Positions 1-64,000 of a stretch of 64,000 bases of DNA are shown in pieces (the stretch's first letter is position 1; each line of letters opens with the position of its first letter). The notes under the pieces were generated by a model, which was given only the letters and a program-made list of their open reading frames with translations, did no database searches and was not told the origin of the DNA. The stretch lies in assembly GCA_000165345.1 (NCBI GenBank), contig CM000431.1, positions 416,001 to 480,000 on the forward strand, given 5' to 3'. The position numbers and the translations under genes were made by a program.

Positions 1-322
1 ATTTATCTTGTAATCATATTTGTGCATATAACTTAACTTCGCTTCCTCCCACTCATAACACACAATAGTTATTTTCCAATTTTCAGATTTATTTAGAAAT
101 TAATTAATTTTAACAACTCTTATTTTTAAAAATAAAATTGTCTCTACATGCATACATGCATTATTTATGCATTTGTTCTTTTTTATGTGGACAGCCGGTA
201 TAGGAATTTTTAAAAAAAAGTATGTAATTATTACGTGTGAAAATAAATTAGTAAAATATAATTTGAAATAATTAATTTAATCAGTTTTAATCGAGAAAAT
301 AAAGAGTAAAGATATATATTGA

Positions 323-2092
323 TTAAAAAACTAAAACAATAAATACAAGAAATATATTGTAGGCGAATAAAGCCAGAATAGAAGGAATAGAGTTTGTGTT
401 TTTTGAATCCAAGTGATTGGAATCAGAATTGATTGAAGTTGGAGAGTAGCTAATTAAAGAAACTTGAACTTCAGAACTACAATGTTTCTTACTTGTACAA
501 GTTAAAACTTGGTCAAGATCTTTATGAGCCTTTTCGGAAGTAATAGTGCTAGATCCATCAGGGGACTCACTGTTACAGCATGTAGAAAATGGGCTTAAAT
601 CACAAGTATTTGAAACCAAACTTATGTTTTCAATACTATTACAACAACTTTCACCCAAAGATTTTTGTGAATTTTGGTAGTTAAATATTTGGTTTAAATC
701 ATTTGGTAGTTTTTTATTAGCTTTTTGGATAAATTTGGAAGTATCTTTTCCAATAAAAGTTAACATCCAAACTACATCCGATATTTCTTTAATCCCTTTA
801 AATTTTTCATACAATCTAGTAGACAACTTATCTAAAGTATCCCAAATAAAGTAATCATAGTCGTTGAAATTATTTTCTTGTCTAACTTGTACGATATTTA
901 ATAAATGGTAAGAGCTGTTCCATTCTATTACACAACTCTCAGGGTCTCTATCTTTTATTGCAAGTGCTTTCGAAATGCTTATCTTCTGAAGATCATTATT
1001 GTTAATAATGTTATAATCATTCGAATTTGAATGCTTTATTAGAACGAAGCCCTTAATAAAGTTCAAAGAAAATGAAGAAATCAAGAGATTCAATTCATGC
1101 ATGGTTAATAGAGATATTCTATCGCTATCAAGAATCCAAAAAAGCCAGTTAATAGGAGACTTTAGCTCTGCTAATGAAAACGACCAAAAAATATGAGCCA
1201 TCGCTTTTGGAGTAAATGAGCAAATTTCCATCTTAGAAATTAATTCATACAAATCTGTTGGAACAATATCTGCTAATGAAAATGCATAACAAAGCATTGA
1301 AATATGTATTGGAAGAAATTTATCTATTGTTTGAATGCTCTTCCTTTTAAGGTTCTCAAATAGGTGAGGCGAAACAAGTCCGACTTTTGAATACGACCAT
1401 GCAATATTTGAAATCTGTTGTGGTTCTAAATTATCAAGTTCTGAAAGTATTTTTGGTATTGCATAAACAAAAAGATTTTTATTAAATTTTCCTGCCTTTG
1501 CAAATGACCATAAAATGATGCTCAAGTTAATTGAAATAAATCTTTCTAATTGAATAATTGACTCATTACAGACGAAATCAAATATTTTATGATTATTCAA
1601 TCCAAGCTTTACTAGAGACCAAGCAATATTTGACAGTTCTTTTGGAGAAAATCGACATGGAAAGTTACTCCTAAGTACTATTACATCCAAAAGAAGCCTA
1701 AATCTTTCATCTCGTTTTATTCTCCCTTTGAAGTTATTACTCTGGGATAATACAGCTAATTTGTGTAATATTGATACCATATTAATCTCATTTAAATAAT
1801 AAATATGGCAATGAACAATTCCTAAAAGCTCACCAAAAGACTCAGAAGCAGTAATTATTTTGTTCATTTTTAAATTAAATACAATATGTTCGTCCCTTGA
1901 ATACAATACTCCATTATTATAAGTTATATTTCTCTGCTCATAGGGCCCCGAAAATTGACCAATATAGCATTGGTGAGTTCTACTAAAATCAAAATATTGT
2001 TGAAATCCTGAGTTTGGTATAATATTTATTGGATTTGTTATAGAAATTTCATCATTGTTATGATGCAAATCTGCATTATTGCATGCTTGCAT
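323..2092 (-). CDS. Tail-anchored alpha-helical repeat protein with FASTK/heptatricopeptide-like repeats (589 aa)
   Basis: Continuous 589-aa ORF with an ATG start (cat at 2090-2092 on the + strand). A ~35-aa helical repeat recurs with an N-I-A-W-S-[LY]-x-K-[LV]-G-L core: NIAWSLVKLGL, IILWSFAKAGKF, NIAWSYSKVGL, HIFWSFSLAELKS. The C-terminus is a hydrophobic tail (IPSILALFAYNIFLVFIVLVF) typical of a tail anchor. No RAP domain is visible at the C-terminus. Confidence 0.55.
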   Translation of the reverse strand: MQACNNADLHHNNDEISITNPINIIPNSGFQQYFDFSRTHQCYIGQFSGPYEQRNITYNNGVLYSRDEHIVFNLKMNKIITASESFGELLGIVHCHIYYLNEINMVSILHKLAVLSQSNNFKGRIKRDERFRLLLDVIVLRSNFPCRFSPKELSNIAWSLVKLGLNNHKIFDFVCNESIIQLERFISINLSIILWSFAKAGKFNKNLFVYAIPKILSELDNLEPQQISNIAWSYSKVGLVSPHLFENLKRKSIQTIDKFLPIHISMLCYAFSLADIVPTDLYELISKMEICSFTPKAMAHIFWSFSLAELKSPINWLFWILDSDRISLLTMHELNLLISSFSLNFIKGFVLIKHSNSNDYNIINNNDLQKISISKALAIKDRDPESCVIEWNSSYHLLNIVQVRQENNFNDYDYFIWDTLDKLSTRLYEKFKGIKEISDVVWMLTFIGKDTSKFIQKANKKLPNDLNQIFNYQNSQKSLGESCCNSIENISLVSNTCDLSPFSTCCNSESPDGSSTITSEKAHKDLDQVLTCTSKKHCSSEVQVSLISYSPTSINSDSNHLDSKNTNSIPSILALFAYNIFLVFIVLVF

Positions 2093-2486
2093 TTTGATTC
2101 GTTTGAGATTGTTTTTTTAGTACTAAATTACTGGACAACTAATTTCCAACAATAAAGTAGTACAAAATTAAATAATCATTAAAAATTCTTGCAACTTAAT
2201 TGCATGTTTGTTGCAAATTTTAGTTTTTTTATTTTTATTTAGAATTTGCTCTTTTTTACTTACATGCTCGATGCCACTATTTTTAATAAATTAATTTTAA
2301 AAAAATGTTGGCGCCTATTACCTAAAAAAAAAATGCAGAATAGGTTTGTAATTAAAACTGAAAAATTAGGGTACAAATATATTAAAAAAAAAATAGATAC
2401 AACTCTGTACACCTGAAAATTCATATAGTATTTTATTGGATGAATTGAAAGGTATTCTTTGATCGGTTTAACGGCAGTATTCAAAT

Positions 2487-3101
2487 ATGAAGTTAAATTT
2501 TGATTTTCAAGGAGTTTTTAAAAGTATAAACTTGAAGGAAAACCTTAATTTTAATAATTGTGTATCTGCATATAACAATATTAAGAGTTATGCAGCAAAT
2601 GCATTCAAAAGCTGTGAAGATGATATTAGTTTATTCCTTGAAGGAAAGCCTTTTGTATTATCAAACATTAACTACAATGAGTTAAGTAATAAATTAATTA
2701 AGGTTAGGAAGAATATTGAAAATGGTCTTAAGGGTGGAAAGGGAGGTTTTGGAGCAACAATAAAGAGTCAGAAGAGAAAAGTAAATGTAAGAGAGCTAAG
2801 CGTTGACCTTTGTAGAGACTTAAAGACAGGAAAGCGCATCAAAGACTTAAATAAATCTGGAAATAATGTTGAAAGTAAAGTCGAGGGTAGTTCTAGAACA
2901 AAAAGTTCAAGTTCTACTAATAGTGGTAGTATTAGTAGAAATTCTAAAGTTCTAGAAAATTCATGTTCTATAGTCAATTCTGAAAATGAGTTGTTAACTC
3001 AATATCAGTCCCATGTTTTAAATTTAGAGAATAAATGGAAGAATATTTCAAAATCTGTTGATTTTGGCATGAATAATTTGAACCAAAAAGTTAATGTTTG
3101 A
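2487..3101 (+). CDS. SDE2: SDE2-like protein (ubiquitin-fold N-terminus with a diglycine processing site, 204 aa)
   Basis: ATG verified at 2487. The motif LKGGKGGFGATIKSQ matches the hallmark SDE2 cleavage site GG|KGGFGS, which exposes an N-terminal Lys. A basic/Ser-rich C-terminal segment follows. Confidence 0.7.
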   Translation: MKLNFDFQGVFKSINLKENLNFNNCVSAYNNIKSYAANAFKSCEDDISLFLEGKPFVLSNINYNELSNKLIKVRKNIENGLKGGKGGFGATIKSQKRKVNVRELSVDLCRDLKTGKRIKDLNKSGNNVESKVEGSSRTKSSSSTNSGSISRNSKVLENSCSIVNSENELLTQYQSHVLNLENKWKNISKSVDFGMNNLNQKVNV

Positions 3102-3245
3102 ATTCTTCTCTTGTATACAAGAGGAAGAAAAGTTGTGTTTTCTAATCCACTGATACTTTCATTTATTGTAAATAACCAAATAGTTCACGTTTTAAGTTAA
3201 AATCAAATTTCAATTAGTTTTTATAATACCTTATTTAATTAATTT

Positions 3246-3256
3246 CCCCCCCCCCC
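3246..3256. repeat. C11 homopolymer
   Basis: The sequence reads aatttcccccccccccttttatt. An 11-nt C run is very unusual in this AT-rich sequence. It lies ~250 bp upstream of the 3504 gene, next to TGCATGCA at 3314-3321. Confidence 0.9.
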
Positions 3257-3313
3257 TTTTATTTTTTAATACCGGTATTATTTTCATGTGGATAATTGTA
3301 TTAGTTGTCAGAA

Positions 3314-3321
3314 TGCATGCA
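3314..3321. promoter_or_regulatory. TGCATGCA palindromic element, ~185 bp upstream of the mucin-like gene
   Basis: Exact octamer. GCATGCA-type motifs recur in upstream regions throughout the window. Confidence 0.4.
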
Positions 3322-3503
3322 CGCAATTTTTATGTCATTTTTTACATGCAGAGAAATTAGCAATAAAAATCGTAATAAAGGAATAGAAAAATCATTCCTA
3401 TTGTATACAAAAAAAAGAATAAGAAATTACTGCGATATTAAACTAAGATAAAAATTTGATAAAATATAGCTCGGATAATAAAAGGTAGAATTTATTTGGT
3501 AAA

Positions 3504-6500
3504 ATGCTATATTTGAAGTTTATATTAAATATTCTTATCTTTTTTGCAGGCAAAACACTCTCGGAGCCTCTTCCATTTTCATCGGATGAGGTTACCGTTG
3601 TTCCATTTCCTCCTTTCATCCCAGTAGCAGGAGGTTATGTACCAGAGCCACAAAATAATGGAACAACTATTGATTACGTCCAAAAAAGTAGGAATGACTA
3701 CTTTGGGAGTGAGTTAAGCCAAATAGTAAACTCCCCAAACTTTCATCTGGTCACTATTCAAAATGGAGAACAAAATAAACAAGTTTGGGCGTTTGTACTT
3801 GGAAATGAAAAGAAAGTATTTGCATATAGAACAGAAAACATAAGTATTACTGATCCACTACATCTGGGAAGTAATTGGAATGTTATCAGTAATAGTGAAT
3901 CGAACGTTTGGCCAGTAAAAATGAGATTTGTATACCCTTCTTGCCACAATATGGTTAAAGATAAGGATGAAGAAGGGGTGGATTGCGGAGGTCCTTGTAA
4001 ACCTTGTAATATGTTTAACAGTTGTAGAATTGGGCTGGATGATCTAAGAACACATAAAATTTTAAAGTACTCCACATGTATTGGTGAGTTGAAACATGGA
4101 GAGTTTTGTTCTCTCACATGTCCTGTTGGATATAGAATGAAAGACTTAACCAAGATGAAGAGTGAAATTTATTCTCAGTGTTATGATGGAAGGCTCAACC
4201 AACTGATATTTGGGAATATGCAAGCCCCAATGACAGGAGAAAGCTACTATTCAAGAGAATATAGAGGATTTAGAAACATGTTGGAAAGTGAGGTGAGTCA
4301 TTTGGATCAGGAGTTTAATGAACTGTGTGAGTCTCCCTTTGAATATATGTGTAAATATATTTCTTTAAGGTTAAAAAGGTCATCTTTGGAAGAGGATGGA
4401 GAAGGAATAAATTATAGAATGCCTTGTGAGGGAATTTTTACGGCAGTACCAAGATATCATGGTAAAAAGAGCTATTGGGTGTCAGTCAATTCAAGAGGTG
4501 AAAGAGTTACTTTATTTTGGAAGGAAAATACTTGGATATGTGTAAACACCCTCTCAAATTCTGTATTGGGTTATATTCAGGATTCAAATCCAGCTTTATT
4601 GTTATCTGAAGAGCATATGAGTAATTTAGTTTGGATACCATGGTCAGAAAATGGTCCTTTAAATCAAAATAGGTCATATGTTATATTAAGATGTAGTAAA
4701 AAGAAGCCAAGAGAAGTTCCAGGTAGATGTAATTCACTTACAATGCAAGGTTGGAATTACGGAACCAATTACAATGGTATATGGGTATCTGTTGGTGAAA
4801 GTACTGATATTTTTAATGGAGATATAAGAGGTATATATATTAAGCCATATAGCAATTTAGTATTACTATATAATATGTATAAATTACAATGGGAAATATA
4901 TGAACGCTTGGGGGATGTTTCATATGAAAAATTGAAGCAAGTAATGCGACAAGATGGAAAGATTAAAGATAGAGTATTGAATGAAGAAAACACTTATCTT
5001 AAGGAGAACAATAAAGGATGGGTACTTAGAGCAATGAATCCACACCCAAATCCTTCTCCTCCTAAGGGAAAATGGCTCACTACACCAAAAAGTAATTTTG
5101 AGGAAGAAAATATATTGCAAATAAAATACTATCATATTGATGTTTATTGTGATTCAAGCGTAACTACTCTATCTGGTGGTGATGTTCATCTTAGTCCAAT
5201 AAAGCTGGTAAGAGCAATAAATGAGGATCCTGTTGTATGTTCATCAGAGAAGCCAGTAACTAGCTTTTCACTCAATTTGGACTTTTCAAATTTAGCATTC
5301 AAACCAAGAAATAGTTATATTGATAGGTATGATGGTAGATTTTCTGGAAATGGTTGCAAGTATATGGAAGTTAAAGGAACCACAATAGAGGCAACGGAGT
5401 GCTCAGGATTCTTTAGAAAAGAGGAGTTAACTCAGGGTGAAACCATTTGGAAGAAGATTGCGAGCAACTCTAGAATTGTATTATTTTATTGGACAGGAAT
5501 TAAATGGATTTGTACAAGAAATGATAGTAGTAATACGATACTTGGATATATTGACAATGAAGAACAGGAAGAAGGGTATTGGTTGAATAAGATTGATTCT
5601 TCAGCAGGAGCTTACATAAAGACAAGAACAACATTGAAATGTTTTAAAAATCATCCTCAGGAATCAGGAGCTGAACATTCTTGTAACAGGGCATTATTGA
5701 AAGGCTGGCCTATTGGAATGGAAGCTTTAAATGGAAATTGGGACTTGAATAGATATGAAGTTTATATTGAAGGAAACAAAAATGGAGATGAATTGAGCAG
5801 GAGTAAGAAGGAAATTAAATACTATGAACACAGGAGATCTGATGGATGTAAATTATATCTTTATTTTGATGATAATGTGGGCTACACAGTTATTACTAAT
5901 AATCATCCAAAAAGCAGACCAGAATTGGAAAACAAGAAAGACAAAAAGAATAAATATATTGCAATTTATAAGGACGAACTTCAGGGAACTCCTATATTAA
6001 AAGGACAAGATTCTCATCACGTTCAATGGCTATATTATCCAATTGATGAAGATAATATGGCAAATTTGAGTTCTCCAAGAGCGCTTTCTAGTACATATAT
6101 TTACACTAAATGCCGAGATAATGAAGAGCATTATTCTAAAAGACAAAATAGTCAAGGAAGAGGTTTTGATGAAGAAGATATGAATAATTCTATTAATTTT
6201 AGTAATGAAGGAGAGAATAAGAACAATTCTCAATTACAAAATACAAGTACAAAGAAACAAAATAGAGTTTCATTGGGAGGTAGAAAGCTAGCTAAAGGTA
6301 AATCAATTAGCAAAATTTCTCAATGTAGTGAATACAAAATTATGGGATTTAATAAGCCTTTGGAATCTTTAAATGGAATTTGGAAAAGGGATGAAAGTTA
6401 TCCAAAACAAGGAGAGACTTCATCTGCAGAATCAATCTTGGAACTTTATAAATGTACAAATAGTAATGACAAGGATATTTATATTTATTATTCGGAGGCT

Positions 6501-8354
6501 CCTTTAAATAAGACTGGATGGTTTTTGGACTATGATCTTAATCCATTGAATGGTTTCATTGCATTGGGGACTAATAGCACTTCAGATGGATTAACATCTT
6601 CTTGGAGACTTTGGAGTTTAACAGAAAAGAAATGGAATAATTTGGACCTTAGTTTGGAATGCCAAGATCAAACTAATAATTCTAATGTTAATAATAAAAA
6701 GACAATTTTTACTACTACTGATAGCAAAGTATTGGTGAATGGATTTGAAGTATTGGAGAGTGAATCTCCAAAAGAATTGAGTATAATTCCTTTTGAAGAT
6801 GTGGAGGATCATATAAAAACCGCACCAATTCGTGAAATGCCAATACCATTTTTCACTGCAAGCTTACCATTAATAGGACAATTAGCAGCAAATGCTTTTC
6901 CTATGATAAAAGGTATATCAAGCTTAGCTCCAAAGAAGCCAAAGCCAACAAATGAAGATTTATTAGGATCACCAGTGACAGCATCAGCAATTTTACCCAA
7001 CTTGGACATATTTTCAACTGCTGAACAATTAAGACAAAATATTACAAAGAGCAGACAAAATGAAAGGCCTAGTATATATTATGATCCATCTTTACTTCCT
7101 CGAAATAGTATGAATGGAAATAATATTCCTTCAGTAATGCCTTATGATCAATTTGGCCCTCCTGTGAATATGTATAATCCAAGAAATGACATTCCCAACT
7201 ATAACTACTTGCCAGGACAACACAATATGTTTTATTCTCCTATAGGGCCTGGAAACATTCATAACAATAATATGTTTGATCCCAGTCTGGGTCCAAGCAA
7301 TAACTATTTTTATAATCCGTACAATAATAATAATTTCAATGGTATTCAACAACAACAAAACACTGGAAATGAGATGAGAGATATTTCTTACTTGAATAAT
7401 CAGCAGCAACAGCAACAACAACTTCTTCAGCAACAACAGGAACTACAGAAGGAGCAACTTGAACAGCAGCAACAGTTGCAATCTCAGCAGCAACAGCAAC
7501 AGCAGAAATTACAAAAGCAGCAGCTAGAGCAGTTTTACCATCCAACTCAAAATGCACAACAAATTAATGAAATACCAACATTGGCAGGAGATCATGAAAG
7601 CGTTAATGGCCAACTATTATACTATGTAAACGGAAATTTTAGCCAAGGAGGGAATAATTTGGAGATACCTGTTTCTACAAGCACAACTACTACCACAACA
7701 ACTACCACCACAACCACAACAACTACTACTACCACAACAACAACTACCACCACAACCACAAGTACAACTACCACCACAACTACTACCACCACAACTACTA
7801 CTACCACAACCACAACTATTGCTACTACTACTGAAATTGAAAATTCAAATAGAGATAACATGATTCCAGGAATTTCAGAAGAGGGAAGGAAAGAGTGTCC
7901 TGAAGATAAAGAGTGGGTAGTGGAGCATGGAAAGTTATTAACTGAATCAGGGAGCATAACAAATAAGTACAAGGTGATAATTGTGAGCATTTTGTATCAA
8001 GAAGATTTAAAGCTAAATTATTTACAAGGAGTATATAGTTTCAACGGGATTTTCAATGGCAGACCTTCATATAGACATTTTGTAAATGGAGTAAGAAATG
8101 AATCAAATAATCTTCCAGAGTTAAAAACTTCAAATTTGGATGTTTCACTTTTTTATGACAAGAGATTAAGGTCATGGATATTCGGAGATTTAGAGAATAT
8201 TGGTTATAATACAGAAGAGTCAATATATATAAGAAGCTCACAAAGTGACTGTCTTGTTCCATGGGACTCCACGATTACATGGAAAAATGCAAGTAATTCA
8301 GCTTCTTTACCATTAATTATTTCAGTAAGAGCAGGAGAAAGCATTAATTATTAA
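3504..8354 (+). CDS. Large cysteine-rich, mucin-like secreted glycoprotein (1616 aa), lineage-specific
   Basis: ATG at 3504. N-terminal signal peptide MLYLKFILNILIFFAGKTLS. Cys-rich sushi-like segment (CGGPCKPC...CSLTCPVGYRMKD...CYDG). Recurring modules of the form W-VSV...LF(Y)W...WIC...LGYI. A ~50-residue Thr tract and a Gln-rich/LQ tract near the C-terminus. Confidence 0.8.
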   Translation: MLYLKFILNILIFFAGKTLSEPLPFSSDEVTVVPFPPFIPVAGGYVPEPQNNGTTIDYVQKSRNDYFGSELSQIVNSPNFHLVTIQNGEQNKQVWAFVLGNEKKVFAYRTENISITDPLHLGSNWNVISNSESNVWPVKMRFVYPSCHNMVKDKDEEGVDCGGPCKPCNMFNSCRIGLDDLRTHKILKYSTCIGELKHGEFCSLTCPVGYRMKDLTKMKSEIYSQCYDGRLNQLIFGNMQAPMTGESYYSREYRGFRNMLESEVSHLDQEFNELCESPFEYMCKYISLRLKRSSLEEDGEGINYRMPCEGIFTAVPRYHGKKSYWVSVNSRGERVTLFWKENTWICVNTLSNSVLGYIQDSNPALLLSEEHMSNLVWIPWSENGPLNQNRSYVILRCSKKKPREVPGRCNSLTMQGWNYGTNYNGIWVSVGESTDIFNGDIRGIYIKPYSNLVLLYNMYKLQWEIYERLGDVSYEKLKQVMRQDGKIKDRVLNEENTYLKENNKGWVLRAMNPHPNPSPPKGKWLTTPKSNFEEENILQIKYYHIDVYCDSSVTTLSGGDVHLSPIKLVRAINEDPVVCSSEKPVTSFSLNLDFSNLAFKPRNSYIDRYDGRFSGNGCKYMEVKGTTIEATECSGFFRKEELTQGETIWKKIASNSRIVLFYWTGIKWICTRNDSSNTILGYIDNEEQEEGYWLNKIDSSAGAYIKTRTTLKCFKNHPQESGAEHSCNRALLKGWPIGMEALNGNWDLNRYEVYIEGNKNGDELSRSKKEIKYYEHRRSDGCKLYLYFDDNVGYTVITNNHPKSRPELENKKDKKNKYIAIYKDELQGTPILKGQDSHHVQWLYYPIDEDNMANLSSPRALSSTYIYTKCRDNEEHYSKRQNSQGRGFDEEDMNNSINFSNEGENKNNSQLQNTSTKKQNRVSLGGRKLAKGKSISKISQCSEYKIMGFNKPLESLNGIWKRDESYPKQGETSSAESILELYKCTNSNDKDIYIYYSEAPLNKTGWFLDYDLNPLNGFIALGTNSTSDGLTSSWRLWSLTEKKWNNLDLSLECQDQTNNSNVNNKKTIFTTTDSKVLVNGFEVLESESPKELSIIPFEDVEDHIKTAPIREMPIPFFTASLPLIGQLAANAFPMIKGISSLAPKKPKPTNEDLLGSPVTASAILPNLDIFSTAEQLRQNITKSRQNERPSIYYDPSLLPRNSMNGNNIPSVMPYDQFGPPVNMYNPRNDIPNYNYLPGQHNMFYSPIGPGNIHNNNMFDPSLGPSNNYFYNPYNNNNFNGIQQQQNTGNEMRDISYLNNQQQQQQQLLQQQQELQKEQLEQQQQLQSQQQQQQQKLQKQQLEQFYHPTQNAQQINEIPTLAGDHESVNGQLLYYVNGNFSQGGNNLEIPVSTSTTTTTTTTTTTTTTTTTTTTTTTTTTSTTTTTTTTTTTTTTTTTTIATTTEIENSNRDNMIPGISEEGRKECPEDKEWVVEHGKLLTESGSITNKYKVIIVSILYQEDLKLNYLQGVYSFNGIFNGRPSYRHFVNGVRNESNNLPELKTSNLDVSLFYDKRLRSWIFGDLENIGYNTEESIYIRSSQSDCLVPWDSTITWKNASNSASLPLIISVRAGESINY
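7401..7532 (+). repeat. CAG/CAA-rich tract encoding poly-Gln (QQQQQQLLQQQQELQKEQLEQQQQLQSQQQQQQQKLQKQQLEQ) inside the 3504 CDS
   Basis: Direct reading of CAG/CAA runs. Confidence 0.9.
7678..7833 (+). repeat. ACN-codon microsatellite-like tract encoding ~50 consecutive Thr (one Ser) inside the 3504 CDS; probable O-glycosylated mucin stalk
   Basis: Imperfect repeats of acaactactaccacaacaactaccaccacaaccaca; the minus-strand ORF reads poly-Val. Confidence 0.9.
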
Positions 8355-8514
8355 AATATTTAATATTCAACAATACAAACAAGTTAAAAGTAATAAATCC
8401 AATTCTATTAATACCTAATTGCAGTTTTGAGTTATGAATAAATTCCATACTTATTCGCACCGAGTTTAAACTAATAAATATTACTATTTAATTATGCAGT
8501 TAATCTCAAAAAAA

Positions 8515-8540
8515 TTGGGCGCCAACCTCTGGCGCCAATT
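8515..8540. promoter_or_regulatory. Tandem E2F-like GGCGCC elements (TTGGGCGCCAACCTCTGGCGCCAATT), ~530 bp upstream of the 9070 gene
   Basis: Two GGCGCCAA cores 5 bp apart in a GC island within an AT-rich spacer. Confidence 0.5.
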
Positions 8541-8911
8541 ACAGGCAATGTGCAATAATATAACTGATCAAATAATAAATGTAAATATTATTAAAGAATA
8601 AATTGAGCTAATACTGGCGAAGGGACAAGCAAAATTTTTTTTTTTTCAACAAAAAAAGAAATTTAAAGAATTGTGAGATAAAGAAAAGTGGTGTATTAAC
8701 AATTGGATGAAATAGAAGGGTTTGTATAAATAAATGTTCATTTTCAGCAGCATAAACTTTTGGAGAAAGCTATAGCTATAAAATAAATGGAAGGATTATT
8801 AAGAATTTTACAATATATAGACAATAATTTTTGAAAGTGAATATTGTATTTTTATTTGAACCAAACTTTGGACAAAATTGTGGTTTCAAATCAAAGAAAA
8901 TCAAGAATAAC

Positions 8912-8936
8912 TATATATATATATATATATATATAT
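8912..8936. repeat. (TA)12 dinucleotide microsatellite
   Basis: The sequence reads ctatatatatatatatatatatatat. Confidence 0.9.
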
Positions 8937-9069
8937 TTCCTAATATTTTATGTCTTTTTTTGGGAAAATATATAAGGGGTTAATTGTGCTATTGAATAAA
9001 AATTCTAAAAATAAATAAACTTCGTTAAAAGGGTTTGGCTTTGAAATATAAAGGAAAATTGATTTAGAT

Positions 9070-11523
9070 ATGCATAAAAGTAAGTCTTTGGATAATTATC
9101 AAGAATGGGATAATAAATTGGCAGAGGAATATGAATATTCTCCATTAATTATTACAGAAAAAATAAGTGAATATACAATGCCAAGTGAAATTTTGCTCTA
9201 TAATCCAACAGAAGATGATATATTTACCAAATTTCATGCGGGATCTTCAAATGAGTTCAAAATTCGTCAAATATTTCTACATGTTGATTTACTTGAACAA
9301 GAAGAAGAAATGTTGATTGAATTTGATAACTTTTTAACTAAAAATTGTATAAAGTTACCAGAATTTATTAAACCTTTAATTTTAAGAGTTTTAATGTTTA
9401 ATAAAAGACGTCATCCTAACACTTATATACAAAGATCAATGAATCATTTAATTAGTATGTTTAAATGGAGGGTTTCAACTTATCCATTAAGTGATATGGA
9501 AAGTAATTTAAGAGAAGATTTAGAATCTGGAATCATATATTGGCATGGGAGAGATTATTGTTTAAGACCAATCTTAACAATAAGATTATCAAAAGTTAAT
9601 AAACATTTTCCATTAGAAAGATTTATTAGATTAATAGTATTTTGTATGGAATGGGGAATGAGATATTTAATGTGCCCTGGTAAAGTTGAAACATGTTTGG
9701 CTCTTATTGATATGAAAGGAGTGAGCTTGACCTCTTTTCCAATTTCCACAATGAGTGAAATTTCATCATTATTAACAAATCAATATTCTTTCAGACTTTA
9801 TAGAATGTTTATACTACATGATTCACTTTTCATTCAAACTGTTTGGAGTTTAATGAAGCAATTTCTTACAGATTTACAACAGCACAAAATTGTATTAAGC
9901 AGAAATGAGATAAAAACTCAGTTATTCAAAACTGTCCATCCAAATCAAGTTGAAGAACATTTTGGTGGATTACAAAAGAATAAAACTTTTCCATTTTATC
10001 CCTTTATTTTTCCATCTGGACCTTTTTCTGATCCAAAATTACATCCAAATAATGGTTTTACACGTGTTGTTAATCAATGTAATATTGAACAAATGGATAA
10101 TTTTTCCAAAGTTACTAATTGCCATCTCTTATTTAATAAATTTAATGTTCTTGGTAAGCTATATTACAATGGTAACAAACATAATAAAATTCTTTGGGAT
10201 GAAAAAGGACTTGAAGAGCTTAATGATACAATTTCATCTTTTTTAAATATTAATTTAGATGATGATAAAAATTCATTCAGCTTTGATAAAAACTCTAATC
10301 ATTTAAATAGTAATATTAAATCAGCTAATAATCATGATCATTATTATAATAATAATCATAATTATTATGTGGGTAATAATAACAATAATAACAATAATAA
10401 TAATAACAATCATCATCATCATCATCATCAACATCGTCATCAACATCATCATGACAATAATAATAATCTTCTTCATAACAGTAATAATGATTTTTCAATC
10501 AATGAAATATTAAACTCAGATAAGAAAAATAATGATGATATTGAACAGATAGAAAAGTTGGAATTAAAGAGTTATTTAATGGAGCATACAGATAATATGA
10601 AATTAGATAATTTGTCAATACCAAATCAAAAGATACAATCTACTAATAATGAGGATAGAGATTTATCAGCTGAAATTAATATTGGTATAATCAATACAAT
10701 TAATATGAATACAGATATTGCTAATATTGGTGATATGAGCCAACATTTTATAAGAGAATATTCAGTCTTATCAGAATCTCCAAATTTAGCAGAAAATATT
10801 GCAATGATTATTGAAGATTCTCAGAGTTTCTTTTCTGCTTCTTCAAGTTTGTATATTAATGAAGATAATGATGAAAATCCATGTGTTGAAGATTTTCATC
10901 ATAATTTAATAATTGATAATCCTTGTTGTGATCATAATGTATTTCAATCTTTTGGAGTTTTACCAATAGCTATGGAAAGCTTTAAAAATTCAGGAAAAAA
11001 ATCAAAAAGTTGTTTAAAGTCTTCAAATTATTGTAAAAATTCGAATATTGTTAATGAAGAAAATAATAAATCCAATTTAATTAACACATATAATCCAAAA
11101 ACTTCAAATAATGCAATACTGAATAATTTTATTGAAGAAAATGGAATAATAAATAATAAAGAACTTTCGAATCAAACAAAAAGTTTGAAGGATGTTAATA
11201 AAAAAAATAATAATAATATTAATGACAATAGTTCATATATTATAAGTAATGACATATTACGAGATTATGACCAAATTGTACCAAAGAGGTCAAATTTGAG
11301 TTTATCTTCACCAATTATTGATATCAATCCTCCTGTTTCAGCTTTAAATACTTCATCTTCTCGTATAAGTTCAATGGAAAATACTAAATTGAATGATTCT
11401 TTTAGTTATATAGGTAAATCTCATGAGAGCCAGAAAATTTCAAGAAAGAGCAAAATTAAATCAAAGATTTCTAGAGTAATTAATAAAATAAAAAATAGAA
11501 CTTCTATTATTGAGAATGAATAA
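9070..11523 (+). CDS. Sec14/CRAL-TRIO lipid-transfer domain protein with a long Asn/His-rich low-complexity C-terminal extension (817 aa)
   Basis: ATG at 9070. The N-terminal ~300 aa carries CRAL-TRIO-like segments: IYWHGRDYCLRPILTIRLSKVN, ALIDMKGVSLTSFP, LYRMFILHDSLFIQTVWSLMKQFL...KIVL. Residues ~440-470 are N-rich then HHHHHHQHRHQHHH. Confidence 0.7.
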   Translation: MHKSKSLDNYQEWDNKLAEEYEYSPLIITEKISEYTMPSEILLYNPTEDDIFTKFHAGSSNEFKIRQIFLHVDLLEQEEEMLIEFDNFLTKNCIKLPEFIKPLILRVLMFNKRRHPNTYIQRSMNHLISMFKWRVSTYPLSDMESNLREDLESGIIYWHGRDYCLRPILTIRLSKVNKHFPLERFIRLIVFCMEWGMRYLMCPGKVETCLALIDMKGVSLTSFPISTMSEISSLLTNQYSFRLYRMFILHDSLFIQTVWSLMKQFLTDLQQHKIVLSRNEIKTQLFKTVHPNQVEEHFGGLQKNKTFPFYPFIFPSGPFSDPKLHPNNGFTRVVNQCNIEQMDNFSKVTNCHLLFNKFNVLGKLYYNGNKHNKILWDEKGLEELNDTISSFLNINLDDDKNSFSFDKNSNHLNSNIKSANNHDHYYNNNHNYYVGNNNNNNNNNNNNHHHHHHQHRHQHHHDNNNNLLHNSNNDFSINEILNSDKKNNDDIEQIEKLELKSYLMEHTDNMKLDNLSIPNQKIQSTNNEDRDLSAEINIGIINTINMNTDIANIGDMSQHFIREYSVLSESPNLAENIAMIIEDSQSFFSASSSLYINEDNDENPCVEDFHHNLIIDNPCCDHNVFQSFGVLPIAMESFKNSGKKSKSCLKSSNYCKNSNIVNEENNKSNLINTYNPKTSNNAILNNFIEENGIINNKELSNQTKSLKDVNKKNNNNINDNSSYIISNDILRDYDQIVPKRSNLSLSSPIIDINPPVSALNTSSSRISSMENTKLNDSFSYIGKSHESQKISRKSKIKSKISRVINKIKNRTSIIENE
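10375..10465 (+). repeat. AAT/CAT codon repeat encoding a poly-Asn then His-rich tract inside the 9070 CDS
   Basis: The sequence reads aataataacaataataataataacaatcatcatcatcatcatcatcaacatcgtcatcaacatcatcat. Confidence 0.9.
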
Positions 11524-11898
11524 GATTTAAAATATTATATATTGTTCAAATAGAAAATGTGTTTTATTATTTCTTCCTAAATGTTGAGATTTTTATTCAT
11601 CATAAATTTTCATTTTATTTCAAGATTCATATAATATTAAAGATTAATTAAAATTGTAAGGAAACACAATAAAGAAAGTAGATAAAATATTCTTTCGTTT
11701 TAATAGATTTCGACTAACTTTTTTCTTTTCCAATATTCAAATATAAATGATGTATTTCTAATGAAACTCTTGATTAACTAATACATTAATATTGTAAGCA
11801 CATATTTTACAAATAATATACCTAATAATTCAAAATTTGTATATTGTTTCATTTTTATCAATGGAAATAATTAAATCATAAAAAAACTATAAAAAATT

Positions 11899-11925
11899 GT
11901 GGGCGGGGGATTGGGCGGGAAACTC
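11899..11925. promoter_or_regulatory. GC-box pair GTGGGCGGGGGATTGGGCGGGAAACTCG, ~400 bp upstream of the 12308 gene
   Basis: Two GGGCGGG cores; GGCGGGAAA resembles an E2F half-site. Confidence 0.45.
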
Positions 11926-12088
11926 GTTTATATTTAATTATTTTAATGGCTAATATAATTAATTATTAGTAAATATAAAGCGTGGGAATAAAGCGAATTA
12001 AATAAAGGTGAATGAATAAAATAAGAGTTAAATTTAGAACATTTTCAGTGAGTGAGCGAGTGCAAAAAAGAAGGAAATAAAGAAAGGA

Positions 12089-12176
12089 ATATATATATAT
12101 ATATATAATATATATGTATGTGTAGAAATATATCATATATTATGCATATATATTTATATTATATATATTATATATC
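12089..12176. repeat. Compound TA/TG-rich simple repeat
   Basis: The sequence reads atatatatatatatataatatatatgtatgtgtag...atatatatttatattatatatatta. Confidence 0.8.
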
Positions 12177-12307
12177 TCTATGTAAAGAGAAATTGAACGT
12201 AAGAAAATAGAAATACAAGTGCCAAGAATAAATTTCAGGCCATTGTCTATATGAATTCTTAAGAACAAGTTAGTATTTTTTTCTTTTTAGCAAAAACTAA
12301 AGCAAGG

Positions 12308-12904
12308 ATGATTTCGAATGAAGGTTTGATCACAGTATACTATTTCATACCGTCAGATGGCGATAAAGAGAATAATCCTAATACATTTAAAGTGAAAGGA
12401 ACTCATTCAACTCTTACAACAAAACAAATAAAAGATTCATTTCCATTACCTGGAATTTATTACTTTAGATTTAAAGTACGTGTTGGGAATACTTACGCAT
12501 GGATGGATCCTTTAAATGATGATGATATTGTGCCACTATACGATGATGCAATTATAGCAAAGGTTTTGAGAATCAACTGGGACTACAAAAATAAATTTAC
12601 CCAGAGATTAAATAACAAACAAGACGCTTATTCAATTTCATCAGGTGTAATTCCTTCTCCCAACTCTTTGAATCAAGCATTTTATCAATCACAACCACCT
12701 TCACAGGCTTCCCAACCCCACCATCCATCTTCACCTCCTCCTCCTCCCCCACCTCCACCGCCACCACCACCACCGCCTCCAGTTTTGAGGCATTCAGTGA
12801 CGGCTTCAGCTACAATTCCATCATCATCAAACTCAAATAATATTGACTTAATTGACTTAAACTGTGAACATTCTAAATGGAATTCAAATTCTGGATACAT
12901 TTAA
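12308..12904 (+). CDS. Small protein with an N-terminal DIX-like ubiquitin-fold domain followed by a 17-residue poly-Pro tract (198 aa)
   Basis: ATG at 12308. Residues 8-90 (ITVYYFIPSDG...TLTTKQIKDSF...IYYFRFKVRV...WMDPLNDDDIVPLYDDAIIAKVLRI) align in pattern with the Dishevelled/Axin DIX motifs (VIYHLD...TLGDFK...YFFKS...[21 protein letters not shown]). This is followed by PSSPPPPPPPPPPPPPPPPPV. Confidence 0.5.
   Translation: MISNEGLITVYYFIPSDGDKENNPNTFKVKGTHSTLTTKQIKDSFPLPGIYYFRFKVRVGNTYAWMDPLNDDDIVPLYDDAIIAKVLRINWDYKNKFTQRLNNKQDAYSISSGVIPSPNSLNQAFYQSQPPSQASQPHHPSSPPPPPPPPPPPPPPPPVLRHSVTASATIPSSSNSNNIDLIDLNCEHSKWNSNSGYI
12733..12783 (+). repeat. CCN-codon tract encoding P17; the GC-richest stretch of the window
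   Basis: The sequence reads cctcctcctcctcccccacctccaccgccaccaccaccaccgcctcca. Confidence 0.9.
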
Positions 12905-13594
12905 AGTTTAAATGCAAATTAAAGAGATTTTGATTAAGGGTTTTTTTTTTCTTTCTAAATCTAAATATACATAAGTAATTGAGAATACATAATTAAACTA
13001 TAATAGAGATAATATTCGCTTATAATAGTACGGTTTATAAAGATTTTCAAAGTCTTTATTTCCTTTAATTTGGAATTTTGAAAATTTTACCTTCAAAAAT
13101 ATAATTTTTTTAAAATAATTTTTGTAAGATATGCCATTTGGTAATAATGCATGCAAAAAACTTTGTTCTAATACCGGCGACACGTAATTATTTTATACCA
13201 TAATTCTTTAAAATTTAATAATTGGCAATATTTTAAAAATTTGGAGATTTTCTAATTGTATGCTTTTGTTCTTGTTTGGTTTATTAGAAAATTCGATTAA
13301 CTTTTTTTCCTCGATTCTCTTCCTCTCACTTTCTCTTAAAATACTTTTGCTTCAAATGAATTTAAATTTTCTATATATTGATTATAAAAAAGTTGAAAAC
13401 GTTATCATATCTTAAAATCATTTCAAGAGTAAAAAAAAGTTGTATGTTGAAATATTATTAAAAGTGAATTTATCAAATAATTTAAGACAAATCAAAATTT
13501 ACAAATAATTCAAACTAATAATAAAGAATAAAATTATACATGTTCATTTTTTTCAATCAAAAATAATTTTGTCCATTGACAATTAATTACTTCT

Positions 13595-13650
13595 GCCACG
13601 TAATGTTTTTTAAAGCACTGCATGCATTTTAAACATCGAAATTACGTGGC
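13595..13650. promoter_or_regulatory. Nested palindrome GCCACGTAAT-N14-TGCATGCA-N14-ATTACGTGGC in a convergent intergenic region
   Basis: A perfect 10-bp inverted repeat (13595-13604 and 13641-13650) is centred exactly on the TGCATGCA palindrome (13619-13626). A second TGCATGCA (13148-13155) plus CACGTAAT (13181-13188) pair lies 450 bp away. Confidence 0.5.
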
Positions 13651-14127
13651 AAGAATAGATACATTCTCAAATACAAAAAAACTGTAAACGAATAGCGAAC
13701 CAAAGAAACTATTATATATCAAAACAAATAATAGAAAAAGCACTTAGGAACTCTTTCTGTATTTAACTACACGCAAAAATAATGTGTGCAATCCGTCACT
13801 TGAACTTTATTTTAAGCAACTTTTAATAAAAGCCTATTGAATATTTATATGCGAACAAAAAAACTATTAGCAGATACGGTAAAATAATACAAATCACCGA
13901 ATAATTGAAATAATGGAATCCCTTGCATCTTTGAAAAATAAACAGTAAATTTCTCCGTCTATTAAACTGACGAAACACCAATAACAAAAATTTAATATAG
14001 AATTCAGATTATTGGTGAGCTTTTCACCGTATTCGGCTTGAATATATTGAAGAGCACTTCACCTCTGCTAAAGTCCTCATAATAATGTCCAATAGTCTGG
14101 AATAAAGAACGTTGCAACGTCAATTAA

Positions 14128-14616
14128 TTAGTATCCCTGAGATACGAGGTACTCGGCTAGTTGCAGAGCAACCTTCTTGCAATTACCTGATGATTGATCC
14201 TTGGATTCGTCGTAAACTGCAACAACAACAGTACCGTTTTGAGTATCAACTAAAAAACATCCACCTTGAGGTCTGTTACAAAATGTAACATGAACGGTAG
14301 CATCGTTTTGCTGGAAGTCCTTCTCTACACGGATAATCTTATATTTGTTTCCTCCGACCCAAACGCCGTTTGGTGCCTTACCTTCGGAGATTGCTTGGCA
14401 TAGTGTAGTTTGATCATTAATTAATTCAGCAGCCTCTGAAACTCCGTCAGATTGAATAACATTCTCTTCATGATCTTCTCTAACAAGAGTCTTCCAGGCA
14501 TCACCTTGATCAGCAGAAGCAGCATAGAATGCACCATCTATTGAACAAAGACCACCAGCACATACACTACCGGTGTCAATTAACCATTCTTTGACCATAT
14601 CATCCCATTCAGACAT
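14128..14616 (-). CDS. PRF: Profilin (apicomplexan type, 162 aa)
   Basis: ATG verified (cat at 14614-14616). Full-length alignment with apicomplexan profilins, e.g. MSEWDDMVKEWL.DTG..CAGG and the C-terminal ...ALAFAEYL.QSGY pattern, including the apicomplexan-specific acidic insertion (ASADQGDAWKTLVREDHEEN). Confidence 0.95.
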   Translation of the reverse strand: MSEWDDMVKEWLIDTGSVCAGGLCSIDGAFYAASADQGDAWKTLVREDHEENVIQSDGVSEAAELINDQTTLCQAISEGKAPNGVWVGGNKYKIIRVEKDFQQNDATVHVTFCNRPQGGCFLVDTQNGTVVVAVYDESKDQSSGNCKKVALQLAEYLVSQGY

Positions 14617-16150
14617 CTTTAATTAATTAAGTAAAATATAAAAATAGCGGAGTAAAAGATAAAATAATATAAGTTCTGATTGAGCTAAAATAACTTTTAC
14701 AAAACTGTTTGAATTATGAAATTTTCCCTAATATTGCTTTTTTGACATGTATTTACTATGGATTTTACACGCATATACGCGTCCCAAAAAAAAAAACAAA
14801 TCAACGTCTTGTCTATACCGCCAGTAAAGTGTAAAATTGTAAAATAATTATAATTACGTTTAATGTGTATAGGTATATATAAAACGAGAAATTTTTTTTT
14901 TTTTTTTTACTGATGTATATCAAGTAATTTAAAAGGTGTAAAAGCTAGGAATAATTATTAAAACGTAAATTCAGATTTTCACTACGCATTGTATACACTA
15001 GAAAATTTTTTCAAGAATGAAAAGTGGCATTGATATATTAATTAAATTAGTAGGCAGATAAGCTACGGGTCAAAATATCCGACTTAATGTCAAAAATTAT
15101 TCATTTTTAGATTGCATTAGAGGACGTTATTATTACTAACGTTATAATAATTACAGGATATCTATTATGTAGGAAAGTATTTGTATCAACGTTATTATGA
15201 TATTACCCTCAACTTTTTCTATTTTATTATTTATTATCTCCGAATGATTTTGAAGTAGTAATTTATTTTAAAGAAAAATTAAATATATTGAATTATTGTA
15301 TGAGAAAAAATAGAACTTGATAAACTTGTTTAGAAAATTATTTGAATTTAGGAAATTGATTTAACATTTACTTGAATATTTTAAATATAAATTAATAAAT
15401 ACAATACAACTCAAAATTTAATTTGGCAAGTGATCGTAACAAGAAAGCTATTTAGAAATTAAAGGTAATTCATTAATCACTTGTTTTATATTATTTAATT
15501 AAAGAATTTAGCTTTTTATTTTCTCAATAATATATCAACTCATTAAAATTAGTCATTTTGCATGCAATGTATAGTACCGGCATGCGACAATATTTAATTA
15601 ATAATATTTCCACATGAATTTATCAAAATGCATGCATTTCCACATTAAATTTTTTCCGAGTATTAATAGTAGTGTATTTTAATGAATGACTTTAATTGAA
15701 AAAAAAAAAAAATTTGAAATAAATATCAAATTGCGATGAATAAAAGCAAATTATATGAATCAAGATAATAAGAAGAATGAAAGAAAATTAAATTCTAGGA
15801 TTTGATTAACTAACAATGAATAAATTTCTAAAGATTGATTAAAAAAAGTAAAAAAGATGAGTTTAATTAAATTGCATGCAAAAATAAGAAGCGCTGGAAT
15901 TAGAAATAATATGAATAATATGAAATATTGAGGAGCAAGAACATAGAAAAAAATATTAATCGGTTTACAAGTAAACGATATCTAGGGTTTAAGTTAAGGA
16001 ACAATTTTTTTTAAATTAATTACTAAAAAAATCCTTATTCCTCTGAAATTATAAGAAATACCAGGGTTCGAATGTAAGGAAAGTTATAAATAAGGTATTA
16101 AACAAGTTATATAATGACAATAAGATAGAAAGGAAAAGTAAGCAATTAAT

Positions 16151-19100
16151 ATGAGATCTAATAGGAATTATGGTCTTTATAAGTTTGCAATGGCATTAAA
16201 TAAAGCAGCAAGATCTTTTATGGGGGTTGTATTGAACTATGCAAAAAGGAAAAAACAAAGAAATGAAGAGACATCTCCATTTGCTATTAGATATAGAGCT
16301 TTCAGAGATTTAATAAATAATATCAATTCTGGGAGTTTAGATGGTGAGTTTTTCTCAATTTGGAGAGTAGATTGGGACTCAATTACCATTTGTGAGGAAA
16401 ATTTAAAACGTGGGAAATCGAGTACTTTATCATTTATGTTATTGAATACATACAAAAGCGATTTACCACCATTAGAAGTGGATATTAAATTATATTCTAT
16501 TGGTATTATTAGATTTGTTGTAAATGAAACTGATCAATTTATTAAGATGAATAGGTTTCAGCTACCATATAATGATATTATTAAAGATAAGTTATTGGAT
16601 GCTCATTATTTGATTAATACTAGAGATAAATTAAAAATAACTCAAGCAAAAGATGACAATTCTATTTCAATTGAGTTTGAAATAGTTGATTCTTTAATAA
16701 ATAATGATTTAGATACCGAATCTGAGAAAAGAATGAGAAAGAATTTAACTGAATTTGAAGAAAAGATTTCAAGGAAAGTATTCAAATTAGTATTAACATG
16801 TAATTACTTTAAAGTTGAAACTTTTATTGATAATCGTTTAATACATACCATTAATCCAAATGGAAACTTTAATTTTGAAAGAGTTAGACCTTTTATTTCT
16901 AAATCTCATCCAAATATTAAAAAGGAAGATCTGATGAAGATCGCAAATGCTAAGAAAATTTCACAAGATGATACAAGTGCGAGTAAAATCTTTGATTCTA
17001 TTGAAAAGAAGATTGGAATTACTAATTACTTTGAGGAAATACCCAGTTTACTCAAAGAAAGAAAGTATCAGAAGAAAGGTTGGGGAGTTTTTGAATCAAA
17101 ACTCAAAGAGTCTTGTGGAAATGAATATATTAATGGAGGAAATATTATGGAAATTATTGATTCATATGATGTTTATAGTAAGAACTCATGGTATGATATT
17201 TATGATCGATTTCCAGATTACAAGATTTATGGTCCAACTTGTATTGGAACAGATATTCGAGTTCATAATACAAGCAATATATATGGTGCATCTGAGCATT
17301 CTACGGAAGTTAATTTACCAGAATATTCAAGTTCATATAGATTTTATAATTTGGATGTATTTACCTACAAAAATGATAAACCTGATGCATTATATGGTTC
17401 TATTCCACTCGTATTGAGTGTTCATAATGATGAAAAGAACTCATTCATTTCTGGAATCTTATGGTTAAATCCTTCTGACACATTTATGGATATTAAAAGG
17501 AAATTTAATAAGATTGATACTTGGTGGGTATCTGAAACTGGTATAATGGATTTCATTCTTATGGTTTCTGATAATTTTGACTCTTTTTACTATAATTATC
17601 ATATGCTTACAGGTTTTCCTACTTTAACTCCAAGATTTGGTCTTGGAAAACATCAATCAAGGTGGTTTAATTGCAAAGATTCTGATGTACTTGAACTATC
17701 AACTACATTTGAAGAAAACAAAATTCCTTTAGATTCTATTTGGCTTGATATTGAGCACTTAAACAAAAGAAAGTGTTTTACTTGGAATATTGAAAATTTT
17801 AAGAATGTTCCAGAAATGCTTGGCGAGCTTGATATCAAGGGTAGAAATCTTATAGTTATTGCAGATCCCCATATTAGTATTGATGATAACTATCATGTTT
17901 ACAATAAACTACAGAATCAGCCATATTTATCTAATAATATCCTTGAAGATGACGAGAAGGTTATCCCTATTACAATAACTAAAACTGAACCAATATCTAA
18001 TCCTTGGATTAAAATTAGAAATCATCAAGAATGGGAAGATTTTGTCGGTGTTTGCTGGCCTGGAAAAGTTAAATACCCAGACTTTTTGAATCCAAAAGTT
18101 AGGGAAATATACTCTTCATTTTATACTAACAAGCACTATCCTATAATGAATTATTCAAACATTGGATTTTGGATTGACATGAATGAACCCTCTGTATTTT
18201 CATCATCTGAACTTACTCTGCCCAAACATTCATTTCATTATAATGATATAGAGCACAGACAAGTCCACAACTTATATGGTTATTATCATCTAAAATCAAC
18301 CTTTAATGGACTTTTAACATGTGCAGCACAGAGAATTATCTTCCTTGATAATATTTCAAATACAAATGAAATTGTTTCCTCTTTCCATGGAAGCCATTCA
18401 GCAATTGATAAAGCCTTAGCTAATGAAAATAAAAGATTAAATGATCGATTGAAACAAGATAAGTCAATTTTGAATCTTATTTCATCAGGAAGAAAGATTT
18501 TAAATCAGGATAATTTACTTGAATTGGGAAATGTTATAAAAAATATACAACGTCCATTCATATTAACAAGATCATTTTATATTGGTTCTCATTGCTATGG
18601 TTTTACTTGGACTGGAGATAATAAAGCTGATTATGATTCTTTTTCTTCAGTTATATCAATGAATGTTTCAAATTCAGTCTGTGGATTATCATATACTGGC
18701 TCAGATGTTGGAGGTTTTTATGGACATCCTTGTAAATGTTTGTTTATAAATTGGCATAAACTATCAATATGGATGCCATTTTACAGAGTTCATTCCCATA
18801 TTGACTCACCAAAAAGAGAGCCATGGGAGTTTGGAGGTGAAATACTCAAATATATTAGAAAACTAGTAGTAACAAGGTATGAACTACTTTCTTTTTGGTA
18901 CACAATATCTTCATTATACTCATTCCAAGGCAAGCCAATGTTAAAGCCACTAAATTGGCTCTTATTTGAATTCAAAAACCATGATTTAATTGGTAAAAAT
19001 GAATCAATTTTAAAGATTTGTGAATGCCAGTCTTTTCTATTAGGAGATACTTTTTTAATATATAGTACTCTACAAAACCAATGTACTTGTAAGAAAAACA

Positions 19101-20314
19101 ATAATAGTTTAAAATCCAACGATTTTAACAATAATGGTCTTAATACTGGATATATTGCCAACTATACACCCCTAAGTATATTACTTCCTTATAAATCAAA
19201 AAGAAGTAACCAGAAATACTCAAGTTCCTGTAATGACAAAAAGTATAGAATATGCACGTATGTTGATAAAACATTATGGTACGAATATAATTCTTTTAAC
19301 TTTTTTGTACTGGATAATAGTAACTATATTTATGACTATTTGTTAGATATAGAAACTCCTTTTCCATGTTTCGTCAAAGAGGGATGCATTATTCCCTATC
19401 AAAGTGGAAATGTATTATCATCAGCTCAGCAATTACAAATTACTACGAGGCTTAAAGTTTACTTGGAATTAATTAATAATTGTGATGACTATTATATTGA
19501 TGAACAACTTAAGAATTCAATAAAGAATGCAAAAAATATAACAAATTCTGGAAATGAGAATATGATTCTAGCTCAAGGAAACCTATTTCTAGATGATGGA
19601 GTTTCTTATAACTATTTAACAGGAGAATATTTAATGAACACTTTTTATTTTATAAAGAATGAAACAATAAAGAATAATAGTTTTGAATTATCAGATTCAG
19701 ATAATTCCAAACCAGATTTTTACTTTGATTCAAGTATTGATACATCATCAATATCATTATCATCATCTTCTACTTTAATGGCTAATATTATGCAAAAATC
19801 TCCTCCAATGACTCCAAGCTCAATATTTTCGTCTGTATCATCTTCTTCATTCTATTCATCAATGACTTCTCAGTCAGACAATGTAACTTCAATAACTTCT
19901 TTAGCTGAATCTTCAATCATCTCTAATTCTAAACATATATATGAAATATACTCTGTTCACAAAAGCATTCAAGTTTACAATCCAACAACAAACCAAGTAT
20001 CCAGGATAAACACAAATTACGATGCAATCAGAAACAATTGGATATACAGAAATGATATCTATTTGGAAACTATTAGTGTTTTTGGAATAATCCATAAACC
20101 CAAAATTATTCTACTTAACATAAACAATATATTCAGTGAAAGTAACATTAATCCTACTAATAAAGTAATTAAAAAGTTAGATTTCACTCTTGTAAATCTA
20201 GAAAATGTTAACGAAAGCGAATCCAACAAACTGGAACTTTATAATGTTGAAATCAATGTCGCAAAACTCGTAAATCTTATTAATAATAATTGGAAAATAT
20301 CTATTTATATATGA
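16151..20314 (+). CDS. Glycoside hydrolase family 31 alpha-glucosidase (glucosidase II alpha-like) with long N- and C-terminal extensions (1387 aa)
   Basis: ATG at 16151. GH31 catalytic nucleophile motif GFWIDMNEPS; second signature YTGSDVGGFYG; FTWTGDN motif. The catalytic core lies ~residues 500-950. Confidence 0.88.
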   Translation: MRSNRNYGLYKFAMALNKAARSFMGVVLNYAKRKKQRNEETSPFAIRYRAFRDLINNINSGSLDGEFFSIWRVDWDSITICEENLKRGKSSTLSFMLLNTYKSDLPPLEVDIKLYSIGIIRFVVNETDQFIKMNRFQLPYNDIIKDKLLDAHYLINTRDKLKITQAKDDNSISIEFEIVDSLINNDLDTESEKRMRKNLTEFEEKISRKVFKLVLTCNYFKVETFIDNRLIHTINPNGNFNFERVRPFISKSHPNIKKEDLMKIANAKKISQDDTSASKIFDSIEKKIGITNYFEEIPSLLKERKYQKKGWGVFESKLKESCGNEYINGGNIMEIIDSYDVYSKNSWYDIYDRFPDYKIYGPTCIGTDIRVHNTSNIYGASEHSTEVNLPEYSSSYRFYNLDVFTYKNDKPDALYGSIPLVLSVHNDEKNSFISGILWLNPSDTFMDIKRKFNKIDTWWVSETGIMDFILMVSDNFDSFYYNYHMLTGFPTLTPRFGLGKHQSRWFNCKDSDVLELSTTFEENKIPLDSIWLDIEHLNKRKCFTWNIENFKNVPEMLGELDIKGRNLIVIADPHISIDDNYHVYNKLQNQPYLSNNILEDDEKVIPITITKTEPISNPWIKIRNHQEWEDFVGVCWPGKVKYPDFLNPKVREIYSSFYTNKHYPIMNYSNIGFWIDMNEPSVFSSSELTLPKHSFHYNDIEHRQVHNLYGYYHLKSTFNGLLTCAAQRIIFLDNISNTNEIVSSFHGSHSAIDKALANENKRLNDRLKQDKSILNLISSGRKILNQDNLLELGNVIKNIQRPFILTRSFYIGSHCYGFTWTGDNKADYDSFSSVISMNVSNSVCGLSYTGSDVGGFYGHPCKCLFINWHKLSIWMPFYRVHSHIDSPKREPWEFGGEILKYIRKLVVTRYELLSFWYTISSLYSFQGKPMLKPLNWLLFEFKNHDLIGKNESILKICECQSFLLGDTFLIYSTLQNQCTCKKNNNSLKSNDFNNNGLNTGYIANYTPLSILLPYKSKRSNQKYSSSCNDKKYRICTYVDKTLWYEYNSFNFFVLDNSNYIYDYLLDIETPFPCFVKEGCIIPYQSGNVLSSAQQLQITTRLKVYLELINNCDDYYIDEQLKNSIKNAKNITNSGNENMILAQGNLFLDDGVSYNYLTGEYLMNTFYFIKNETIKNNSFELSDSDNSKPDFYFDSSIDTSSISLSSSSTLMANIMQKSPPMTPSSIFSSVSSSSFYSSMTSQSDNVTSITSLAESSIISNSKHIYEIYSVHKSIQVYNPTTNQVSRINTNYDAIRNNWIYRNDIYLETISVFGIIHKPKIILLNINNIFSESNINPTNKVIKKLDFTLVNLENVNESESNKLELYNVEINVAKLVNLINNNWKISIYI

Positions 20315-20334
20315 CCAATTTAAACTTGCTGGAA

Positions 20335-20369
20335 TTTTCCCGCCAATACGAAGATTTTGCATGCATGCA
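20335..20369. promoter_or_regulatory. TTTTCCCGCCAAT (E2F-like) plus TGCATGCATGCA inside the 76-bp gap between two convergent stop codons
   Basis: GH31 stop at 20312-20314. Helicase stop (minus strand) at 20391-20393. The motifs sit at 20335-20347 and 20358-20369. Confidence 0.4.
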
Positions 20370-20390
20370 AAAAAAAAAGAAAAATAAGAT

Positions 20391-22748
20391 TTATCTTTTT
20401 TTCTTATTTTTTTTACCTTGAATAACCCATTTGGGTATTTTTTGCTTATTGCTACCATTCGCAGTTTTTAAGTTTGAGCAGTCATTATTTTTTTTTCTCG
20501 TTGAGTGATCGGAATCAAAATCTGAAGTATCAGATATATCATCATTTGAGGAGTCACTATTATTTGTATTATCGTAGTTATTATCGTTATTAGAAATTTC
20601 TTCATCTTTATAGAATTGGTTGAGCCTGTTTTGGTACTCTTTATAGGTAATTTTTCCAGTTTTAAGTTTCTTGGCAAGATTGTTTTCAAATTGTAAAGTT
20701 TGCCATTCGTCTAGCTCTATTTTACGTTTAGTAGCTCTTTTTTCGCTTCTAGACCTTTTTGAGTTATTATTTTTCTCTAGATCCACTTGAATGTCTTTAA
20801 GTTCTTTTCGTTTTTTGGAATTTTCAAAATTATCCTTTTGGTCTTTTGAAGTCTCAATATTAGATGGAGGTTTTGGGTTTGGATTAAAGTCATCAGGATG
20901 AATGTTTTTAGATCCTGTAATAAATTTTCCTGAAATATTAGATTTTCCAAGAATTTCCTTTACTCTTGGAATTCTAAGCAGGGCAAAAGATGCAGCAATC
21001 TCTCCTATTGAAAGGCTTTTAAAAGGGAAAATAAATGGAAGCTGGTACTCCTTGTAAGCTCTAATATAAGATACAAAGGCTTTCTTTGCTTTTTCATAAA
21101 ATTCAAAATCACTATACATAAACTTCCTGATTGTACATAATCCTACTCTGTTAATATTGCAACTATTATTTAAGAATTCATCTTTTTTTATAATCTCCTC
21201 GTTTAGTTTAGTACAGTAACACAATTTTAAATTGTTTGATGTTTTATAGAATGGATCTTCAATAGAGTTATAATTTCCATCATAAATAATACCCGTATTA
21301 TTCTTTTCTCCTTCTAAATGGTTATAACTTAAAATCTTTCTCATAGTCTTCTTTTCAATATATTCAATAAATGCTCCTTCATGAGGTTGGAGCATTATTA
21401 TAGATTTTCCAAGCTTACCAGCCCTTGCAGTTCTTCCAATCCTATGTATATAATATGAAGGATCTTGAGGAGCATCAAATTGGATAATCCATTCAATATC
21501 AGGAATATCAATTCCTCTTGCTGTAAGATCTGTAGAAATTAAAACTCCACTATCGCAATTTCTAAATATCTCATAGGACTTCTCTCTAGATTTTTGGCAC
21601 ATTTGTCCATGTAACTTACAAAGATTTCCAAGGGAAGATTCCATAAAGTAACCATTTTTTTGTGACTTATTTTGTTTATTTTTGGAATGATTATGAAAAA
21701 GTTTTGAAAGATATTTAAAATAAAACTCCACAGATCTACAAGTTAGGAAAAATATAATACATTTAATCTGTTTTCCAGATTCAAGTTCTCGTTTCATATT
21801 AAGCAGAAATCTTATTAGAAATTCAATCTTTAACAAAGGATTAAGTTCAACATAAAAACATGTTAGGCCAATTGGGACACTAATATCACATTCAGCATCT
21901 TCTATAGATGTTGAAGTCTCTTGTTTCTCATTAGTATTCTGTTTTTCAAGATTATTACAGGATATCGATACTTTAATATACTTTGGGTTTCTAAGACCTG
22001 TCTTAATAAGATTCTGAACTTGTGAATTCAATGTAGCAGAGAATAAACCAGTTCTTCTTTGCTTTGGCATTGAATGCAAAATCATATTAATATGATTTTC
22101 AAATCCCATATCTAAAAGCCTATCAGCTTCATCTAAGATGAGTATTTCCAAGCTAGACTTGATATTCCAGTCAAATCCATCCTTTAGATTCTCAAATAAG
22201 TGAAAAATACGGCCAGGGGTACCGACTAATATATAGTATTTACTATTGTCTTCTGAAGCTTCTTCTTCTGCAACTTGTTTAATATAATCAAATGTTTTAT
22301 TAATATTTCCTCCTCCAATGCAAATTAAGCATTTTAGAACATTTCCAGAACCTCCTTTTTCTCTATATTGATTAATTATATCTAAATACCGCTCTAAGAT
22401 TTCAAATACTTGTGTTGATAATTCTCTAGTTGGTGTTAATATGAGCGAACCCATATTAAAATTTGAAATTCCTCTTGACTGAATCTGACTTTTTAAAAGG
22501 ATTTCAACAACTGGAACTAAATAACTCATAGTCTTTCCTGAGCCAGTACAAGCTTCAACTGCAACATCCTTGTGAGTAAGAAGCTCTGGAATAGTTACTT
22601 CCTGTACTGGTGACATAAATCTAAATCCAAGGTGGTTCTGTATAAAGTCCAAACTTCCCTCACTAATGCTGGGCCTCAACGCTTCAAATCCACGGTAATT
22701 TATCTCTTCATTTCCTTTATTCTTAGGTGTTCGTTTTCTTTCTTTCAT
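20391..22748 (-). CDS. DDX55: DEAD-box ATP-dependent RNA helicase, DDX55/Spb4 family (785 aa)
   Basis: ATG verified. Motif I AVEACTGSGKT. PTREL, VGTPGR. ILILDEADRLLDMGFENHINMILHSMPKQRRTGLFSATLNSQVQNLIKTGLRNP is almost collinear with human DDX55. HRIGRTARAG. Lys-rich C-terminal tail. Confidence 0.9.
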   Translation of the reverse strand: MKERKRTPKNKGNEEINYRGFEALRPSISEGSLDFIQNHLGFRFMSPVQEVTIPELLTHKDVAVEACTGSGKTMSYLVPVVEILLKSQIQSRGISNFNMGSLILTPTRELSTQVFEILERYLDIINQYREKGGSGNVLKCLICIGGGNINKTFDYIKQVAEEEASEDNSKYYILVGTPGRIFHLFENLKDGFDWNIKSSLEILILDEADRLLDMGFENHINMILHSMPKQRRTGLFSATLNSQVQNLIKTGLRNPKYIKVSISCNNLEKQNTNEKQETSTSIEDAECDISVPIGLTCFYVELNPLLKIEFLIRFLLNMKRELESGKQIKCIIFFLTCRSVEFYFKYLSKLFHNHSKNKQNKSQKNGYFMESSLGNLCKLHGQMCQKSREKSYEIFRNCDSGVLISTDLTARGIDIPDIEWIIQFDAPQDPSYYIHRIGRTARAGKLGKSIIMLQPHEGAFIEYIEKKTMRKILSYNHLEGEKNNTGIIYDGNYNSIEDPFYKTSNNLKLCYCTKLNEEIIKKDEFLNNSCNINRVGLCTIRKFMYSDFEFYEKAKKAFVSYIRAYKEYQLPFIFPFKSLSIGEIAASFALLRIPRVKEILGKSNISGKFITGSKNIHPDDFNPNPKPPSNIETSKDQKDNFENSKKRKELKDIQVDLEKNNNSKRSRSEKRATKRKIELDEWQTLQFENNLAKKLKTGKITYKEYQNRLNQFYKDEEISNNDNNYDNTNNSDSSNDDISDTSDFDSDHSTRKKNNDCSNLKTANGSNKQKIPKWVIQGKKNKKKR

Positions 22749-22980
22749 TTTTTTTCCGTAATACTCATATTATTTTATTTGGGTTATTTAAACAAAAAAA
22801 TATAAACACTTTTTCCTAAGGTCTAAAAATTCCTTCCTCCTAAATATATTAGATAAAGTATTACAGATCCAGTTTAACCTCTTAAAAGTGATTAAATAAC
22901 CCCTTCAATCAATTTAAGTTATTTTTTTTCTGCTTTAACTGAAATTGTAGATTAATTTTCGAATTTGACATTTAATCATA

Positions 22981-23004
22981 GCCCGCCAAGTGTGGCGCCA
23001 AAAC
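22981..23004. promoter_or_regulatory. GCCCGCCAAGTGTGGCGCCAAAAC, E2F-like pair ~240 bp upstream of the helicase start
   Basis: CCCGCCAA and TGGCGCCAAAA cores. Confidence 0.5.
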
Positions 23005-23307
23005 ATGTCGGTACTAGTCTAAAATCCAAATAAAGTAAAGAGGAGTGGGGAGGAGATGGCGGTAAACTTTTGATATTAAAGCGTGAAGAGTGGAAGAAAA
23101 GTATTAAGGATAAAATAAAAAAGGAGTTGAATTTGTATGTCAGAGAGCAATCTAGTTCAGAAGTTAACATATTATTTTGTTTTGATGGACCTCTTAAATT
23201 TAATCTTAAGATCTTGAACTTAGATATATACATTTTTTTTTAATTATGTAATTTAGGCGGTAACATTCTGAATAGTTTCAGGTATTAAATATACTTGTGA
23301 TCTTGTC

Positions 23308-23327
23308 TATATATATATATATATATA
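23308..23327. repeat. (AT)10 microsatellite
   Basis: The sequence reads tatatatatatatatatatata. Confidence 0.9.
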
Positions 23328-23823
23328 AATTATTATTATTTATTAGCCTAGATAATTTAGTAAAAAAAAGAAACATTATTATTAAAAATAAATATAATTA
23401 CATAATATAGTAAATCATCGAAACGAATTTACTTGAGAATTTATCTGGATAAATAATAAAAGGAAAAAAACAATAATTTTTAGGCGGTACCTGGATCACT
23501 ATTAAATTTCTCACAGTAAATGAACAAGTAATAATTTAGGAAAATAAAGAGGGAACAAATTGAATAGAAAATAATATATCTTCTATTTAAGTAAAATAGT
23601 CTATATAGGAGACTTTTGAACAACACCAGGGAAAATAAATAAAGTTGGTTAAACAAAAGTTCTGAAATTGAAGGAACTTTTTTGAATAAAGTGGGAAAAC
23701 GCAATAATAATTACATAAAGTGAAAAAGAAAAATCATATTTCGAGTGAAAAAAAAACTTGATATTGGAGAAAAATTCATTAATATACTTTTTGTTGTGGA
23801 TATTAATTATAATTAGTTAAACA

Positions 23824-25101
23824 ATGAGTTCCGTTAAAGACAAGTGTAACAACATGCCCAAACAAAATCACAATGAATCAAAGATTTCTATAATACCAAA
23901 TACAGCACCATATAAGTTTATGAGAGGGTTAATGTGTTTCCTTACTGTTTCTCTTTCAATGCTATATTTGATATTTAGTTGTTCATTTGCTATTAAATAT
24001 AGACCTCTTGTTTTTGACAATATTCTTACTGAGACAATAAAAGGTACTATTAAGGGCTCAAATGGCGAATATATTCAGTGGATTGCGACAATACCAACAG
24101 GATTAGTTAGTCGAACAGTTGCTATTATTTGTGTGGTCATGTTCTTAATTTTTGGAGTATATACCATGCTTTTTTCATTTTATACTGCATGCAAGAAATA
24201 CAAATTCATTCAACCATGGCATTTTATGTTATTATCTGCAATGTCCTGTGTTGGAGGACTTATTTCAATCTTCCTTTCAAATAAATTTGCAGTAGTTGAG
24301 GAATTTACTCATAAAAAGGATTGTCTTCTCCAATCTGTAGTCTCAAATGACTGTTCTGTAGCTATTGGAAACAACGAAATCTACGCTTATGACATTTGTA
24401 AAGCAGTTGAATCATTTTGTTTGGATGAAAACGCATCAATGTCCAGATATTACACCAAGGCAATAATAGTTGCAGTAGTTTCTTTCATCGTTTCAGTTTT
24501 AAGCTTTGCTTATGGAATTGTCTTACTAAATCTGAAGATGAGATATTCCAAGAAATTAGCTTTGATAAATGAAAAAAATGCAATTTCTGAAAAAACCAAG
24601 TCAGATCTTGAAATGTCAAATTCATCAAGTATCTGCCAATATGATAAGGATAATTCTGGAATTAACTGCCAAAATAACCAATCAGGTACCGGATATTCCA
24701 CAACAGATAACACTAATGTGGTGAACTCAACAAAAACCAACGTATATTACCCAAATATGTCTAACGATTCTTGCAAAGCCATACAACCTTATCAAAATGA
24801 AATGAGGAGTATACCAATGGGTATTGTTGTAACTACGACAACTAGTAAACAATGTCACATTGCAGCCCACCGAAATGCAAATTCACAAGTTAATACCTCA
24901 AATATGGGTAACATTATTGGTAATTCAGCAATTAGCTGTGTAAACTCGATACATCATTCATGCCATAGTGGTAATTTAAATCACAACAGGAATGCTCATC
25001 ATGGACTATCCCTCCAACAACAACATCATCACCATCATCATCACCATCATCATCATGGCCCTAACCATGGCAATAGACAACATCACAATCAATTTCTATA
25101 A
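23824..25101 (+). CDS. Four-TM membrane protein with tetraspanin-like topology and a C-terminal poly-His tract (425 aa)
   Basis: ATG at 23824. Four hydrophobic spans at ~35-57, 100-122, 135-155 and 215-238. A ~60-aa loop between TM3 and TM4 has 4 Cys but no CCG. The ~180-aa tail ends in HHHHHHHHHHHHH. Confidence 0.6.
   Translation: MSSVKDKCNNMPKQNHNESKISIIPNTAPYKFMRGLMCFLTVSLSMLYLIFSCSFAIKYRPLVFDNILTETIKGTIKGSNGEYIQWIATIPTGLVSRTVAIICVVMFLIFGVYTMLFSFYTACKKYKFIQPWHFMLLSAMSCVGGLISIFLSNKFAVVEEFTHKKDCLLQSVVSNDCSVAIGNNEIYAYDICKAVESFCLDENASMSRYYTKAIIVAVVSFIVSVLSFAYGIVLLNLKMRYSKKLALINEKNAISEKTKSDLEMSNSSSICQYDKDNSGINCQNNQSGTGYSTTDNTNVVNSTKTNVYYPNMSNDSCKAIQPYQNEMRSIPMGIVVTTTTSKQCHIAAHRNANSQVNTSNMGNIIGNSAISCVNSIHHSCHSGNLNHNRNAHHGLSLQQQHHHHHHHHHHHGPNHGNRQHHNQFL
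25021..25060 (+). repeat. CAT/CAC codon tract encoding H13 inside the 23824 CDS
   Basis: The sequence reads caacatcatcaccatcatcatcaccatcatcatcat. Confidence 0.9.
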
Positions 25102-25584
25102 ATGTTAAACTATCCTGAAATGATTATCTAAAGAGGTGTTAAATACAGCCTTGTATAATTCAACAATTGTCTGTCAATTTACAAGTATTCTGTTTCAGTT
25201 GAGGAATATATACTTAGCCTCGATTATTTATTAATATAGCCCGTGTATTAATATCTACTAACCTCACCAACAATCACTTAGTTGTTTTCTTTTTAAAAAT
25301 TAAATTAAAATATTTAAAAAAAAAAAGGACGGTTAGATCCGATCAATCAGTGTTCATATATTTAACAATAGATCAAAACAATCGTAATAAATAAGAAGAA
25401 AAGTTTTCTAAATATTCGTTCTTCAATTACGCGGAAAATATTGCGAATCGGTTTAAACCCCCTGCATGTGTACACGTGTTTTTTACTATGCGGACATTCT
25501 ATACCGGCATTTACATGCACTCATGTGGATATGCATGTAAAGCCCGCATGGATCATTAGTAAAATAATATTGTTAATTTACGGC

Positions 25585-28152
25585 TTAATCTAAAGATAAC
25601 AATCGCGAAATAATAGCTATGTCACTGAAATCAGTTAGATAAGAAGCCCCGAAATCTTGATACATTTTACAGGAATTCATTAATAATTTAAGAACTTTTT
25701 TTCGATTAGTCTTAATCTGATTACAACAAACGAAAATATTGTTACTGCATGACTGAGATATTGCTTTGCTTTGGTCTTGCTTATTATTTATGTTATGAGG
25801 AGCTTCAAAAAATTCAAAAGAACTTGGTCTTTCAAATGATGAATCATAACAAAAGTCTTGTAATGCGCCGTTGCATGAGATAATTTGATTTAAAAAAGTC
25901 TTATTGCCATTTTTCTCAGTAATATTTGGTAGTTTATCGAATGATAAATTGCAGATCGAAATTTTTGAATTATGCTCAACCTGTTTAACATCGGCATCAC
26001 TATATTCTATTGACTTAGATTGATCAACCTCTAAGCTAATATTTCTGGATGCATCAGTGCTTGAGCTAAGTAAGTCGGAGTTACATGAAGACAAAATACT
26101 TGATGAAGCGGAAATAATATATTTATTAATTATTTGTACACTATTAAATTGTTCAATAAATTCCTGAAATGAGTTGGATTTATAAGTAGCAATAAAATCT
26201 TGAATACTCATTATAAGTGGTCTATTTAACAAAAAAGATATCTTTGAATTTGATTTGCTATTCTTAGAACTACTAATAAAATTCATCGTACCGTTGCTGA
26301 CCCCTTTACCATTTATAATCGGATCTTGAAGAGTATTACAATTTAATTCCAATTTCTTTTGATCAACATATATAGTCGATAAGGCTCTATAGCAAAAACC
26401 AGAGAATGGACGATTTAATTTGTTTTTGAAAGGAAATTTATAATAGGTTAACATTGATGATACTATACTTTCAACAGAGCCTGGAACCATTTTTGCAGCT
26501 ATCATTTTAGTCACTGAAGATGGAATCCACCCTTTTGGACTTGCTTCATTGAACATTGACACGTTACTCCAAATACCAAAAGGAGTTTTTATTGGGATTG
26601 CCATATAGCTACCAATTGATAAATCCATTCTAACATATCCAGGACGCTCTGGCGCATCAGGGTGTTCAGTTGAGCAAGAACAAGAACAACACATCACTTC
26701 ATCCTGATTAATTTTTGCTGAAGCGCTTAAATCATTCCAGCTCATAAACTTGAACCCATTCTTAATATTATATCCATGTAAATACCGAATATTTACAATA
26801 TCACGTGGATATACTGTTGCTATTCTTTTAGTTGCAACATACATAACATCTAATCCTGGTGCAATATTTTCAACGACCTTAAGATCCACAGTATTATTAT
26901 CATAAACTCTTCTATTATTACTATCTGTGGAATATTCAACATAATCTAAAGGAGCAACTGGTACAATAAATTCTGTACGAAGCAAAACTCTTCCAGATTT
27001 GTGTTCCTTCTTCCAAACCCGAACTCCATCTTTATTATAAACTAGTTGGCACATTAATTCATTTGGTTTGCTAAGTAAACATTCAAAACTAACTTCACTC
27101 AATTTATTGGCAAGTCGAGCATACATTCGTAATCTTTGATTGTTAAGCTGCTTTTGGTTCAAATTGGAAGGATCAATATTGCGATTTTCTAAAAAATTCC
27201 TGTTTTTCTCATATCTTCTTAGAAAATTACCCAAGATTTTCCTAGTTTCCTCTAGCTCTTCAAACTTCAATTTCAAGTATTCCTCAAATTTTTCTGGCTT
27301 GGATAATATCGAAGCTCTTTTTTTAAGTAAGGTATTTATAGTATTAATATTAATTTCGCTATTCATATTAATATTACTATTATCATTACATATAATATTT
27401 GGATTGGCTATTTGTTTATTTTTACTTGATATATCAAAACTCTTATCTTCATCTTTAACATGTAATTTTTCATCAAGTTTTGGATTGGTTGGGATAATTT
27501 CAAAAAAATTGTTAAAATTCTCTTCAGTTGAAATCTCCTCATTAAAATTACAAGCTGTCTCAAGACCTTCCATCACTTGGATATCAACATCCTCTGCAAT
27601 GCAGATATTATTAAGTGAATTAAAATTCAATTTTATTGAAGACTTAGAAATAGATTTCCCAAATTTCTCAATTGAACTCTCAATATTTGTAAAATTTTTC
27701 GAGTTAGTTTTATCATTGTTAAAACGATTCTTTTTTGAAAGCTTTCTTAAAAATGAAAAGTATCTTGTTGTAGAAGTTGAAGAAGAATTGGTTGGTAGAG
27801 TTAAATTATAATTAATACTCTGAGATCTTCTTCTTGAATGAATCTTGCTAAACCCTTTTCTAGATCTTCTATAAAATATCAAACTCATAAACTTAGAAGC
27901 GATTTTATACTTGAGCCTCTTTTTTTTTGATAATTTCTCCAAAGTTGTGGACTTGGAACTCGTTTCATCATGTTTATTCAAAGAATTATTTAATTCAATA
28001 TTTAAATTTGGAGTTTCAATAGCTCCAATAATGTCTTCATTCTGCTCATCATCTAGCTCAGAAGGTGACTTTGTTGAATGTATAGAGCGTTCTGCATCAA
28101 ATTCTTCAATGTTATTTACATTTTCGCAATTTAAAGAATCTGAAGAGCTCAT
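25585..28152 (-). CDS. START (StAR-related lipid-transfer) domain protein with large low-complexity flanks (855 aa)
   Basis: ATG verified (cat at 28150-28152). The central segment VRVWKKEHKSGRVLLRTEFIVPVAPLDYVEYSTDSNNRRVYDNNTVDLKVVENIAPGLDVMYVATKRIATVYPRDIVNIRYLH follows the START pattern (W.K....g..l.r.e..v......v.e.l.d...r..WD.......v.e.i.....v.y.........PRDfV..R). Confidence 0.65.
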   Translation of the reverse strand: MSSSDSLNCENVNNIEEFDAERSIHSTKSPSELDDEQNEDIIGAIETPNLNIELNNSLNKHDETSSKSTTLEKLSKKKRLKYKIASKFMSLIFYRRSRKGFSKIHSRRRSQSINYNLTLPTNSSSTSTTRYFSFLRKLSKKNRFNNDKTNSKNFTNIESSIEKFGKSISKSSIKLNFNSLNNICIAEDVDIQVMEGLETACNFNEEISTEENFNNFFEIIPTNPKLDEKLHVKDEDKSFDISSKNKQIANPNIICNDNSNINMNSEININTINTLLKKRASILSKPEKFEEYLKLKFEELEETRKILGNFLRRYEKNRNFLENRNIDPSNLNQKQLNNQRLRMYARLANKLSEVSFECLLSKPNELMCQLVYNKDGVRVWKKEHKSGRVLLRTEFIVPVAPLDYVEYSTDSNNRRVYDNNTVDLKVVENIAPGLDVMYVATKRIATVYPRDIVNIRYLHGYNIKNGFKFMSWNDLSASAKINQDEVMCCSCSCSTEHPDAPERPGYVRMDLSIGSYMAIPIKTPFGIWSNVSMFNEASPKGWIPSSVTKMIAAKMVPGSVESIVSSMLTYYKFPFKNKLNRPFSGFCYRALSTIYVDQKKLELNCNTLQDPIINGKGVSNGTMNFISSSKNSKSNSKISFLLNRPLIMSIQDFIATYKSNSFQEFIEQFNSVQIINKYIISASSSILSSCNSDLLSSSTDASRNISLEVDQSKSIEYSDADVKQVEHNSKISICNLSFDKLPNITEKNGNKTFLNQIISCNGALQDFCYDSSFERPSSFEFFEAPHNINNKQDQSKAISQSCSNNIFVCCNQIKTNRKKVLKLLMNSCKMYQDFGASYLTDFSDIAIISRLLSLD

Positions 28153-28667
28153 TTTGCTAAACCTTTAATGGACACTTTACCAAATTCAATTTACCTGATA
28201 GACTAAAATAATAATTTTAAGTTGTTTCCAAATTAAGTGTTGTTAATTACTAATAAAACGATTTATAAAGCTTGAAAAAAAAAATTTAATTGAACAGTAA
28301 TTTATATTATAAAATATCGTATTTATTACATTATATAATAGTCAATGTTGCATTTTATAAAACATAAATTAATCTGAGTGAATAAATCTTTCAAAAATTA
28401 ATAAAAAAATTCTATTTGTACTTCCGCTATCTCTTAGAGCTTGTGTTTATTCAATAATAAATGGTTTAATATAATGAAATAAAATATGTAATTAATGGAG
28501 CGAGATCAAATAAGATATTTAATTCCAAACGACATTTGAGTTTTCAAAATTGATCCTTTCCTTTTCTATGCCAGAGTAAAATATGAAGTTCAAACCCCAA
28601 TTAGTTGTTAAATTTTTCTTTGAATTTAACTTACTACCCTCATAATAGTCTTATCATACATTTCGGA

Positions 28668-28747
28668 TTTTGGCGCATGTTTGCCCGCCTAGTGTTCCTT
28701 TGATTGGATACCTAAAATGCCAAATAAAGAAAATTCAGGCGGGAAAT
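28668..28747. promoter_or_regulatory. Cluster of three E2F-like elements (TTTTGGCGC, TTGCCCGCC, GGCGGGAAAT) upstream of the START-domain gene
   Basis: Three CCCGCC/GGCGC cores within 80 bp, about 520-600 bp upstream of the ATG at 28152. Confidence 0.5.
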
Positions 28748-28966
28748 CTGAGTGTTGCATGAAAAGTTGGAAAAAAATAGATAGTGGGAAAAAGAATACA
28801 TTTAGAGATGAAAGTACTATTTAATTTATAATTGTGGATAACAGCAGATAAAGAATACTAAAACAAACTATAAAATGTAAACTTGGGTGAATCAGGTTGT
28901 ACAGAATTTTAAATTCCTGGTATATAATAGAAGTATAATGAAAAAGAGATTAATTTGAATATTTCA

Positions 28967-30004
28967 CTATGAAATGTCCATTTCTTGATCAGGATGCTCT
29001 TCTTTTTTGTTAATTAAAATAACGGATGCAAATGAGCGTCTATTTGTTCCTTTAGCAAGGGCTTTAATAGCATTATTATTAATAAAGTCAAATGAGTTGA
29101 CTTTAACCTTTCTATCAAAATCCAGCGATAAAAGTACATGACAAATGTTGGATAAGTCCATAGGAGTCTTAATATCCAATGGAAATGATGGATTGCATGT
29201 AATAATAATATTTTTGTGGGGAACATGTCTGGTAAGTGTATTAAGATTAGAGAAAAAATTACGTCTGGAATTACCTTTATTTAATATGCATTGTGAGATA
29301 TCAAGTTCAAAAAAGATTCCTCTGGAGATTGCAAGGTTAATTTGTGGGCGTTTAATAATAAATGGAAGTCTTGGAGCAGATGAAATGTCGATAGAAATGA
29401 TATCGCATTCTACAGATGAAATTGCAGAATTTAATGCATTTTGTGTGGTTGGTCTTACAGAGACCAAATCGTAGGGTTGATTTGGTACTGATGAGAATAT
29501 AGCCTTGCTCCAGCTATCAGAAGATTCATTGCATGGTCCTCTAGATAAAGCATTTATATAAGGAACGCAATCAGGATTATCAAAAACTATGCTTAATCTT
29601 CTTAGTTGAAGAAAGTCAAAAGATGTATCATCTTCTTTTCCAAATTGTTTATTAATTTCAAAATTATGGCAGGAAAGGCTAAGAGGTAAATATGCATTTT
29701 TAGGAACTAATGGACCACTATTTGACTTGACAATAAGACTTCTTTTTCTCATGCCACGAAGTTCTTCTTTTTCTAATTGAATATATTGAATAGGACAAAC
29801 GTGTCCTTCTTTAGCCAGGATGCTAAGAATATTGCCACTTACTGAATTCTTATTTGGGCTACTTCTTAACTTGTTGCATTTTTCTACCAAATTCAGAGTA
29901 TTGTTAAAGGCAATGCCAAGATATCCAAAACTATAAGCTTTAAGAATCAATTCTTTTGCTTTGTTTAAATCTCCTGGCCAGTTTACGCATAATTCAAAAC
30001 TCAT
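28967..30004 (-). CDS. RPP30: RNase P/MRP protein subunit Rpp30 (Rpp1/POP family, 345 aa)
   Basis: ATG verified. LPFIIKRPQINLAISRGIFFELDIS...HKNIIITCNPSFPLDIKTPMDLSNICHVLLSL is near-collinear with human RPP30 (LPFYFKRPPINVAIDRGLAFELVYS...GKNVIISSAAERPLEIRGPYDVANLGLLFGL). Confidence 0.85.
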   Translation of the reverse strand: MSFELCVNWPGDLNKAKELILKAYSFGYLGIAFNNTLNLVEKCNKLRSSPNKNSVSGNILSILAKEGHVCPIQYIQLEKEELRGMRKRSLIVKSNSGPLVPKNAYLPLSLSCHNFEINKQFGKEDDTSFDFLQLRRLSIVFDNPDCVPYINALSRGPCNESSDSWSKAIFSSVPNQPYDLVSVRPTTQNALNSAISSVECDIISIDISSAPRLPFIIKRPQINLAISRGIFFELDISQCILNKGNSRRNFFSNLNTLTRHVPHKNIIITCNPSFPLDIKTPMDLSNICHVLLSLDFDRKVKVNSFDFINNNAIKALAKGTNRRSFASVILINKKEEHPDQEMDIS

Positions 30005-30128
30005 TTGAGATTTCTGAAATGTTTTATTTATTTATTGTAGTTCTTAACACTTTATCAATGCTAATTATACTATTTTTAAGAAGACTTTAATACATTTAAT
30101 AGAATTATGGCAATTTTGACAAATTTCA

Positions 30129-30138
30129 TTTGGCGCCA
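30129..30138. promoter_or_regulatory. TTTGGCGCCA element in the 268-bp divergent promoter between the Rpp30 and CZIB genes
   Basis: Exact GGCGCC core. It sits midway between ATGs on opposite strands (30004 minus, 30272 plus). Confidence 0.5.
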
Positions 30139-30271
30139 TCCTAATTATTTATATTTTATAAACCAAAATAAGTTGAGTGTTTTCAAAGTTAATTTTTAAT
30201 TACTGGTTTTGAATCCATTAGGCTCAAATAACAATATCTCTCTTTTTAAATTTCAGAAATTGTATATTGAA

Positions 30272-30760
30272 ATGACTGTCTTTGTTCTGTATGTACAAGC
30301 AGATTTTGAGGGAATCGAAGAACTTATCTTCCCAGAAAACTATACATGGTGTTTTGATATAGAACAAAGCGCAGGCTCACTAACTAAAGAAAGAATTACT
30401 GTTGATCCTAATGAAAGTATTGAGATGGAAAATAGCAGAGGCATTGTAAATTTTGCAATGAAATGGGAATCCGATAAGAGACAATCAACAATTACTTGCA
30501 TCAAGTTAAATAACATATCAAGAATGAAAGTAACTAGCGAAGATGAGGGTAAACTAGTTCCTGTTGCAGCTTTTGATTGCAGAGGAATCAACTTAACCAA
30601 ATGGAATCCAAGCTTTGGTTACAATGTCATTTCAAATTCTGGAAAGAAGTTTGAAAACATTAATTTAGAAGAACTCGAGTGGTGTGATTTTGACGAAAAT
30701 TCTAATGAATCTGTTGGAATTTACAATTTAAACAGTGAATTTAGAGTCCACAAAGTTTAG
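30272..30760 (+). CDS. CZIB: CZIB/DUF866 (C1orf123-like) protein in which both CxxC zinc-knuckle motifs appear replaced (162 aa from the first ATG)
   Basis: The track ORF starts at TTG 30209; the first ATG is at 30272 (MTVFVLYVQ...). The C-terminal half FDCRGINLTKWNPSFGY...FENINLEELEWCDFDENSNESVGIYNLNSEFRV matches human CZIB FECRGLEPVDFQPQAGF...FSDINLQEKDWTDYDEKAQESVGIYEVTHQFV. The positions of human C33/C36 and C67/C70 read Q/G and W/D here. Confidence 0.8.
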   Translation: MTVFVLYVQADFEGIEELIFPENYTWCFDIEQSAGSLTKERITVDPNESIEMENSRGIVNFAMKWESDKRQSTITCIKLNNISRMKVTSEDEGKLVPVAAFDCRGINLTKWNPSFGYNVISNSGKKFENINLEELEWCDFDENSNESVGIYNLNSEFRVHKV

Positions 30761-31293
30761 GCCTATCTCTACACCCATCCCCACACTTTGCACATTTTTT
30801 TTCCGCGCATGTATATAACACTTTTTACATTCAAAATTGACATGTAATTCATCTTTATTAATATTTGAAATGTATCCTCTAGAAATTTTACATGCAAGGC
30901 CAATTGCTTTTGCTGATAATGCATGTATATTTAATCTTTTTTTTTTTAAATTTTAACAGCTTTTCAATTGGTACTTTTCTAATAACTACTCTACAAAATT
31001 CTAGCACTTTAATACTAATTTGTGAATACTAAAAAGATATTATTTGTGTTGAATTAAGGTTAATTCTCCAGTAAAATAGTATTTACTGAATAATGAAACT
31101 TTTCAGCGGGCTTGCAATTCTATTCTAATTATTGAATATTCAAATCCAATTTTAGTAAGAAATAATGCCATATTAATTCAGTATAATTTCAATCATAATC
31201 TGTAGCTAGATTTCAAATTAAACTTAGAGAAAAAAAAAATGTTCATATTTGTAAAGCAACGATATTTGATTCTTATCAGATTTGTTTATCACA

Positions 31294-31319
31294 ATTCGGC
31301 GGGCATTTTGGGCGGTAAA
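31294..31319. promoter_or_regulatory. ATTCGGCGGGCATTTTGGGCGGTAAA, E2F/GC-box pair ~740 bp upstream of the 32055 gene
   Basis: Two GGCGGG cores. Confidence 0.4.
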
Positions 31320-31940
31320 CTAGATCAATAAAAAAAATATTAAGTAGAAACCTCATAGATGTACATAATAATAAGCAGTAATAAACAGAGACTGTAAGAT
31401 AATATAAAAATAAGTTTTTTTTTTAAATTGAGAAATAATTTAATAAAAAAAAGAGTATTAGAAAGGAGAGTTGATAGGTAAATAAGTAGCAAAAATATTT
31501 ATTCACCTATTTTTGAGTTATAGAAACAGATATTTTGCGATATATTTGGTTCAGTGAAACGGGTTAAATTAATTTGTGGACTAAAGAAAGTATTGCTGGA
31601 GATATATACTTATAATAATTAATTTTCATAATATTGAGATATTGTTTGATTTTAAGTTTACCTTCTATTTTTGAATTAAATACTACTGTGAGATTGCCTC
31701 AGAATTTATAGTACCTGGTCTATTTTACTAAATCTGGCATTTTTTTAACAGAATATATATAAAATTGAAAATATTTACCTTAATATCAAAAAGTTAATAT
31801 CCAATCGTCAAGTATTATTTTAGTTATATGGGAATTAGACTCTGGATATAAACAGTTTTGAAGTAATTGCTTATCACTATATTATATTATGATCAGATAG
31901 AGAAACTGAATCTTTCTGTTTTCATCTAATATTCACTATA

Positions 31941-32030
31941 CGCACATATATATATATGTGTATTAATTTATATATATATGTATATATATATATATATTTA
32001 TGTATGTATATATATGTATACGCATATAAA
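31941..32030. repeat. Compound (TA)n/(TG)n simple repeat immediately upstream of the 32055 start
   Basis: The sequence reads cacatatatatatatgtgtattaatttatatatatatgtatatatatatatatatttatgtatgtatatatatgtatacgcatat. Confidence 0.85.
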
Positions 32031-32054
32031 TAAGATATTATAGTTAAGAATAAC

Positions 32055-33425
32055 ATGGAAAATGGTGAAAAGTATATTCAAAAAGTTGGGATGAAGGAGG
32101 GAAGAGTTTCAAGAACTCAGTATTTATTTTTTCAGGTTTATAATAACACAAAGAGATGCTGTTGGAGTATATCTATACCAAGAGAATGTATTGCTCTTTC
32201 TAGAATTCTTCTTGAATATCCATATAGTTACTTCCTACCTTTATTATCATGTTTTCAATGCATCATCACCATTACTGTATGCCATATATTTTCGGCAGCT
32301 CTCTCTCATTTACCATATTATAAACTATTTCTTCCTTTCACCTACTTTTTGACTATCCATTCACCAGAAAAGTATATATATATCTTTGGATTGCTATTTT
32401 CGTGGGTTCTATTTGTATTATCAATTCCAATGTTATACCATCTACTTTTTTATCACCTTCCACAACCACTTGAAGTATGGGTGACTCCGAGATACTCAAG
32501 AATTGGTGAACTCATGGCCAATATAGAGAATAGCGCCAATGAATTTGATTCTGAAAAAGGGAGCCATAATTATTATATGGAACATAATCAAAAAAAGATG
32601 TTAAATAAGACAACAAATAGACGAAATGAGCGTTGTCCTGCTGAAGATTATTGTACAGAAAATGAAACCTTTTTAAATGTTGATGAATATGAAACCAATA
32701 ATTTTGGTTCAACAAATTTAATCCGTGTTAAACAGGGAGTTTTTCATAGAGCTATCGCAACATGGAATCTGAGAATCACATTTTTTTCTCTCTCTTTGGC
32801 AATTTTCTTTGGATTTTCAGCTTTAATTTTTCCATTCGGACTGAATCTCAGAAGAATAATTTTTAATGATATTGGTACATCATCAGGAACATTATATTAT
32901 TTAGCCAATGCACTATTAAGTATTTCGCCAAGTAATTTGTTTGCATTTTTTACCTTTATCCATGCATTACTTATTTCTATTTATGTATTTATATACAGGA
33001 GGCCAGTGATTTCCAGATTATCTCGTATTTTAAAAATGAGTTGTTCTGCTATTATGGTCATAATAATCCTTATCAGGTCAATATCCACATTTATTCTTTC
33101 ACATTATTATATGAACAAGTTCAGAAGTGGAAGGCTGTTCAATGATAATTATCCAAATCTTAACTCATTTTTGGCAGATTTTAATATTAAAATGAAGGCG
33201 AACCACTCTTTTTATATTAGAATGGCTCTTGCTAGTAGCTCCCAGTATCTATTTTTATTTGTTACTATGGTGTTTATTTCAAGCTACTCACTTGACATTC
33301 ACCAACTACACTTATCCTCTATTAATGCTTTCAAATCTACAGAGGAGTCTGAATCCTACTCTTTAATAAAAAGAGGGGGGGATTTTGTATCTAACAATGA
33401 CGAAAAAGACAGTATTCTATACTAG
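32055..33425 (+). CDS. Polytopic membrane protein, lineage-specific (456 aa)
   Basis: ATG at 32055. Multiple long hydrophobic helices, ≥8 predicted TM spans: LPLLSCFQCIITITVCHIFSAALSHL, LLFSWVLFVLSIPMLYHLLF, ITFFSLSLAIFFGFSALIFPFGL, FAFFTFIHALLISIYVFIY, AIMVIIILIRSISTFILSHYY, LFLFVTMVFISSYSL. Confidence 0.6.
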   Translation: MENGEKYIQKVGMKEGRVSRTQYLFFQVYNNTKRCCWSISIPRECIALSRILLEYPYSYFLPLLSCFQCIITITVCHIFSAALSHLPYYKLFLPFTYFLTIHSPEKYIYIFGLLFSWVLFVLSIPMLYHLLFYHLPQPLEVWVTPRYSRIGELMANIENSANEFDSEKGSHNYYMEHNQKKMLNKTTNRRNERCPAEDYCTENETFLNVDEYETNNFGSTNLIRVKQGVFHRAIATWNLRITFFSLSLAIFFGFSALIFPFGLNLRRIIFNDIGTSSGTLYYLANALLSISPSNLFAFFTFIHALLISIYVFIYRRPVISRLSRILKMSCSAIMVIIILIRSISTFILSHYYMNKFRSGRLFNDNYPNLNSFLADFNIKMKANHSFYIRMALASSSQYLFLFVTMVFISSYSLDIHQLHLSSINAFKSTEESESYSLIKRGGDFVSNNDEKDSILY

Positions 33426-33884
33426 CTTAGATTTCATTTTCATCAGAGAATTATATATTATATACTAATATTAGTATCCCAGCTTGCTGTCCCGCCTAAT
33501 CTGTATATAGCTTTCTATATTTATTAAACCTTCTAGAGTTTACTATGTGGCTCTTGTGAGAGAAATTATGATTATTCTTTACTAGTTTGCTCTTAATATG
33601 TGGGATAAGTTCTTTTTTTAGTTGGTTTTAATGTTTTATTTGAATGAGCTGGAAGAATTGATATCAATTAGCAGATTGCATGCACACATTCTGGCGCCAG
33701 AAAAAAATGAGAAACATAGAAAAAAAGGCAAGGTAATTTTCCAAACATTCAGACGAAGCAATCAGACTTCAGAATAGAAAAGAAGAATATTAAAACAAAA
33801 AGTATTAGAGAATAAGAGAAGATTCTTGTAAAAATGAAAATTTAACCCTTAATAATATATTAAAAAATATGGCGCCAATATATT

Positions 33885-35276
33885 TTAGTAGTCATTAATG
33901 ATCCTGACAGTATCTCCAGAGATAATGTCACCAAAGCCAATAAGTCTCCAGTGCTTATCAACTCTCCTGGAAATAGCGAGCTTATCTCCTACGCTACAGC
34001 AAACAGGAGATGAAAGTTGGAAGGTAGCAAGGTCGTCTCTAATCTTTGTGACCCTTCCTCCTGTAGTCGTGGATCCAATGTTAACCATAAGAAGCTCACC
34101 TTCTCTAAGTTTAGACACTTTAGCTTGTGCTTTAGAGCCATCATGGGCGCGCACTCCTAGAAGTCTTCTCATACGATATAAAGTAATATTAATAGAGTCG
34201 TATATTTCTGGCAAGAAGCCAGGATGTCCAAGAACTTGTCCAGATAGTCTGTTGGCTCTTGTCAAAGTTGGATCAATTTTTGTTCCGACTCCAATTAGTC
34301 CGCCTGAAACTGCGTATTTCAAATCATTATGCTCAGCAAAGAGACTGACAATCTTGGATCTAATCGGTCTGCAAGTAAATTCTCCATCAGCATCCTTATT
34401 ATAGATGCCAGGTCTGACCTCAATTTCGTCTCCAATCTTGAGAACTCCTTTAATAATTGATCCTCCTGCAACTCCGCCTCTCATATTTTGAGCATCTTCT
34501 CCTGGTTTGTTTACATCAAAGGATCTGATAATAATCATTCTGGGTGATGATGTAAAATCTCTAATAGGAATGGGAATTTGTGTACAAATATATTCACAGA
34601 GAACGTCAATGTTAAACTTTAAGACTGCGGAAATAGGTATTATTGGAGCATCTTGTGCAGAAGTACCGGCAACAAAGTCCTTAATTTGTTTATATTGTTC
34701 TTGCGCCTGAGCTTCTTTAATTAATTCGACTTTATTCTGAAGAATAATAATATGCTTGAGCTTCATGATCTCTACGGCTGCAAGGTGCTCAGAAGTTTGT
34801 GGTTGTGGGCATGTCTCATTACCGGCTACCAATAGGAGTGCTGCATCCATAACAGCTGCTCCGTTTAACATGGTAGACATAAGAATATCGTGGCCAGGAC
34901 AGTCCACAAAAGATACATGACGGAGAAGCTGCATCTTATGATTACACGATGGAACTTCACACATTGGTTCATCTTCCTTATTTGATCCATAGCTACGATA
35001 GCATTTAGGAGGTGGACAATTTGGGTTAGTACACTTATATATCTTTGCATTTGCATATCCTAATTTAATAGTAATATTTCTCTCTTTTTCGTCCTTGAAT
35101 CTAACAGTCTGAACTCCAGAAACTGCCCTAACAACTGTAGATTTTCCATGAGCAACATGCCCAATTGTACCTAAATTTATTGTTGCTTGACGAGAAATTA
35201 CTTCTGGAGTAATTGGAGTTAACTTGGTCAAGTCCAAATTATCTGCATCTTGCTTAGATAAATGATCACTAGACAT
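33885..35276 (-). CDS. EIF2S3: Eukaryotic translation initiation factor 2 subunit gamma (463 aa from the first ATG)
   Basis: The track start 35303 is TTG; the first ATG ([21 protein letters not shown]...) is at 35276 and aligns with the human N-terminus. G1 GHVAHGKST. Zinc ribbon [11 protein letters not shown]...[19 protein letters not shown]. Confidence 0.93.
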
Positions 35277-35585
35277 CTTGATAAATTCTATGTCCACAAA
35301 CAACTTCTTTTAATAAATAATGCGTATTTTCTATAATATGACTCTGTGCCTAGTCACTAAAAATTCTGTTCATTAAGTGTGATTAAACAAGAACCTTTAA
35401 TAGACCAAAACCTCGTTCTAAAATTCTCAGTATTCTAATTTTTACCTCCTATTGGCTTTGCTTTTCAAGCCTTTTACTTGTTTCTAAATCCAGAGATAAT
35501 TTTACTTAAAATGGGTATTTTATGTTCGCTTTCCCCGTTTTACCATTGCCATTTCATAATTATTCAAAAAAAAAAATTCAAACAT

Positions 35586-35638
35586 TTCCCGCCCACTGGT
35601 TCTTCTGTCTCGTTACCATTTTTGGCGCCACCTGGCGT
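35586..35638. promoter_or_regulatory. TTTCCCGCCCA plus TTTTTGGCGCCACCTGGCG, E2F-like pair ~310-360 bp upstream of eIF2-gamma
   Basis: CCCGCC and GGCGCC cores. Confidence 0.5.
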
Positions 35639-36779
35639 TGAAATTGTTAAATCAAGTCTTAGTTTCTTTTTTTTTTTTTTTTAATTGGAGTAAAATTGAG
35701 GAAATTCAGCATTGTTATTTCAAATAATCCAGTTAAATACATTATTCATAGAACCACACAGGCATTTCCTAAATTAATTTATATTATTTTATCATAGTTT
35801 TATACAATCCTTGTAATATAGTTTTAAGTACAGTGAATACTTATGGTGTGAGAGTCTTAATCATTCTCGATTTAAACTCTGATTAATTATTCTCGCACTT
35901 TTATCCTCTTGAATGATAGCATTTTGTTTAATTGAAACTAATTGAACAACTGGATAACGCCTTTTTTTTCCTAAATTCATAGTTTATATTTAGGATAGCC
36001 AAATATACAACTATTACCATATTTTTACTTCTTTTTCCGCGAATGAAATGATTTGAAACTAACTAATAATGAGAATGTAAGGAAATAATGTTGCTAGAAT
36101 TTTTAGCATGGCTATTATTCTACGAGATCTCCTTAAAAATTGGAGCTGAACTTGTTCAATTTACAAAGCATGTAAATTAAAAATTAACGTAAAGCTTAAG
36201 AAGAGTCATAAAGTGAATATAAGGCTTATTTTTTCAATTATAAAAAATTATAAAATAATAATTCAAGATAATTGAGTAAGTTTACTCTATATTCAATCAT
36301 TTATTTTTTAATATAATACTAATAGCAATATCTACTTGCCGTGAAAAAAAAACCTTGGTGGTATTCTCCAAAAACAAAAAAAAACTCAAAGGACCTGAAA
36401 TAACTAATATAAAAGTATACCAACAATCTGTCTTTCGATTGCTCATGTTATTCATAAGCATTTTCAAAAATAATGCCAAATTTGTGCATATTCATAACTA
36501 TTTAAAAAAAAACCCGCCTAAATTGTGTTCTCTATTTATTAGTATTAGTGCAAAAAAATAAAGTAACAAATATAAATCAACATGTGTATTAAAACGAGGG
36601 GAAATTGTGATTTTTTTCTATGCAAAAATTTTAGAAATAATATTCACAATTGGGAATTAATTATTTAGTTAGTAATTTATTAATGTTTGGGAATAACACA
36701 AAAAAGAATAACTTTGCTCCCCTTGTTGTAAATTAAGAGTGCAAATGAAACCACCAGCTTAAAATCTTAAAAAACCAGG

Positions 36780-37610
36780 ATGAAATATATATACGTTATT
36801 TCCTCTCTAATTTCATATATTATTGTAATAAATGCCTTTGCTTTACGAAAAAAAGAAGGTTTAGATTTGGGCTTGAAAAAAAATCTCATCCAAAGTAGAA
36901 ATTCCTATAACTTTGAATGCGATGTAGCAATTGAATGTATGAATATATTAAGGTGTTATTACTTTTTTGTGGCAATTGTTTATGAGATTATTTCAACATC
37001 AAACTGTGTTTCAAGATCTTCTGACATTGAATTTAGAATACATCTTTCAAAGAACCTTTCTGAATTGAATTACTACAGGAACTACTTTGCTGAGCATATA
37101 ATGGATAAAGGAAGAAGTGCCTCTCTATTTGAAGTTATTCACGAATTCCCAAAAAGAAAGGCATCATTTTTGAATGTATGCTCTCAAATTAAATTTATCG
37201 ATGCAAAAGAGCTTTATCTCATAGAGCAAAGAGTTATTTCGAATTATCTGAAAGTTTTAATGGAATTGAAAACATACATTAGTGCTGATATTAGTAATTT
37301 TTTCGGCTCTCCTTTTCTAATTAATCAAGGAAGGGAAGTAATTAAAATTATAAATATGGCTATTGATATAATATTAATTACTCAACATAAGATTCAAGAA
37401 TTAGAGAGAAGTTCAAATAAACCTACAAGCATTTACAAGTTGTCCAAGGTCCCTCAGAAACTACTGGTTACAAAGATTTACAAAAGAAACCTTATTGTTC
37501 GTATATCTCACATAGTCAAGTTGAGAAAGTATATTAGAGCTGATAAGAGCGACTTATTAACTATATTAGAAGACCTTGAACGTAACAATGAAATGCCCCC
37601 AAAGTATTAA
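36780..37610 (+). CDS. Secreted hypothetical protein (276 aa); possibly the most divergent, outermost member of the downstream paralog array
   Basis: ATG at 36780. Signal-peptide-like MKYIYVISSLISYIIVINAFA. Cys-containing helical body. Same orientation as the array. It lacks the SF[LIV] N-terminal motif. Confidence 0.5.
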   Translation: MKYIYVISSLISYIIVINAFALRKKEGLDLGLKKNLIQSRNSYNFECDVAIECMNILRCYYFFVAIVYEIISTSNCVSRSSDIEFRIHLSKNLSELNYYRNYFAEHIMDKGRSASLFEVIHEFPKRKASFLNVCSQIKFIDAKELYLIEQRVISNYLKVLMELKTYISADISNFFGSPFLINQGREVIKIINMAIDIILITQHKIQELERSSNKPTSIYKLSKVPQKLLVTKIYKRNLIVRISHIVKLRKYIRADKSDLLTILEDLERNNEMPPKY

Positions 37611-38035
37611 TGTTCAACAATTTTTTCTTAACAAGTTTCACCCTGAATCTCTTCAAAAAGCTAAATATATTGTGTGTATATTCAAAATGTTGCTTGGTTA
37701 GAAAATAATTTTATGTAATAATTTATAATATAATCATTCAAGAAAGAGAAAAAAAAACATTCGTTTTTGTCAAACAATGACTAACTTTTAATGCCAACAA
37801 TAACCGAAATGAAGAGTTATTTTATTACATATTTATTAGTAAACTAAACAATAAAACTGTAACTAGAAACGCATTTTCCGATCAAGAATTCATATGATTG
37901 ATTACCTGCAAATTTATCCGTAGTTCCGTTTCTTGTATATTAAGTATTTTCTTTGTTGTTTCCTGTGGTTATTTGTTTTACCCCTCACTCCCGCCCTATA
38001 TTTCATTAGTGCATGTTTGAATATTCTGACTTGGC

Positions 38036-38049
38036 CTTTGGCGCCAAAT
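38036..38049. promoter_or_regulatory. Orphan CTTTGGCGCCAAAT element (near-palindromic E2F site) in a 3-kb ORF-free region
   Basis: CTCCCGCCC also lies 40 bp upstream (37988-37996). No ORF longer than 70 aa is within 2.5 kb downstream on either strand. Confidence 0.4.
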
Positions 38050-40693
38050 ATTGTTTTTGTTTAAAATAGCATTCCAAATTAAAATCTTACAGATATAATT
38101 TAAGAACATAATTTATGCGCTATATGCTATGAGATCATCATAACTATTTAAGTACATAAATCAAAGGTTAAATAAAGGTACTTTAAATTTTTTTTTTTTT
38201 TTTTTCTCCCACAAACACAACCCAAACAATTAATCACAAAATAACTTGTATAAATGTTTAGAGTTTAAAATGTACTGATACAATTTACTTTGATTTCAAA
38301 GTATTTTTGTTCTTCAATACGCAATTATAAGAAAGAAGAAAAAATCTTCTAACTCAACTCTAATTTTTTTCCTGCGAACTTAGCATATATATTTCAAAGA
38401 TATGCATTATCGCTAAATTTTATGCAAAAATCTCTTTAAGAATTCACTTGATATTCTCTCGGAGTGAATGCTTACACTTAATAGTTATGATAACTATTCA
38501 GAAACAAAACAAAAAAAAATCAACAAAATACAACAAAACAATGCGAAAACAACAAATAAAAAACGTAATAATCACCATATAAACTTGCACTCTTCCACAA
38601 AAATATTTCTCGTGTGCTTTGTTTACATAAATATATAGCTTTGCGCATTTTCATATAGTGCACAATCTGTAGATTTCTGTTCTGGTAAAGCATACATGGC
38701 GCCACATTGTAGCGCATTTTTGCCAATTCTGAAATTCCACTTAATTAACTCTCAAAGAACTTCAAAAGATTTATTGATAACTTCATGGACATCATCCTCT
38801 AACACATTACCTTGCACAAATGCAATACTATCCGCAGTTTTAAAGTCTCCAAGACTTTCTTACACAGGAAAACTGATACTTTAGGGTCAACAAGAGAAAA
38901 CAGTCATTTTTGTTGGAAAGAAACAGAACCAAATATTTACATATATCCAATCAATATGAATCCTTAGAACATAAGTATTAGTATAATTGTTTCTTTATTA
39001 TTTTCTTATTTACATTAAGAACACATTTAAACTTGAAACAAAAATTAGGGAAATTACTTACAAAATTAACCTACAAAATAACACAAATGAAAAATAGCTC
39101 AACGATATAAAATCAGTTTCTGAGATTATTTGATAAAGCAAAAACTTATATTTTTGAAATTCTCTGCATGTGTTCTCGCTTACGTGTGTGTTAGAGTGTG
39201 TATATGGATATTTTTTATTTGTCAATGCTCGAAAATTAGTAAAAAAAAATTTACTAGTAAGCAATTAGAAAAATTTTAAAATTGTCAACTTTTTTTTTTT
39301 CAATGCTAAACTTCCATTCTCACACTATCTTATTAGTGCCAACCTCATTAATATATTAAAGAACCAATACTTTCTCAGATTTAATCAGGATTTTCTCCAA
39401 TGCTAATTTTAGTTATTCACACTATAATAAAGCTTGCATACATTAATTTTTCTTTAAACAAAATTATTAAAAAAGAAGAAAATAACGAATTAAATATATA
39501 TATATATGTATATTTTTTAGAAAAGAAAAAACCCTAAATCATGTTTTGAAATAAAGTGATAATTCTTGCACTCAATTAAGTATTTAGAATAATTCAAACT
39601 ATATTAAACAATTAAAATATAAGTTTCAAATCCTTCACTATCATTAGGTATTATATACAATACTAACTTATTTCTTAGAAAAGTTATAAATTTCAATTAT
39701 AACATTAAATACATACTTTTGTTGTTTTTATAGGAAAATTAAGCAGTAATTAAAACTCTAAATTATTTACTGATTTCAGTAAAAATATTGAGCTAATCAA
39801 TGAAAATCTCACTAACCAATTTGGTTCAATCTTATATTTATCAAATGAAGAAATGCAAAAATAAATTGTAATAATAAAAGTATCTAATAGTAATTGATTT
39901 ATGAAAATTAAATATTTAAAGTTAAAAATAATCGAACTCTCATGTATCATAATTTATTTATTGATCAATTACAGATTAATAAATTTCTCACAAAGATATT
40001 TCAAGATAAAAAGCTGTAAAAGTGTTGAATCTGTAATTTCCACTTAATATATAGAGTTCTTTGGATCTCTATAAAACTAAATGTATTAAATTAATTATTT
40101 AATTGAGTTCCAATCCAATATTGACTTAATAGAATAGCTGAGAACCTAGAAAGGAATTTTTTTCATGAATCCAGTAATTAAAGGTACATCAAAAGTTAAT
40201 TTGGTCAATAACCAATTCATAAATAGAGAAAAAGTAGATAATAAAATTATTAAAAATTTCTCAAAGATTATTTGGATTCCAAAGGTTGATTAGTCTTGAA
40301 ATGAAAATCTGCACATCTTTAAATGTATTGCTTAAGTTTATAACAAAAAAAACTATAGCTCACTTTAACAAGTCTAAATATTAAATCTTTAATAGAGCTT
40401 GCCATTCAAAAAAAAAAAAAAGTTAATTTTGTAATAAATGTGTATTTTGTGTAATTTTTGTATTTGAATAAGATTTTACCTCAAATTATAGCAATATTCT
40501 TCTTTTATGGCAAAAAAAACAACCTATATTTCACATATTTTACTAAATACTGTCAATAATTGATACGAGCGCTAAGCTTCCACTAAATTCTGAAATGCAA
40601 AAAGATTAAAAGTCAACAATGCACATACCCGCCAAATCATTCTGATCAAAAATTTTTAGATTAAAAAATTTTTTTTAATGGTAGAGTAATACA

Positions 40694-41654
40694 ATGAACC
40701 AGATTTTGCTCAAGTATACATCAGTATTTTTTTTATTGATTGCTTTTTTTGATCAATTAGTTGAATTGAATGATTTGACTGCTACTTTCAAAGATATTAG
40801 CTTTGTAAGGCTTAGTGCAGTATATTATGGTAATTTTCATGAAAAAATAGAAGTTCTGGAGACTGATATAGAAAATCCTCCACAATTAGATTTATCAGAA
40901 ATGGCATATACTGAAGAAGTCGATATTATCTCACATAGCATGGCTGAATCACTTAGATCGATTTAAAATACCAGACTGTAAGCTTAATATCTTATATAAA
41001 GCTGTAAATACCCTTTTGCATAGCATGTTTTTATTTGAAAAACAAAAGTGTATACTTCAATTGCTTAAAACAAAATATAGAAAAAGAAAATGCGATTCAT
41101 TGCCTAGAATAATTTCTGTTTCATTAAGTTGTCGTAGAATTATGAAACAAATTGAAAATTTGGAAAAATCATTGGAAAAATTAACTGAACAAATTAAAAA
41201 ACTTGAGAGATATATTTTGAATTGTTTCCTATCTGCTATAAAAATGTTATGGAAGGAAGGGCGAGAACAATCCTTCGAAATAGATGAAGAAGCTGCAAAA
41301 GAATGTGACTATAAAGAATTGTACTTAATTTGGCAAGAACAACAACTTTTAAAGAAATATAAAACATTATTAAACTCATTTACTACTTCAAGCTTTGGGA
41401 AAAAAGCTTCAAGAAGTTCAAATACTTCATGCTTTTGTAGAAAAACCCAAAGTGCAAAGTGCAAAAAATATGCATTTAAAAGGTTTCTCTTAACATTAGA
41501 AAAAGTTGAAGCAAAGATTAAAAGTTTGACTGTTGAATTTGTGAGTTGTGCTTCATATTTAACTCTCAATGGCATATCTAATAATGAAGCAGAACCAACA
41601 AATGAAAATAGGCCCGCCTCTTTAATTGGTTCATTGGGTGAGCTATTGAGTTAA
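40694..41654 (+). pseudogene. Array member split into two reading frames: a signal-peptide plus motif N-terminal piece (40694-40966) and a C-terminal helical Cys domain (41025-41654)
   Basis: The 90-aa ORF carries MNQILLKYTSVFFLLIAFF...DISFVRLSA and ends at TAA 40964-40966. The next ORF (other frame; the track start 41016 is TTG, first ATG 41025) begins directly with the family's Cys-spaced helical domain (KCILQLLKTKYRKRKCDSLPRIISVSLSCRRIMKQIENLEK) and has no signal peptide. No GT...AG intron is evident. Confidence 0.45.
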
Positions 41655-41902
41655 TTTCAATAGCAAATTTCAACAATATGTACATATGTGGGTAATTCTA
41701 AAAGGTTAAAATAGCTAATAAACTCTATATTATTATTTATATTAACTCATTTCATATTTTTTTATCTATATTCCATAGTATATGAAATTTCTACAAAAAT
41801 TAATTCTGAGATCTAAATACCTTAGAATTCCCGCGCTCCAAAATTGAAAATAAAATCTAAAAAAAAATCAATTAAAAATTTATTTTGTTTGAATTTAAGT
41901 AA

Positions 41903-42892
41903 ATGTGTTCATTTCTGTATTTTATACTTTTGTCTGTATTTTTCGTGTGGGATGCTTCCAATTACAGTGAGGAATACGGTTTTTCTTCAGAAATAATTTC
42001 ATTCATCAAAATTAAAGAAGAGCATGAAAAAGAATTTCTGGTTACACCATTGGGAGCAAATTCAGCTATTATTGTGGATGCTGGAAGTGGAAGTAATGAT
42101 AATGCAGTTCTAACTGTATTTGGTGATGCATTTTCTACTCAATTTGATGAAATTGGGTTATCAGACGAAGAAAAGAATGAGATGAGTCGTATATTCAGTA
42201 ATGATTGTAACGCTGATGTAATGAGTTATTTAATCTCTGTTTTAAGTACATTATTTGTTTCTCTCAAACAATATGAATGTGAATTGAAGCTTTTGGAAAA
42301 GAGCTACAGAGCGTGCAGAGGATATGGAGGTTTAATGAGAAGAATTAAACGGTGCAATGAGGTCGAGGAAAAATACAGACAAAATAGGAGAGGTGGACGT
42401 GAAACTTTGAGTCAGATTAAAAAATTCGGTGAAAAGACTATACAGTGTGCTACTGCAATTTCTAGGGGTTTATGGCTTGCAGGTAAACATACGAATGTTG
42501 AAAATGTAGATTCCACTGTTGAATGTACGGAGCAGCAACTATTAAACGAGCAATGTAGTTTAACCACCTACAAAGTTTTTTATTCAGTTTTACTATCAGC
42601 TTTAATATCTGTCTCCGTATCATCTTCAAAATGCAAAGAAAAAAGAAAATGTAGGAAGGTGAGCAGGAAGTGCAAGTGTATTTTTTCAACTGCTGATCAA
42701 ATAGAAGAACTTATAAATGAATTGGAGAAAAAAATTACTGATAAAAATGCTTTCATCCGCAGTTGTACAAAACACTTAATAAATACAAGTGGATCTGTCA
42801 ATACCAATCAGGTTAGAGCTCCATCAGAGGAGATAGATGGCGGGCTTAAAGAAATTACGCAAGTTAGTCAATTACTAACAGGAACTTTCTAA
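41903..42892 (+). CDS. Secreted paralog-array protein (329 aa)
   Basis: ATG at 41903. Signal peptide MCSFLYFILLSVFFVWDAS. Motif ISFIKIKEE at residues 32-40. Cys-spaced helical domain (CNADVMSYLISVLSTLFVSLKQYECELKLLEKSYRACRGY...). TTCCCGCGC 70 bp upstream. Confidence 0.7.
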   Translation: MCSFLYFILLSVFFVWDASNYSEEYGFSSEIISFIKIKEEHEKEFLVTPLGANSAIIVDAGSGSNDNAVLTVFGDAFSTQFDEIGLSDEEKNEMSRIFSNDCNADVMSYLISVLSTLFVSLKQYECELKLLEKSYRACRGYGGLMRRIKRCNEVEEKYRQNRRGGRETLSQIKKFGEKTIQCATAISRGLWLAGKHTNVENVDSTVECTEQQLLNEQCSLTTYKVFYSVLLSALISVSVSSSKCKEKRKCRKVSRKCKCIFSTADQIEELINELEKKITDKNAFIRSCTKHLINTSGSVNTNQVRAPSEEIDGGLKEITQVSQLLTGTF

Positions 42893-44012
42893 TTCTTGCT
42901 TAAATTTTATTTTCCAAGCAAAAATCCGAACTATCAAAGACGGTTGGCGCCTTGTATTTGTGTGATTAATTTTGTTTTTAAATTTAACCAAGTAAAAATA
43001 ATAGCTTTGGGGAATTATGGAAATAAAACTTTAACTGTATTAAATTTGATGACTATTTTAGTTTGTTTAGTTATTCATTTTAAGTAGTGAAGTAAATATT
43101 AGATTTTCTGATCGAAAATTAGACTTTTGAGTTACTTTGAATACGGGAATTTGAATATGAGTTCTCTTTTATGAATGAATTTTCTTTTCTGAAATATTAA
43201 ATATGTTTCCTCATCTAGTTGGTTTGTTTTTTTGTTCATTACATCCTTTAAGAAGATTAAAGCTTTATCAACTAACAATTTAATTCTGCATGTGGTTGGT
43301 TCTACTTTGGTTATGAAAGAATATTGGATTAACAATTTTGTTGAATCTAATAAACAAAAAATCTTGAAATTTTTAAATAGTGTTGCAAGCTTCAAAGCTG
43401 TGTGTGGAAATTATAAATATTTAATAATTTCTGAGATATGTAAATAACATAAGAAAATGTAGTAGCTTTATTAATACCTATGAGATTGCTCTCCAAAAAA
43501 CTTATTCTTTGTAATTCTAGGTTTTCAGATTTCATTTTAAATTACTATTAGTTCTTTGAAGTTATTTTAATGGAGTTTAAAAAGATTATTTGCTTTAAAT
43601 ACCATTTATTTTTTGAATTTTATATAATATGTTTGAAAAAAAAACTTATCTAGACTTGAATATGCTTATTCCATTATTTTTTTTATTATCTTATTATATG
43701 TTTTCGAAGTTAAAACGGAATTTAAGACCAATTTATAACTATTAAGAAGATTTGATTTCAACAAATAACTTGTAATAAATCATGTGAGCTCTTCTATCTA
43801 TTCAGAGCTAATATTTCAGCTGATTGGCTATTTTTGTGGGCTTATCCAAACTGTACAACCCAGCTATTTTCAATAATTTGGCAGAAATTTATAACTAAAT
43901 AGCTTTGGAGAATAGAATTTTAAATAAAAGGTTTCGAAGAAAACCAAGAATAAAAGAAAAGAAAAATTTGACTATCTTAATGCTTTGAAAGGTCAGATTA
44001 TTTATCTATTTT

Positions 44013-44075
44013 TTTTTTTTCTTTTCTTCTTCCTCTGTTCTTCAATTCCTCCCTTCCTCTTCTCTCCCTTACTAA
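44013..44075. repeat. ~60-nt polypyrimidine (T/C) tract, GA-rich on the opposite strand, ~600 bp upstream of the 44684 gene
   Basis: The sequence reads tttttttttttcttttcttcttcctctgttcttcaattcctcccttcctcttctctccctt. Confidence 0.8.
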
Positions 44076-44231
44076 TTACTTTAGTCTTACGTGTATAGTC
44101 CTTCAGCTTCAAAAGTTTTCGTAAATAAATAAAAATTACATTGATTCTAAACCATTGTAAGACTTTGACAACTATTTTGAGAAAAAAAAAGGCTAGTTGA
44201 AACTTTTTATGTTTACTTTCTCTGGTACTTA

Positions 44232-44261
44232 GCGCATGCAAATTAATGGTTGCGCGCCAAA
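44232..44261. promoter_or_regulatory. GCGCATGCAAA plus TTGCGCGCCAAA elements upstream of the 44684 gene
   Basis: Adjacent GCATGCA-like and E2F-like cores ~430 bp from the ATG. TTTTGGCGGGCAA lies at ~44437-44449. Confidence 0.45.
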
Positions 44262-44683
44262 CTAGTTGATCATTTCACTTTTTAAATGTATTAGTTGAAT
44301 AGAATTAATTAATACCATCCCTTCTACAACCCTTCATTATAAAAATTAGTAGAAACATCAATATTAAGAGCTTAATGGAAAAAAAGTCAAAAATTAACCA
44401 ATTCTATAGATTTATCTCGCAAAGCATACACAAAATGCATGTTTTGGCGGGCAACCACAGCCGATACAATAATATTTAAAAAACCAATTACTTTTCTAAA
44501 TTACTATAATTTAGGCAGAGGAAAAAAATAAATTGTTTAAACGAACTTTTTTGCTTTGTTTTGATGCAGAATAAGAAGTTGTGGCTGATAGCTATTTTTG
44601 GCACCTGAGCTGAGTTAATCAGATAAGACTTGAATTAATTTGAATCGATCTATAAATTAATAGTTCCAAGGAAAAATTCGAAT

Positions 44684-46792
44684 ATGTACTTTAATTTGGC
44701 CTTTTTTTTATGTCTACCTCTCATTAGTATCTATGAGTTTGGGAGCTCTGATTTTTACTTTAAATTGAGTCTCATTGAGCTCAAGGCAGTTGGTGGGTTT
44801 GGTGCAGGCCAAGCTGAAAGTAGTACTGAAGGAAGTGTTGAGAGATCAAATCAGGAAGAAAATAGTGATCAATCCTCAGAAGAGTCTAGTACAAGTCAGA
44901 ATGAGAAGAAAATCGGCGAAGCTTCTTCAATCTTAAACTCTAAAAGCGACTCAGCTCTCCTTTCTCATGGAAACAGTTACTATAAAAAGAAACTCGGAGA
45001 AAGCATATTATCTTTTAGTTCTCATAGTGAATTAGTCAAATTTCTATTATTTGAGAGCAGTCAAAGAGATTTAGGTTTATCTGTTTCTGATTGCCTTAAA
45101 ATCTCCCAAGCATATTTAACTTCAAAGTTCACACCAAACACAAGCGAAAATGAAATCATTGTTGATATTAAAGAACTACTTTTGCTTTTAAGGAAGTATA
45201 TTAGGACAAATGGAAGTTGTCTACAGAGCTTTTGTGTCAAAAATCAACCAAAAACATCCATAACTAGCACTGAAAGCACCTTAAACATTGATGAAGAGAA
45301 TGATTCTGACGCAGATTCTAGTGTGAAGACAAATCAAAGTACCTCTTCTGATACTTCTTCAGGCAAACTCTACGATGGCTCTAGTAGTCATTTTCAGTTT
45401 CAACTTACTAGTTCTTCAGATAGTGCTACACCAATTTCAATTGAATTTTTAGAAATGCAACCTAAAAATGATTTGAAATTCGAACTATTCAAACAAGATC
45501 AGTCTACTCCAACAGTAAATGAGCTTGTTCAACCTGAAGAAAATCTGAGGACTCCTACTCCAGACCTTAATAATTTGCCTGTATCAGAGCCTGAAAATCT
45601 GCCTACTACCGAAGAAAATCTTAATACCGTATTTGAAGAAATGGGAACTGAAATTCAAGTAAACCAAAATGAAATCGTTCCTAATTTAGACTTAAATACT
45701 AGAAACGCAATGCCTATAACAGAGGTTGAGTTGGAACTTGATTTTGTTGATCCATGGAAAAGTTTGATTTCTATGATATTATATGAGCCAGTAAGAAGGT
45801 CTTCATTAAAATTTGATGAGGTACATTGTGATAAAATGGCAAAGGTTACAGGCCGAATTATTGCATTTATAACTAATTACACTTGCAAACTACGTCTTAT
45901 CTTAAAAAACTATCAAAGAAAGAAATGTAATGAAAGAAATAAAGTTGCAAGTCTATTTGTGGGATGCTATAAACTTAAAAAACAACTCGAAAAAAATATT
46001 AAATATTATTCTAAATTAAGATATGATCTCGTGGATTCAGTTGTAGGTGTTACTCAATGTTCACTGGCAAAAAACAATTTTATATCTCAGAGAAATAAAA
46101 CTTTCTCTCATTTGTCTGATGGAAATTCGTCTATTCGATGCACTTTAAAAGAATATTATCTATTATTTGACTTTGTAATATTTTTATTCTATATCATTAA
46201 TGCATATAAGTCTGCAGTAGAAAAGCTGGACAAATTTATCTCAAGTAGTTGTACTACAATATGTCCAACAAGATGTGGGAAAAGACCACAAATCTGCAAT
46301 TGTCTTGAAGAGTCTTACAACAATATTTTTGCTGACAAGATCAATATGGAATCTTACAGACATAATCTCAACAACAGAATGGCATTGTGCAAAAATTATC
46401 TAATTTCTAACTACTTATTCTCAAGTAGTATTCCTGAATCTGCTGAGTATGTTTCAACATCCGGATATAGATATAAAATTGAGAATTTTGAGCATATACA
46501 AACAGTTCAATTCCCAATCACTTATCCTTCCAGTTTAGAAAAGTATACCATTCTCAAATCAAGTCTATTCAACCTACTACTAAATCCTATTAATAATCAG
46601 GAACAACCCCCCAATCCTGCTCCTGCAGCCAAGGAAGTCCCAAATAGAAGTCGTAATTTAGAAAAAAAGCCAAAACATAGGCTTAAGTCCAAATTTCCAA
46701 TTAGAAGAAATAAAGATAAAAATACAAATATTAACCATAATACTCAAACTCATCCAAACCCCACTTCAAATCCACAAAATAATTGGCTCTAG
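44684..46792 (+). CDS. Secreted paralog-array protein with a long Ser/Thr/Glu-rich linker (702 aa)
   Basis: ATG at 44684. Signal peptide MYFNLAFFLCLPLISIYEFGSS. Motif LSLIELKA at 28-35. Residues ~40-360 are low-complexity S/T/E/N-rich. C-terminal Cys-spaced helical domain (HCDKMAKVTGRIIAFITNYTCKLRLILKNYQRKKCNE...). Confidence 0.7.
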   Translation: MYFNLAFFLCLPLISIYEFGSSDFYFKLSLIELKAVGGFGAGQAESSTEGSVERSNQEENSDQSSEESSTSQNEKKIGEASSILNSKSDSALLSHGNSYYKKKLGESILSFSSHSELVKFLLFESSQRDLGLSVSDCLKISQAYLTSKFTPNTSENEIIVDIKELLLLLRKYIRTNGSCLQSFCVKNQPKTSITSTESTLNIDEENDSDADSSVKTNQSTSSDTSSGKLYDGSSSHFQFQLTSSSDSATPISIEFLEMQPKNDLKFELFKQDQSTPTVNELVQPEENLRTPTPDLNNLPVSEPENLPTTEENLNTVFEEMGTEIQVNQNEIVPNLDLNTRNAMPITEVELELDFVDPWKSLISMILYEPVRRSSLKFDEVHCDKMAKVTGRIIAFITNYTCKLRLILKNYQRKKCNERNKVASLFVGCYKLKKQLEKNIKYYSKLRYDLVDSVVGVTQCSLAKNNFISQRNKTFSHLSDGNSSIRCTLKEYYLLFDFVIFLFYIINAYKSAVEKLDKFISSSCTTICPTRCGKRPQICNCLEESYNNIFADKINMESYRHNLNNRMALCKNYLISNYLFSSSIPESAEYVSTSGYRYKIENFEHIQTVQFPITYPSSLEKYTILKSSLFNLLLNPINNQEQPPNPAPAAKEVPNRSRNLEKKPKHRLKSKFPIRRNKDKNTNINHNTQTHPNPTSNPQNNWL

Positions 46793-46844
46793 TTCGCAAT
46801 TCATCTAACTAATATTTATTTCATGCATTTTTGTGTGTATTAAT

Positions 46845-46857
46845 TAGGCGGGAAAGT
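46845..46857. promoter_or_regulatory. TTAGGCGGGAAAG E2F-like element ~280 bp upstream of the 47132 gene
   Basis: GGCGGGAAA core. Confidence 0.45.
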
Positions 46858-47131
46858 AGTGTAGCTTAATATGGACATAATTGCTGTGTGAACAATAGAA
46901 GAAAATACATAAGTAGCTCACACTAAATAGCCAAAATTACTCCTATAATTTAATTTTTGAAGAAAAATTAGGACCTTTTTGTGAACATATTTGTATGCGT
47001 GATTAATTTCACACATTGGATGTACAATATTAAGCAGTAATCCTTTTCCTGCGAGTGTAGATTCTATGTTACCTTTTAAGTTGTTCTAATAATTTTATAT
47101 TAGGTATAAATTTCTTTTAATTACAGTAAAA

Positions 47132-48034
47132 ATGAACATTTTTTCTTTAATTGGAATACACTTTCTTCTGTTCTTTGGCATTTCTGCTAATAATAATCGA
47201 TTGTCTATTAAAGAGTTCAGTTTGTTAAGTCTTAAGGAGAACAGTGATGTAAATCTTTACAGAAAGGATGCCAGAATAAATGTACAAGAATGTAGTCCCG
47301 AAAGTATGAATTTACTTTTGGGAATTGATCAAATTTTAAAGTTTGAAGTAACTGCTTACTTCTGTTATTTAAAGAACCTCAGAAGTGCATTTGAATCATG
47401 CAAAAGAAGATGTACTATTTCTCGTAATATTGGAAGATGTAGAGGAATTGAGAATAGATTAGCTGCTGCGACAGAAAAGTATAATGAACTTTTAGAGCAA
47501 CAAACTAAGTGGGGAAAATTATTAAGTTACTGCATTAAGTGTAGAGCGCTGACAGAATATATGCTTATTCAAAGCAGGGGAGGAATTGCAAAGAAGAGTA
47601 GAATTACCAGTCGCAATTCTGGTGATGATCCTGCATACACTCCGAAAAACTTATTAGATTCGTATTTGACAAGAGACTTTTCAAGTTTTGAGTTGTTATA
47701 TTTATCAAGGATGGATACATATTTACAAACACAGAAAAAATTATGTGGAACAAAAAGTAGAGCCTTGTGTACTTGCGCTAAGAAAACTCTTAAAGAACTA
47801 AAAGATAATAAAAGCGTATTACAAAGCACCGTAATTAAACAAGATAGTTTTCAAAGAAGATGGTTTACGTTTAATGGGGGAAATATTCCTAGTTCAGGAG
47901 AACCAATTGATTCTATCAGAGAGGAATGCAAACATGTATTGGAAAAAGATGCTGAAATTCAGAACGGAATTGATGGAAAGTTAAACGCAGGATTCACAGG
48001 AGAAGAGTTGGCGCCTGTTACTAGTGTACTTTAA
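47132..48034 (+). CDS. Secreted paralog-array protein (300 aa)
   Basis: ATG at 47132. Signal peptide MNIFSLIGIHFLLFFGISA. Motif FSLLSLKE at 29-36. Cys-spaced helical domain (CSPESMNLLLGIDQILKFEVTAYFCYLKNLRSAFESCKRRC...). Confidence 0.7.
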   Translation: MNIFSLIGIHFLLFFGISANNNRLSIKEFSLLSLKENSDVNLYRKDARINVQECSPESMNLLLGIDQILKFEVTAYFCYLKNLRSAFESCKRRCTISRNIGRCRGIENRLAAATEKYNELLEQQTKWGKLLSYCIKCRALTEYMLIQSRGGIAKKSRITSRNSGDDPAYTPKNLLDSYLTRDFSSFELLYLSRMDTYLQTQKKLCGTKSRALCTCAKKTLKELKDNKSVLQSTVIKQDSFQRRWFTFNGGNIPSSGEPIDSIREECKHVLEKDAEIQNGIDGKLNAGFTGEELAPVTSVL

Positions 48035-48243
48035 TTCTATTATAATAAATGAAGGTAAGATTTAAAGTAATGAAAAGAATAGCCATCAACAAAAAGTGTT
48101 TGTTAGCTTGAATATAAATAATAAATGCATCAATATTTTAATTTTTAGTTTAGATGATCGTCTAATTGCCAATAAATTATTATATTAAAAAAAAAAGTAA
48201 AGTTTAGATGATTTTCTAATTTTATTTAATAACTTTTCAATAA

Positions 48244-48255
48244 TTGGCGCCAAAG
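48244..48255. promoter_or_regulatory. TTGGCGCCAAAG palindromic E2F-like element ~220 bp upstream of the 48470 gene
   Basis: Exact GGCGCC core. Confidence 0.5.
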
Positions 48256-48469
48256 AGGTAACTGACTTATTTTTAAGTATTTTAATAAATTTCTAACTTG
48301 GAGTAATAGTTAAATTGGGGGGGAGGAGGATTCTGTGTGGATATTAGAATTTTTGACGAAGATTTGTGATAATTTTAGTTAATATGTAAAATTCCCCATT
48401 ATAAATGTAAAAAATATAACGAATAATTGCCAACTAGTAACTTGCTGGTTTGGTGGAAATAGTATATTA

Positions 48470-49288
48470 ATGAATATGCCTATAGCCAACTCGTGCAAAT
48501 ACGCTTTTTTCCACTATATGTGTGCTTATTTATTTATATTGACTGTAATATCTTTTTTATACTGGGATGGATTTACAGAAATATTAGAAATGAATCAAGT
48601 ATCCTTGTTTCAAGTAGGAATACCCCAATATCAGTCATTTTCAGAAGCAAAGCCATTATTTTCTGGAAAAGGAAGTAAGGAATATAGGGATTTTCTCGCA
48701 GAATTTGGAGTTTTAGATGGTTTAGAAATTGCAAAAGTACGTTCGAACAAAGCACTCAAGAAATTGCTTTTAGAACTTAAGCAAATATTTATTAAGTATT
48801 ATTCTTTGAAAGGTCTAGTGCTAAGCTTTAAAAAAAAGCCGAGTTCTGTTGAGAACCAGGATTTAGTTGAAAACAACAATCGAATGCTTCAAGAAGCCAA
48901 CACTGAACTTTCAAAGTTACTTCTTGAAATTTTTTCATGTATTGTACTCAAAAAAGCCTCTAAATACAAAAACTATACCGTTTCTAATAATCATTTTGAT
49001 TGCACAATTTATTCATATGTTTATTATTCGTCCATGAAGGAACTTAGCAAAAGAATTATTATTTTACTAGAAGAAACTCTCTCAAGCTTTAGCAAATCGA
49101 AGTGCAGTTGCCAACAATTTAACGTGAATGTTAAACAATCGCCTTGCTACTATCTCTTTTTTTCTGTCAAGGCAATCAAAGCTTCAATAGCCACAGAGAC
49201 TTCTTATTATTGCCAATACAAACGAATAAAAAAGAATTGTGGGCCCTATGCTAATTTAAGTTTACGCAAAGCTCTTTCTTTTAGATGA
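48470..49288 (+). CDS. Secreted paralog-array protein, subfamily A (272 aa)
   Basis: ATG at 48470. Hydrophobic N-terminus. Subfamily-A signature ALKKLLLELKQIFIKYY ... LLLEIFSCIVLKKASKYKNY shared with the 51357, 54105 and 55854 genes. Confidence 0.7.
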   Translation: MNMPIANSCKYAFFHYMCAYLFILTVISFLYWDGFTEILEMNQVSLFQVGIPQYQSFSEAKPLFSGKGSKEYRDFLAEFGVLDGLEIAKVRSNKALKKLLLELKQIFIKYYSLKGLVLSFKKKPSSVENQDLVENNNRMLQEANTELSKLLLEIFSCIVLKKASKYKNYTVSNNHFDCTIYSYVYYSSMKELSKRIIILLEETLSSFSKSKCSCQQFNVNVKQSPCYYLFFSVKAIKASIATETSYYCQYKRIKKNCGPYANLSLRKALSFR

Positions 49289-51356
49289 TTTCTAATGGTT
49301 ATGTCAGCACAAGAGCTGTTAGGCATAAAGTTAATGTTGTCCCATCCCAAATTTGTATCTAAATTTTTGAAAATAATGGCTTTAATATATTTAAATGGGG
49401 GGCCAAAATATTTCAAGCTATTAATGCCATTTATGTCAGTCATTCAAGCACCATTAAAGTATTCTTACCCCGTCTCTAATATCAAATTATTAAAGAAGAT
49501 CCGTACTTCAAGTTCATAATTAGAGAAAATTGTCTGTTTTGATGTTTTTTGTCAACTAGTGACAGCAATAAAATTCTGCACAGAGAAATCAGAATTACAA
49601 TTATAATGTAGAAATGTTTGATTAAATGAGTTATAAGTCCTATTGAAAGAAATTCTGAAAGTGAAGATAAAACTGAGTGCTAATTGAATTTTGATATAAA
49701 TTTACTGATTTAATTGAAAAAAAAATAGATGTTTTAGGATGAATTAAGTATTCTTTCGTTAACACTTGCCAAATCTCGTAATTTCTATTTAGCAGAAATA
49801 ATTAAAGAAAGAAACCCTCGGAATGTGTGCATACATACATAAGTATTTATCCATTCATTTATACATGGTTTTCTACATTTGACCGGATAGGAATGCTTTA
49901 CAATTAAATTTTTACAATTTTCCGAGGATAAAATTTTAAATATGTAATTTACCGCCTTATATCATGTGTTTATACTAATTTTTAGAAATTTATAGAGGAA
50001 TGATAGAAAATGTTTATAACAAAAATGAGAATCTATTGAATATTATTAGAACTCAAAAGAAAATGTGCCTTTAAACTTTAATATAAATTTACCAAGTTTG
50101 TTCAGCTTTTATCACCAGTTTATATGATCTCAAACAATCTAATTTGAAATCTTTCAATAATATTGCGATGAACTATAGAAGATCAATTTCTTACTAATCA
50201 ATTAACTGTCTATTTAAAAAAAAAGAAAAGGCTTAAACTAAAATATTATTTGATTCATACAGGAAATCACTTATAATTCACGTTTCAAATGTTTAAGCAT
50301 CCCATTTTACTTAGGCTTATATTGAAAACTTTTGCCCGCTAAAACAAATTTGTCAAATTTTTATTTTGCACACAACAACAAAAAGTGCATGTTCTTTGTT
50401 TTCAAGCGTGTAACTTTGGAAACTATAATAAATCTTGTTTTGGAAAAATTTATTTTATTATTTAATTCTCAGAATTTATTTACTTTACAAAATATTGTAT
50501 TTTGTAAATATAACTCATATTTACCTAAATGAAATAGAGTTACGTCATTTTGAATTATTTGATTATTTTTTTTTTCTTTTAAGTTATTACAGGCCTAAGA
50601 ATCAAGCTGAAAACTTTTGTTTTTTATGAAAATATAAAGAAAACCCTTCTATAATTGTCTTTTCACCGTTTAAATGACCCAAATAATAATTTAAAAAAAA
50701 AATTCGATTCGGTTTCAAAATAAAATAATTTATCATTTCATTTTGCCGCCTTCCAACACAATAATGTTTTGCAATATTTTATTGTTATTTATTAATACAT
50801 GCAATCATTATGTGTACTCAAGATATTTGTATTAGTAGTTGCTGGCCTAAACTTCAAAGCGAAATGATTAGTTTTAAACCAAACAATTATGGAACTTGAA
50901 GATTATTTTTCAGCTAAATTAACCTCTAATAGTTATTACAAAACCTAATATCTTGCTATAATATATCGAAAGATATTCTAACATATTGAAACTTGAATAA
51001 TATAGAATGCATTATCATGCTTAATATTACTATTTAATAAAATTATTTTATTGCGATCAAATTTATAATTGAATTACCTAACGTACTTAGATATTATTTT
51101 AAAACATGATATATAAAAGAATAAAGCCTTATCTATCTGTGTGTGACTACCAAAATTAACTGTGAAAATATTAAACTCAACTCATGATTTGTGTGCATGT
51201 GCAATAATATACCGGAAGCATACACATTCTTATATATATAATATTAAATATTATAATTCAGTTTTGATTAAATTCGAATATATATTCAGTGTTATTGCTT
51301 AGTGTAACATAAATTCTGCGAAGTTGCTTAACAGTTTATCTTTTATTTATATTAAA

Positions 51357-52253
51357 ATGCTCATGAGTTCAAGTATAATAAATTTCCTTCTTGTTTTGCT
51401 TTTTACCGTTAGCTCTACTTCAAATAACTTTGTAAAGAACTTTATTTTGGAAGTATCATTCTTAAATGCAGCAAGTTTAGAAACTGGATCTGAAGGTGAA
51501 CCTGTAGCTCTGCCTCAACAAGATGCTCAAAAGCCTCAGTTTGGAGTTCTCCAGGGAAGAGGATCAACTGTTCTTAGCGATTTCATGACGAGTAATGGAG
51601 TTGGTTTAGATTTATCCGTGAACAAAAAATGTAGTAAAGGTGAATTACAAAAATTGTTAAAATTACTTGAAAATACAATGCTTACATTATTTGAAATTCA
51701 TGGTAAAAGTGTAGGCTTAGAGAAAACTATTAATGAGCAGACCCACTCATCGAATCTAGAAATTAGTAGATTAAATGACTTAAGAGCAAAAGAAATTTCT
51801 TTAAACGAGAAATTAGAACAATTATTGGCGGAAATTTTTAGTTGTCTTTTGAGAATGGCAGCAAAAAGATACTCTGGCAAATCAATAAGAACTAATGAGA
51901 AAGGATGTACCATTCTTTCAGTAACATATTTCTCTGCTCTTAAATCTGCAAGTGAAGCAATCTTGGCTGTATTGAAAAAAGTACTCAAAGAATTAACCAA
52001 GCTATATAACAAATGTCTTACATCAGTCCATATAGATCCAAATTCATGTCGTTGCTACGGATTCTCACTCTCGAGTGCCCAGGATTCATTTTCTGCACAA
52101 AAACAAATTTCCAAAAATTCTGCATCTGAGAAAATTAAATGCAAACGCTACGTACGAAATAAAATAACTACTAGACTATTAGGCGGTATAAGAGCTAGAG
52201 CGTCTGGTGAAACAGTTTTTGAGGATGAACAAGAGGTTAATACTTATTTTTAA
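51357..52253 (+). CDS. Secreted paralog-array protein, subfamily A (298 aa from the first ATG)
   Basis: The track start 51324 is TTG; the first ATG is 51357 (MLMSSSIINFLLVLLFTVSSTS signal peptide). Motif VSFLNAASLE at 33-42. CSKGELQKLLKLLENTMLTL ... LLAEIFSCLLRMAAKRYSGK. Confidence 0.7.
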   Translation: MLMSSSIINFLLVLLFTVSSTSNNFVKNFILEVSFLNAASLETGSEGEPVALPQQDAQKPQFGVLQGRGSTVLSDFMTSNGVGLDLSVNKKCSKGELQKLLKLLENTMLTLFEIHGKSVGLEKTINEQTHSSNLEISRLNDLRAKEISLNEKLEQLLAEIFSCLLRMAAKRYSGKSIRTNEKGCTILSVTYFSALKSASEAILAVLKKVLKELTKLYNKCLTSVHIDPNSCRCYGFSLSSAQDSFSAQKQISKNSASEKIKCKRYVRNKITTRLLGGIRARASGETVFEDEQEVNTYF

Positions 52254-52431
52254 TCATATTCAGCCTCATAAAAAAGAACAGAAACTCAAATTAGTATTGT
52301 AATGCTGCAACTTCATTTAAACAATGAACTTTTAATATCAGTCGGAAAAAAAACAGGCTTTATATGGTCAATTATCACTTATTTTTTTTAATATATAATA
52401 AAGAAAGTTTTTTTTTCGCAAAGTTGCATGT

Positions 52432-52444
52432 ATCCCGCGCCACT
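52432..52444. promoter_or_regulatory. TATCCCGCGCCAC E2F-like element ~225 bp upstream of the 52667 gene
   Basis: CCCGCGCC core. Confidence 0.45.
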
Positions 52445-52666
52445 TGATTCATTTTAACTTAAATCTGAAAATTTTAGTGTCAAGTCTCAAACTAAAAAGA
52501 AAAAGAACCCCTTTCTTTAATAAAACCAATCGATTAAATATTGGAGTATATAATGTTTGGTTACATTTATTTCATTTAGAATGATCATATTATTTAAGCC
52601 AACTATTTGTAATTGATAAATATTATCATTTTTTTTCTTCTTTTTTCAACTGAAATAAGGACTAAT

Positions 52667-62214: not shown

Positions 62215-63999
62215 TTACTTGAGAGAATTAATAAAACTCTGAATGTTTTGATCACCAACAAAATGATTAGATATCTCATTTAAATATGGTTGAAAAGTAA
62301 TCTTCATTAAATTTAATTGTTCTGAATTTCTTATACATTCAATGAAATTGCATGCATGCGCACTATTGGCGCCAATGCCGGTACTGGATGGTCCGCTAGT
62401 TAGAATCTGTAAAATTTCTTTATGGCTGGGATAAGAGTTATTGGAAGAGTGACAAGACGCAGTCAGAAGTTTGTGGTAATTAATCTCGAACTCATCTTGA
62501 ATGGGGTTTTGTGAGTCTAAATTTGAATCAGGGAGAACAGCAAGGTAGTTGCTTTGAGCTGAGTCATCAGAGACGCCACTAGGGTCAGTAGATATGGAAT
62601 TTCTTCTCTGGAAGTTTGGGTCATCCGAAAGTTTTATTGCATTAAAAAGAAGGTAAACTGACTTGAATGCTTCAAGAACAAAGTCATTGCGTTTGCTTTG
62701 TTCAAAAGTTAGTTCGGAGACCAGCTTTAAAAGTGCAATAAAAATAGTATATCTGAGAGGAGGTGAAAGCGTGGCTTTAAGTAGGTTTGGGAAAACCACC
62801 TTGCTGAAGAAGATAAACGAGAGCCCATTCTGAAGTGTATCGAGAACGTTAAGAAGAGAAGTCTCTGGCATCTCTCCATACGGCTTTTTAATTACAATTA
62901 TTGAAAATGCTCCAACGACTTGGATTATTGTCTGGTGGTCTCCAATTCGATTCCACTCCTGAGATTTAGTAAGTAGAAGATTGGCTAGTGCGGTCAAGTA
63001 CTGAGAATACCATTGGAAAGGAAGGAAGCGAACGATGTCTCGAAGGAATTCAAAGGAGAGAGTTGATTGGAATCTCCTGTGACTCAGACAAAACTGGAAG
63101 CGTTCAAACACCTGCTTAACATGGCTGGAAATGGTGGCTTCAAATAATGAATGTCTCTTGAAGAAAGAACTGCAGAGTCGGACAATCCCAGGTACTGCAG
63201 ATGCAGGCCCATGCCAGATCTTTGCATCAATCAAATGGATAAAGAGCTTGTCATAAAGCTCATTCTGGCTAGCTAAGGTGTCTAGCCTAAGAGCAAGTAG
63301 CTGTAGAGAGTATGGAATGAAGTCTGTTAGATTCTTCTCTAGGATTCCAATGAGTATCGGTAGGACAAAATTATCCAATTTTTCACAATCTGAAGAATTT
63401 CTTATACAGACTCCAAGAAGCTCAAATAAGTAGTGGTTGAAGGACGGATTCTTTGGGTTCTCCACTGCAAGCTTTGTGCACTCTGCAATGGTGGGAGCCA
63501 AAGTATTAACCAATTCGGATCCAAGCTTACCTAAATACGTCAAGAGTCTCATCATACATCTAGGAATAAATTCGCTCTCTGTCAAATAAGTCCTTTTATC
63601 TCCTCCTTGGAAGGCTTTTTTGAGCATTGGATGAAGAATATTCCCAATCATCTGGAAACATAGATTATATGTCTCTGCTGGGGAAAGCTTAAAAACAGTT
63701 TCCTGGCTGCCCATTCCTTGTTGGACTTTTAATAAAGCTCCTCCTGAGTTTGAATTATCATTAGATGTGCAAATACTAGTATTTGCACCAATTCCACCAC
63801 CCTGAATTGAAGGGTTTCCAGTAGATGATGCTGTTTTTTGGGTTAATATCCTCTCAAACGCCAACAAAATCATCATCTCCTCAATGCTGGAAGTTTGAGT
63901 AGAAAGCCAATTGTAGGACTGCTGGAGAATATCCAGGGAAGAAGCGTTATTGAAGTGACTTTTGAAAACAATCAGGTACTTTAAAGCACAGCAACGCAT
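62215..63999 (-). CDS. Alpha-helical (HEAT/ARM-like) protein, C-terminal ~594 aa; probably truncated by the window edge
   Basis: Long helical ORF that reaches the last codon of the window (cat at 63997-63999). No family-specific motif recognised. Confidence 0.4.
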   Translation of the reverse strand: MRCCALKYLIVFKSHFNNASSLDILQQSYNWLSTQTSSIEEMMILLAFERILTQKTASSTGNPSIQGGGIGANTSICTSNDNSNSGGALLKVQQGMGSQETVFKLSPAETYNLCFQMIGNILHPMLKKAFQGGDKRTYLTESEFIPRCMMRLLTYLGKLGSELVNTLAPTIAECTKLAVENPKNPSFNHYLFELLGVCIRNSSDCEKLDNFVLPILIGILEKNLTDFIPYSLQLLALRLDTLASQNELYDKLFIHLIDAKIWHGPASAVPGIVRLCSSFFKRHSLFEATISSHVKQVFERFQFCLSHRRFQSTLSFEFLRDIVRFLPFQWYSQYLTALANLLLTKSQEWNRIGDHQTIIQVVGAFSIIVIKKPYGEMPETSLLNVLDTLQNGLSFIFFSKVVFPNLLKATLSPPLRYTIFIALLKLVSELTFEQSKRNDFVLEAFKSVYLLFNAIKLSDDPNFQRRNSISTDPSGVSDDSAQSNYLAVLPDSNLDSQNPIQDEFEINYHKLLTASCHSSNNSYPSHKEILQILTSGPSSTGIGANSAHACNFIECIRNSEQLNLMKITFQPYLNEISNHFVGDQNIQSFINSLK

Positions 64000-64000
64000 C

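Follow-up and report, generated by a model that had tools for sequence, protein, structure and literature searches.

The convergent region between the DIX-domain and profilin genes

The window, by which we mean the whole 64-kb stretch of DNA analysed, belongs to chromosome 3 of Cryptosporidium parvum and has a G+C content of ~29%. As the initial annotation had it, two genes converge here, one on the + strand, which proves to encode a DIX-domain protein, and the profilin gene on the − strand.

12308–12904, + strand: ORF of the DIX-domain gene (Pfam E-value 1.8e-9)
12905–14127, unstranded: convergent intergenic region of 1223 bp, from the DIX-domain gene to the profilin gene
14128–14616, − strand: profilin gene, with a product identical to C. 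parvum profilin

The mean intergenic distance in C. parvum is 504 bp (PMC7840661), and the gap between the two genes is ~2.4 times this genome average. Its sequence is the same in five C. parvum assemblies except for one T in a poly-T run, and its length is kept at 1121–1281 bp in seven species including C. parvum. In seven annotated genomes, no gene is called in the orthologous gap.

Two clusters of short motifs lie within the gap. One of them, hereafter cluster 2, starts 244 bp past the DIX stop codon, and the other, a nested palindrome, lies 476–533 bp past the profilin stop codon. Another ATTACGT box, kept in four species, is found ~237 bp 5′ of the profilin ATG. The Logan contigs L014–L016, which are short and carry a profilin variant, derive from another Cryptosporidium species and are uninformative on the UTR ends. 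A scan of the region for bacterial promoters and terminators was set aside as irrelevant to a eukaryote.

Architecture of the nested palindrome

The initial annotation had described GCCACGTAAT at 13595–13604, TGCATGCA at 13619–13626 and ATTACGTGGC at 13641–13650 as a palindrome nested within an inverted repeat. All three sequences are found at these places, and the two spacers are exactly 14 and 14 nt. The perfect arms measure 11 bp rather than the 10 bp claimed earlier, so that the architecture reads TGCCACGTAAT-N14-TGCATGCA-N14-ATTACGTGGCA over 13594–13651.

13594–13604, unstranded: left arm TGCCACGTAAT, an 11-bp perfect complement of 13641–13651
13619–13626, unstranded: central TGCATGCA, the AP2_1 site of ApiAP2 proteins, at the midpoint between the arms with 14 nt on each side
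13641–13651, unstranded: right arm ATTACGTGGCA, an 11-bp perfect complement of the left arm

When one bulge is allowed, the complementarity of the arms extends to 14–15 bp. Protein-binding microarrays show that several AP2 domains of C. parvum bind the octamer in the centre, AP2_1 (PMC3734150, PMC4117751, PMC12246861), the data being for the isolated motif (PMC3734150, PMC4117751). The arm sequence GCCAC/GTAAT is an ACGT-core box, in which a G-box half-site is joined to an A-box half-site. It is present twice, together with GACAC/GTAAT, and two recognisable half-sites flank the ACGT core. A single arm already looks like a complete ACGT-core dimer site.

Inverted repeats of 10 bp are frequent per se in the window (135 pairs), but most of them are TA-rich. 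A symmetric arm of at least 10 bp has a probability of 5e-4 per random centre, or ~0.007 for 14 centres, and the remaining 13 TGCATGCA sites of the window have symmetric arms of at most 4 bp. Within the window, the nested-palindrome architecture occurs at one locus only.

Composition of cluster 2

The second pair of elements pointed out earlier, TGCATGCA at 13148–13155 and GACACGTAAT at 13179–13188, is likewise present. Between them lies a further element, TACCGG, and the cluster consists of TGCATGCA at 13148, TACCGG at 13172 and CACGTAAT at 13181.

13148–13155, unstranded: second TGCATGCA, with TGCATG kept in six of seven species
13168–13188, unstranded: TAATACCGGCGACACGTAATT, a TACCGG element followed by the CACGTAAT box, the best conserved block of the gap
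13247–13293, + strand: TTGGAGATTTTCTAATTG, a conserved block that contains the inverted repeat TTTTCTAAT/ATTAGAAAA, its role putative

Across seven species, the block at 13168–13188 reads TAATACCGGYG..ACGTAATT, with ACATAAT in C. ubiquitum. Its TACCGG matches the ATACCGG core of ‘motif 4’, an element described 5′ of lncRNAs in C. parvum (Li et al. 2021, PMC7840661); Table S3 of that study gives the instances CCTATACCGGCTGTC and CCCATACCGGCGTTC. Cluster 2 carries two of the motif types enriched 5′ of lncRNAs, AP2_1 and, as its ATACCGG core, motif 4. A CCACAT-type motif 5 is added to cluster 2 in chipmunk genotype I, C. ubiquitum and C. canis. The block at 13247–13293 provides no covariation evidence, because it is invariant.

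Over-representation and recurrence of the motifs

In the counts that follow, ORFs are those of at least 110 aa. There are 14 occurrences of the octamer TGCATGCA in the 64 kb, of which 12 lie outside ORFs, as against ~0.5–2 expected. It is present at four of the five convergent junctions of the window, three of which also have an E2F site. The second motif, CACGTAAT/ATTACGTG, occurs five times in non-ORF DNA as against 0.35–0.5 expected under Markov models of non-ORF DNA, an enrichment of ~10-fold, and is absent from the ORFs of the window. Three of the four independent CACGTAAT loci lie within 70 bp of TGCATGCA, a zone that makes up 6.3% of the non-ORF DNA, and the fourth is ~55 bp from CATGCATACATGCA. 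These CACGTAAT statistics cover one 64-kb window and four independent loci.

The initial annotation had also reported that the two motifs recur as a pair near both ends of the window. This holds at 59736–59808, where ATTACGTG is accompanied by two TGCATG sites and TGCATGCA, but at 143–244 the GCATGC hexamer is missing. The latter segment has two CATGCA sites (147 and 155) and ATGCAT, followed by ATTACGTG at 230. With its full extent, the former is the third instance of the motif set:

59725–59808, unstranded: ATTACGCAAT-T-ATTACGTG at 59725–59743, TGCATG at 59750, TGCATG at 59787 and TGCATGCA at 59801

Positions 222–243 and 59727–59748 share a discrete 22-bp element, TA(T/C)G(T/C)AATTATTACGTGTGAAA. 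A dispersed repeat was ruled out, as the flanks of the sites at 228–244 and 59734–59750 have no similarity beyond these 22 bp. The ACGT boxes often form inverted pairs, CACGTAAT-T-ATTACGTG, as at 222–237 (in decayed form) and in C. ubiquitum.

The ACGT-core motif is absent from the 25 upstream motifs of PMC3734150, from the motif and AP2 tables of PMC12246861 and from the five lncRNA motifs of PMC7840661, and no C. parvum AP2 domain is given an ACGT-core motif in Table 4 of PMC12246861. A literature search for the motif strings returned unrelated papers only. Given its absence from the published motif tables, CACGTAAT/ATTACGTG appears to be a second motif that is undescribed in the literature, as far as this can be searched.

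Conservation among Cryptosporidium species

We compared the orthologous loci of C. hominis, C. tyzzeri, C. meleagridis, chipmunk genotype I, C. ubiquitum, C. canis, C. felis and C. bovis, and the first six of these were aligned with C. parvum in a seven-species alignment. Invariant columns make up 19% of this alignment. Only two blocks reach at least 10 invariant columns out of 15, namely 13162–13180 and 13616–13631. The former, TTCTAATACCGGYG, is continuous with the ACGTAAT box at 13182–13188, which is kept in six of the seven species, while the latter surrounds the central TGCATGCA, which is invariant in all seven. The two strongly invariant blocks coincide with the two clusters flagged in the initial annotation. 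In the orthologous gap of C. felis and C. bovis, both clusters are absent.

The arms of the palindrome vary more than its centre:

C. meleagridis: both arms perfect
C. hominis: left arm GCTACGTAAT
C. tyzzeri: arms GCCACGTAAC and ATTACGTTGC, with non-compensating changes
Chipmunk genotype I: ATTACGTAGC alone retained
C. ubiquitum: both boxes on one side, CACGTAAT-TTAG-TTACGTG-TAA-TGCATGCA
C. canis: no arm near the centre

Perfect arm symmetry is confined to C. parvum and C. meleagridis. The ATTACGT core of the right arm persists in C. hominis and C. meleagridis as well as in C. tyzzeri (ATTACGTT) and chipmunk genotype I (ATTACGTA). The proposal that the 14/14 spacing is typical of a dimeric factor does not survive this comparison, as only C. 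parvum, C. hominis, C. tyzzeri and C. meleagridis share the spacing, and C. ubiquitum has a rearranged one.

At the 59.7-kb locus, C. ubiquitum has CCACGTAAC-T-ATTACGTGTG-N8-TGCATGCA 5′ of its ortholog of 60206, and in C. meleagridis both ACGT boxes are deleted and the TGCATG sites are kept. Thus, at both loci C. ubiquitum retains the motif content in a flexible arrangement, which is the pattern expected of protein-binding sites. Intergenic DNA of C. parvum and C. ubiquitum is in general 62–66% identical, and the conservation signal therefore resides at the level of motifs and not of blocks. A 319-bp block shared with C. ubiquitum was rejected as special, since other intergenic regions align equally well (62–63%).

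Judged by their sequences, the two clusters are a real, non-random and conserved pair of transcription-factor site clusters. The identity of TGCATGCA with AP2_1, established by protein-binding microarray (PMC3734150, PMC4117751), and the conservation of both clusters bear out the earlier description of these elements as sequence-specific DNA sites.

The motif set lies directly 5′ of a published lncRNA

One published transcript of the window adjoins the motif set at 143–244. In the supplement FASTA of PMC7840661, Cp_lnc_132 matches the window over 410/410 nt and is antisense to the 3′ end of the (−) ORF at 323–2092.

147–237, + strand: reference module 5′ of Cp_lnc_132, with CATGCA twice (147 and 155), ATGTGG at 185, CCGGTA at 195 and ATGTAAT-T-ATTACGTG at 222–237
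271–680, + strand: lncRNA Cp_lnc_132, 410 nt as given in the supplement FASTA

The reverse complement of 190–204 is CCTATACCGGCTGTC, the exact motif 4 instance given at −80 for Cp_lnc_132 (PMC7840661, Table S3). This match and the 410/410 identity therefore place the recurrence at 143–244 at −125 to −34 of Cp_lnc_132. The ACGT box ends 34 bp from the 5′ end of the lncRNA at 271, which, like the other 5′ ends of the catalogue, comes from short-read assembly and is not a mapped transcription start site. Read on the + strand, cluster 2 (TGCATGCA, TACCGG, CACGTAAT) resembles 147–237 in its motifs and, broadly, in their order. The ATGTGG found at cluster 2 in three other species precedes TGCATG, while that at 147–237 follows the CATGCA sites.

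One row of the supplement table gives Cp_lnc_132 the floor value under four conditions and a higher one under the fifth, and the study describes five time points, the last at 48 h (PMC7840661). This is only a hint of stage specificity, since another row under that ID has different values and the columns are taken without their headers.

The initial annotation had assumed that no promoter is expected between convergent genes. This premise is wrong for C. parvum, because lncRNAs initiate there close to the 3′ ends of genes and have AP2_1 and E2F motifs upstream: antisense lncRNAs of this kind accompany ~10% of mRNAs, and antisense promoters at gene 3′ ends are documented (PMC7840661). Most C. 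parvum lncRNAs are antisense, and the 100 bp preceding them are enriched in E2F, AP2_1, poly-T, motif 4 (ATACCGG core) and motif 5 (PMC7840661). At the gap itself, nine probe positions on both strands gave no match in the FASTA of 396 lncRNAs, and neither did probes in the profilin CDS, the DIX CDS and at 59.5 kb, again on both strands. This FASTA is incomplete, lacking for example Cp_lnc_27, and the catalogue is strict; Cp_lnc_132 was recovered from it as a positive control. An equation of GenBank CPATCC_001151 with CPATCC_0011510 proved wrong, and the neighbouring Cp_lnc_235 has no match in the window. The earlier suggestion of a promoter for an unannotated transcript thus gains from the motif set directly 5′ of Cp_lnc_132, but the transcript itself has no match in the incomplete catalogue FASTA.

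Alternative explanations

The clusters might be functional factor sites without being promoters, acting as a 3′-flank enhancer or silencer for profilin or DIX, or as a boundary or roadblock that stops the collision of read-through polymerases. We consider this rather unlikely, although conserved sites inside a gap of conserved length and ~2.4 times the genome average would suit such a role, as would the ATTACGT box ~237 bp upstream of the profilin ATG, kept in four species, and the lack of a catalogued transcript at the locus in the incomplete lncRNA FASTA. All five CACGTAAT sites also lie 79–533 bp past a stop codon, but this proximity has no discriminating value, since in a compact genome nearly every intergenic site is 3′ of some stop codon. 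The occurrence of the same motif set directly 5′ of the documented lncRNA end at 271 argues against a non-promoter role, and for the roadblock variant we found no report of roadblock termination in apicomplexans.

That the motifs were juxtaposed by chance in AT-rich DNA, or that the palindrome is a young, neutral and functionless inverted duplication, is improbable. The abundance of inverted repeats of at least 10 bp, the restriction of perfect symmetry to C. parvum and C. meleagridis and the high baseline of 62–66% intergenic identity with C. ubiquitum are all compatible with chance. However, they are outweighed in our view by the rarity of a symmetric arm around TGCATGCA (~0.007 over 14 centres), by the ~10-fold enrichment of CACGTAAT and its clustering with TGCATGCA, by the coincidence of the clusters with the only strongly invariant blocks of the gap and by the recurrence of the motif content at two C. 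ubiquitum loci.

It is very improbable that the palindrome works as a nucleic-acid hairpin, for example as a terminator, as a stem-loop in an ncRNA or in the 3′ UTR of an mRNA, or as a DNA cruciform where replication starts. Folded as RNA, it has z-scores of −3.9 and −4.1 on the two strands of C. parvum and of −5.1 in C. meleagridis, but of only −0.67 in both C. hominis and C. tyzzeri, where the changes in the arms are non-compensating. In chipmunk genotype I, C. ubiquitum and C. canis the architecture is missing while the motifs persist, and the RNAalifold covariation term is 0 over 13200–13600. No signal of a structured RNA was found with Rfam (at gathering and permissive thresholds), with ARAGORN for tRNAs or with a box C/D snoRNA pattern.

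It is extremely improbable that a protein-coding gene, perhaps a small or a spliced one, was missed in the gap and has the motifs as its promoter: despite the unusual and conserved length of the gap and a 98-aa gene called in the corresponding gap of the C. felis annotation, seven annotated genomes have no gene call there, translated comparison with C. ubiquitum, C. felis and C. bovis matches only the end of the DIX gene, and of the seven C. parvum gap ORFs, three are already interrupted in C. hominis or C. tyzzeri, through stops or frameshifts, and none of the seven is intact in either C. meleagridis or chipmunk genotype I.

Proposed function of the clusters

The reading that we favour, and regard as modestly probable, is that the two clusters are DNA-level transcription-factor site clusters that act as promoters of the lncRNA or antisense type. 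As the same motif set lies just 5′ of Cp_lnc_132, a promoter for a non-coding transcript at the gap is a reasonable interpretation. From the sequences, their non-randomness and conservation and the motif set 5′ of the lncRNA, we infer binding and transcription, together with the direction and stage of the latter, as follows. The clusters would be bound as double-stranded DNA by sequence-specific transcription factors, TGCATGCA by several C. parvum ApiAP2 proteins and CACGTAAT/ATTACGTG by a second factor, with TACCGG added in cluster 2. Together they would form promoter modules of the type from which C. parvum expresses non-coding or antisense RNAs, in a stage-specific manner, at the 3′ ends of its genes. 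The order of the Cp_lnc_132 promoter (AP2_1 sites, TACCGG, ACGT box, ~34 bp, 5′ end) can serve as the model; by analogy with it, cluster 2 would start a (+) transcript near 13215–13230. The conserved block at 13247–13293 would then lie ~25–70 nt 3′ of a predicted (+) start near 13220. The palindrome may be a bidirectional element, with starts near 13560 (−) and 13685 (+), and the predicted transcripts would run antisense towards DIX and profilin. AP2 motifs are reported to be absent from sporozoite ATAC-seq peaks (PMC11761812), so that any activity of the clusters would fall in other stages.

As for the second factor, a bZIP-type dimer as the putative binder of CACGTAAT/ATTACGTG is a guess, and an AP2, Myb or zinc-finger protein could equally bind CACGTAAT. 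A more specific version of the model, possible if doubtful, is that CACGTAAT is the site of an uncharacterised factor, such as the lone non-CCAAT bZIP, which would partner the TGCATGCA-binding ApiAP2s, several of which are female-stage specific, to activate non-coding transcription from gene 3′ ends in late or sexual stages; the palindrome would then be a bidirectional antisense promoter into profilin and DIX. If this is true, the intestinal Cryptosporidium clade has a conserved module dedicated to antisense control.

Little is understood of how Cryptosporidium regulates its genes; to our knowledge, only about six motif families have been described, and few transcription factors have known targets. 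A conserved partner motif of AP2_1 would add a testable cis-element and possibly a non-AP2 regulator, and would supply a sequence rule for predicting lncRNA and antisense promoters. Profilin is an abundant sporozoite antigen, and its antisense control would have practical interest. Without genome-wide enrichment of the motifs, the locus would be one more AP2_1-containing intergenic region.

Comparison with known systems

ACGT-core bZIP sites include the hybrid G-box/A-box ACGT elements of plants and the PAR-bZIP site TTACGTAA. The arm sequence GCCAC/GTAAT resembles these in that G-box and A-box half-sites surround the ACGT core. We know of no bZIP–DNA interaction in Cryptosporidium. A single non-CCAAT bZIP-type protein (‘other’) is found in C. 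parvum, by text search only (PMC3734150, Table 2).

AP2_1, [T/C]GCATGC[A/G], is an ApiAP2 site in Cryptosporidium, Plasmodium and Toxoplasma, whose binders include cgd2_3490, cgd1_3520, AP2-F (cgd4_1110) and others, as well as Plasmodium AP2-Sp. As with known AP2_1 sites, the exact octamer is present in both clusters (13148 and 13619), is non-coding, over-represented in the window and conserved. Unlike them, it lies here in a 3′–3′ gap and not 5′ of an annotated gene, and it is flanked symmetrically by a motif missing from Table 1 of PMC3734150 and Tables 3 and 4 of PMC12246861.

Bidirectional promoters have been proposed for C. parvum from lncRNA–mRNA pairs (PMC7840661) and ATAC-seq peaks (PMC11761812). 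These proposed cases pair an mRNA with an lncRNA or another mRNA, whereas here neither direction has an annotated product. Like the bidirectional promoters of compact protist genomes, the palindrome is a symmetric array of orientation-independent sites, so that firing in both directions is possible.

A further parallel is with the lncRNA promoters of C. parvum (PMC7840661), in particular that of Cp_lnc_132. The clusters differ from these in that the incomplete catalogue FASTA places no lncRNA start at 13.1–13.7 kb and that the ACGT box is outside the five motifs of PMC7840661. On the other hand, they share with them a position just past the 3′ end of a gene and, in cluster 2, the combination of AP2_1, the ATACCGG core of motif 4 and, as at Cp_lnc_132, an ACGT box, in broadly the same order.

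Conservation at the profilin promoter and in the convergent gap

The core promoter of profilin contains a stretch of about 100 bp that is almost invariant in a seven-species comparison. Its conservation is far above that of any part of the gap between the convergent DIX-domain and profilin genes. Within that gap, an inverted repeat lies just 3' of the start site predicted for the second motif cluster (13148-13188). Since the repeat does not vary among the five species compared, the alignment offers no evidence for or against covariation.

14690-14830: profilin core promoter, with an E2F-like TGGCGG, AGACAAGACGTTGATTTG and the palindrome ACGCGTATATGCGTGT
13248-13293: inverted repeat TTTTCTAAT / ATTAGAAAA, invariant in five species

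The DIX-domain protein on the other side of the gap (12308-12904) carries a proline run of about 18 residues. Its exact 198-aa sequence is absent from a collection of 15 billion proteins; genes of 198 aa are annotated at this position in other C. parvum assemblies. In C. felis, where the corresponding gap is shorter (810 bp), the annotation places a 98-aa gene within it (4688-5066 of the orthologous locus, L008). No counterpart was detectable in the other species compared, and the gene call is probably spurious.

Candidate antisense promoters at other convergent junctions

TGCATGCA is paired with an E2F-type site, either TTTCCCGCC or TGGCGCCA, at other convergent gene junctions:

20340-20370: TGCATGCA and E2F-type site
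33677-33700: TGCATGCA and E2F-type site
62349-62380: TGCATGCA and E2F-type site

The gap around one of these pairs measures just 76 bp; another pair is located within ORF 62215-63999, 134 bp in from its 3' end. The pairs look like candidate antisense promoters; sequence probes matched none of the catalogued lncRNAs to these sites.

A conserved element upstream of a fast-evolving gene

60117-60131: CACACGTGTGAGA, whose core CACGTG is palindromic; position about 80 bp 5' of the start codon (ATG) of ORF 60206

C. parvum, C. meleagridis and C. ubiquitum share this element without a single difference, even though the DNA around it and the protein that the gene encodes both evolve fast. The product of ORF 60206-61861 is uncharacterised and very fast-evolving, and is named an integral membrane protein in C. 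meleagridis. The C. parvum protein is 88% identical to that of C. tyzzeri, 82% to that of C. hominis and 70% to that of C. meleagridis; for C. tyzzeri profilin the figure is 99%.

ORF-poor and TA-rich stretches

In the 3.4 kb between 37611 and 41015, the first ORF of at least 90 aa appears only at 40694. The G+C content is 21-28%, and the length compares with a genome average gap of about 0.5 kb. Possible readings of this stretch are a gene rich in introns, a locus for an ncRNA, or a gap of unusual size.

~39165-39190: TGCATG near TACGTGTGTG, inside this stretch

Elsewhere, a run of TA-rich imperfect palindromes of about 100 bp (31937-32040), which supplies the longest inverted repeats of the 64-kb window, directly precedes ORF 32055.

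A possible motif grammar shared with lncRNA promoters

3270-3321 and 15559-15650: TGCATGCA alongside TACCGG (ATACCGGTAT; AGTACCGGCATGC) and elements of the CCACAT type (CATGTGGAT; TTTCCACATG; TTTCCACATT)

The TACCGG and CCACAT-type elements agree with 'motif 4' and 'motif 5', which are enriched upstream of C. parvum lncRNAs (PMC7840661). Their occurrence beside TGCATGCA at both sites suggests that mRNA promoters also use the lncRNA-type motif grammar.
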